Shown here piece after piece: positions 1 through 41,522 of a stretch of DNA of 41,522 bases (position 1 is the first letter of the stretch; every line of letters starts with the position of its first letter). The notes under the pieces were generated by a model that saw nothing but the letters and a program-made list of their open reading frames with translations, did no database searches and was not told where the DNA came from. The position numbers were made by a program, and so were the translations under genes. The stretch is from Vicinamibacteria bacterium (GTDB lineage Bacteria > Acidobacteriota > Vicinamibacteria > Fen-336 > JAGNNV01), in contig JBDTQB010000002.1 of the NCBI GenBank assembly GCA_039932395.1, positions 1 to 41,522 on the forward strand. Reading direction: 5' to 3'.

Positions 1-84
1 CGGCGGTGGAGTCGAAACGCATGGCATGTTCCTGAAATCCGGCGAACGCGCGCCGATCGGTCTAGCTACGAAAGCGAGAGAGAG

Positions 85-378
85 CTAGACGGAGCGCTTT
101 GGAACGTGCAGGATGCCGTGCGGCTCGCCACTTGCCGTGGGAAGCGGAGCCATGGCAACGAACGGAACCGCCTCTTCGGCGTTGGCCAGAATCTGCACCG
201 TCACCGGCACCATGGCCTGCGCGCAGCAACCACAGGTGAAGCAGTTGGGAGGACAACTCTGATCGCCACCCGAGTCGGCAGACGACGTTTCGCAGGGATC
301 AGCGAACGAAATCGACAGAAGCCCGGACGCGCTCAGGACGAGCAGGGCAACGACCGCGATCAAAGACAGGCGCTTCAA
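85..378 (-). CDS. small (97 aa) signal/TM-anchored cysteine-rich protein, unknown function
   Basis: This is the 3' part of track ORF 85..660(-). An in-frame TTG at 378..376 precedes the hydrophobic segment LSLIAVVALLVLSASGLL. Six Cys then occur within 25 aa (DPCETSSADSGGDQSCPPNCFTCGCCAQ), and the C-terminus is ...EPHGILHVPKRSV. Codons just upstream of 378 are rare A/T-ending types (CTA, GTA, AGA, CAA), while downstream codons are G/C-ending. The extension to 660 would also overlap the upstream gene. No clear SD is present. Confidence 0.5.
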   Translation of the reverse strand: MKRLSLIAVVALLVLSASGLLSISFADPCETSSADSGGDQSCPPNCFTCGCCAQAMVPVTVQILANAEEAVPFVAMAPLPTASGEPHGILHVPKRSV

Positions 379-565
379 GGGGAGGGAGTGTAGCAGCCGT
401 ACTCTGTCGATTTGAGGCAGCAGCCCCCCGGCCGAAGTGGCCGGCGGGATCAGCGCCCAGGTTTGAATTCGATGGTGACTTCGGGCTCGGAAACCTTGAT
501 GCCCTTGATCCCCTTCATCATGGCCGGGGTGGGCCGACCGCCCGGCCCCGCGGAGGAGAGCTTGA

Positions 566-1222
566 TCAGGCCGCTTCATCGAGCGCGTCGAAGTCGAGCT
601 CCATGAGAGTGACGGTGTTCCCGACGGCGGCGGCGCCGTTCGTCTTGATGACCGATCCATTCACTTCCACGACGGACTTCACTTTCAGACCGGCCATCAT
701 GCGCTTGACCATCATGACCTGCTGCTGAATCGCTTCGGGCGTCTCCTTCGGCGCATTGGCGGAGGGATCTGCCGCCTTTTCCTTGGGCGTAACCACCGTG
801 AGGACGGCGTTGCCGGCGGCATTCTTCGAAAGCCGAAAGGTGGTCGGCTCGTCTTCGCTGGTGCTGTTTGCGTCCGCCGACGGCATATTGGGCGCCCGCA
901 CCTTCGTGATGTCCTTGAAAGCGTAGGTCGCCACATTCGTTCCGTCCTTTTCGGTCTCCACCGAGACGAAGGTGACGTCTTCTCCCATCGCGGCGGCCTT
1001 GCTGGTGTATTTCCCGGTCTGCTTCGCCTTCTTTTCAGCTGCGGTGGTCGTCTCCATGTCAGCGAAGCCTTTGAGCATCCCCTGGGCTTGTTCGCCCAAC
1101 TTCGTTGTGTCAACGATGGTGCCGCTCCCGTCTGCGTTCACCTTAAAGGCGCGCTGCCCCTGAAAGCAGCCGATGGACAGGAGCATGAAGAAAGAAACGG
1201 CGAGGAGTCGGAGATAGCGCAT
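566..1222 (-). CDS. lipoprotein, unknown function
   Basis: The internal ATG at 1222 gives MRYLRLLAVSFFMLLSIGC, a signal peptide with a lipobox (LSIGC). AAGGAA-like purines lie upstream. The mature part is hydrophilic and Lys/Ala/Thr-rich. The 37-codon extension to 1333 has no signal-peptide logic. Confidence 0.8.
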   Translation of the reverse strand: MRYLRLLAVSFFMLLSIGCFQGQRAFKVNADGSGTIVDTTKLGEQAQGMLKGFADMETTTAAEKKAKQTGKYTSKAAAMGEDVTFVSVETEKDGTNVATYAFKDITKVRAPNMPSADANSTSEDEPTTFRLSKNAAGNAVLTVVTPKEKAADPSANAPKETPEAIQQQVMMVKRMMAGLKVKSVVEVNGSVIKTNGAAAVGNTVTLMELDFDALDEAA

Positions 1223-1290
1223 GAGGAGTTCCTTTTTCTGTGACGACGCGGTGATACCCTCAAGGATAGACCTTACTTTTAGGCGAAGAT

Positions 1291-1806
1291 GTGGGCATGA
1301 CTTTCTTCGACATTCCGGAAGATCTCCGCGCATCGTGGCCCAACGGCGCCCGTGATTTCGAGTTTCTCGAAGGCGAGTGGATCATTCAGCATCGCAAACT
1401 ACGCGAGCGCCTCGTCGGTTCGACCGAGTGGCTCGAGTTCGAAACCCCCTTCGCGATGGAGCCGATTCTCGGCGGACTCGGCAACATCGACCAGTGCCGC
1501 ACGGAAGGCGAGCCTTTCTTCGAAGGCGTGTCTCTGCGGCTATTCAACAAGACGGACAAGCTCTGGCGCATCTATTGGATCGATAGCAACGGAGCGACGC
1601 TCTTTCCTCCGGTGATCGGATCATTTGATGGCCCCGATGGCACGTTCAAAGGCGAAGACACCGACGCCGGCCGCCCCGTGCTGGTGATCTTCAAGTGGGA
1701 CAAACGCGATCCGCACCGCCCTATCTGGCAGCAGGCGTTCTCCGCCGATCAGGGCGTCACGTGGGAGACGAACTGGTTCATGCACTTCCGCCGCGCCGCC
1801 GAGTAA
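1291..1806 (+). CDS. conserved hypothetical cytoplasmic protein (~170 aa)
   Basis: The ORF is clean with G/C-ending codons. The start is GTG at 1291 or ATG at 1297. The sequence is globular-looking and Trp-rich (…LWRIYWIDSNG…, …QGVTWETNWFMHF…). I could not name a family with confidence. Confidence 0.75.
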   Translation: MGMTFFDIPEDLRASWPNGARDFEFLEGEWIIQHRKLRERLVGSTEWLEFETPFAMEPILGGLGNIDQCRTEGEPFFEGVSLRLFNKTDKLWRIYWIDSNGATLFPPVIGSFDGPDGTFKGEDTDAGRPVLVIFKWDKRDPHRPIWQQAFSADQGVTWETNWFMHFRRAAE

Positions 1807-1855
1807 CCGTCTACAGGTGGCGGCACGAGTCGTAGACTCGCGGTGAGGTGACTTC

Positions 1856-2195
1856 ATGATCAACGGCGCTCACTCCTCATCTACAGCAAGAAACCAGACG
1901 CCGATTGAGACTTTCTTCGCGACGTTCTGGGGCTGCCCAATGTAGACGTCGGCCACGGATGGCTGATCTTCGGCCTGCCGCCTTCGGAAGTCGCGGTGCA
2001 TCCAGGAGAGAAGAACGATGTCCACGAGTTCAACCTGATGTGCGAGGACGTGAAAGTCTTCGTGGCCGCCATGAAAAAGAAGAAAGTCGTCTGTGCCCCG
2101 TGCTCGATCGCGGATGGGGTCAACTCACCTCCCTCACCCTTCCGGGCGGCGGGTCCTTAAGCGTGTACCAGGCGCGTCATGGGCGTCCTCCGGTG
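1856..2195 (+). pseudogene. decayed VOC (glyoxalase/bleomycin-resistance-type) family gene
   Basis: Three frames must be joined to recover a typical ~115-aa small VOC protein. ATG 1856 gives MINGAH. A 1-nt shift near 1874-1876 leads to LIYSKKPDAD. An in-frame TGA at 1906-1908 sits where an Arg (CGA) is expected. The frame continues as DFLRDVLGLPNVDVGHGWLIFGLPPSEVAVHPGEKNDVHEFNLMCEDVKVFVAAMKKKKVVCAP. A 1-nt shift at ~2100 then gives VLDRGWGQLTSLTLPGGGSLSVYQARHGRPP. The last frame stays open to 2282. Confidence 0.7.
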
Positions 2196-2323
2196 ATGAA
2201 GGCAAAAGCGGTCGCGCCGAAGCCTCGGGCAGTTGCCCGACCCAATGCTGCCAAACGCGCGAACAAATCAGCGTCGCGGTAGCACGCACGACGCAGGGCG
2301 ATGCCCGGGCCTGAGCGGGCTGG

Positions 2324-2329
2324 CATACT
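2324..2329 (+). promoter_or_regulatory. possible -10 element (CATACT) 9 nt upstream of the liuB-like ATG; short-leader or leaderless transcript
   Basis: The sequence reads ggctggCATACTccgttgcgcATG. No SD lies between the hexamer and the ATG. I saw no convincing -35 element. Confidence 0.25.
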
Positions 2330-2338
2330 CCGTTGCGC

Positions 2339-3946
2339 ATGAGTGTTCTCACATCCCGCATCGACACGTCCTCTCCCGAGTTCGCCGCCAATCTGGCGCG
2401 CATGAACGAACTGGAGTCTGAGCTTTCGCAAACTCTGAACACGGCGCGCGCCGGAGGCGGTGAAAGCGCTCAGAAACGTCAGCGCGAACAAGGCAAGCTG
2501 CCGGTGCGCGAACGCATCGACCTGCTGCTCGACGAGGGCTCGGCCTTCCTCGAGATTTGCGCGCTCGCCGCGAACGGTCTCTACGACGGCGGTGCGCCAA
2601 GCGCTGGCATCGTCACCGGCATCGGTCGAGTGTCGGGGCGTGAGGTCATGATCGTGGCCAACGACGCCTCCGTGAAGGGCGGCACCTACTTCCCTCTCAC
2701 GGTGAAGAAGCATCTGCGCGCCCAGGAGATCGCGCAGCAGAACTCGCTTCCCTGCGTCTACCTCGTCGACTCCGGCGGCGCGTTTCTTCCACTTCAATCG
2801 GAAGTCTTTCCCGACCGCGATCACTTCGGTCGCATCTTCTTCAACCAGGCGCGGATGAGCGCTCTCGGCATTCCGCAGGTCGCGGTGGTTCTGGGTTCAT
2901 GCACGGCCGGTGGCGCGTACGTCCCTGCGATGAGCGACGAGACCATCATCGTGAAGGGCCAGGGGACGATCTTCCTGGCCGGACCGCCGCTCGTGAAGGC
3001 GGCTACCGGCGAAGAAGTCTCGGCGGAGGACCTGGGCGGCGCGGATGTTCACGCGCGCATCTCCGGAGTCGCCGATCACTACGCGCTCAACGAGGGTGAC
3101 GCGCTCGCGAAAGCGCGTGACATCGTGGCCACCCTCACGGCTCGCAAGGAAACGCCCTGGGACGTCAGCGCGCCGGAAGAACCCGCATTCGATCCCGCGG
3201 AACTTGGCGGTGTGATTCCCACCAACTCACGGAAGTCGTACGACGTGCGCGAAGTCATCGCCCGCATCGTCGATGGCAGCCGCTTCGACGAGTACAAGGC
3301 GCTCTACGGGACCACTCTCATCACCGGCTTCGCGAAGATCATGGGCTTCCCCGTCGCCATCCTCGCGAACAACGGCGTGCTGTTCTCCGAGAGCGCGCTG
3401 AAGGCCACCCACTTCATCGAACTCGCCTGCGCGCGCAAGATCCCGTTGGTCTTCCTCCAGAACATTACCGGCTTCATGGTCGGCAAGGAATACGAACAGA
3501 AGGGCATCGCGAAAGATGGCGCGAAGATGGTTCACGCGGTCGCGAATGCGGCGGTCCCGAAGTTCACCGTGGTGATCGGCGGGAGTTTCGGCGCAGGAAA
3601 TTACGGCATGTGCGGACGCGCTTATTCACCGCGCCAGTTGTGGATGTGGCCGAACTCACGCATCTCCGTCATGGGCGGCGAGCAGGCGGCCTCGGTTCTT
3701 GCGCAGGTCAAGGTCGATCAGGCCGCGCGTGCGGGGAACAAGATGTCGGCCGAAGAGATCGATGCCATCAAGGCCCCGACGCTCGCGAAGTATGAAGAAG
3801 AGGGCAGCCCCTACTTCTCCACCGCGAGACTTTGGGATGACGGCGTGATCCGTCCCCGAGACACACGTATGGTTCTCGGCTTGGGCATCTCGGCTGCGTT
3901 AAATGCCCCGATTCCCGAGACGAAGTTCGGCGTCTTCCGGATGTAA
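2339..3946 (+). CDS. liuB: 3-methylcrotonyl-CoA carboxylase beta subunit (carboxyltransferase)
   Basis: The 535-aa product has full-length carboxyltransferase motifs: …[21 protein letters not shown]…, [112 protein letters not shown] 2339 is preferred over TTG 2333. Confidence 0.9.
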
Positions 3947-3954
3947 CAGACTCC

Positions 3955-4908
3955 ATGAAGCGTGGTGAGGTGATCGAGATGCGACGACTGTTCGGCTGGA
4001 TAGCAACATTGGCGGTCCTTGCCCTGATGGCGCCAGCCGTTACCGCGCAAGACGCCGACCGCATCATCCCACTGTGGCCGGAAGGCGTCCCCAACGCGAA
4101 GCCGAACGGTGGCGTCGAGCGCATCGAAGACGGCCGGGTCTACAACGTCCAGATCCCAACCCTTCAATACTTTCCCGCACCTGCGGAAACCGCTAACGGG
4201 ACCACGGTCATTCTGTGCCCCGGTGGCGGCTACGTCCGGCTGGCGGTCGCGAAGGAAGGCAGCGACCTCACGCGGATGCTGAACCGGCTCGGCGTGTCGG
4301 CGTTCGTGCTCAAGTACCGCCTGATCGAATACGGACACCCAGCGCCGCTTCAGGACGTGCTCCGCGCGGTGAGACTGGTGCGATCCCGCGCGAAGGAGTT
4401 CAACGTCAATCCCGATCGCATCGGTGTGATGGGCTCGTCGGCGGGCGGCCATCTCGCCGCCTCGGCGGCCACGCTTTACGACGCGCCGGAAGGCCGCACC
4501 GGCAACAAGGAGATGGACGCGATCAGCGGACGCCCAACCTTCATCGCCTTGCTCTATCCCGTGATCACCATGAAGGCCCCCTACCTGCACGCAGGCTCAA
4601 AGCGCGCATTGATCGGCGAGAACGCTTCCGCCGAGCTGGTCGATCACCTGTCAATGGAGTTACAGGTCACCTCCCGCACGCCACCCACGTTCATCGTTCA
4701 CACCGCCGAAGACACCAGTGTGCCGCTCGAAAACAGCCTCCTCTTCTTCCAGGCGTTGCGGAAGTTCAAGATTGATGCTGAGCTTCACCTGTATGAGAAG
4801 GGCCCGCACGGCTTCGGAACACGTGCCGACCTTGGCCCGACCTCTGATTGGCCAAAGCGCTTGGAGGATTGGGTGCGTTCGCACGGTTGGCTGGACAAGC
4901 CACGCTGA
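3955..4908 (+). CDS. secreted alpha/beta-hydrolase (esterase/lipase-type, Abhydrolase_3-like)
   Basis: A signal peptide MRRLFGWIATLAVLALMAPAVTAQDA is present (alternative start at 3979). An oxyanion-type CPGGGY motif, a nucleophile elbow GSSAGGH, and late Asp/His positions (HTAEDTSVP…GPHGF) are also present. Confidence 0.85.
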   Translation: MKRGEVIEMRRLFGWIATLAVLALMAPAVTAQDADRIIPLWPEGVPNAKPNGGVERIEDGRVYNVQIPTLQYFPAPAETANGTTVILCPGGGYVRLAVAKEGSDLTRMLNRLGVSAFVLKYRLIEYGHPAPLQDVLRAVRLVRSRAKEFNVNPDRIGVMGSSAGGHLAASAATLYDAPEGRTGNKEMDAISGRPTFIALLYPVITMKAPYLHAGSKRALIGENASAELVDHLSMELQVTSRTPPTFIVHTAEDTSVPLENSLLFFQALRKFKIDAELHLYEKGPHGFGTRADLGPTSDWPKRLEDWVRSHGWLDKPR

Positions 4909-4975
4909 GGGCAAGCTCTCTCCGGTCAAATCTAAAGCAAGCGTGTTCGCGGCTCTGGTGCATACTGGCGGCACA

Positions 4976-5638
4976 ATGAATCCCCGGACGTCCTCAGCCC
5001 TGGCCCTCATGTCGGCGCTCACGATTGGATGCGGCGGGAGTTCCACGAGCGCGACCTCTCCGTTCACCGGGGCGAACGGAACCACCGCCACGCCCGCGGT
5101 GACGGCGACACCAACCGCGACGCCCACGCCACAGGCCACCGCCACACCCGTGCCCACGGCGACTCCGGTTCCAACCGCGACACCCGTTCCCACCGCCACG
5201 CCAGCTCCCGGAACCGCAGTGGTTGTCACCGAGGGGTCCACGGAGCTTCCCGGCGGCTTCTTCCTGCTCTTCCCCGCCTATACATTCGCACAGCCGGGAA
5301 CGCTCGATTTCACGGTGGACTGGACATCGAGCTCCAACGACATCGACATCGCGATCGCGAATGGCAGTTGCACGGCCGACCTGTTCCAACTCGACCTGTG
5401 CACCTATGCCGGCGTCGCGCAGAGCCTCACCGACAAACCTGAACACCTGGCCCTTTCGATCTCCGCGACCTCGTACACGCCCATCATCGCGAACTTCAGC
5501 ACCGCGACCGAGACCGTCACCTATCGCCTGACCTTCACGGGGCCAGCCGCCGCGGCCGCTCAAGTGAGTGCCGCTTCCCTTCGACCGATCCTGGTTCCCG
5601 GCCGCGGCAAGTTCACGCGCCGACAAGGAGCTCGTTAG
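4976..5638 (+). CDS. lipoprotein with Thr/Pro/Ala-rich linker and C-terminal beta-rich domain, unknown function
   Basis: The internal ATG at 4976 gives MNPRTSSALALMSALTIGCGG, with a lipobox LTIGC. A T/P/A linker follows, then a ~140-aa domain (…LDFTVDWTSSSNDIDIAIANGSCTADLFQLDLC…). The upstream 86 codons of track ORF 4718.. overlap the esterase gene. Confidence 0.75.
   Translation: MNPRTSSALALMSALTIGCGGSSTSATSPFTGANGTTATPAVTATPTATPTPQATATPVPTATPVPTATPVPTATPAPGTAVVVTEGSTELPGGFFLLFPAYTFAQPGTLDFTVDWTSSSNDIDIAIANGSCTADLFQLDLCTYAGVAQSLTDKPEHLALSISATSYTPIIANFSTATETVTYRLTFTGPAAAAAQVSAASLRPILVPGRGKFTRRQGAR
5138..5191 (+). repeat. 3 x 18-nt in-frame tandem repeat encoding (TATPVP)3 within a longer T/P/A linker (5081..5212)
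   Basis: The units are acc gcc aca ccc gtg ccc / acg gcg act ccg gtt cca / acc gcg aca ccc gtt ccc. The peptide is identical in all three copies, and the copies differ only at synonymous third positions. Confidence 0.9.
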
Positions 5639-6786
5639 ACCCAGGACCTCCAGTAGGTCGGGTCTTCAGCGGAGAGAACGCCCTTCGCCACGTGAAGTGG
5701 CTTGAAGGTGTCGAGCATGACCGCCAGCTCATCGGCCCATGTCGCACCCATCGACGCCTCGGTTCGGCCAGGTTGGGGACCATGGGGCAGACCGTCAGGA
5801 TGCAACGTGATCGAGCCGAAACCCACGCCCTTGCGGCTCATGAACTCGGCGCTCGCGTAGAAGATCATCTCGTCCGACATCGCGTTGGTATGCGAGTACG
5901 GAGCGGGAATCGCGTCCTTGTCGAAGTCATAGGGCCTTGGACAGAACGAACAGATGACAAAGCCCTCGGCCTCGAAGGTCTGGTGGACGGGGGGCGGAAG
6001 ATGAACGCGTCCGACCTTCGGCTCGAAGTCGTGAATCGAGAAGGCAAATGGGTAGTAATGACCATCCCAGCCCACGACGTCGAACGGATGATGGTCGAGC
6101 ACCACACGCGTCAGGACGTCGTGCGCCTTGACCAGGATGTCGAAGTCGCCTTTCTCGTCGCGTGGATTGAGATTCTCGGGCACGCGGAAGTCGCGCTCCG
6201 AGTACGGCGCTCCTTCGACAAGCTGTCCGTGCTCGCCGCGGTAGCGATGGGGAGCGCGCACGTAGCCAGCACTCTCGAAAATCACGTACCGATGCGGCCC
6301 GTCACCCAGAACGAAACGATGAACGATGCCGCGCGGCACCACCACGTAGTCACCTTGCCGGTAAGCCACGTCGCCAAACGCACTCTCCAGCTTGCCCTGG
6401 CCCTGTGCGATGTAGACCAGCTCATCAAACTGGCCGTTGCGCGCGAAGGCGGTGTCCGTCAACGTGGGACACGCGATCGACATGATCACGTCGGAGTTGA
6501 AGAGAACGGGCGTGCGATCGAGGGTGAGGCTCGGCCCGCTCGCGACCTTCGCCGAATCGAAATGCCGGTTACGCACATCGCGAGTGGGCTCGGCCTCGAT
6601 CTTCGTTTCGCGAACCATCTCGCTTGCCTTCACGGTCGTGGGCAGATAGAGGTGGTAGACCAGCGACGAGGGGCCAGTAAACCCTCGGTTCCCGATCAGT
6701 TCCTCGTAGTACAACCCTCCATCCGCACGGCGGAGGGCGATGTGGCGTTTGGCAGGGAGCAGTCCGAGACGGTGATATCGATGCAC
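5635..6786 (-). CDS. hmgA: homogentisate 1,2-dioxygenase
   Basis: The 383-aa product starts at GTG. The N-terminus MHRYHRLGLLPAKRH…, a cupin core (…DELVYIAQGQGKLES…GDYVVVPRGIVHRF…) and the C-terminal …ITLHPDGLPHGPQPG… are typical of the short bacterial HGO family. Confidence 0.85.
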   Translation of the reverse strand: MHRYHRLGLLPAKRHIALRRADGGLYYEELIGNRGFTGPSSLVYHLYLPTTVKASEMVRETKIEAEPTRDVRNRHFDSAKVASGPSLTLDRTPVLFNSDVIMSIACPTLTDTAFARNGQFDELVYIAQGQGKLESAFGDVAYRQGDYVVVPRGIVHRFVLGDGPHRYVIFESAGYVRAPHRYRGEHGQLVEGAPYSERDFRVPENLNPRDEKGDFDILVKAHDVLTRVVLDHHPFDVVGWDGHYYPFAFSIHDFEPKVGRVHLPPPVHQTFEAEGFVICSFCPRPYDFDKDAIPAPYSHTNAMSDEMIFYASAEFMSRKGVGFGSITLHPDGLPHGPQPGRTEASMGATWADELAVMLDTFKPLHVAKGVLSAEDPTYWRSWV

Positions 6787-6792
6787 GTTGCC

Positions 6793-7437
6793 TTACTTTC
6801 GAGAGAAGCCAATCTTCGCGACGACGAAGAGACCGCCCAGGTCTTTCTCTTCATAGATCGCTGAAACGCCGCCGACACCGACCGCATTCGGGATCAGAGT
6901 GATCCCGCCTTCGATGCCGTAACGAAGAGAGCGCCCCTGGCGCTCAAAACCGAGGCGAGCTTCGACCAGAGCAGATGTCCCACTTGCCTTCTCGGCCAGA
7001 CCCGCGATGGTGCTCTCTTCCTTCCAGAACGCGACACCTCCGCCCACTCCGAAGTACGGCGAGACGGGTCCGAGCTTGCTGAAGCGGTACACGGCGGAGG
7101 CGACGACCTGATTCATCGAGAACTGGAGAGGATGGCCCAGACGGAAAGCGGGGGACGTGCGGTCGGCGGCGAACGCGCGCTCGCCGGCGCGTGAGATGCG
7201 ACGCGCCTCGATCCCGAAGCGAAGCCGCTCGCCGCGATCCAGAGAGACACCGACGCCAAGCGCCAAGCCGCCTGGGTTGTCGAAGATTGCCTTCTCGGTG
7301 TCAGGCGAGTTCGACAGGGTCTGCAGACCGACACTCACAAAAGCGGCGCGGTCATCGGCCCGAGCCCACGAAGGGATCAGCGAGAACGCGATCAGAACAC
7401 CGACGGCGGCGTTCCTCGTGGAGTGCATCGACTTCAT
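6793..7437 (-). CDS. outer-membrane beta-barrel protein (OmpW/OmpA-beta-barrel-like)
   Basis: A signal peptide …VGVLIAFSLIPSWARADD is present. Amphipathic strands alternate with Gly/aromatic residues (GVGVSL, FGIEAR, YFGVGGGVAF, YGIEGGITL, FVVAKIGF). The ATG overlaps the stop of the upstream S8 protease gene (ATGA at 7437..7434). Confidence 0.75.
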   Translation of the reverse strand: MKSMHSTRNAAVGVLIAFSLIPSWARADDRAAFVSVGLQTLSNSPDTEKAIFDNPGGLALGVGVSLDRGERLRFGIEARRISRAGERAFAADRTSPAFRLGHPLQFSMNQVVASAVYRFSKLGPVSPYFGVGGGVAFWKEESTIAGLAEKASGTSALVEARLGFERQGRSLRYGIEGGITLIPNAVGVGGVSAIYEEKDLGGLFVVAKIGFSRK

Positions 7438-8795
7438 TTGCTGAGGCCCAGGCCCTTCAGCGCTTCAGCGGGACGGATCAAACCGTAGCCAAAGGTGTCA
7501 TCCCGTCCGGGCGCTCCCAGATCCTCGGCCGTCTTCTGCATCAAGGCCTGAATGGCCGCCGGACTGCCAATCCCCTGGCGCGCGAGCAGCGCAGCCAGCG
7601 CCGACACCTGGGGCGCCGCCTGCGATGTCCCGACGACGAAGTAATACCCGAAGTCGTCGTAGCGGCCGAGCTTCGCGAGGTCGGGGTTCATGGTCTGCTG
7701 CAAAATGCCGTCGGGTCGGCCGTCGCCCGTATCATCGCGCGAGTTGTCACCTCCTGGCGCCATCAGATCAAGCGCGCTTCCAAAACTCGAGTACGACGCC
7801 TTGACCTTCCGCGCATCGACCGAGCCGACGGCGATCACATTCTCGTAAGCCGCCGGATAGTCAACGAAGCCGACGTTGTCGTTTCCCGCGGAGGCGACGA
7901 CCGTGATGCCTGCCTCGACCGCGCGATCGATCGCATTCTTCATGGCGGTGGATGCGCTCCCTCCGCCGAGGCTCAGGTTGATCACGCGAACCGGATTGAC
8001 GCCGTTCTGCCGGAAGTTCACCACATAGAGGATTCCTTCTGCGATCCCATCCGTGCTGCCGTTGCCATTTGAGTCGAGAACCTTCACCGGCATGATCGAC
8101 GTCTGGTAGGCGATGCTCGATGCTCCCACTCCGTTATTGGTCGACTCGGCGATGATCGAAGAAACGTGCGTGCCGTGGAAATTGTCGTCGTTCGCGTGAG
8201 TGTCGTGGGTAAAGACGTTGTAGCCGGGCAGGAAGACAGTGGTTCCAAAATCCGGCGCCTTGCGGAAGGGCCCGAAGTCTTCATAGGCAACGCCGGTATC
8301 AAGAACCGCCACCGCCACCGACGCATCGCCTTTCTGGATGTCCCACATCCGCTCCGCATTGAGCGTCTTCAGGTGCCATTGGAGAAGGTACCGCTCGTCG
8401 TTGGGCGAGAAGTGCGCGTGCACGGCGGCGTTTTGTTCGGCGTACTCCACTTCCGACATGGACCGGAAATATCCGATCAGGCGCGCGACGTCGAGGCCGG
8501 CCATGGGCTCAACCAGATAGCGGCGGGCGAACGCGCTGCGGGTGGCCTTGCCTCCGCCGGCGCCCTCGATCGCGCGCTCGGCGGTTCGATCATCGACCGC
8601 ATCCTTGAACTCAACGCTGATGCCGCCCGCTGTTCGTTCTGCCGCTCCTGCGAACGAGGCAGCGGCGTGGGCCAGAGCGTCATAGACCCGGACGCCATCA
8701 TCCGCACGCACGGGGCGACCCCGAGGCGCATAAAACGCCATCACACCGAGCAGGCCAAGGGCGCCACCCATGACCGCGATGGTTCTCCGCATCAT
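7434..8795 (-). CDS. secreted subtilisin-like serine protease (peptidase S8)
   Basis: The catalytic triad contexts are VAVLDTGV (Asp), HGTHVSSII (His) and GTSQAAPQVSALAALL (Ser). The start is chosen at ATGATG 8795/8792 (MMRRTIAVMGGALGLLGVMAF signal peptide). The 59-codon extension to 8972 would run into the divergent gene. Confidence 0.9.
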   Translation of the reverse strand: MMRRTIAVMGGALGLLGVMAFYAPRGRPVRADDGVRVYDALAHAAASFAGAAERTAGGISVEFKDAVDDRTAERAIEGAGGGKATRSAFARRYLVEPMAGLDVARLIGYFRSMSEVEYAEQNAAVHAHFSPNDERYLLQWHLKTLNAERMWDIQKGDASVAVAVLDTGVAYEDFGPFRKAPDFGTTVFLPGYNVFTHDTHANDDNFHGTHVSSIIAESTNNGVGASSIAYQTSIMPVKVLDSNGNGSTDGIAEGILYVVNFRQNGVNPVRVINLSLGGGSASTAMKNAIDRAVEAGITVVASAGNDNVGFVDYPAAYENVIAVGSVDARKVKASYSSFGSALDLMAPGGDNSRDDTGDGRPDGILQQTMNPDLAKLGRYDDFGYYFVVGTSQAAPQVSALAALLARQGIGSPAAIQALMQKTAEDLGAPGRDDTFGYGLIRPAEALKGLGLSK

Positions 8796-8803
8796 GATGA
8801 ATG

Positions 8804-8809
8804 AGTATA
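8804..8809 (-). promoter_or_regulatory. possible -10 element (TATACT) 8 nt upstream of the protease ATG; short-leader or leaderless transcript
   Basis: The minus strand reads cctTATACTcattcatcATGATG. No SD is present. The site lies in the 76-bp divergent intergenic region 8796..8871. Confidence 0.3.
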
Positions 8810-8871
8810 GGACGCCGCCCGAATGAGACTCGCCAATCCCCAGGCTTGGTCTCGCGTATCGTTCGCTCGTC

Positions 8872-9492
8872 ATGACGGCTCTGGCCCCCTCCCCGTTCGG
8901 CCTGACGCGCTCAGAAGCGCGACTCCTTGCCTCCCTCACTCCAGAATGGCGTATCCAGGAGTATCTCGACACCCGGCTGCTCTACGACACGAAAGGCGGC
9001 ACGTGCCGGTCTCCCCGTCGTGTGATCCGCGATGGGTTCTGCCAGTGCATGGACGGCGCCCTCTTCGCCGCCGCGGCTTTGCGAGTTCAAGGCCGGCCGC
9101 CTCTCATCCTGGACCTCGAAGCCGAGCAGGATGACGATCACGTGCTGGCCGTCTTCAAGACGAAGCATGGCTGGGGAGCCATCGGTCGATCGAACTACTC
9201 CGGCCTCCGCTATCGGGAACCCGTGTATCGAACCATCCGCGAACTCGTGATGTCGTACTTCGAGTCGTACTTCAATCTTCGCCGTCAGAAGACTCTGCGT
9301 GCTTACTCGAAGCCGGTCGACCTGAGTCGTTTCGACAAGATGGATTGGATGACCACCGAGGAAGACGTCTGGGACATCCCCAACCATCTCGTGGTGATTC
9401 CACATACCAAGCTCGCCACACCTGCGGCGATCCGCACCTATTCACGCGTCGACAAACGGCTCTTTGGCGCCGGCCTCGTCGGACGTCGCTAG
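8872..9492 (+). CDS. hypothetical protein with transglutaminase-like / papain-fold Cys-His signature
   Basis: The 206-aa ORF is clean. The motifs …FCQCMDGALFAAAALRVQGRPP… and …DDDHVLAVFKTKHGWGAIG… resemble the Cys and His/Asp segments of transglutaminase-like cysteine peptidases. The family assignment is tentative. Confidence 0.7.
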   Translation: MTALAPSPFGLTRSEARLLASLTPEWRIQEYLDTRLLYDTKGGTCRSPRRVIRDGFCQCMDGALFAAAALRVQGRPPLILDLEAEQDDDHVLAVFKTKHGWGAIGRSNYSGLRYREPVYRTIRELVMSYFESYFNLRRQKTLRAYSKPVDLSRFDKMDWMTTEEDVWDIPNHLVVIPHTKLATPAAIRTYSRVDKRLFGAGLVGRR

Positions 9493-9515
9493 GGTCGGCC
9501 CGGGTTCCAACCGCC

Positions 9516-11747
9516 ATGCTGTTCGAACGCTTCGCTCCGAAGATCTCCGCAACGGAGCGTCAGGCGTTGGATGCGGGAACGGTCTGGATGGAGCGGAGCC
9601 TTTTCGCGGGACGACTCAACTGGAACGACGTCGCGGCGGAGCTCTATCCGACGCTGAGCGAAGAAGAGCAGGCGTTTCTGGATGGCCCGTGCGAGGCGGT
9701 GTGCCGCGCGGTCAATCCATGGCTCTGCCAGGAGACGATGGACCTGCCCGTCACCGCGTGGCACATCCTGAAGAAGGAGCGCTTCTTCGGACTTACTCTG
9801 GCCAAGGAGCGCGGCGGACGCGGCTTCAGCGCCATCGGGCTCACCGCCATCGTGGGGAAACTCGCGTCGCATTCCATGCCGTTGTCGGTCGCGGTACTGA
9901 TTCCAAACTCCGTGGGTCCGGGCGAGCTGATCGAACGCTACGGGACGGACGCTCAGAAGAGCGAATTCCTGGAGCCTCTCGCTCGCGGAGACGAGATGCC
10001 GGCATTTGCTCTCACCGAGCCGGAAGCAGGCTCGGACGCGGGGGCGATCACGTCGCACGGTCGCGTCTTCCGCGATGACGATGATGAACTGAAAATCGAA
10101 CTGAACTGGCGGAAGCGCTACATCACGCTCGCGCCCATCGCGACCATCCTGGGCCTGGCCATCGTGCTGGACGACCCCCAGGATCTGCTCGGCGAAGGTC
10201 CACATCCAGGCATCACTTGCGTGCTCGTGCGGACATCCCTGCCGGGCGCCTTCGTCGGCCGGCGTCACGATGCCATGGGGATCGCGTTTCCGAATGGACC
10301 GACGGAAGGCGAGAACGTGATTGTGTCCGCCAGGGACATCATCGGTGGCCATGCCGGGGCCGGACGTGGCTGGGCGATGTTGATGGAAGCACTGTCCGCG
10401 GGGCGCGGCCTGTCCCTGCCCGCACAGTCGGCGGGCGGCATGAAACGGATCGCGCGCGTGGTCACGGCCTACGCCCGGATCCGGCGTCAGTTCGGGATGC
10501 CGATCGCGCGCTTCGAAGGGATCAAGGAAAAGCTCTCGTCGATCCTCATCAACGCCTACATCAGCGATGCGGCGCGGATCTTCGTGGCGGGCGCCGTGAT
10601 GCAGGGCCAGCGTCCCTCCGTGTTGTCAGCGGTGGCGAAGTACGAACAGACCGAGATGACACGCAAGAGCGTGATGCACGCCATGGATGTTCTGGGCGGT
10701 GCCGCGCTGTGTCGGGGTCCGCAGAATCCGCTGCTGATGGCGCTTGAAGGGTCCGCCATTCAAATCACCGTCGAAGGCGCCAACATCCTCACCCGGACGC
10801 TCATCATTTTCGGGCAGGGAGTTCTGCGCGGCCATCCCCATGCGCTGAACCACCTCAAGGCCCTGGAGACGGGGTTCATCATGGGTTCGGTCGCGGAAGC
10901 GATCCGCCATGCTCGCTTCACGGTTTGGACGCTGCTACGACTCGCACTGGGCGAGGTGTCCCGCGGTTTTCTGGTGACACCCTCCGCGTGGCGCGGACCT
11001 TTCGCGAGCGAAAAGCGGCGGCTGTCATGGGCGACTCTGAGGTTCGCCGTACTCGCCGACCTCACCTTGCTGGTCAATGGACCTGCGTTGAAACGCAGGG
11101 GCCACACCAACGGGCGTCTGGCCGACATTTTGTCGTCGGTCTTTCTGGGCATGTGCGCGGTTCGAAGAGCGATGCACGAAAAGAGAACGGGCAACGATCA
11201 CCTCGTGAAGGCGTCGGTCGAACTTTGTCTCGCTCGGGTGGATGAGGCGGTCGTCGGCGTGCTGCGCGAGTTCGAGTTCCCCCTCTTGAGGCTCTTCATG
11301 CGCGGTCCAGCACTCTGGTGGGCGCGCCTCAACCCGCTCACGCGCGGCGCGCGCGACCCCGACCTCGACGCCATCGTGGAACTGCATACCGAGCCGGGGG
11401 CGGCCCGCGACACATTGACCGCCGGCATTTCGTTGCACAATCCACACGACCCTTTGACTCGTCTCGACGCCGCGTTGCGCGCGATCGCCATCGCTGATCC
11501 AATGGAGAAGCGTATCCATGCCGCAAAGCGCGCGGGCCAGTTCGACGCCGACACTCTGGAAGAAGCACCCGACTCTGACGTCAGCGAAGCCTTCCGCACA
11601 TCCGTGATCACGAGCGATGAAGCGATCGCGGTGGCGACCGCGCGCCGCCTGGCGAAAGAAGCGATCGAAGTCGACGACTTCGAAACAGGCGCTTTGTTCC
11701 AGACCATGCAGGACGCCCAATGGCGCGCCAGTCAGGAACCGGAGTGA
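9516..11747 (+). CDS. large FadE-type acyl-CoA dehydrogenase (ACAD core plus long C-terminal helical domain)
   Basis: The 743-aa product starts at ATG 9516 (MLFERFAPKISATERQALDAGTVWMER…). ACAD motifs are present: …FALTEPEAGSDAGAI…, …GRGWAMLMEALSAGR…, …TVEGANILTRTLIIFGQG…. A ~250-aa C-terminal extension follows, as in enterobacterial FadE. Confidence 0.9.
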   Translation: MLFERFAPKISATERQALDAGTVWMERSLFAGRLNWNDVAAELYPTLSEEEQAFLDGPCEAVCRAVNPWLCQETMDLPVTAWHILKKERFFGLTLAKERGGRGFSAIGLTAIVGKLASHSMPLSVAVLIPNSVGPGELIERYGTDAQKSEFLEPLARGDEMPAFALTEPEAGSDAGAITSHGRVFRDDDDELKIELNWRKRYITLAPIATILGLAIVLDDPQDLLGEGPHPGITCVLVRTSLPGAFVGRRHDAMGIAFPNGPTEGENVIVSARDIIGGHAGAGRGWAMLMEALSAGRGLSLPAQSAGGMKRIARVVTAYARIRRQFGMPIARFEGIKEKLSSILINAYISDAARIFVAGAVMQGQRPSVLSAVAKYEQTEMTRKSVMHAMDVLGGAALCRGPQNPLLMALEGSAIQITVEGANILTRTLIIFGQGVLRGHPHALNHLKALETGFIMGSVAEAIRHARFTVWTLLRLALGEVSRGFLVTPSAWRGPFASEKRRLSWATLRFAVLADLTLLVNGPALKRRGHTNGRLADILSSVFLGMCAVRRAMHEKRTGNDHLVKASVELCLARVDEAVVGVLREFEFPLLRLFMRGPALWWARLNPLTRGARDPDLDAIVELHTEPGAARDTLTAGISLHNPHDPLTRLDAALRAIAIADPMEKRIHAAKRAGQFDADTLEEAPDSDVSEAFRTSVITSDEAIAVATARRLAKEAIEVDDFETGALFQTMQDAQWRASQEPE

Positions 11748-12973
11748 CCGCAGGCGTTCTCTACGGAGTCGCAGTGGCGATGCTCGCCATCCTCAACCTC
11801 GGTCTCTTAGCCCGGTTGCGCGCGTTCCGGACTCACCTCCCCACGTTGCGGGAATGGGATGGGCCATCACCTGGGCTCTGGCCGAAGGTGAGCGTCATCG
11901 TTCCCTGTCGCAACGAATCGGCGGCGATCGAGGGGGCCATGTCTTCCTTGCTTGGGATGGACTACCCCCATCTCGAGATCGTCGCGGTCGACGATCGTTC
12001 AGAAGACAACACCGGCGCCTTGCTCGACGCCCTGGCCAAGCGCGATTCGCGACTCACCGTCCTTCATCTCAGCGCCCTGCCCGAAGGCTGGCTCGGCAAG
12101 AACAACGCCATGCATCAAGGCGCCATGCGCTCGAGCGGCAGCTGGATTCTCTTCACCGATGGCGACGTCGTGTTCGAGCGTGACGCGCTCAAACGCTCGG
12201 TCGCTTTCGCCTCGGACCGCGGGCTCGGTCATTTCGTCGCGCTCCCTCAGTTCATCGCCGACGGCTTTCTCGAACGCGCCTTCGTTTCGACTTTCGCCAT
12301 AGCCCTCGCGATCAAGCTGAATCCGTCCCAGCTCGCTGTGCCGAAGTCCGGGGCGTACGTCGGCGTTGGCGCCTTTGGCCTGGTACGAAGGAGCGCGTAC
12401 GAGAAGATCGGCGGCCACACGCGTCTCGCCTACGAAGTCGCCGACGACTTGAAGCTCGGCCTGTTGCTGCGACGAAACGGCGTCGCTCAAGGGTGTCTCG
12501 ACTCCGATCGCATGGTCACCGTCCGCTGGCAGAACGGCCTGATCCCGACTCTGCGCGGTCTCGAGAAAAACGCCTTCGCCGGCTGCGAATGGAACACCGC
12601 GCTTGCCATCTTCGCAGTGGGGGGCGTCGTCTGCGCGGCCGTTTTCCCGTACCTCCCTCTCGTCGTCGCCTTGCCCCTCTGGACGTATCCCTTCGCTTTG
12701 GTCGCTGGGCTTCTTCCGGTTCTGATGGCGGCGGGCTCCGCAAGACGGATGTCCGGAGGCTCGGGCCTCGAAGGTCTCCTCGCTCCGGTTGGAGCGGTGG
12801 CTCTTGGAGGTGTGATCGCATGGTCCACGGCGCTCGCTCTGGTCAGACGAGGCATCATCTGGCGCGGGACGTTCTATCCCCTCTCGGAACTGCGACGTCG
12901 CTGCGTACGCGAATTCGGAATGAGCACGGAGAATGCCGTCGGGTGGACGCTCCCGGCTCGACCAAAGCGTTGA
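11744..12973 (+). CDS. membrane-embedded family-2 glycosyltransferase (HpnB / ceramide-glucosyltransferase-like architecture)
   Basis: An N-terminal TM segment is followed by VSVIVPCRNES…EIVAVDDRSEDNT, …GWLGKNNAM…, …LFTDGDVVF… and several C-terminal TM segments. GTG 11744 overlaps the acyl-CoA dehydrogenase stop (GTGA). ATG 11720 is an alternative start. Confidence 0.85.
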   Translation: MTAGVLYGVAVAMLAILNLGLLARLRAFRTHLPTLREWDGPSPGLWPKVSVIVPCRNESAAIEGAMSSLLGMDYPHLEIVAVDDRSEDNTGALLDALAKRDSRLTVLHLSALPEGWLGKNNAMHQGAMRSSGSWILFTDGDVVFERDALKRSVAFASDRGLGHFVALPQFIADGFLERAFVSTFAIALAIKLNPSQLAVPKSGAYVGVGAFGLVRRSAYEKIGGHTRLAYEVADDLKLGLLLRRNGVAQGCLDSDRMVTVRWQNGLIPTLRGLEKNAFAGCEWNTALAIFAVGGVVCAAVFPYLPLVVALPLWTYPFALVAGLLPVLMAAGSARRMSGGSGLEGLLAPVGAVALGGVIAWSTALALVRRGIIWRGTFYPLSELRRRCVREFGMSTENAVGWTLPARPKR

Positions 12974-12995
12974 CGGAGCGGTGTAAGTTGAAGCC

Positions 12996-13457
12996 ATGAC
13001 TCAAGCGCTTCAGGACATCTACGGCCCCGACGGCAAGTGCTTCGGCTGCGGCCCCACCAACGACAAGGGTCTTCGCATCAAGAGCTTCGTCGATGGCGAC
13101 ACCATCGTGGCGACCTTCCAGCCGGAGCCGCATCACGAGGCATGGGACGGCGTGGTCAACGGCGGCATCGTCGGCTGCCTCTTCGACTGCCACAGCAACT
13201 GGGCCGCCGCCCATCACCTCATGAAGAAAGCCGGGTCGGACGATCTCCCGCCCACGGTCACGGCTGACTTCCACGTCAAGCTGAAGCGCCCGACCCCTTC
13301 AAAGGGACCGTTGCTCATCAAGTCGAAAGTGGTCGAGTCGACCGACGATCGGGCCACCGTCGAATCCACCATCGAAGTCGACGGCGTCGTCACCTCAACC
13401 TGCCGAGGCACCTTCGTCGCAGTCAAGCCCGGCCATCCTGCCTATCACCGCTGGTAG
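12996..13457 (+). CDS. PaaI-family hotdog-fold thioesterase with N-terminal CxxC knuckle
   Basis: The product has …CFGCGPTNDKGLRIKSF…, …HEAWDGVVNGGIVGCLFDCH… and …TADFHVKLKRPTP…, the typical PaaI/YbgC-like pattern. Confidence 0.85.
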   Translation: MTQALQDIYGPDGKCFGCGPTNDKGLRIKSFVDGDTIVATFQPEPHHEAWDGVVNGGIVGCLFDCHSNWAAAHHLMKKAGSDDLPPTVTADFHVKLKRPTPSKGPLLIKSKVVESTDDRATVESTIEVDGVVTSTCRGTFVAVKPGHPAYHRW

Positions 13458-13475
13458 GCGTCGCGACGCAGTCTC

Positions 13476-13928
13476 CTAGTTATCCAGCAGGTTCTTCAAG
13501 GTCGTCATGAACTGCGAGGCGTCCTTGAAGTCGCGATAGACCGAGGCGAAACGGACGAACGCCACCTTGTCGACGTGGCGGAGGCGCTCCATCAGGTACT
13601 CGCCGATCTTTTCGGTGGGCACCTCGCGGTCAGGACTCTCCTGGACCATCTGCTCGACCTTCGAAGCCATCTCTTCGATGGTGTTGATCGAGACGTTGCG
13701 CTTCTCACACGCGCGCATCAGGCCGCCGATCACCTTGTTCCGGTCGAAGCGCTCACGACGCCCGTCCTTCTTGACCACAAGATGTGGAACCTGATCGATG
13801 CGCTCATACGAGGTAAACCGCTTGCCGCACTTCAGGCATTCACGACGTCGCCGGATGGCATCGCCTTCCTTGCTTTCGCGCGAGTCGACGACCTTGTCTT
13901 CAACACTCTCGCAGAAAGGGCAGCGCAT
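13476..13928 (-). CDS. nrdR: transcriptional repressor NrdR
   Basis: MRCPFCES…VVDSR…RRRRECLKCGKRFTSYERI is the zinc ribbon. The ATP-cone (…VVKKDGRRERFDRNKV…VAFVRFASVYRDF…) follows. Confidence 0.95.
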   Translation of the reverse strand: MRCPFCESVEDKVVDSRESKEGDAIRRRRECLKCGKRFTSYERIDQVPHLVVKKDGRRERFDRNKVIGGLMRACEKRNVSINTIEEMASKVEQMVQESPDREVPTEKIGEYLMERLRHVDKVAFVRFASVYRDFKDASQFMTTLKNLLDN

Positions 13929-14030
13929 GGTGGGCCAAGTCTACCGGAATCTGTGACTTCCACGTGTATGGTCCGTGAGACCCTTGCACCGGTTCAGCCG
14001 AAACGCCTTCCGATGGAAGAATCTGGGCTT

Positions 14031-14885
14031 ATGAAGACTGCGCTTGTCACGGCCATCGTCGCATCGACTCTCCTGAATCCGACCCCGGCACAGGCTCAGG
14101 CGAGTGCCAAGACGGCGAACGTTGCTGTCCGCCTTGTTCCCGAGGTCACCGCGATCCAGGCCGGAAAGCCCTTCACCGTGGCCGTCCATTTCACGATGGC
14201 GCCGACGTGGCACACCTACTGGAAGAACGCCGGTGACGCCGGAATGCCGACCAAGGTGGTGTGGACACTGCCCGATAGCTTCAAGACAGGCGAGCTTCAA
14301 TGGCCGACGCCCATCCGTTCGGTCGACGCCGGTCTCGCGCTCTACGGCTACGACAAGGAAGTCACTCTTCTCACCGAGATCACGCCCCTTCCGTCCCTGC
14401 CGTCCGGCAGCTTCACCATCGCGGCGGCGCTGAGCTGGCTGGAATGCAGCAACGTCTGCATCCCTGGAAAAGCCAAACTCAACCTGACGCTCCCGGCAAC
14501 CGATGCCAAGACGCCGCCCGCGATCGATCCCAAGGAGAAGGCTTTGTTCGCCGCCGCGCGCGCTTCCATGCCTCAGCCGATGCCGACTTTGAAGGCCACT
14601 CACACGGCCAGCGGCGATCATCTCGTGCTCAGCTTGAAAGGCGCGGTCGGCCTCGCGGCACCCCTCGAGTTCTTCCCGGAAACCGGCGGTCTCATCGAAC
14701 CCGCTGCGAACCAGACGGTCACCGGTTCTGGGTCCGTGTGGTCTGTCTCGATGAAGCGCCCCGCGAATGCTGAAGCGCCGCCCGAGTCGATCAAGGGCGT
14801 GCTCGTCTCAGGGTCAGGTGCTGGGAGGAAGGCTTACGGCGTCACATCATCGGGAGGCGCCCCGGCCGCCGGACCTCGCAAGTAG
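14031..14885 (+). CDS. periplasmic DsbD-N-terminal (DsbD-alpha/ScsB-N-like) domain protein
   Basis: A signal peptide MKTALVTAIVASTLLNPTPAQAQA is present. The hallmarks …FTMAPTWHTYWKNAGDAGMPTKVVW…LQWPTP… and …WLECSNVCIP… follow. ATG 14013 is an alternative start. The upstream part of track ORF 13575.. is antisense to nrdR. Confidence 0.8.
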   Translation: MKTALVTAIVASTLLNPTPAQAQASAKTANVAVRLVPEVTAIQAGKPFTVAVHFTMAPTWHTYWKNAGDAGMPTKVVWTLPDSFKTGELQWPTPIRSVDAGLALYGYDKEVTLLTEITPLPSLPSGSFTIAAALSWLECSNVCIPGKAKLNLTLPATDAKTPPAIDPKEKALFAAARASMPQPMPTLKATHTASGDHLVLSLKGAVGLAAPLEFFPETGGLIEPAANQTVTGSGSVWSVSMKRPANAEAPPESIKGVLVSGSGAGRKAYGVTSSGGAPAAGPRK

Positions 14886-15904
14886 TCCTCCGGTTCACGC
14901 TGCTTCGTAATCTGACGCATGCTGGAGAAGGACAAGCCTTCGCGCCCCAGAAAAGCAAGCCCCAAGATCAGGACAGGCAGATTCTGAAGGGCGTGCAGGA
15001 CCAGACCGGCCGCCACCGCCTGGCCGCGATCAATGCCGTAGATCGCGGTGAGCGCCAAGGTATACGACGCGTGGAACCCGCCCACCATGCCGGGTGTCGG
15101 AATCGCGACGCCCACCGTCAGAAACGCGATGATCAGGAAAACCGTGTGAAACGGTAGACCGAATCCGAAAGCCACTGAATTGAGATGGATGATCAGTGCT
15201 ATCGACAGCCATAAGGCCAGCGACTCGACGATCAGACGCGCCCATTGCGCGGGCGACGAGCCGAAAACATCAAGCCCAGAGATAAAAGACGCCACGAGGC
15301 CGCGGATCTTGACGCCCAGGCCGGAGGGCAGCAAGCCGAGAATCCAATCGAGGAGCCGGCGGGCCGGCCCTCCTTCGACGCGCAGCGCCGCCAGGAACGC
15401 CATGCCGGCCAGGGCGATGAGGAAGACAACACCCGCACCAACGCGAAGCGTTTGCATGGTCCCATCCGAGCGCTCCATCACCGGGCGAGGCAGCACGAAC
15501 ATATACATGGCCAGCAGGAACAAGACGGTGATCAGGTCGAGCAGGCGTTCGAGGATGATCGACGCAAGGCCAGCGCTCACCGTCACGCCATAGCGGCGGG
15601 AGGCGAGATACGGCCGCAGCACTTCACCGGCTCGAGGAATGAAGAGGCCGGCCATGAAACCGATATTCGTGATGCCAAACAGGTCGACGATCGACGCGTC
15701 GCGCAAGGACGGCAGGAGAAGACGCCAGCGCGAAGCACGGATGAAGTACGTCACCACCGTCATCGCGATGACGCAAACCAGGGGCAGGGGGCGCGCATGC
15801 TCCATCGCCGCGAGCAGAGCGGCGCGATCGACGCCGTTGGCCGCCAAGGCAAGCAGCGCCGCGGCGAGCGCCAGCCCGAAGGCGAGACGAAGCGCGCTCC
15901 TCAT
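14834..15904 (-). CDS. flippase-like polytopic membrane protein (LPG-synthase TM-domain / UPF0104 family)
   Basis: About 8 TM segments are present, with the N-terminal pattern …VTYFIRASRWRLLL…. The 3' end overlaps the convergent gene by 52 nt. Confidence 0.85.
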   Translation of the reverse strand: MRSALRLAFGLALAAALLALAANGVDRAALLAAMEHARPLPLVCVIAMTVVTYFIRASRWRLLLPSLRDASIVDLFGITNIGFMAGLFIPRAGEVLRPYLASRRYGVTVSAGLASIILERLLDLITVLFLLAMYMFVLPRPVMERSDGTMQTLRVGAGVVFLIALAGMAFLAALRVEGGPARRLLDWILGLLPSGLGVKIRGLVASFISGLDVFGSSPAQWARLIVESLALWLSIALIIHLNSVAFGFGLPFHTVFLIIAFLTVGVAIPTPGMVGGFHASYTLALTAIYGIDRGQAVAAGLVLHALQNLPVLILGLAFLGREGLSFSSMRQITKQREPEDYLRGPAAGAPPDDVTP

Positions 15905-15965
15905 CGAAGAGTTTCCGAAAGTCGGGGCAGAGGCATCGATTTAACTGGGTCGAAGGAAATGACGG

Positions 15966-15992
15966 GGAACAATCTCAGCCCGCAAACGCGTA
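15966..15992 (+). promoter_or_regulatory. possible ECF-sigma-type promoter (GGAAC-N16-CGCGTA)
   Basis: The sequence gGGAACaatctcagcccgcaaaCGCGTAtt lies about 25 nt upstream of the TTG start at 16015. It resembles the GGAAC…CGT pattern of ECF promoters. This is pattern recognition only. Confidence 0.25.
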
Positions 15993-16014
15993 TTCTCGCC
16001 CGAGACAGAGCCGT

Positions 16015-17097
16015 TTGACCAACTTCCCCACTGAGCCCTTGCCTCAGGGCCAAGCAAGCCTCGCGCAATCCGCGACCGGCGCGGCCCAAACCTCGCCCAT
16101 CGAGGTCCTGGCCTACACGTTTGCCATGGATCTGTCGGGCGAGCCCTATCAGGCGCTCAGCGAGGCCCGCGACCTTCTCAAAAAGGTCACCAAGAGCGGG
16201 CTCAAGGCCCCCTTCTCGATCACGCTGCTTCGTCGCCTGGCTCTGGGAGAGTGGACCACACTGGACCGTCCCCGGCCCACGCGTCTCGAGTCGGCCGACC
16301 CGAAAGAATCAGCTGTGCTGCTCTTCTTCATGACGCACTGGAGCGTGACCTACGAAGACCTGGCCGTGACCCTTCAAATGACCGAAGAGCGCGCCCAGCA
16401 CCTGGTGCATCGCGCCCGGATGGAGCAACTCGCAGCCAAGGGTCGCGTTCCCATTCCTAAGCCCGCGTGTCGCCGTCCCCGCGAACTTCTCTCCGACTTT
16501 CACGAAAACCGCCTCATTTCGAACCTCGTCATCGACGTTACCGATCATCTGAAAACGTGTCGTGAGTGCGCGTCTTTGGATGCCGCTTTCGTCGCGCAGC
16601 TTGAGGCGCCGCCTCACGCGCTCCTGGAGCCCCCCACTCAGCTCAAGGGGGGCGACCGGGCGCGGCCCCTCAAGGTCACCGCGGGCGGATCAAAAGCCAA
16701 GAGCCGCGCGGGAATGGCTTTGCTGGCCTTAGGAATCTTGATGGGCGCGGTTCAGTTGCATCCCGGTCTGAACAGCGCGGCCTCCGCCCAGCTCGAACGC
16801 CTGACCGCATTCGCGACCCGCTGGAAAGGCCGCGCGGAGCGCTTCATGGAGGATCTTCGCGTCATCAAGGCCCTAGCCGTTGGGACAGTGGAAGGCCGCA
16901 CCGAAGAGCTCGGCCAGACCCTCGACGACTACGTGAATTCGGACAACCCTGCCCCAAGTCCCTCACCCCAGAACAAACCCGCCTCCGATGCCGTATTGGA
17001 TGGCAGAGGCCCCAAGACCAAGCCCGGGAACCCCAATCCGCAGATTGTGGCAAGCCCAAGCCCGGTCCAAAGGTCTCCAAAGCCTCAAAAACCCTAG
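16015..17097 (+). CDS. membrane protein combining a sigma70-region-4-like HTH, a zf-HC2 anti-sigma motif, one TM segment and a Pro-rich exterior tail
   Basis: …AVLLFFMTHWSVTYEDLAVTLQMTEERAQHLVHRARMEQL… is region-4.2-like. …DHLKTCRECASLD… matches H-x3-C-x2-C. The TM segment is GMALLALGILMGAV. The C-terminus is …PAPSPSPQNKP…PSPVQRSPKPQKP. The start is TTG 16015 or ATG 16126. Confidence 0.75.
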   Translation: MTNFPTEPLPQGQASLAQSATGAAQTSPIEVLAYTFAMDLSGEPYQALSEARDLLKKVTKSGLKAPFSITLLRRLALGEWTTLDRPRPTRLESADPKESAVLLFFMTHWSVTYEDLAVTLQMTEERAQHLVHRARMEQLAAKGRVPIPKPACRRPRELLSDFHENRLISNLVIDVTDHLKTCRECASLDAAFVAQLEAPPHALLEPPTQLKGGDRARPLKVTAGGSKAKSRAGMALLALGILMGAVQLHPGLNSAASAQLERLTAFATRWKGRAERFMEDLRVIKALAVGTVEGRTEELGQTLDDYVNSDNPAPSPSPQNKPASDAVLDGRGPKTKPGNPNPQIVASPSPVQRSPKPQKP

Positions 17098-17110
17098 AAA
17101 GGTTGCCGCC

Positions 17111-17620
17111 ATGGAAGAGAACGTCGTCAGAACAGACAGCGGAGTCGACGCCCCACAGCCCCGGGTCGAGACCGTTTACCACGGCTCAGCTCACAAGCGC
17201 AGCCCTGCTCTCGCCGCCTTCCTGTCTTTCTTCCCAGGCTTCGGCCATCTTTACAACGGCGAGATCGGCAAGGCGCTCGCGTTCTTCTGCGCCTTCGCCA
17301 CCTGCATGTTCGTGATGATCGAAGCCAACGGCGGAGTCTTCTTCGGGCTCCTCCTCCCGTTCATCGTCTTCTACAACATGATCGACGCCTACCGTTCGGC
17401 CGAGCGCATCAACCTCCAGTCGTACTCGGGTGTGGCAACCGTCGATGAGCCGGCGTCCAACCGTCTGTGGGGCTGGTCGCTGGTCGCGATGGGCAGCGTG
17501 CTCCTCCTTCACAACATGGGATTGTTTCGCTTTGAATGGGTGGCTCGCATGTGGCCGCTGCTGATGATCGGGGCAGGCGTATTCCTTCTTCGAGGATCGC
17601 TCTTCGGGAGCCGTCAATGA
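17111..17620 (+). CDS. 4-TM membrane protein: N-terminal PGxGHxYxG two-helix module plus C-terminal LiaI/LiaF-like (DUF5668-type) hairpin
   Basis: ATG 17111 lies 13 nt after the upstream stop, preceded by AAAGG. The product contains …AAFLSFFPGFGHLYNGEIGKALAFF…FYNMIDAYRSA… and …WGWSLVAMGSVLLLHNMGLF…WPLLMIGAGVFLL…. Confidence 0.8.
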   Translation: MEENVVRTDSGVDAPQPRVETVYHGSAHKRSPALAAFLSFFPGFGHLYNGEIGKALAFFCAFATCMFVMIEANGGVFFGLLLPFIVFYNMIDAYRSAERINLQSYSGVATVDEPASNRLWGWSLVAMGSVLLLHNMGLFRFEWVARMWPLLMIGAGVFLLRGSLFGSRQ

Positions 17621-17820
17621 ATCGCGGCTTCGCCCCGGAGGCCTTCGGCTTCGGAGTCTTCCTGGCAACGGTCGGCGGGGTCTTCCTGCTCTCCAATCTG
17701 GGCATGGTGGAAGCCATCCCGCTGCTGAAGAAGATCTGGCCGATGTTCCTGGTGGTCTGGGGCGTGGCCGAAATCGCGGCGTCCAATGTCACATCAAGAC
17801 GGAACGGAGGCGACGAATGA
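17617..17820 (+). CDS. 67-aa two-TM LiaI/LiaF-like (DUF5668-type) membrane mini-protein
   Basis: The ATGA overlaps the upstream stop (17617-17620). The product is MNRGFAPEAFGFGVFLATVGGVFLLSNLGM…IWPMFLVVWGVAEI…. The ATGA overlaps the next gene at 17817-17820. Confidence 0.7.
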   Translation: MNRGFAPEAFGFGVFLATVGGVFLLSNLGMVEAIPLLKKIWPMFLVVWGVAEIAASNVTSRRNGGDE

Positions 17821-19439
17821 AGCTCCGCAAGGTCATCCTGCTGTTCATGATTGTCGGCTTCGGCGCCGTCATCGAAGGCGTCAACAAGGCGCGCACCTTC
17901 GTGATCAGCGAGGACGGCTTCGACATCCTGCGCAACCTTCAGTTCGATGGGGACTTCCCCTTCGGAAACCGCGGATTCCGCGGTCCGTCCTCCGATTTCA
18001 CGGAAAGCCAGACCATCGAAGCTTCGGGCATCGTCACGATCGATGTGACCAACGCCTACGGCGACGTGACGGTACGGCGCGGCCACGACGCGAATGCGAT
18101 GATCAGCGTGGGCCTGCGCAAGGAGGTCTTTACGCGCAAGTCCGAAGGCGCCGAGTCGGTGTCCAACAGGGTCAAGCTCGACATGCACCGCGAAGGCTCG
18201 GTTCTGAAGGTCTCGACCACGCGCGACGCGCGCGGGGACTATCGTATGAAGACCCACTTCGACATCGAGACGCCACAGCCGCTTGAGGTCCGCATCGTCA
18301 ACCGTCACGGCAAGATCCTCGTGGAAGGCGCCAAGACGGTGGATCTGTCCGGCGAGTTCGACGAGATGCGCGTTCAGAACGTCACCGGCGAATGCACCGC
18401 CAAGAACCGTCACGGCGATTTGGAAGTGATCTCCGCCGCGGAAGGCTGCAAGGTGGAGGTCGAGTACGGCAACGCCCACGTCGAGAAGTTGCAAGCGCCT
18501 TCCCGCGTCAGTGTGACTCACGGCGACCTGAACGCCATCGATCTCGGGGGCGCGCTCACCGCCATCCTGCGCTTCGGCGATCTCCAGGCCAAGCGGATCT
18601 CCGGCGGGCTCAACGCCGACGGCCAGCATTCGAGTCTCAAGATCGACGACGTGAAGGGCGATGTCGAGGTCACCAATCAGGGCGACGTGGACATGCAGAA
18701 CATCCTCGGACGCGTCACCGTCGAAAATCAGCGCGGCCACGTGAAGCTGTTGAAGGCAGGGGCATCCGTCCTCATCAAGAACACTTTCGAAGAAGTGGCG
18801 GCGAGCGACATAGGGGGTTTCCTCGAGATCTCGAATCAGCACGGCAACATCCGCGCCGAGCGATTCGTCGCCGGAGCCAAGCTCGAGACTGACAGTGAGG
18901 ACGTGGACGTCGCCGACTTCAACGGTCCGCTCAATATCGTCACCAAGCGCGGCGACGTGTCCGTGAAGCCCCTCCGTAAAGGGTTGGCTCCCATTGACGT
19001 GTCCGTCGACATCGGCGACATCAGCCTCGCTCTTTCAGAAACCGTCAACGCCATTCTCGACGCGAGTGTCGACCGCGGTGATGTCGAAGGCACGGTGGGC
19101 GCGCTCAAGACATCGGAGCAGGGCAAGCGGGTGCTACGCGCGACCATCGGTGCAGGGGGGCCACTTCTGAAGCTGCGCTCACGCCTCGGCGACATCAAGC
19201 TCTCCAACGAGAATGATCTAGACGTCTCCGAACCTGATTCTCCGGACGGGCCCGAGATTGAAATGCGTTGGCGCTCGGCCCCACGCCCCGAGCATGGTCT
19301 CGATCCTCTTCCCGTCGCACCCAAGGCAGTCCCTGCACCTGCCGCCGCTCCTCAACCTCGCCTTCCCCGAGCCGCTAAGCCGATTGAGCCGTCTCAGCCG
19401 CCGACCGCACCAGTGAAGCCGTCGCCCGAAGGCCTGTAA
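17817..19439 (+). CDS. DUF4097-type (putative adhesin / LiaG-like) beta-helix repeat protein with N-terminal TM anchor and Pro-rich tail
   Basis: The TM anchor is KVILLFMIVGFGAVI. At least 12 periodic x-G-D/N-[VIL]-x-[VIL] rungs are present (YGDVTV, HGKILV, HGDLEV, YGNAHV, HGDLNA, FGDLQA, KGDVEV, RGHVKL, HGNIRA, RGDVSV, IGDISL, LGDIKL). The C-terminus is …PVAPKAVPAPAAAPQPRLP…. Confidence 0.85.
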   Translation: MKLRKVILLFMIVGFGAVIEGVNKARTFVISEDGFDILRNLQFDGDFPFGNRGFRGPSSDFTESQTIEASGIVTIDVTNAYGDVTVRRGHDANAMISVGLRKEVFTRKSEGAESVSNRVKLDMHREGSVLKVSTTRDARGDYRMKTHFDIETPQPLEVRIVNRHGKILVEGAKTVDLSGEFDEMRVQNVTGECTAKNRHGDLEVISAAEGCKVEVEYGNAHVEKLQAPSRVSVTHGDLNAIDLGGALTAILRFGDLQAKRISGGLNADGQHSSLKIDDVKGDVEVTNQGDVDMQNILGRVTVENQRGHVKLLKAGASVLIKNTFEEVAASDIGGFLEISNQHGNIRAERFVAGAKLETDSEDVDVADFNGPLNIVTKRGDVSVKPLRKGLAPIDVSVDIGDISLALSETVNAILDASVDRGDVEGTVGALKTSEQGKRVLRATIGAGGPLLKLRSRLGDIKLSNENDLDVSEPDSPDGPEIEMRWRSAPRPEHGLDPLPVAPKAVPAPAAAPQPRLPRAAKPIEPSQPPTAPVKPSPEGL

Positions 19440-19474
19440 GCGCCACGACGGCTGAGCCACTAAGATTCGCGGCC

Positions 19475-20371
19475 ATGCGCGAAGCTCTGGTGAAAACCTC
19501 TCTCGATCTTCCCCTCGTCCGCAAAGGGAAGGTCCGCGACGTGTACGACCTCGGCACCGAGCTGCTGATGGTCACCACCGATCGGCTCTCCGCATTCGAC
19601 GTGGTGCTGCCCCTAGGTATTCCCGACAAAGGCCGCGTGCTGAATCAACTTTCGCTCTTCTGGTTCAAGAAGCTCGAAGGCCTGATCCCGAATCACATCG
19701 TCGCGTCCGAGGTGTCCGACTTTCCTGCTGCGCTCGCCGCTCACCGCGAGACGCTCGAAGGACGATCGATCATCGTCCGCAAGACCGATCCGCTCCCCGT
19801 CGAGTGCGTGGTGCGGGGCTATCTTTCGGGCTCGGGACTCAAGGACTATCGCAAGACCAGTTCCATCTGCGGCCTTCCTCTGCCCGCGGGGCTTCTCGAA
19901 TCGCAGCAGTTTCCTTCACCGCTGTTCACTCCGGCGACCAAAGCCGAGACCGGTCATGACGAGAACATTCCGTTCGAACGCATGGTCGAGATGATCGGCG
20001 CAGAACACGCGAACACCGCGCGCGACACATCGATCCGGATCTACGAGACGGCGCGCGAGCACGCGGCGTCGGTCGGGCTCACGCTGGCCGACACCAAGTT
20101 CGAGTTCGGCATCGTCGATGGTCACCTGATCTGGATCGATGAAGCGCTCACCCCCGATTCATCGCGCTTTTGGGAGGCGTCCGAGGTGCAGCCGGGGAAG
20201 ACGCCGCCAAGCTTCGACAAACAGTTCGTGCGCGACTATCTGGAAACGTTGGACTGGCCGAAGACGTATCCGGGTCCCGATCTTCCGGAGCGTGTCATCG
20301 AGGGAACACGCGCTCGCTATCTCGAAGCGTTCCGCCGGCTCACTGGCCGCGACCTGCCAGGCGTGGCCTAA
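19475..20371 (+). CDS. purC: phosphoribosylaminoimidazole-succinocarboxamide (SAICAR) synthase
   Basis: …LPLVRKGKVRDVYDLG…LLMVTTDRLSAFDVVL…IPDKGRVLNQLS…ADTKFEFG…DEALTPDSSRFW… is the long-form PurC pattern. Confidence 0.95.
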   Translation: MREALVKTSLDLPLVRKGKVRDVYDLGTELLMVTTDRLSAFDVVLPLGIPDKGRVLNQLSLFWFKKLEGLIPNHIVASEVSDFPAALAAHRETLEGRSIIVRKTDPLPVECVVRGYLSGSGLKDYRKTSSICGLPLPAGLLESQQFPSPLFTPATKAETGHDENIPFERMVEMIGAEHANTARDTSIRIYETAREHAASVGLTLADTKFEFGIVDGHLIWIDEALTPDSSRFWEASEVQPGKTPPSFDKQFVRDYLETLDWPKTYPGPDLPERVIEGTRARYLEAFRRLTGRDLPGVA

Positions 20372-20375
20372 CGCC

Positions 20376-21191
20376 TCAGCTGCGTCGGGTGAGGCCTTTG
20401 ATAAGGGCCAGCGCCTTCTGCTCCAGCGAGCTGCGGTGCAGTTCGTAGTAAAGACGATGACTCGCATCGTAGGCGTCGCGGGACCTCTCAGACGCTTTCG
20501 CCATGCTGGTGCCTAGCTCGTGCATGACGACGGATAGCGGGACGAACCACACCTTTCCTCCGGCCTTCCGCAACCGAAGACAAAGGTCGGCATCCTCTTC
20601 GTAGAGGAAGTAGCGCTCATCGAAGAACCCCACGTTGCGAGCCGCCGCCGTCCGCAGCAGCATGCACGACCCCGAGATCCAATCCACACAGCGCTCATCG
20701 GACGTGAGTTGCTTCAGTCTCGCGAGAGCGGAAGGATCACCGGCCTTCACTCCCTTGACCAGGTTGCGCTGCCGGTACTCGGCCAGTAACGAGAGATCGG
20801 GACCGAAGCTGACCTGCGGTCGACCATCCTGATAGACCGTCTTGGGCCCAAACGCGGCACCATCCGCATGACGCTCGGCCGCTGCCATCAATCGTGGAAT
20901 CGTGGAGGAGGTGAGGCGTGCGTCTGGATTGAGGATCAGCGCGAACTCAGTTTCGATTCTGCGCAGCGCACGGTTGTTCGCCTTGGAAAACCCTTCGTTC
21001 TCGGGCGACAACATCAGGGTGACGAACGGAAACGCCCCGGCCACGCTCGCGGAATCGTCAGAACTCGCGTTGTCCACCACCAGCACCCGCGTGCCCCCTC
21101 CGTGAAGGTGGATCGACGCCAGGCAGTCGCCCAGAACGTCGGCCGAGTTGTAGGTGACGACGACAATGGTGACGCCGGACGACTCCGTCAT
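20376..21191 (-). CDS. family-2 glycosyltransferase (rhamnosyltransferase-like)
   Basis: MTESSGVTIVVVTYNSADVL…VLVVDNASSDDS…FSKANN…EDADLCLRL…. ATG 21191 overlaps the upstream GT4 stop (ATGA). Confidence 0.85.
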   Translation of the reverse strand: MTESSGVTIVVVTYNSADVLGDCLASIHLHGGGTRVLVVDNASSDDSASVAGAFPFVTLMLSPENEGFSKANNRALRRIETEFALILNPDARLTSSTIPRLMAAAERHADGAAFGPKTVYQDGRPQVSFGPDLSLLAEYRQRNLVKGVKAGDPSALARLKQLTSDERCVDWISGSCMLLRTAAARNVGFFDERYFLYEEDADLCLRLRKAGGKVWFVPLSVVMHELGTSMAKASERSRDAYDASHRLYYELHRSSLEQKALALIKGLTRRS

Positions 21192-22309
21192 GACGCCGCC
21201 TTCTCCAGAACATCGAGCGTCTGTTGCGCCGTCTTCTCCCACGAGAACGCCTTGGCGAGCTCGCGGCCGCGCGCCCGGAGTTGTGCTGCGAAGTCGGTAT
21301 CGCTCAAAACCTGGGCGATCGCCTCCGATGCCGCCTTCTTCTCGGGCTCAATCACCAGAGCGCCTTCGGCGAACATTTCATTGAGACTTCCCCGATCGGC
21401 GACGATGGTGGGAACACCGCGCGACATCGCTTCGAGTGCTGGCAGCCCGAAGCCTTCGTACTCGGAAAGGAAGACTGCGACATCCGCGGCCGCATAGTGC
21501 CGCGCGATGTCCTCGTCGCTGACGAAGCCGGATTCGCGCACGGCCTCCGAGCACCCGAGATCGCGCGCGAGACGCGCCAGATCCTGATGCGGGTGCGTCC
21601 GGTTCTCGCCCACGATCCCGAGCCTCGCCCTCTGCCCCCAGCCACGAAGTCGCGCGAACGCCTTGATCAAAGTGTCGACACGACGACGCCTCAGAACCGT
21701 TCCAACCGTGATGATGTAAGCCTCGTCGTCAGAAAGGCCCAGAGCACGCCGTGCGTCGACACGACTCGGCCCGACCGGCAGATCATCGTCAGGTCCGAGA
21801 AGCACAACTTCGGTGCGCGAGGCGGCGTCGACGCCAAGGTATCGGTTCACTTCGGACTTCGTGAATTGCGAGCACGCGAGGATGGCCCGCGAGGCTCGGG
21901 CGGAGGCTCGGGCCAGGATCCTGCGACGCATTCCGTGGAGAAGCGTGAACTCGTCCCGCCGCGCGAAAAACGAGAGATCGTGGATCGCGGTCACACGCGG
22001 CACCGAGGTGAACAACGGACACGAATAGGCTGGCGACAAGAGAACGTCGATGCGCTCGTTTTCGATGGCGCGAGGAAGCGTCGTCTGCTCCCAAACCAAA
22101 GGGTGCCCGCCGGGCATCACGCGGATCTCTATCCGCGGCGAATCAACCGGCAACGTGACCGGCGACGACGCATAGACCACGAATTCGTGGCATTCATGCG
22201 CGGCGAAGCGACGCAGCAGACTCCGCAAATAGCGTCCCACTCCGGTCGGCCGGCCCTCAAGCTCGCGGCCATCGATGCCAATCCGAAGCGCGCGTGGCTG
22301 GCCGTTCAT
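21188..22309 (-). CDS. family-4 (GT-B, group 1) glycosyltransferase
   Basis: …LRIGIDGRELEGRPTGVGRYL… is at the N-terminus. The C-terminal E-x7-E region is …FLSEYEGFGLPALEAMSRGVPTIVAD…. The ATGA overlaps the upstream GT4 at 22309..22306. Confidence 0.9.
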   Translation of the reverse strand: MNGQPRALRIGIDGRELEGRPTGVGRYLRSLLRRFAAHECHEFVVYASSPVTLPVDSPRIEIRVMPGGHPLVWEQTTLPRAIENERIDVLLSPAYSCPLFTSVPRVTAIHDLSFFARRDEFTLLHGMRRRILARASARASRAILACSQFTKSEVNRYLGVDAASRTEVVLLGPDDDLPVGPSRVDARRALGLSDDEAYIITVGTVLRRRRVDTLIKAFARLRGWGQRARLGIVGENRTHPHQDLARLARDLGCSEAVRESGFVSDEDIARHYAAADVAVFLSEYEGFGLPALEAMSRGVPTIVADRGSLNEMFAEGALVIEPEKKAASEAIAQVLSDTDFAAQLRARGRELAKAFSWEKTAQQTLDVLEKAAS

Positions 22310-23418
22310 GAACCCACGACCTTGCGATAGAAGTCGAGCGTCAACTGCGCCGTGCGATCCCAGTCGTAGAGGCGGGCGCGTTCCAGACCGGCGGCGCGGA
22401 GTTGCTCCGCTCTCCCGTCGTCTTCGAAGACCCGCCTCAGAGACCTGACAATCGCATCCTCGCTCAGCGGATCGTCGATCAACTCGGCCGCGCCGCCCGC
22501 GATTTCCTCCAGGGAAGACCCGCGCGAGCAGACCACCGGCAGCCCCGCGCTCATGGCCTCGACCACCGGAAATCCAAATCCCTCTTCGAGGCTCGCGAGG
22601 ACCAGACAGCGTGCCACGGACATGAGCGCCCGGATTTCGTGGGTCTCCAGGTAACCGGTGGACACCACGCGTCCCTTCGATCCGGGATCTCCATCTCCAA
22701 AGGCGGCATGTGGCCCCACCATCACCAGCGCAGGTGGTTCCGACATCTGCTTCGCGAATTCGCGATACGCGGAGACCAGAGTGCCGAGGTTCTTCCGCTT
22801 CTCGTCACTGCCGAGATAGAGGATGAAGCCGTTTGAGAGTCCCAGGCGTCGAAGGAGTGGATCCACATCCCGGGGCTCGACCGGGGTTCGGAACACGGGA
22901 TTCACTCCGTAAGGCGTCACCCCGATCTTGTGTCGCGGAACTCCAAGGAGAATCTCAACATCGCGCGCCGTGTGTTCGGAAGGACAAATGACGCCGTCGG
23001 CCTTGCGAGCATGCGCCTTCACCAGCGGCGCGTAGTCGCGACGGACTTCCCCGCCGGTCAGTTCGGGGTGCTTGAAAAAAAACAGGTCATGGATGCTGAT
23101 GACGCGGCGCGCCCGAAGCACAGGTGTCAGCAGAGCGTGAGGCGAATGGACCAGATCGAATTCCTGTCCGCAGACGGTCTCGATCGTCGGCCATTCCAGA
23201 CGACTCCAGGCAAGGTTCAACACGCGCACCGGGATCCGCCGATCCACCACGCGAACGTTCGGAGCGGCTGAGGTCCGGGGCCAGCGCTCCCGCAAGGATG
23301 AGGTGAACAGGGTGAACTGAGACTCCGGATCCTTCGCGGGCAAGGCGTCCGCCAAGGCTCCGATGTAAATGCCTACTCCGGTCGGCCGGGACAGCGCGGG
23401 CCTGACGTCGAGTGCCAC
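22306..23418 (-). CDS. family-4 (GT-B, group 1) glycosyltransferase
   Basis: (V)ALDVRPALSRPTGVGIYIGALA… is at the N-terminus. The C-terminus has …ASLEEGFGFPVVEAMSAGLPVVCS…. The start is placed at in-frame GTG 23418. The track ORF start at 23652 would add 78 non-GT-like codons and overlap the divergent ugd start, so the exact start is uncertain. Confidence 0.8.
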   Translation of the reverse strand: MALDVRPALSRPTGVGIYIGALADALPAKDPESQFTLFTSSLRERWPRTSAAPNVRVVDRRIPVRVLNLAWSRLEWPTIETVCGQEFDLVHSPHALLTPVLRARRVISIHDLFFFKHPELTGGEVRRDYAPLVKAHARKADGVICPSEHTARDVEILLGVPRHKIGVTPYGVNPVFRTPVEPRDVDPLLRRLGLSNGFILYLGSDEKRKNLGTLVSAYREFAKQMSEPPALVMVGPHAAFGDGDPGSKGRVVSTGYLETHEIRALMSVARCLVLASLEEGFGFPVVEAMSAGLPVVCSRGSSLEEIAGGAAELIDDPLSEDAIVRSLRRVFEDDGRAEQLRAAGLERARLYDWDRTAQLTLDFYRKVVGS

Positions 23419-23629
23419 TCTCAGAAGAGGCGTGCTCCAGCGTCGATATTGGGTGTTGCGGTCTTCATCAGCGGGTACCGCATCGATGCTATACGGTCGC
23501 TTTCCGTTTGGTAAACTCCGCCCCTTCGCCCGTGCTGGAACCTGAATCCGCGCGCGTGACCGTCGTAGCGCAGTCAATTGTCGCGCCCCGAAACAAACAT
23601 CACGAAGCGAAAGAAAATAAAGGACCTTC

Positions 23630-24928
23630 ATGAAGATAGGTGTTGTCGGCACGGGCTATGTCGGTCTCGTCGCCGCCGCGTGCTTCGCAGAGAACGGGAA
23701 CAGCGTCATCGGGGTTGACATCGATGAAGACAAAATCAAAGCTCTGCTCGCCGGCCAGATTCCGATTTTCGAGCCAGGCCTCTCCGAAATCGTGGTCCAG
23801 AACGTGGCCGAGGGCCGCCTTCGCTTCACCACGGATATCAAGCTTGCCGTCGCGGAGAGCGACGTCTTGTTCATCGCGGTGGGGACACCGCAGGACGAAG
23901 ACGGCTCCGCCGACCTCAAGTTCGTCCTGAAGGTCGCCGAACAGATCGCCGACGCCATGACCGGTCCCAAGGTCGTGGTCAATAAATCCACCGTCCCGGT
24001 GGGCACGGCGGCAAAAGTCAAGGCCGCAATTGAAGCCCGCACCCAGCATCCCGTGAGCGTGGTGTCGAATCCAGAGTTCCTCAAAGAGGGCGCCGCGGTC
24101 GACGACTTCCTGAAGCCGGACCGCGTGGTCATCGGCACGAGCGATCCTGCGGCGGAAGCGGTGATGCGCGAGCTTTACGACCCCTTCGTTCGCACCGGCA
24201 AGCCCATCCTTGCCATGGACAACGTTTCCGCGGAGCTGACCAAGTACGCGTCGAACGCCATGCTGGCTCTGCGTATCTCATTCATGAATGAAGTCGCGAA
24301 TCTGTGCGACGCGGCGGGCGCCGACGTGGAGATGGTTCGTCGCGGCATGGCGACCGACTCGCGTATCGGACCCGCATTCTTGTTCCCAGGCCTCGGCTAC
24401 GGCGGTTCGTGCTTTCCGAAGGATGTGAAGGCGATCGAGCACACCAGCCGCGAGCACGGCTCGCCCATGGAGATCGTGGCCGCGGTCGAGCGCGTCAACG
24501 CCCGTCAGAAGACGATCATGCTGCCGCGGATGGAAACGGTTCTCGGCGGATTGAAAGGCAAGACCATCGCGGTCTGGGGAATCGCGTTCAAGCCTCGCAC
24601 CGACGACATCCGCGAAGCTCCGGCCCTCTTCATCATCGAGGGACTTCTGGCCGCGGGCGCCTCGGTCGCGGCGTACGATCCGAAGGCGATGGACCATGCC
24701 AAAGGCTCCGTCTCCAAAGAGGTGCGCTGGGCAAAGACTGCGTACGACGCGCTCGAAGGGGCGGACGCGCTTTTGCTCGCCACCGAGTGGAACGAATTCC
24801 GTGAGCCCGACTTCGAGAGGATGAAGACCCTGATGCGACGGGCGGTGATTTTCGACGGGCGCAACATCTACAACCCTAAGACGGTCAAGTCATTCGGCTT
24901 CGAATACGTCGGCGTGGGTCGCAGGTAA
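23630..24928 (+). CDS. ugd: UDP-glucose 6-dehydrogenase
   Basis: MKIGVVGTGYVGLVAAACFAENG…IPIFEPGL…GYGGSCFPKDV… includes the catalytic Cys. An AAAGGA SD lies 6 nt upstream. Confidence 0.95.
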   Translation: MKIGVVGTGYVGLVAAACFAENGNSVIGVDIDEDKIKALLAGQIPIFEPGLSEIVVQNVAEGRLRFTTDIKLAVAESDVLFIAVGTPQDEDGSADLKFVLKVAEQIADAMTGPKVVVNKSTVPVGTAAKVKAAIEARTQHPVSVVSNPEFLKEGAAVDDFLKPDRVVIGTSDPAAEAVMRELYDPFVRTGKPILAMDNVSAELTKYASNAMLALRISFMNEVANLCDAAGADVEMVRRGMATDSRIGPAFLFPGLGYGGSCFPKDVKAIEHTSREHGSPMEIVAAVERVNARQKTIMLPRMETVLGGLKGKTIAVWGIAFKPRTDDIREAPALFIIEGLLAAGASVAAYDPKAMDHAKGSVSKEVRWAKTAYDALEGADALLLATEWNEFREPDFERMKTLMRRAVIFDGRNIYNPKTVKSFGFEYVGVGRR

Positions 24929-25917
24929 TGAAGGTCGCAGTCACGGGCGGGGCCGGCTACATCGGCTCGCACACGGTCGCCGAACTTCTGAGCCAGGGCC
25001 ACGAGGTCACCGTCATCGACGACCTGTCGGCGGGACATCGCGCGGCGGTCCCTGCAGCCACCGCTTTCGTTCAAAAAGACATCGGCGACGTCGCCGCGAT
25101 GACGGCAGCACTGAAGGGACACGACGCGATCATCCATTTCGCGGGATTGTTGTCCGTCGCTGGTTCGATGAAGGAACCTCAGTCGTACTTCGAAACGAAT
25201 CTCGTCAAGGGCATGGCGCTGCTCGACGCCGCGAAAGTCGCGGGCGTGAACCGGTTTATTTTCAGCTCGACCTGTGCGACCTACGGGGTTCCTCAGGGTC
25301 CGCTGACCGAGGACCATCCAAAGGAGCCGGTCAATCCATACGGCGCTTCGAAGCGATCGTTCGAGCAAGTGCTTGAAGCGTATGCGCGCATCGGCCAGCT
25401 CCGCGCCATTGCCCTGCGCTACTTCAACGCTTCGGGCGCGCGGCGCGATGGTTCCATCGGCGAGGATCACCGGCATGAAGAGCATGTGATTCCGCTCGCC
25501 ATCGACGCGGCCGCCGGACGTCGCGGTCCGCTGACCATCTACGGCGAAGACTACGGGACCGCGGACGGAACCTGCGAACGCGACTACATCCACGTTGACG
25601 ACCTTGGTCGCGCGCACGTTCTGGCACTCAGCGCAGTGGACCGCCTGGACACGCCCTTCGCCGCGATCAACCTCGGCACCGGTCGCGGAACGTCGGTTCG
25701 GGCGGTCATCGAATCGGTTGAACGCGTTACAGGTCTGAAGGTTCCTCATTCGGTGGGCCCGCGCCGGGCCGGAGATCCCCCGGCGCTGATCGCCGTACCG
25801 TCGAAGTCAAAGACTGTGCTGGATTTCGAGCCGGAGATCGTCTCGATCGATGAGATCGTGGAGACCGCGTGGCGATGGCGCAAGAGTCATCCTCAGGGAT
25901 ACAGTAGCGCGCGATGA
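24928..25917 (+). CDS. galE: UDP-glucose 4-epimerase
   Basis: [15 protein letters not shown]…, …SSTCATYG… and …YGASKRSFE… form the SDR Y-x3-K signature. …LRYFNASGA… is also present. There is a TAATG overlap with ugd. Confidence 0.9.
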
Positions 25918-26624
25918 AGCGCCCCAATCCGCTTCCCGACCCGCTGCTGTCGGTGATCATCCCTGTCTTCAACGAGAAGAATACGGTGGAAGAAATCATT
26001 GACCGGGTGATCGCAGTGCCGGGGATCCGTAAAGACATCATCATCGTCAACGATGCGTCCACCGACGGCACGACCGCGATCCTGGAAAGACTGGCTGGGC
26101 CCAAGGGCTTCAAGCTCTTCCATCAAGAGAAGAACCAGGGCAAGGGTGCCGCGGTGCGTCGCGGAATCAAGGAAGCGACGGGCGACGTCATCGTGGTTCA
26201 GGACGCTGACCTTGAGTACTCCCCCGAGGAGTACCCTGACCTGCTCGATCTGATCATCAAGGGCAAGGCTGACGCCGTGTTTGGGTCGCGTTTCATCGGC
26301 CGGCATCGTTGCCATCTCTTCACGCACTACCTCGCCAATCTCTTTCTGAATCTGGTCACGAACCTGCTCTACAACACGACCATGACCGACATGGAAACGT
26401 GCTTCAAGGCGATTCGTTCAGATGTGCTGAAGCCCATGGAACTTCACTCCAACCGTTTCGGGATCGAACCCGAAATCACCGCCAAGCTCTTCAAGGCAGG
26501 CGCGCGCGTCTACGAAGTACCGATTACTTATGACGGCCGCGACTACTCTGAAGGCAAGAAGATCACGTGGAAGGACGGCTTCCCCGCGCTCTGGACCCTC
26601 ATCAAGTACCGATTCACCGACTAG
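25914..26624 (+). CDS. family-2 glycosyltransferase of the polyprenol-phosphate sugar synthase type (Ppm1/DPM1/ArnC-like)
   Basis: …[18 protein letters not shown]…[12 protein letters not shown]…[11 protein letters not shown]…[13 protein letters not shown]… is present in a soluble ~236-aa form. The ATGA overlaps galE. Confidence 0.85.
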
Positions 26625-26629
26625 AGAAC

Positions 26630-27583
<954 letters not shown>

Positions 27584-27592
27584 CGTTGAGAT

Positions 27593-27610
27593 GGGGGGCT
27601 TGAGCCCCCC
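27593..27610 (+). terminator. GC-rich hairpin 10 nt after the gmd stop (7-bp stem GGGGGGC/GCCCCCC, loop TTGA), no U-tract
   Basis: The hairpin is read directly as ggggggc-ttga-gcccccc. It is followed by aaaccccc, so it is not a canonical intrinsic terminator. Confidence 0.35.
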
Positions 27611-27625
27611 AAACCCCCGCGCTCC

Positions 27626-27644
27626 GGCGGAAATGAATTCCGCC
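27626..27644 (+). terminator. second hairpin (7-bp stem GGCGGAA/TTCCGCC, 5-nt loop), no U-tract
   Basis: The hairpin is read directly as ggcggaa-atgaa-ttccgcc. Confidence 0.25.
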
Positions 27645-27822
27645 TACGCTAGTGGCCCGTAACAGAAGTACGTTGCATAAGTCGGCGTCGAGGCGCCCGC
27701 AGCGCAAGGCGACGAGCAACGCACCGATCGCGGGGCGGGTTGTCGGGGACGTCATTGTGAGCCGCGAATCCCTCGTGTGCGCCATCCTTGATTCGCGATC
27801 GGTGCGCTTCGGTGGTGTTGCT

Positions 27823-27844
27823 GCGGACGACGGGCCTTTCCTCG
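27823..27844. repeat. left copy of a 22-nt inverted repeat (gcggacgacgggcctttcctcg)
   Basis: Its reverse complement cgaggaaaggcccgtcgtccgc matches 28057..28078 at 21 of 22 positions. Confidence 0.9.
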
Positions 27845-28056
27845 GCCTCATCTCCGTGGGCCTCCAAGCATCTTGCAGGATCGGACGCGGGGCCCCACCC
27901 GCGTTCAATAGGGTACCGGTCGGCCCACTGCGTTCGGCCGAGGCCCGACGCCCTCCGCGTTCAGTGGACGCGCTGTCTTTCGCGGCCGTAGATCGTGCGC
28001 TTGGACCGGGATCCGCTCCATCTCAGGTCAATCAAGCTCGGGGCGTGTCGACACAA

Positions 28057-28078
28057 CGAGGGAAGGCCCGTCGTCCGC
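28057..28078. repeat. right copy of the 22-nt inverted repeat (cgagggaaggcccgtcgtccgc)
   Basis: It pairs with 27823..27844, with 212 nt between the copies. Weaker similarity seems to continue outward for several tens of nt (for example cgcaccgatcgcga vs cgcgacgatccgcga, and aggatg in both). Confidence 0.9.
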
Positions 28079-28171
28079 GTTGCCATCAACACGACGCGAC
28101 GATCCGCGAGGATGAACAACGCATGCGGCGGACGAGGGCAAGGGAGTCCGCGAGAATCTCGTTTTCTTAGT

Positions 28172-28846
28172 TCAAAGCCTGCCGAGCCAGGACTTCAATG
28201 CCTCGATCATCGCGGCTTCGGTCTGTCGGGAGTTGAGGGCGGAGCCGCGCGGCGTTTTGAAAGAATGATCCGCGGCCTCGAATAGCACTAGCTCCGCAGG
28301 CGGTCCCAGCCGCTCCACCGTGGCCTTGAGAAGGTCGAGGCGGGCGAACTCGTCACGCGTGCCTTGAAGAAACAGCATCGGTGACTTGATCTCGGGCAGA
28401 TGCGCATCGCGCAGTTTCGATTCCTGGCCCCGTGGATGGAGCGGATAGGCCAGGAATGCCAATCCGTCGCATACAAGACCGTGGGCCACCGCCTGCGACG
28501 CCATCCGGCCGCCCATCGATCGTCCGCCGACGATCACCTTCGTTGCGCCGAGGGTCGTCCGCGCATACTCCACCACTCGCGCGACCGCCGCTTCGAGAAC
28601 GGGCGCCTGGTCGGGGAACTTCCGCTTCGCTTCCTGATACGGGAAGTTAAAGAGAATCGTGGAGTACTGCCCCGGATCCAGGGCCGCAGCCACTGCGCGC
28701 AACTGGGGCGTCTGACGTGTGCCACCGGCGCCGGGGCCAAGGATGACCGCGCAGGGTCCAGCGCCATGAATGCTGATCGAAAATGGCTTGCCGTCGACGT
28801 CCAGCATCACGACGTTCTCTGGCGCGATCTCGCTCGTCGTCTTCAC
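28172..28846 (-). CDS. alpha/beta-fold hydrolase (dienelactone-hydrolase / KANL3-Tex30-like, COG3571-type)
   Basis: The 224-aa product has …AVILGPGAGG…, a nucleophile elbow GGRSMGGRMAS, and …FLQGTRDEF…ADHSF…. The ATGA overlaps the selB stop. Confidence 0.85.
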   Translation of the reverse strand: MKTTSEIAPENVVMLDVDGKPFSISIHGAGPCAVILGPGAGGTRQTPQLRAVAAALDPGQYSTILFNFPYQEAKRKFPDQAPVLEAAVARVVEYARTTLGATKVIVGGRSMGGRMASQAVAHGLVCDGLAFLAYPLHPRGQESKLRDAHLPEIKSPMLFLQGTRDEFARLDLLKATVERLGPPAELVLFEAADHSFKTPRGSALNSRQTEAAMIEALKSWLGRL

Positions 28847-30720
28847 AGAACGATCCTATCGGGGCCGACGCGTCGAGTCACCCGTTCGCGATCCAGCCAC
28901 TCAAGAAGCGGGATGACGTACTTCCGGGAGAGGCCGGTCAGGTCTTTGACCTCCGCCACATCGAGGCGCGTACCTGATTTGAAGCGCTCCCTGGCCTGGG
29001 CCTTGAAGCGATCGAGAACAGCCCGCGACAACAGCAGCCCCCCCCCGAGTCGCTCCGCCGCCTTCTCCTGAACCAGGACACGCACCGCGTTTTCGCACGC
29101 CTTCTGATCGAGTTTCATTTGAAGGTGGAGGTTCAACAAGGGCAGGCCTGCAAGCCCCGCGGTCGCAAGGGCGTTTTCCAACGCGAGGCGCGCCACGCCT
29201 TCCGGGCCGCTGAGTTGAACGGAGCGCTTGGGCAGCGCGATCAGATCCGCCGAGTCTTTGATGCGTCCCTCTCGGACGAGACGGTCCATCGCGTGTTCAA
29301 AGACACCCGGTCCGGCCTTGGCGAAGACGCGTCGCCGCATCTCTTCCTTCGAGAAGCCTTTCGCCAGCGGATCCTGCTCATGCAGCTGAGTCAGGCGTTC
29401 GATGACGACGCCCTCGAGACCCACAAGGCCCGCTACATCGATCGCAAGACCCTCGTCGCCGCCAAAGACAAACGCCGTAGACGCATTCTGCAGGAGCTGA
29501 CGGACCTGATCGACCGGAACCGCGAAGCGCATGGCTAGCGTCTGAAGCGAGAGACCGGAGACAAAGGCCTCGCGAACAAAACGCAGGGCCGCGTCCGCGT
29601 CACTTTCGGTCGCGGTGTTCTGAAGCGCCTCGATCTCGGCGCGACGTCGAGGTCGCGGCAACGGATCCAGCACCCGCCCGCCCGCGATGGTCTCCATGGG
29701 CGAATAGCTGCGCAGGACGATCCTGTCTCCACGGCCCAGAACGACCGGGCCTTCGAAACGAATCTCCGCGACCTGCATCGCCGAAGCGACGCTCTTCGCG
29801 GCCGCGAGACGGACCCGGCCGAGGACTTCAGCACTTCCCGCATGAATACGGACCCGCGCGTTGTTCTTGAGCGTGACTCCTTCCAGCACATGCAGTTCGA
29901 CGTGCGCGACCCGACTGAGCGCCATCGACGTCTCCCGCACCACCACATCCCCGCGGGTCAGATCTTCCACCGCGACGCCCGCGAGGTTGAGCGCTGTGCG
30001 TTCGCCGCACACCGCGACTTCGGCAGCTGCTCCGTGCACTTGAAGGCCACGCACGCGCGCGCGCTTTCCGGCGGGTTGGAGCATCACTTCGTCCCCCACC
30101 GCCACCGTCCCGCTCATCAGAGTTCCGGTGACCACGGTCCCGAATCCGCGGAGAGTGAAGACGCGGTCAATGGGAAGCCTCAGCACTCCAGATCGCGCGC
30201 GGGCTTCGGTGCCGCGAGCGACGGAGAGCAGGGCCGCGCGAAGGCTATCCAGGCCCAACCCCGTGCGGGCTGACACACTGACCATCGGCGCGCCTTCCAG
30301 AAACGATTCTTTGACGAGGTGACGCGTCTCGTCTTCCACCTGGCGCAACGTCGCGGCGTCCGCTGCATCCGACTTCGTGATCACGATGAGGCCGCTCGGA
30401 ATGGCCAGCATTCTGCAAATATGAAAGTGCTCGCGGGTCTGCGGCATGACGCCTTCGTTCGCCGCGACCACGAGCAACACCGCATCGATTCCAGAGGCGC
30501 CCGCCAGCATGTTGCGCACGAACTTCTCGTGGCCGGGCACGTCAATGAAGGAGGCCATGACGTCGTTCGACAACGGGGCGTGAGCGAAGCCAAGGTCGAT
30601 GGTGATACCTCGCTCCTTCTCCTCCTTGAGACGGTCGGGATCGGTTCCGGTGAGCGCTTTGACCAGGCTGCTCTTGCCGTGGTCGATGTGGCCGGCAGTG
30701 CCGATGATGAAGCTGCGCAT
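28843..30720 (-). CDS. selB: selenocysteine-specific translation elongation factor SelB
   Basis: [25 protein letters not shown]…[18 protein letters not shown]…[10 protein letters not shown]…ITKSD…[21 protein letters not shown]… is the GTPase and EF-Tu-like core. A ~280-aa C-terminal winged-helix region ends …[21 protein letters not shown]…. The 625-aa length is typical of SelB. Confidence 0.92.
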
Positions 30721-30738
30721 CTGGTTCGGGTGGATGGG

Positions 30739-32919
30739 CTACTGGAAAGCAGGTGCGAGAATCTCGATCTCCGAGAGGCACCATCCATCAAATGACTCAG
30801 CCCCCGGAGTCGCCCGCAACCGGATCGCCTGAACGGTTTTCGGTTCAGCGAAGGCGAAGCCCAGTCGTGCGAACCCGGGCGAGACCATCAGAGTGTCAAT
30901 GAGCTGGCGGCGATGCGCGGCATCGTAGGCGCTCAATTCCTCCCAGGACCCGTCGACGTTTCGTCCTTCGATCACGAAGGACGAAGGAAGCGCCTGGAGG
31001 CGGGTCAGCGGAAGCGTCACGCCGGACACCATTACCGACGCGCCGTGGAAACCTATTTCGATGAACTCGCCTCCATGAACCGGGTTCTCGCTCTTCCACA
31101 GCGTATCGAGATCAGCGTCGCCCAGCCGCCAGGCAGGACCGGCACTGGACCGATAAGCCCAGTCATGACTCGTGATTCGCACGCCCGACGGAAGAGGCGC
31201 CGCCTTCTCGATCGGCCGGGGCTCGATGCGATAGACCGCGTCCATTCCCGGGTCGCCCAGGTCGCCTCCCGACTGGGTGAGCACATGCGCGCGGTTTGGA
31301 AACGAGGCGACGAGGCGCAATTGCGACCGCGCCGGCTCACGCTCGGCGGCCTCCTTCATCGCGGCTCCTCCGTCACGCCCGATGTGGAGCACTAGGGTGT
31401 CCACCCGCACGCGCCGAAGCGCATCCAGAGTCTCGGAGCCCGGAAATTCCGCGAGGCGACGCCTCAGAATGGCGAGGAGGAGCGGCGGGAACGAAAGATA
31501 GGCCTCGGTGATCGGCTTCTCATGGAACAGCGAGTAGTACATCTCCAGCGACTCCATCCGCACGAGACCCTCGCCTTGGATGGGCGCCTCGGCCACGGCG
31601 GTGGCGGAGTCTGTCTTGAGGTACCGGTAAACCTCCGGGATATCTCCGCCCACCGGGATGCGCACCCAGTTCTGCAGCAGCGTCAAATGCTCCAGCGGAA
31701 GAATCAGACACAGGGCCAGGCGAAACCCACGCGAAGGCATGAGCGAGAGGCCGCGGGCCGCGAGGAGGCCCACGAACAACATGACGATCAGGGACAATCG
31801 TTCGGGGATGCGAAGACGCTGGAACAGGGCGACGTGATCGTAGAGAAATCCAAATGGGCCGGGCATGAGCTTGATCCCGCTCCATTGAACGTTCCGGCCG
31901 AGCGAAAGCAGAAGGAAGGTCAGAGCGAGGCCCGCGCCGGCCAGGACCCACGTGGAGGGTCGGATCAACGCCGTCTCGTCGCCCGCGCTCCCACGACCCA
32001 GCAGCGCGGCGACGATCGCCGCTGCGGCAAGGCCTAAGCCCATGAAGCCTACAAAGTGGGCGCCCATCTGCTGACCGCGGGTCTTCCGCCCGAGTGAGCC
32101 GTAAACGACGTTCCCGGCAAGCGGCGCGAAGTAGTGCTCGATTCCCATGGTCTGAGGAGCCTCGCGACGGTAGTCGTATCGGTTGTCCATATCGAGGTAG
32201 GCGTTCATGACGGGAAGGAAGAGCGCTGCCGCCAGCAGGGTCGGCACGGCAAGACCGCGCAGCCGGGTCACGGTCACGCGAAATCGGAACCAGAGATAAG
32301 GAACGAGGATCAGAACAAGGACGATGGATCCGTAGACGAGGTAGTAGTTCTCTGAGTAAGCCTGCGCGAGCATGAAGAGCGCCACCTTCCACGCGTCGCG
32401 CCGCTCGCCCGTTTCCATGTACCCAAGCAACGAACCGATGGCCAGGGGAAGGAACCCGAGAAACACGACGTTGACGCGCGGAGACTCGTTGAGCGCGTAG
32501 GTGTTGAAGGCGAACAGACAGCCGGCGACAAAGGCCGCCGGGTCGCTCAGCCCCAGCCGACGGGCAAGATGACGCGCCGACCATCCGTTGAACGTGTAGG
32601 CCAGCAGCGTGACCACGTTCGTGGCGAAGATCGGATTGCCGGTGATCCAAAGGAACGGAGCGGCAAGCAGAGCGATGAGAAGACGATGCGCTTCGAAGAG
32701 GGACGCGTGGGCATGCGGATACGCGATGCCGGCATCGAAGAGTTGTCCCGGCTGCTCAAACAGCCGGCGTGCCATCTCGCTCACGAAGTAAACGCTGCCC
32801 AGTCCGTCGCCGACGAAAGCGACGGTATCCAATGGATGCAACGACAGGGGCATCAGAAACACGATGCCCAAAACGCCGTACGCCAGAGCGACCGCGATCT
32901 CTCGCCCGAGACCTTTCAT
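30739..32919 (-). CDS. large polytopic membrane protein (GT-C-like glycosyltransferase architecture) with C-terminal discoidin (F5/8 type C)-like domain
   Basis: About 400 aa contain more than 10 TM segments, with an early loop …[19 protein letters not shown]… carrying acidic residues. An exterior domain follows. The last ~150 aa (…[15 protein letters not shown]…GEFIEIGF…VQAIRLRA…[10 protein letters not shown]) look discoidin-like. The function is inferred from architecture only. Confidence 0.75.
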
Positions 32920-32961
32920 CGAAGAACCTGTGCTGCGGTGGCGCGGACGCTCGACGCGGGC

Positions 32962-35448
32962 CTACTCCGTTGAGCCACCGCCGGAGCTTCCGCCTTGACC
33001 GCCACCTTGGTTTCCACCTTGGTTCCCAGATGACGAACCGCCGTCACCCGAGCCGCCGCCGGAGCCACCCTCGCCAGACCCTCCGCCGTTCGCGCCGCCA
33101 TTTTGTCCGCCGCCCCCAGCACCCGGGCCGCGACGTCCGCGACGACGACGACGACGCTGCCGATCGCGATCCGGCTGACCGCCTCCGGCAGACGGTTCAC
33201 CGGCGTTCTCGCGATGAGGACGATCGCCCGAAGGCGCGGCGTTCTCTCCGCCGCCATTTCCTTCGCCTTGGGGAGGACGTGGCTGTTCACGGCGGGGACC
33301 ACGGCCTCCGCGATTCTGTCGCGGTTCGCGCGGCTGGTTCGGGTCGCGCGGCTGCTGGTTCTGATCGCGCGGCTGATTCGGATCACGCGGCTCGCGGGGT
33401 TCCCGAGGCTGGTTCGGATCCCTCGGCTCACGCGGTTGATTCGGATCGCGAGGCTGGCGCGGTTCGCGGGGCTGGTTGGGATCGCGCTGCGATTGAGTAG
33501 CGTCACCGCCCTGCTCACCCTCAGGCCGAGGAACGCCGCCATTCCGGCCACGTCCTCCGCGACGCCGACGGTTGCGACGACGCGGCTGATTCGGATCGTT
33601 TCCCTGATCCGGCCCACGATCGCCGTTGCCGTTGTGTACCGACGGATCGCCCGAGCCTTCCGGTCGCGGAGCGTCGAACGGCCTCTGCTCATCCCCTTCG
33701 CCACGAGGCGCGCCATCTCCCCCGCCCTGCTGCGGCGGACGCGGCCCACGATTGCGATCCGGACCCCGACGCTTCTGGTTTCGATTCTGATTCTGATTGC
33801 GATTCTGGTCGCGGCCGGCGTTCTGGCCCTGTCCCTGGCCCTGCGGCTGATTCTGGCCCTGCGGCTGATTCTGGCCTTGCCCCTGACCCTGTCCCTGTGG
33901 CCGTGGGCCTTGCGAACGCGGGCCTTGTGCGCCATTGCCCTGAGGCTTGTTCGGCCTCTTCTTGCGATCGCCTGGACGACCGCCGGCACCATTGCGACGC
34001 GCGCCGCCGTGACTAAAGCGACGCTCGCCTTCGCGACGCGGACGATGGGCGTGCAACTCCTTCTCGGAACCCCACGTGACTTCACCGCCGCCGGAGTTGT
34101 CCTCCGGCATGAAAGGCGTGGCTAGATCCGAGGCGGCGTCGCCTTGATCTTCGTCATCGCCTTCACCGTCGTCATCTTCATCGTCGTCATCGTCGTAGCC
34201 GTCGCTGTCCTCGTCGCCCTCGTCGTCATCGTCGTCATCGTCGTCATCACCATCTTCGTCGTCGTCTTCATCTTCTTCATCGTCATCGCCGTCTTCGGAA
34301 TCCTCACCGTCTTCGCGATCTTCATCCGAATCGTCGTCGTCCGAATCCTCAGAATCGTCATCCTCGTCGTCGTCGGCGGCGGCGGCGTCTTCGTCCTGAT
34401 CGGCGACCTTGGCGACGCGAGGCGCACTCTTGTTCGCAGCGGGAGCCTCCTCATCCGACTCGATGCGTTCGAGCTTGGCTTCCTGCACCGTCGACTCCGG
34501 CTCATCCGCCTCTGGCGCTTGCTCAGATGAAGCTGAAGGCGCAGTCCCAGGGGCGTCTGGCTTGGCCTTGACTGGTGCCTCGGTGGCGAGAGCCAGAGAC
34601 GCGATCGCCGCAGCGCGACGGCGGGCACCCGGATCTTCTTCACGGTCCTCGGGCGGCGGTCCGATGACCACTTGCTTCTTCGCCACCAGGGCGCGCGGCG
34701 GGATGGGGCGAGCGAGCGTCGGCACGGTTCCGCGCTGGCGCACCGCTTCATACAGTGCGATGCCGGCGGCCACGGACACGTTCAGGGAAGAGACCTGCCC
34801 AAAGACGGGCAGCGACACCACGTGATCGCAGTTCTCCTTGACCAGGCGGCGGATGCCTTTGCCTTCGCCACCCAGAACCAGAACGATGTTGCGTTTGTAG
34901 TCGATCGCGTCCCAGCGTTCCTTGCCGGAGCCGTCGAAACCGACGATCCAGAAGCCCTTGGCCTTGAGCGATTCGATCGCCTGGACGACGTTGCCAATGC
35001 GAGCGATCTTGACGCTTTCGAGGGCGCCCGCCGCGGTTCGCGAGGCGGCGTCGGACAGAGACGCCGTGTGACGGTCGGGAAGGATCACGCCATCGGCGCC
35101 CGCCGCATCCACACTGCGGATGATCGCGCCGAGATTGCGGGGATCTTCAACCCCATCGAGGAGCATGAACAGCGCGGGCGTCCGCGCGCTCTTCTGCAGT
35201 TCTTCGAGAGTGAGGAGGCCCTTCTCGGCGACGATGGCCAGAACTCCCTGATGACGTTCGCCGTCAGCCGCACGATCAAGAGCCTCACGCGGCTCGAAGC
35301 GCAGCGGCACGCCGCGCTCACTGGCCTTGCGGATCACTTCCAGGATGCGCTTGTTGCGCACACCTTTGGTGACCACGACGCGTTCGATGGTGCGAGAGCC
35401 GGCGGCAAGCGCCTCGAGAACGGGATGAATTCCACAAACTATGGGCAT
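32962..35448 (-). CDS. rlmB: 23S rRNA (guanosine-2'-O)-methyltransferase RlmB (SpoU/TrmH class) with ~585-aa low-complexity C-terminal extension
   Basis: Residues 1-~240 read MPIVCGIHPVLEAL…HQGVLA…LLDGVEDPRNLGAIIRS…VLGGEGKGIR…LPVFGQVSSLNVSVAAGIALYE. This covers the SpoU substrate-binding domain and the three SpoU motifs. The same frame has no stop until 32962. AAGGAA lies 7 nt upstream of the ATG. Confidence 0.85.
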   Translation of the reverse strand: MPIVCGIHPVLEALAAGSRTIERVVVTKGVRNKRILEVIRKASERGVPLRFEPREALDRAADGERHQGVLAIVAEKGLLTLEELQKSARTPALFMLLDGVEDPRNLGAIIRSVDAAGADGVILPDRHTASLSDAASRTAAGALESVKIARIGNVVQAIESLKAKGFWIVGFDGSGKERWDAIDYKRNIVLVLGGEGKGIRRLVKENCDHVVSLPVFGQVSSLNVSVAAGIALYEAVRQRGTVPTLARPIPPRALVAKKQVVIGPPPEDREEDPGARRRAAAIASLALATEAPVKAKPDAPGTAPSASSEQAPEADEPESTVQEAKLERIESDEEAPAANKSAPRVAKVADQDEDAAAADDDEDDDSEDSDDDDSDEDREDGEDSEDGDDDEEDEDDDEDGDDDDDDDDDEGDEDSDGYDDDDDEDDDGEGDDEDQGDAASDLATPFMPEDNSGGGEVTWGSEKELHAHRPRREGERRFSHGGARRNGAGGRPGDRKKRPNKPQGNGAQGPRSQGPRPQGQGQGQGQNQPQGQNQPQGQGQGQNAGRDQNRNQNQNRNQKRRGPDRNRGPRPPQQGGGDGAPRGEGDEQRPFDAPRPEGSGDPSVHNGNGDRGPDQGNDPNQPRRRNRRRRGGRGRNGGVPRPEGEQGGDATQSQRDPNQPREPRQPRDPNQPREPRDPNQPREPREPRDPNQPRDQNQQPRDPNQPREPRQNRGGRGPRREQPRPPQGEGNGGGENAAPSGDRPHRENAGEPSAGGGQPDRDRQRRRRRRGRRGPGAGGGGQNGGANGGGSGEGGSGGGSGDGGSSSGNQGGNQGGGQGGSSGGGSTE
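33319..33486 (-). repeat. ~6 degenerate in-frame 27-nt repeats encoding DPNQPREPR-type units
   Basis: The peptide is RDPNQPREPRQPRDPNQPREPRDPNQPREPREPRDPNQPRDQNQQPRDPNQPREPR. The plus strand shows recurring ggctggttcggatc / ggctgattcggatc blocks. Confidence 0.85.
33820..33900 (-). repeat. in-frame GQ/QNQPQG-coding repeats, including a perfect 2 x 18-nt tandem duplication (33841..33858 = 33859..33876)
   Basis: The plus strand has ctgcggctgattctggcc twice in tandem. The peptide is …GQGQGQGQNQPQGQNQPQGQGQGQ…. Adjacent gattct hexamer repeats at ~33783-33806 encode NRNQNQNRNQ. Confidence 0.9.
34129..34404 (-). repeat. in-frame Asp/Glu-coding trinucleotide-rich tract (~92 codons, mostly GAY/GAR)
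   Basis: The plus strand shows runs such as gtcgtcatcgtcgtcatcgtcgtcatc. The peptide is …DDDEDDDSEDSDDDDSDEDREDGEDSEDGDDDEEDEDDDEDGDDDDDDDDDEGDEDSDGYDDDDDEDDDGEGDDEDQG…. Confidence 0.9.
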
Positions 35449-35488
35449 TCGAAAATTCCTTATTTATGCAGCCGGCGCTTGAACGCCG

Positions 35489-36661
35489 TCATGAACGCGC
35501 CACCAGAGCCACCACCTGGGCAGCGATTCCTTCGCCGCGACCAATGGCTCCGAGCGCGTCGGTGCTTTTGACTTTGATGGACACCTGTTCCTGCTCGAGC
35601 TTGAGCAGGCCCGCGACGCTTTTTCTGATCGCGGGGAGATGTCCGGAGAGACGCGGCCGCTCAGCGATGAGGGTCGCATCCACGTTGACAATGGAAAGAC
35701 GGGCGCGAGAAAGGCGGGACAGAACCTCGCTCACGAAAATGGAAGAAGGGGCGTTGCGCAGCTTGGGGTTGCTGCTCGGAAAGAGCGATCCGATTTCGCC
35801 GAGACCACCCGCACCGAGGAGCGCGTCGCAGGTGGCGTGAAGAAGGACATCGCCGTCGGAGTGACCTTCGAGGCCGATGTCCGAAGGCACTCGGACTCCG
35901 CCGATCATCAACCGCTTCTTGGCGACGAGACGATGCGCATCGAAGCCGTGGCCGATACGAAGCGAGCCTTGGACCGGAGCGAGCAAACGACGCGCGCGAT
36001 CAAGGTCCTCAAGCGTCGTGATCTTGAAGTTCTGGGCGGAGCCCGCGACGGCGGCCACGGGAAGCGATTCCCGCTCGAAGGCCATCGCTTCATCGGTCAG
36101 CAAAACGCCCGCGCGGGCGGCTCGCGCGTAGACACCGAGGAGTACGGCCCGATTGAAGCCCTGCGGGGTTTGCGCCGCACCCAGGGCTTCACGATCGACC
36201 GTCTCGCCAATGCGACCGGCCCGCACGCGCTTGATCGTATCAACCACCGGAGCGACCGGAATGGCGGCGCCATGTTCACGGACGCCCTCAAGGACGCGAC
36301 TGACAACTTCGGCATCGACAAAAGGCCGCGCCGCGTCGTGCACCAGCACCACGCGATCGCGAGGCGTCGTACGCTTCAGACCGGCGCGGACGGAATCCTG
36401 ACGCGTCGCACCTCCCAGAACCACCGCTCGGAGCTTGCCGGTCGCAACCGTCTCTTCGCGCGCGATGGCTTCAAAACCTGTGGGCGCGACCACGACAATC
36501 GCCGCGACCGCTTCAGACGCCGCCAGGGCTTCGGCGCTGCGACGCAGCAAGGACTTTCCGGCAAGATCAATGAACGCCTTCGGCGTCTCTCCGCCCATGC
36601 GCTCGCCCCGGCCCGCCGCCACGATGATCGCGACCGCGCCAGACGTGCGTGACGTGTGCAT
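35489..36661 (-). CDS. ispDF: bifunctional 2-C-methyl-D-erythritol 4-phosphate cytidylyltransferase / MEcPP synthase
   Basis: The IspD part is …VAIIVAAGRGERMGGETPKAF…VLVHDAARPF…. The IspF part is …RIGHGFDAHRL…LEGHSDGDVLLHATCDALLGA…. ATG 36661 (MHTSRTSGAVAIIVAAG) is preferred over TTG 36733. Confidence 0.9.
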   Translation of the reverse strand: MHTSRTSGAVAIIVAAGRGERMGGETPKAFIDLAGKSLLRRSAEALAASEAVAAIVVVAPTGFEAIAREETVATGKLRAVVLGGATRQDSVRAGLKRTTPRDRVVLVHDAARPFVDAEVVSRVLEGVREHGAAIPVAPVVDTIKRVRAGRIGETVDREALGAAQTPQGFNRAVLLGVYARAARAGVLLTDEAMAFERESLPVAAVAGSAQNFKITTLEDLDRARRLLAPVQGSLRIGHGFDAHRLVAKKRLMIGGVRVPSDIGLEGHSDGDVLLHATCDALLGAGGLGEIGSLFPSSNPKLRNAPSSIFVSEVLSRLSRARLSIVNVDATLIAERPRLSGHLPAIRKSVAGLLKLEQEQVSIKVKSTDALGAIGRGEGIAAQVVALVARS

Positions 36662-36742
36662 CGAAGGCCGCGGGCTTCTGGAGGGAACGCTCCGCCTGGC
36701 CACGGTGCGAGGGGAACTGCGGGAGAAGGCCAATGCTCCGCC

Positions 36743-37642
36743 CTATTTGATTCCGGCCGCGCGCTCCAGCGTTTTTGCGACACCGATGATGTCGTCCTGG
36801 CCGTGACCCTGGTCTCTTGCTGCTTGGCACACATCGCGTATCGCGACGAGGCCCGGCATGGGGGCGCCCAACGTCTTCGCCTCCTGGAGCATCAGGTTCT
36901 GGTCTTTGACGAGAAGATCGATCGAAAAATGCTGGTCGAAGTCGCGCTTGATAAGCGCGCCGCCTTTAAAGGTGTAGTACGGCGAAGCGAAGCCCGAGGC
37001 CATCACCACTTCGAGAACAGTCTCGAGCGGGATGTCGGCCTTCTTCGCGAGGACGGAAGTCTCCGCGAGGGCTTCGAGCATGAATGAGATGTAGGTGTTG
37101 CCAAGGAGCTTGACGAACGAAGCTGCTCCCATTTCACCGCAGTAGATGGCCTTGGAGCCGATCACCTGCAGCAGCGGCAGAAGTTCGTCGTGAATCGCGC
37201 GCGCGCCGCCGGTCATCATGAGCAGCGTGCCGTTTTGAGCGCCATTCTTGGACCCGGTCACCGGCGCTTCAAGCATCGCGGCGCCGCGCGCCTGCATCGC
37301 GGCGTCGATCTTCTTGGCAAGCGCTGGGTCGATCGTCGAGGTCTCGACGTAGCGGAAGCCCGGACGCACACCGTGAATCAGACCGTCATCCGCAAAGATG
37401 AGTCGCTCCACTGCCGCCGGGTCACTGACGCAGGCGAACACAACGTCGCTCGCAATCGCGAGATTCTTGGGGTTGACCGCGACATGCGCACCCTGGGCAC
37501 GGAGCGGCGCGCACTTCTCCTCGGTGCGATTCCACACCGTGAGGACGTGGCCCTTGGCGAGGAAATGGGGAGCCATGCGCTGGCCCATCAGGCCTATGCC
37601 GGCGAATCCGATACGGGGTTTCGAGTTGTCGAGGGTAGTCAC
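36743..37642 (-). CDS. NAD(P)-dependent beta-hydroxyacid dehydrogenase (3-hydroxyisobutyrate dehydrogenase family)
   Basis: …RIGFAGIGLMGQRMAPHFLAKGH…VWNRT… is the Rossmann segment. …VETSTIDP…LEAPVTGS… and …GAASFVKLLGN… are also present. The start is GTG. Confidence 0.85.
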   Translation of the reverse strand: MTTLDNSKPRIGFAGIGLMGQRMAPHFLAKGHVLTVWNRTEEKCAPLRAQGAHVAVNPKNLAIASDVVFACVSDPAAVERLIFADDGLIHGVRPGFRYVETSTIDPALAKKIDAAMQARGAAMLEAPVTGSKNGAQNGTLLMMTGGARAIHDELLPLLQVIGSKAIYCGEMGAASFVKLLGNTYISFMLEALAETSVLAKKADIPLETVLEVVMASGFASPYYTFKGGALIKRDFDQHFSIDLLVKDQNLMLQEAKTLGAPMPGLVAIRDVCQAARDQGHGQDDIIGVAKTLERAAGIK

Positions 37643-37701
37643 GGTGGAAGGAGGTTACCTGACCTGAGCGAGGCTGTGGAGTGTCAGCAAAGCCATGACT
37701 T

Positions 37702-38421
37702 TCATCGACTTTCGGCGCGCTCGCGGACGATGTCGAGAAGGCGTTCCATCACTTCGGATCGTGTGAGTTCCGTGGAGTCGACCCGGATCGCATCAATGGA
37801 CTGCACCAGTGGCGAGTCGTGCCGGTTCATATCCTGATGATCGCGCGCGCGGATCTCTTCGAGAATCGCGTCGTAGGAGCCTTCCTGGCCCTTCGCCTGC
37901 TGTTCGTCGAAGCGGCGTTGCGCGCGGTTCTCGGCGGCAGCGTCGAGATAGAACTTCACGTCGGCGTTCGGGAAGACCACAGTCCCGATATCGCGGCCGT
38001 CGAGGACAACGCCGCCTTCGCGTCCGAGCTCCTGCTGACGCCGGACCAGTTCGCGACGCACCGGACCCATCTTCGCAACCGCCGACGCGGCCATGGTGAC
38101 TTCGCGGGTGCGGATGAGGTCTGAAATGTCGCGTCCATCGAGAAGCACGCGACTGCCCGTCGGATCGAAAGAGATCGCGGCAGCCGAAGCGGCTTTTGCG
38201 AGGGCCGCTTCGTCGTCGAGCGAGATATTCTGCTCGATGGCGCGCAGAGCCATCGCGCGGTACATGGCGCCGGTATCGAGGTACGTGTAGCCCAGCGCAT
38301 CGGCCAGGGCCCGACCGACGGTTGACTTCCCCGCCCCCGACGGCCCGTCGATCGCGACCACCAGGCCGCGCTTACCGCCGGTGGCGCTCACCGCGATATC
38401 CCCGATACGAGTTGGAAGCAA
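37702..38421 (-). CDS. cmk: cytidylate kinase
   Basis: …VVAIDGPSGAGKSTVGRALADALGYTYLDTGAMYRA…DGRDIGTVVFP…. The start is TTG 38421, or GTG 38391 as an alternative. Confidence 0.9.
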   Translation of the reverse strand: MLPTRIGDIAVSATGGKRGLVVAIDGPSGAGKSTVGRALADALGYTYLDTGAMYRAMALRAIEQNISLDDEAALAKAASAAAISFDPTGSRVLLDGRDISDLIRTREVTMAASAVAKMGPVRRELVRRQQELGREGGVVLDGRDIGTVVFPNADVKFYLDAAAENRAQRRFDEQQAKGQEGSYDAILEEIRARDHQDMNRHDSPLVQSIDAIRVDSTELTRSEVMERLLDIVRERAESR

Positions 38422-38481
38422 CTAAGCCGCGTCATTGCGAAGGACCCTTCGTTCTCCGGGGACTGAAGCAATCTGCTCAAT

Positions 38482-39534
38482 TCAGTGGGGACGACGGCGG
38501 CGCGTCGCGGACTCGGGACGACGGGAAGCAGGCGCAGCTGGAGCCGGGCGACGCTCAGCGCCGGCAGTCCGGCGAGACGAAGTTCGCTTCTCGTCGGACC
38601 GGCCCGTTGCGTAGCGACCAGAGGATGCGGGACGCTCCTCGGAGGTGCGGGCGGGCGCGGGGCGGCTGAAAGGCCCAGGCCGGTCGGCGAAAGGCCGAGA
38701 AGGAGCCGGCCGTGCCGGTGCCATGGGCTTTGTGCCTTCCAGCTCGGTCGCATCCTTGCGAGGACCCGTGCGGGGACGGAAAGGCGCGGGCGTCGGCTGC
38801 GCGAACTTATCGGAGCGCATGTTGCCGCGTCCCTTGAGGAACGAGGAAACCTCGCGCGGAGTGAGGCTACGGAACTCACCCACGTCGAGGCCATGCGAAG
38901 TGAGAAGCCCAAGGCCAACGCGCTTCAGCTTCTCAACCGGATGACCGAGCGCCTGCAGCAAGCGTCGCACTTCATGATGCTTGCCTTCATGCAACCGCAC
39001 CTCGACCCAGGAGTTCTCGGCCTGCTCGATGACGCGCGCGCCATCGACCGACAGCCGCTCGCCATCAAGAACCAATCCGCGTTTCGCGCGGGCTAAGGTC
39101 TCGGGAGTCGGCGTGCCTTTGACCTTCGCTTGATACCGGCGCTCCACTTCGTAACGCGGATGCGCCACGCGCTCGGCAAAAGCACCATCGTTGGTGAGAA
39201 GAATCAGGCCTTCGGTCGCGTAGTCGAGACGGCCCACGGGATAGAGCCCGGGAAACTGAGGCACCAGGTCCATCACGGTTTTCCGGTGCTCGGGATCGTA
39301 GCGGGTCGAGACGACGCCCTTCGGCTTGTTGAGAAGGAGATACACATTCTCTGACGTGGGCTTCACCTTGCGATCGTCGAGACGGATGTCATCGACGGCG
39401 GAATCGGCCTTGGCGCCAAGTTCCTGAACGGTTTTGCCGTTCACGCTCACCCGGCCCTGAAGGATCAGTTCTTCGGAGGCCCGGCGGGACGCGACACCGG
39501 CGCGGGAAAGAATCTTCTGTAGACGTTCGACCAT
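38482..39534 (-). CDS. rluB: 23S rRNA pseudouridine synthase RluB (RsuA family) with Arg/Pro-rich C-terminal tail
   Basis: ATG 39534 lies 4 nt after the scpB stop. MVERLQKILSRAGVASRRASEELILQGRVSVNG is the S4 domain. …LLNKPKGVVST…YPVGRLDYATEGLILLTNDG… contains the catalytic Asp. A ~110-aa basic tail (…RPAPARTSEERPASSGR…RRPESATRRRRPH) follows. The 101-codon extension to 39837 overlaps scpB. Confidence 0.9.
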   Translation of the reverse strand: MVERLQKILSRAGVASRRASEELILQGRVSVNGKTVQELGAKADSAVDDIRLDDRKVKPTSENVYLLLNKPKGVVSTRYDPEHRKTVMDLVPQFPGLYPVGRLDYATEGLILLTNDGAFAERVAHPRYEVERRYQAKVKGTPTPETLARAKRGLVLDGERLSVDGARVIEQAENSWVEVRLHEGKHHEVRRLLQALGHPVEKLKRVGLGLLTSHGLDVGEFRSLTPREVSSFLKGRGNMRSDKFAQPTPAPFRPRTGPRKDATELEGTKPMAPARPAPSRPFADRPGPFSRPAPARTSEERPASSGRYATGRSDEKRTSSRRTAGAERRPAPAAPASRRPESATRRRRPH

Positions 39535-39538
39535 ACGG

Positions 39539-40564
39539 TTATGAGTCTGACCTATCTGGGTTGGAAGCGTCGGGGGCGTCCTCGGATTCCGCGCTCGAGG
39601 GACCCGGTTCGCTCGATGCGTCTTCGCCATCGGGCGCGTCGGCCCCCTCGGCGTCGGACGAAGAAGAGTCTTCCGTCGCCGCTGAATCGGATTCGGGTTC
39701 CGGCTCCGCCGCCTCCTTTGCCGCGGCAGCGGCACGTGCCGCCGCTTCGGTGATGTCGGCGGCATCGACGGTCGAATCAAACGAAAGATCGCGTTGCGCC
39801 GGATCGGGCGGATCCGAATCGAAGAACGGAACTTCAAGCGGCAGCGGCGTGTCGAGCGCGCGCTTCAGGCCGAGCACGTCGACGTCTTCGCCCAGGATCT
39901 CGGCGAAGTCCTCGATCTTTGGCAGATCGTCGAGATCCTTCAAGCCGAACTGAAGGAGAAACTCTTTGGTGGTGCCATAGAGCAGAGGACGGCCGACCAC
40001 TTCCTTGCGTCCGACGATCTTGATGAGGCGCCGCTCGAGCAGTGTCTTGACGACACCGCCTGACTTGATGCCGCGCAGCTCGATGATTTCAGGGAGGGTC
40101 GCAGGCTGTTTGTAGGCAATCACGGCAAGGGTTTCGAGAGCCTGAGTGGAAAGACGCGCGGGCGATTTCGGATCGATCAGCTCACGCACCCATTCGTTGT
40201 GCTCTGGACGCGAAGTGATCTGGTAGCCACCCGCCACTTCGATGAACTGCAGTCCGCGATTGTCGGCCGAGTACATCACCTTCAAGCCTTCGATCTGTGC
40301 TTCGACCACGGCCTTGTCGATGCCCTTGAAGACCCTCGTGAGGTCCTTCATGGTCACCGGTTCCTTGGAGACGAACACCAGCGCTTCGAGAATCGCGAGA
40401 ATCTCTTCGGGCTTGGTTTGCAGTTCGTCGGGGATCGCTTCGGCGTCGGTCTCTTCAACCGAACCGGGCGCAGCTTCGCCGTTTTCGGCAGCGGTGGCGG
40501 CAATGACGGCCACGACTTCGTTCGCTGACTCGGCCTCTTGCGCCTTGATTTCGTCTTCGGACAT
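39539..40564 (-). CDS. scpB: segregation and condensation protein B with acidic N- and C-terminal extensions
   Basis: The core is …ILEALVFVSKEPVTMKDL…IEVAGGYQITSRPE…LSTQALETLAVIAYKQPATLPEIIELRG…LLERRLIKIVGRKEVVGRPLLYGTT.EFL..FGL. About 55 acidic aa are added at the N-terminus. A ~110-aa Asp/Glu/Ser/Ala tail is added at the C-terminus. Confidence 0.9.
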   Translation of the reverse strand: MSEDEIKAQEAESANEVVAVIAATAAENGEAAPGSVEETDAEAIPDELQTKPEEILAILEALVFVSKEPVTMKDLTRVFKGIDKAVVEAQIEGLKVMYSADNRGLQFIEVAGGYQITSRPEHNEWVRELIDPKSPARLSTQALETLAVIAYKQPATLPEIIELRGIKSGGVVKTLLERRLIKIVGRKEVVGRPLLYGTTKEFLLQFGLKDLDDLPKIEDFAEILGEDVDVLGLKRALDTPLPLEVPFFDSDPPDPAQRDLSFDSTVDAADITEAAARAAAAAKEAAEPEPESDSAATEDSSSSDAEGADAPDGEDASSEPGPSSAESEDAPDASNPDRSDS

Positions 40565-40588
40565 GGTGCTTTTGATCTTCTGCTTCGG

Positions 40589-41464
40589 CTAGGAAACGAC
40601 GGTGGTGAACGTGGGCGCGTCCTCGGCGGGGCCGATGGGACGGAAAAGGCGGATGCCTTCGAATTGGGAGCGCTGATAAACCTTGACCCGCTTAAGGCGG
40701 ACGAGCTCGAGCAGAGCGATGAACATCAGGATCATCTCGGCCTTCGTATTCAAGCTCTCGAAGACGGTCATGAACTCGAGCGACTCGCCGATCTTGATCA
40801 TGGCGAGCAACTCGAGAATGGCCTGGTCGACCGACTTGCCGCCGTCGTCGATTTCATGCTGAACCAGCAGCTTGCGGCGATCGAGCAGTTCCTTGAAGGC
40901 GGAAACGAGGTCAAAGAGACCGGCTTCGAGCATGTCTTCCCCGGCGTCGTCCTTGAACTTCGGAACGACTTCGTCGGGACGAATCCAGGTGGCGGTGCGG
41001 ATCTCGTACTGCTGACGCAGCACGCCGGCCGCCTGCTTGTAGCGCTCGAACTCCAGCAAACGCTGGATGAGGGTTTCGCGCGGATCCTCGCCGTCTTCTT
41101 CCGCTTCGCTCGGAGAGACAGGCACGAGCATCTTCGACTTGATGTGGATCAGGGTCGCCGCCATGACCAGGAACTCGCCCGCCATCTCGAGGTTCAACAC
41201 TTCCATCAGGCGGATGTACTCGATGTATTGCCGCGTGATGGGTGCGATGGCGATGCTGCGGATGTCCATCTGGTTCTTGCGGATGATGTGCAGAAGCAGA
41301 TCCAGCGGGCCTTCGAAGTCCTGGATGTCGAACTTCACCTGGATCGTCGGCGCGTCCGCGGGAAACGTGGGTTCCCAGCCGACGGGAGCGGTCAGCTTGT
41401 GAGCGTCGGCCCCTTCGACAACGGACCCGCCAACGGACTCCTCGCTCAGGGACCGGCCTTCCAC
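40589..41464 (-). CDS. scpA: segregation and condensation protein A
   Basis: …FEGPLDLLLHIIRKNQMDIRSIAIAPITRQYIEYI…EMAGEFLVMAATLIHIKSKMLVP… and the C-terminal …MILMFIALLELVRLKRVKVYQ… are present. The track start is GTG 41464, and the exact start is uncertain. Confidence 0.88.
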   Translation of the reverse strand: MEGRSLSEESVGGSVVEGADAHKLTAPVGWEPTFPADAPTIQVKFDIQDFEGPLDLLLHIIRKNQMDIRSIAIAPITRQYIEYIRLMEVLNLEMAGEFLVMAATLIHIKSKMLVPVSPSEAEEDGEDPRETLIQRLLEFERYKQAAGVLRQQYEIRTATWIRPDEVVPKFKDDAGEDMLEAGLFDLVSAFKELLDRRKLLVQHEIDDGGKSVDQAILELLAMIKIGESLEFMTVFESLNTKAEMILMFIALLELVRLKRVKVYQRSQFEGIRLFRPIGPAEDAPTFTTVVS

Positions 41465-41522
41465 CGTCGCGCCATCGGACCCTGAGCCAGAAGAAGGGCC
41501 TGCCCTGAGCGGAGAGTCCGTC

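Follow-up and report, generated by a model that had tools for sequence, protein, structure and literature searches.

The rlmB gene in the window (the whole stretch of DNA analysed, 41,522 nucleotides from a Vicinamibacteria bacterium, an acidobacterium of soil type) raises the question of why an rRNA methyltransferase should carry a very long C-terminal extension, and whether the extension is real. E. coli RlmB and all 57 sampled RlmBs from outside Vicinamibacteria end 0–38 residues past the catalytic domain, whereas the protein in the window runs on for 588 residues. The open reading frame (ORF) is a single frame of 828 codons plus the stop codon on the minus strand (Table 1), and its codon usage is about that of the adjoining genes. 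The first-pass annotation had placed this feature at 32962–34713. The interval does hold codons 246–828 with the stop codon, but the whole ORF reaches 35448. The locus is GC-rich and of low complexity, and further frames are open there for 340–389 codons. Low-complexity tails are also found on the proteins of the neighbouring genes, RluB (basic) and ScpB (acidic).

The catalytic part of the protein

Residues 1–240 are, judging from their domains and motifs, a bona fide RlmB of the 23S rRNA G2251 2'-O-methyltransferase family. The two-domain architecture of RlmB, SpoU_sub_bind followed by a SPOUT domain with SpoU motifs, is present, and all three motifs (DPRNLGAIIRS, LGGEGKGIR, and SSLNVSVAAG) are found in the catalytic domain. 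The RlmB equivalog model of NCBIfam, TIGR00186 (240 positions), matches residues 3–239 of the 828-residue protein with 209.7 bits. This score exceeds the curated equivalog cut-off of 160.15 bits and gives membership in RlmB, while the score with the narrower model PRK11181 (201.6) is below its cut-off of 366. The best match in PDB is E. coli RlmB (YjfH; PDB 1gz0; residues 3–239, E = 4.5e-49), the SPOUT/SpoU 2'-O-methyltransferase forming Gm2251 in 23S rRNA, with which both domains can be aligned. The catalytic domain is modelled confidently by AlphaFold2, and the dN/dS values of the methyltransferase domain versus orthologues are 0.015–0.042. The enzyme part thus appears intact for RlmB catalysis. 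The end of the catalytic core near codon 240, as first annotated, is confirmed by Pfam, TIGR00186, and 1gz0 (to residue 239).

Composition and disorder of the tail

The tail (residues 241–828; ~585 residues) is of low complexity. The blocks described at first pass, which are a linker, a D/E stretch, an R/G/Q/N/P segment with about six repeats, a poly-Arg run, and a G/S/N/Q end, were all located (Table 1).

Table 1. Features of the rlmB gene and its tail, with positions in the window
Feature	Position	Strand	Residues	Remarks
Complete rlmB ORF	32962..35448	minus		ATG at 35448; AAGGA (Shine-Dalgarno-like) ~10 nt upstream
SpoU_sub_bind (substrate-binding, L30e-like, N-terminal)	35224..35442	minus	3–75	PF08032, E = 6.3e-19
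SPOUT catalytic domain	34750..35172	minus	93–233	PF00588 SpoU_methylase
Linker island	34585..34728	minus	241–288	RPIPPRAL..KK.VVIGPPPEDREEDPG, then predicted helix ARRRAAAIASLALA
Variable A/P/E/S-rich spacer	34405..34584	minus	289–348	Semi-conserved EP.VPEASLE
Poly-acidic block	34147..34404	minus	349–434	~77% D/E
Conserved W-island	34009..34146	minus	435–480	GDAASDLATPFMPEDNSGGGEVTWGSEKELHAHRPRREGERRF
Basic/polar disordered segment	33598..34008	minus	481–617	
Arg box 1	33544..33597	minus	618–635	DPNQPRRRNRRRRGGRGR; conserved within long-tail clade
DPNQPREPR-type tandem expansion, 5 units	33313..33486	minus	655–712	Window-specific
Arg box 2	33127..33171	minus	760–774	DRDRQRRRRRRGRRG; conserved
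Terminal G/S/N/Q tract	32965..33126	minus	775–828	Uncharged

Residues 246–348 form a linker rich in Ala, Pro, and Glu. The motif RPIP...GP..D.E.DPG in the linker (residues 247–274) is unvarying across all Vicinamibacteria tails, and Asp268, Glu270, Asp272, Pro273, and Gly274 show no variation in an alignment of 77 sequences. The acidic stretch (residues 349–440) contains 51 Asp and 16 Glu among 92 residues, and the net charge per residue in the block goes down to −0.83. The core of the W-island is FMPxDxxGxGEVTWGSExxLHxHRPRRxGxRRFG, and three of the five aromatic residues in the tail, including Trp459, are found in this island. Its pLDDT in AlphaFold2 is below 50, and its sequence makes it a candidate short linear binding motif. 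In residues 481–617, RPGDRKKRP, (GQ)n/QNQPQG/NRNQNQ tracts, and the conserved RRGPDRNRGPRPPQ are found. Residues 501–800 are composed chiefly of Gly (66), Arg (54), Pro (46), Gln (43), and Asn (28). The six DPNQPR units are at residues 618, 656, 668, 677, 689, and 702, and the RRRRRRGRRG run spans residues 765–774.

The disorder prediction suggested at first pass gives a tail that is nearly all disordered. The pLDDT values are below 50 past approximately residue 296, the sole helix (residues 273–288, after the DPG motif) has a pLDDT of ~75, and residues 481–828 include no hydrophobic residues. No match covering the tail was found in PDB or Pfam. Neither island is confidently docked on the catalytic domain in the AlphaFold2 model, for which the input alignment was devoid of long-tail homologues and had the W-island misaligned. 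Opposite charges in the tail are far more segregated than in composition-matched shuffles (delta z = +12.7; SCD z = −19). The net charge of whole long tails is −22 to −57, and the post-island net charge is kept at +19 to +25 although the acidic block varies from 40 to 82 D+E in these tails.

Conservation of the tail in independent assemblies

All nine complete orthologous loci in other species-level MAGs have one open frame encoding 681–801 amino acids with the block order unchanged. The long architecture is also found in ~17 more database cluster representatives (653–833 amino acids), and two further assemblies contain versions of 736–744 amino acids. Species-level genomes with the long form number at least 10, and ~17 protein clusters contain it; NCBI/JGI label it plainly as RlmB. 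No stop codon or frameshift is found in the ~27 independent long-tail sequences. Synonymous sites are saturated versus the orthologues (dS ~1–1.7), and the whole-tail dN/dS is ~0.2. The linker island (dN/dS 0.03–0.08) and the W-island (dN/dS 0.03–0.07, dS ~0.7–1.6) are constrained as strongly as the catalytic domain, while the value for the spacer is ~0.2–0.5. The recurrence of the architecture in other MAGs and clusters and the constraint on the islands despite saturated synonymous sites rule out both faulty assembly and a frame open by chance as the source of the tail. These sequence comparisons indicate that the tail is translated and maintained by selection. Both the in-frame fusion of a ~585-residue acidic-then-basic tail to RlmB and its coding nature, as proposed at first pass, are borne out, the former by independent assemblies and the latter by the conserved frame across assemblies and the low dN/dS.

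It is scarcely credible that the true protein ends near codon 245 and was extended because repeats were wrongly assembled, a stop codon was lost, or two genes were fused. The region is repetitive, several short-read contigs of relatives (L009, L011, and L012) break inside or ahead of it, no independent copy of the repeat block specific to the window was found, and GC-rich low complexity keeps alternative frames open, but the frame and architecture recur in the nine complete loci and ~17 clusters from differing projects and assemblers, purifying selection on the tail islands equals that on the enzyme, and the long tail is colinear with short-tail homologues. As an account of the architecture, the artefact is effectively refuted, with the exception of the exact repeat number at residues 655–712. 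An exact 30-mer from the DPNQPREPR block was absent from the genome and metagenome contig collections, and the copy number is without independent support. The DNA repeats in the tail region are imperfect (70–96% matches), and relatives have other short repeats (PRPEGDRG, PRPPQP, and RPESQGERGP) at the expansion site.

Origin of the long tail

Of the 120 nearest homologues in the database, 100 have a tail, and so do the proteins of 392–497 amino acids at all 17 complete Vicinamibacteria-type genome loci. The typical Vicinamibacteria tail is ~190 amino acids long, and is homologous to and colinear with the long tail. The RlmBs sampled from other Acidobacteriota classes, Nitrospirota, Nitrospinota, and Ignavibacteriae (57 of 57; 240–277 amino acids) are without a tail, and tail-less RlmBs were also encountered in Bacillota and Pelagibacterales. 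The sequences thus indicate that the long tail arose by enlargement of a ~190-amino-acid tail that originated in class Vicinamibacteria. The question raised at first pass, whether orthologues bear tails of varying length, is answered by these short and long forms.

The short-tail proteins (~390–500 amino acids; for example, P0060 and P0002), labelled only as RlmB in databases, have the order of their elements in common with the long form. The motif RPIP..GP..D.E.DPG leads into a helix, after which come an acidic patch and a Trp motif, then R-rich sequence with the internal Arg box, and finally the second Arg box, set off by a G/P spacer. In the colinear alignment, the W-island corresponds to HEEAAW.GPT in the short tails, Arg box 1 to their internal RRRRRRRGR box, and Arg box 2 to their terminal poly-Arg. 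The short tails stop at the second Arg box and have a basic net charge (+3 to +18). In contrast, a D/E block of 72–131 amino acids (40–89 D+E), which is limited to the long-tail clade, and QN/G/P expansions are inserted in the long tails, a G/S/N/Q tract of 32–62 amino acids is appended after Arg box 2, and the tails are net acidic. The elements of the long form are arranged in the order of the linker motif with the helix, the D/E block (~90 amino acids), the W-island, QN/G/P/R segments, Arg box 1, a repeat-prone spacer, Arg box 2, and the G/S tract unique to this form.

We define here a tailed-RlmB subfamily of Vicinamibacteria. The protein in the window has its linker motif directly past the catalytic domain and its acidic patch, Trp motif (Trp459), and two poly-Arg boxes (residues 623–635 and 765–774) with a G/P-rich spacer in this order. 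Our literature search found no paper describing an RlmB tail. Since the tail is widespread in Vicinamibacteria and the proteins are annotated plainly as RlmB, this is a common but undescribed subfamily. The novelty supposed at first pass thus holds for the literature, but the tail is not unique to the window.

Some Chloroflexota RlmBs (TIGR00186, 233.8 bits) have an R/G/P/D/F-rich N-terminal disordered region of 330–440 amino acids and an acidic C-terminal tail. These basic and acidic regions were gained independently and are convergent.

Proposed role of the tail

We consider it about an even chance (~0.5) that the tail is a tether to rRNA or pre-50S particles and a chaperone, gated by the acidic block. 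Every functional step of this proposal is drawn from composition and analogy. The Arg boxes and R-rich segments would give extra multivalent, low-specificity RNA affinity, by which RlmB would be tethered to 23S rRNA during its synthesis or to pre-50S particles at an early stage. By folding back onto the Arg-rich half, the acidic block would serve as an intramolecular electrostatic gate that keeps the tail from binding RNA or the nucleoid indiscriminately. Either rRNA, as the correct polyanion, or basic ribosomal proteins would displace the block. The W-island and the DPG-helix may be specific docking sites for the enzyme's own dimer or some partner. Such gating is suggested by the constant post-island charge, the charge blockiness (z = 12.7), and a precedent in B. 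thetaiotaomicron Rho, in which acidic motifs autoinhibit basic RNA-binding motifs inside one disordered region (PMC13269538). The vocabulary that the tail has in common with disordered regions of bacterial RNA enzymes and the convergent regions of Chloroflexota RlmBs also favour the proposal. The tail could contribute RNA-chaperone or assembly-factor activity as well; E. coli RlmB supports 50S assembly independently of methylation (PMC11194073). The net-negative charge of the tail speaks against the proposal, since RNA would be repelled by the tail as a whole if the acidic block were not occupied by something else. The D/E block may serve another purpose, because short-tail relatives do without a long one, and part of the tail length may be nearly neutral, because much of the tail evolves fast through repeat slippage.

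A less likely role, though one to be taken seriously, is in condensates. The block-charged tail may phase-separate RlmB with rRNA or partition it into an RNA condensate that is already there (RNase E bodies or rRNA-transcription foci, for instance), and a nucleolus-like ribosome-biogenesis compartment would thereby form. Both this role and tethering to rRNA, which were raised at first pass, are plausible. The extreme charge segregation is consistent with this role. A like grammar condenses the C-terminal domain of Caulobacter RNase E, whose RNA-dependent foci require charge blocks (10.1101/272286), and B. thetaiotaomicron Rho, in which the disordered region drives regulated condensation (PMC13269538, PMC10284900). 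The Arg-box and DPNQPREPR vocabulary is common to RNase E and Rho disordered regions, and D/E tracts define nucleolar proteins (PMC11938373). RlmB is dimeric (1gz0 family), so that the tails would be at least bivalent. However, rRNA-modifying enzymes are usually of low abundance, which makes a scaffold role unlikely, and a client role is indistinguishable from plain tethering by sequence alone. Moreover, the tail is nearly devoid of aromatics or stickers outside the W-island, and the D/E tract is missing in short-tail relatives.

Mostly neutral growth is rather unlikely. Only the DPG-helix, the W-island, and the Arg boxes would then be functional, and the extra ~400 residues would be slippage tolerated in a GC-rich genome. 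The range of protein lengths (653–833 amino acids), the lineage-specific repeats at one site (five DPNQPREPR units in the window and others in relatives), the tandem repeats at the DNA level, the spacer dN/dS, and the tails on RluB and ScpB are in line with such growth. Contrarily, composition, block order, and post-island charge are kept among species with saturated synonymous sites, the ~27 independent sequences are uninterrupted, and Chloroflexota reached the same architecture convergently.

It is improbable that the functional novelty lies in the acidic block and that this block targets cations rather than the enzyme's own basic half, either as a chaperone delivering basic ribosomal proteins to pre-50S particles, in the manner of acidic nucleolar and histone chaperones, or as a local buffer of Mg2+, polyamines, or protons. 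The D/E block is present in every long-tail member though its sequence varies freely, the whole tail is net negative, Chloroflexota RlmBs gained an acidic tail independently, and there are weak matches to the acidic tails of eukaryotic pre-60S and chromatin factors, for example MAK16 and Ies2. These matches are, however, wholly compositional, no bacterial precedent for such a ribosomal-protein chaperone is known, and most Vicinamibacteria RlmBs lack the block yet retain the basic tail.

A long shot of similar standing is that RlmB in Vicinamibacteria and, independently, in some Chloroflexota turned into a nucleolar-protein-like biogenesis factor organizing a nascent-rRNA condensate or hub. If so, RlmB would raise the concentration of pre-50S particles in the hub, act there as a chaperone of basic ribosomal proteins, and attract partners via the invariant FMP..GEVTWGSE..LH.HRPRR. 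Bacteria would then have a counterpart of the nucleolar dense fibrillar/granular component based on a modification enzyme.

Comparison with nucleolar proteins and bacterial RNA enzymes

Fibrillarin also methylates rRNA at 2'-O, though it is a snoRNA-guided, Rossmann-fold enzyme and not a SPOUT enzyme. Nucleolin, the fibrillarin GAR domain, and D/E-tract proteins resemble the RlmB tail in having a long D/E tract and Arg/Gly-rich basic disorder on an rRNA-directed protein, but they are not homologous to it. The tail has the D/E tract that is a hallmark of nucleolar proteins (PMC11938373), in composition only, and lacks the K-blocks among E-rich regions of the nucleolar grammar described there, with 12 Lys versus 73 Arg. 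The RG-rich tail resembling the fibrillarin GAR domain, as proposed at first pass, is not supported. The tail has 2 RGG, 10 RG, and 5 aromatics among 588 residues, tandem RGG/RG with interspersed Phe/Tyr is absent, and the basic residues sit in poly-Arg runs, with QN and P/R/E repeats besides. The N-terminal region of Chloroflexota RlmBs (GGDRPPFRGG repeats) is nearer to a GAR domain than the Vicinamibacteria tail is. The nucleolar-like architecture seen at first pass is therefore legitimate as a functional analogy but not as homology, and the closest vocabulary is bacterial (Rho, RNase E, and helicases).

Judging from sequence motifs, the vocabulary of the tail (Arg boxes, QN, the A/P linker, and DPNQPREPR) fits bacterial RNA-binding disordered regions better than GAR domains. 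The segregated acidic and Arg blocks and the APA, QN, and RxR motifs place the tail among the charge-block disordered regions of RNA enzymes, which are a functional class and not a homology family. The additional regions of type 2 Rho (Bacteroidota, Planctomycetota, and Actinomycetota) are likewise R/D/N/G-rich disorder appended to an RNA-handling enzyme. They share with the tail the motif classes APA, QN, and RxR, which increase RNA affinity in Rho (PMC11347177), and even the literal DPNQPREPR, which recurs as a nonapeptide repeat in insertion or initial regions of Rho from Hymenobacteraceae and Planctomycetota. This likeness in repeat vocabulary is probably due to convergence or slippage and is not demonstrable homology. 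The Rho regions are N-terminal or internal and on another host enzyme, whereas the RlmB tail is C-terminal. It also has a long pure D/E tract, and no tract of this kind is reported for Rho.

A search with a profile of the tail gave weak hits (E = 1e-6 to 1e-4), driven largely by composition, to the disordered C-terminal regions of RNase E/G and of two helicases, one of the DEAD-box and one of the SF1 type. The retrieved tails have RRRRRRRGRRG boxes with acidic spacers between them. In the RNase E C-terminal scaffold domain, which forms BR-bodies, and in the DEAD-box/SF1 helicase extensions, acidic blocks alternate with Arg-rich ones and boxes of this type are present, as in the RlmB tail. RNase E has many short alternating blocks (10–30 amino acids) and known partner-binding microdomains, whereas in the RlmB tail a single, very long acidic block precedes a half that is net basic.

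Gene position and catalytic part of RlmB

The rlmB gene belongs to one long minus-strand gene row, with the bifunctional ispDF gene 40 nt upstream and the gene for a 726-aa membrane protein 42 nt downstream. The N-terminal 240 residues are a normal and complete RlmB, since matches to Pfam, to the NCBIfam RlmB equivalog TIGR00186 (209.7 bits over aa 3-239; cut-off, 160) and to the best solved relative, E. coli RlmB (PDB 1gz0; E 4.5e-49, aa 3-239), together cover aa 3-239. An exact look-up of the 828-aa protein returned no record, and a scan of the locus for promoters and terminators gave nothing better than shuffled sequences.

Table. Features of the rlmB gene, its protein and other genes of the window
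Feature	Position	Strand	Description
rlmB ORF	32962..35448	-	single frame, 828 codons; ATG with AAGGA before it
SpoU_sub_bind domain	aa 3-75 of RlmB	-	Pfam match
SpoU_methylase domain	aa 93-233 of RlmB	-	Pfam match
A/P/E-rich linker	RlmB tail	-	tail block
Acidic block	RlmB tail	-	92 residues with 51 Asp and 16 Glu
G/R/P/Q/N region	RlmB tail	-	~300 residues, mostly G, R, P, Q, N, with GQ and QN tracts
DPNQPR units	RlmB tail	-	six units
RRRRRRGRRG	RlmB tail	-	tail block
G/S/N/Q tract	RlmB tail	-	at the C-terminal end
RluB-type 23S rRNA pseudouridine synthase	38482-39534	-	350 aa; S4 and PseudoU_synth_2; TIGR00093 above cut-off
ScpB (segregation and condensation protein B)	39539-40564	-	~106-aa acidic A/D/S/P/E-rich C-terminal tail, net -26
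Multi-pass membrane protein	30739-32919	-	726 aa; directly downstream of rlmB
SelB, selenocysteine-specific elongation factor	28843-30720	-	GTP_EFTU and SelB winged-helix domains
ORF with Thr/Pro/Ala repeat linker	4718-5638	+	TPTATPTPQATATPVPTATPVPTATPVPTATP; typical of secreted or lipoprotein linkers
Integral membrane protein	14834-15904	-	356 aa

Composition and predicted structure of the tail

The first-pass annotation placed the tail at 32962-34713, which is exactly codons 246-828 plus the stop codon, and inspection of the translated ORF finds all the blocks that it described. To our knowledge, the D/E tract looks unusually long for a bacterial protein. The peptide of the island following it (aa 435-480) is FMPEDNSGGGEVTWGSEKELHAHRPRREGERRF, and from aa 481 to the C-terminus hydrophobic residues are essentially absent. 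Charge segregation of the tail exceeds that of composition-preserving shuffles by 12.7 SD (delta) and 19 SD (SCD).

Searches of Pfam, NCBIfam and PDB sequences gave no domain in the tail; matches to the acidic tracts of Ies2, MAK16 and CobT were rejected as compositional only. AlphaFold2 models were made for aa 1-500 of the window protein and for one short-tail homologue. In both, the SPOUT enzyme is confident and one helix directly follows the DPG motif (DPG-helix; aa 273-288, pLDDT about 75), while the rest is below pLDDT 50. The tail islands are confidently docked in neither model; the alignment used for the window run consists of short-tail sequences only, with the Trp island misplaced, so that for the island this result carries no weight.

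Conservation of the tail in close relatives

In a scan of one genome per GTDB species, the RlmB catalytic domain of 12 Vicinamibacteria MAGs is 93-100% identical to that of the window. Three of the contigs stop inside rlmB. The other nine contigs cover rlmB completely, and each of them has the frame open for 681-801 codons with the same order of blocks. About 17 further cluster representatives of 653-833 aa are found in NCBI, JGI, ENA and Logan assemblies, and NCBI and JGI label the long-tail proteins merely as RlmB.

Between the window and its orthologues, dS is about 1-1.7, meaning that synonymous sites are saturated. The dN/dS values are 0.015-0.042 for the catalytic domain, 0.03-0.08 for the linker island (aa 241-286), 0.03-0.07 for the 46-residue island (aa 435-480) and about 0.2 for the entire tail. 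The codon usage of the tail is like that of neighbouring genes. Mis-assembly, a lost stop codon and a chance open frame are ruled out for the architecture by the nine open loci, the additional clusters, the constraint and the codon usage.

The exact size of the DPNQPREPR expansion (aa 655-712) is without independent support, a 30-mer from this block being absent from both the genome and the metagenome contig collections by exact search. At the DNA level the repeat copies are imperfect, and this speaks against an artefact of simple collapse or expansion.

Lineage history of the tail

The closest database homologues (enzyme identity, 62-69%) are labelled Vicinamibacteria and are nearly all 400-455 aa long. 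Of the 120 nearest, 100 have a tail, which is 159-215 residues long (median, 192) and has a net charge of +3 to +18. By alignment, this short tail is colinear with the window tail. It begins with RPIP...(V/I)GP..D.E.DPG, which does not vary among 77 sequences, and continues with a short helix, a small acidic patch, the Trp motif IHEEAAW.GPT, an R-rich sequence, an internal RRRRRRRGR box, a G/P/A/E spacer and a terminal poly-Arg box. In a broader genome sample the boundary is sharp: tailed proteins (392-497 aa) are encoded by each of the 17 complete Vicinamibacteria-type loci and by none of 57 other loci (240-277 aa; Pyrinomonadaceae/Blastocatellia, Terriglobia, Acidiferrales, Chloracidobacterium, Nitrospirota, Nitrospinota and Ignavibacteriae), so the tail is a class-level innovation. 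RlmBs of Bacillota and Pelagibacterales also end directly after the domain.

The window RlmB is a member of a nested clade in which the tail is enlarged to about 450-590 residues. Here a D/E block of 72-131 aa is inserted between the DPG-helix and the Trp motif, and the latter becomes an invariant island with the core FMPxDxxGxGEVTWGSExxLHxHRPRRxGxRRFG. Extra QN/G/P-rich segments are added, and a G/S tract of 32-62 residues extends beyond the second Arg box. Three loci (L026, L038 and L044) have forms intermediate between the short and long tails. The spacer between the two Arg boxes (aa 618-635 and 760-774 in the window) is a hotspot whose expanded short units differ by lineage. The window has DPNQPREPR there, whereas the units of its relatives are PRPEGDRG, PRPPQP and RPESQGERGP. 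The tail alignment is without any conserved stretch of 7-10 columns.

Apparent absence of the island from the databases was rejected: a word-index search with aa 426-500 was empty, yet HMMER and full-length searches found the long-tail relatives, so the empty result is a limitation of the index. A tailed RlmB typical of Vicinamibacteria (440 aa, 66% identity) is also found in a MAG labelled 'uncultured Hyphomicrobium sp.' (L034), whose contig is probably a binning contaminant.

Recurrence in Chloroflexota

A full-length search also retrieved an 850-aa Chloroflexota protein (P0286), in which residues 440-680 are RlmB (TIGR00186, 233.8 bits). The preceding 439 residues are R/G/P/D/F-rich, with DNDRPPFRRD and GGDRPPFRGG repeats (net +13), and the 169-residue C-terminal tail includes a poly-Asp run (net -59). 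Three related loci (L110-L112) have the same layout, and the N-terminal regions of the four span 330-440 aa and are GAR-like. Since the disordered regions of Chloroflexota and Vicinamibacteria lie at different ends and have no sequence relationship, RlmB was combined with a basic and an acidic disordered module independently and convergently, and this speaks for a function of the combination. An Actinomycetospora RlmB-like gene has an open frame of 529 codons upstream of it; as an N-terminal extension it was rejected, being a GC-rich spurious frame.

Neighbouring genes

The RluB-type protein ends in a P/R/A/S-rich basic tail of ~119 aa (net +18, terminating in RRRRPH), making it a second rRNA-modifying enzyme with a basic disordered tail in the gene row. 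As listed, its ORF has 451 aa and overlaps scpB; the Met at 39534 is probably the true start. For the 726-aa membrane protein, neither Pfam nor NCBIfam gives a match with E ≤ 1e-3. The presence of SelB implies selenoprotein use by the organism. The ORFs overlapping on both strands at 4718-5638 are probably repeat artefacts, and an AT-skew spike at 15-16 kb is explained by the ordinary gene for the 356-aa integral membrane protein.

Possible mechanism

The most likely mechanism, to which we assign a probability of roughly 0.5, is a composite of RNA tethering, electrostatic gating and docking motifs. The Arg boxes and R-rich segments would add multivalent, low-specificity RNA affinity, keeping RlmB on nascent 23S rRNA or early pre-50S particles, and the tail may also provide RNA-chaperone or assembly activity. 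Such a role is consistent with E. coli RlmB, whose help in 50S assembly does not depend on methylation (PMC11194073). What speaks most against simple RNA tethering is the net negative charge of the long-form tail as a whole (-22 to -57). C-terminal to the island, the net charge stays at +19 to +25 in the different species even though the acidic block varies, and in Bacteroides thetaiotaomicron Rho, autoinhibitory contacts between basic and acidic motifs within a disordered region control RNA-dependent condensation (PMC13269538); on these grounds, the acidic block probably gates the basic half through intramolecular electrostatics. The invariant island and the DPG-helix resemble motifs for specific docking, on a partner or on the enzyme itself.

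The tail might instead act as a driver or client of condensates. The alternating charge blocks of the Caulobacter RNase E C-terminal domain, which give RNA-dependent bodies (10.1101/272286), are a precedent alongside Rho; we consider this role unlikely for RlmB, though it is the strongest of the alternatives. Slightly less likely still is that only a few islands are functional and that the low-complexity sequence around them grew in a largely neutral way: the lineage-specific spacer units and the higher dN/dS of the spacers suit this, and the convergent pairing in Chloroflexota speaks for function. It is improbable that the acidic block serves as a chaperone for cations or ribosomal proteins. 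An artefact can practically be dismissed, given the open frame in every spanning locus.

Comparison with known disordered regions

Tailed RlmBs, whose database entries are numerous yet unremarked, are not described in any paper retrieved by literature searches on RlmB tails, on rRNA methyltransferases with disorder and on low-complexity proteins of Acidobacteria. The RlmB enzyme is already known, as is the class of appendage, from Rho, RNase E and helicases. Enzymes that modify rRNA tend to be compact, and deleting them has mild effects. The class-wide Arg-boxed tail, its enlargement in one clade and the Chloroflexota convergence suggest that strong selection can act on RlmB outside catalysis, in RNA tethering or assembly. 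Four features make the tail stand out: it is conserved throughout the class, one of its motifs is as constrained as the enzyme, its D/E tract looks unusually long, and Chloroflexota provide a convergent case. If it is only a tether, it modestly extends known bacterial disordered-region biology. Close conceptual precedents limit its interest.

A tail profile was searched against 1.84 billion representative proteins. Strong matches are to RlmB tails; weak ones (E 1e-6 to 1e-4) are to disordered regions at the C-termini of fragments of RNase E/G, of a DEAD-box helicase of 1227 aa and of an SF1 helicase, which have RRRRRRRGRRG-type boxes separated by acidic or neutral spacers. By a degenerate DNA pattern search, the DPNQPREPR nonapeptide of the window is found, partly in tandem, in insertion or initial regions of Rho from Hymenobacteraceae and Planctomycetota. 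G-rich, RNRRR and DPNAP elements are also common to the RlmB tails and these Rho disordered regions (N-terminal in Planctomycetota). Additional regions of Rho are disordered and R/D/N/G-rich, with APA, QN and RxR motifs, and are linked to increased RNA affinity (PMC11347177). By these matches, the Rho repeat and the published work on Rho and RNase E, the window tail shares the vocabulary of bacterial RNA-binding disordered regions.

Loci with DPNQPRE(P/N)R repeats in Rho are L104 and L107 (Hymenobacteraceae) and L108 and L109 (Planctomycetota/Pirellulales); different RNA enzymes (RlmB and Rho) from several phyla thus carry this repeat vocabulary.

The nucleolar-like architecture suggested in the first-pass annotation holds as functional logic, D/E tracts being a hallmark of nucleolar proteins (PMC11938373), but not as homology, nor as a GAR domain, from which the tail differs in having two RGG, five aromatic residues and 73 Arg versus 12 Lys. 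As a natural test case, the tailed RlmB can serve to study the tuning of an rRNA enzyme by charge-block disordered regions, and it offers a conserved short motif as a candidate for partner binding. It provides a bacterial counterpart for ideas on nucleolar D/E tracts, RNase E bodies and Rho condensates.
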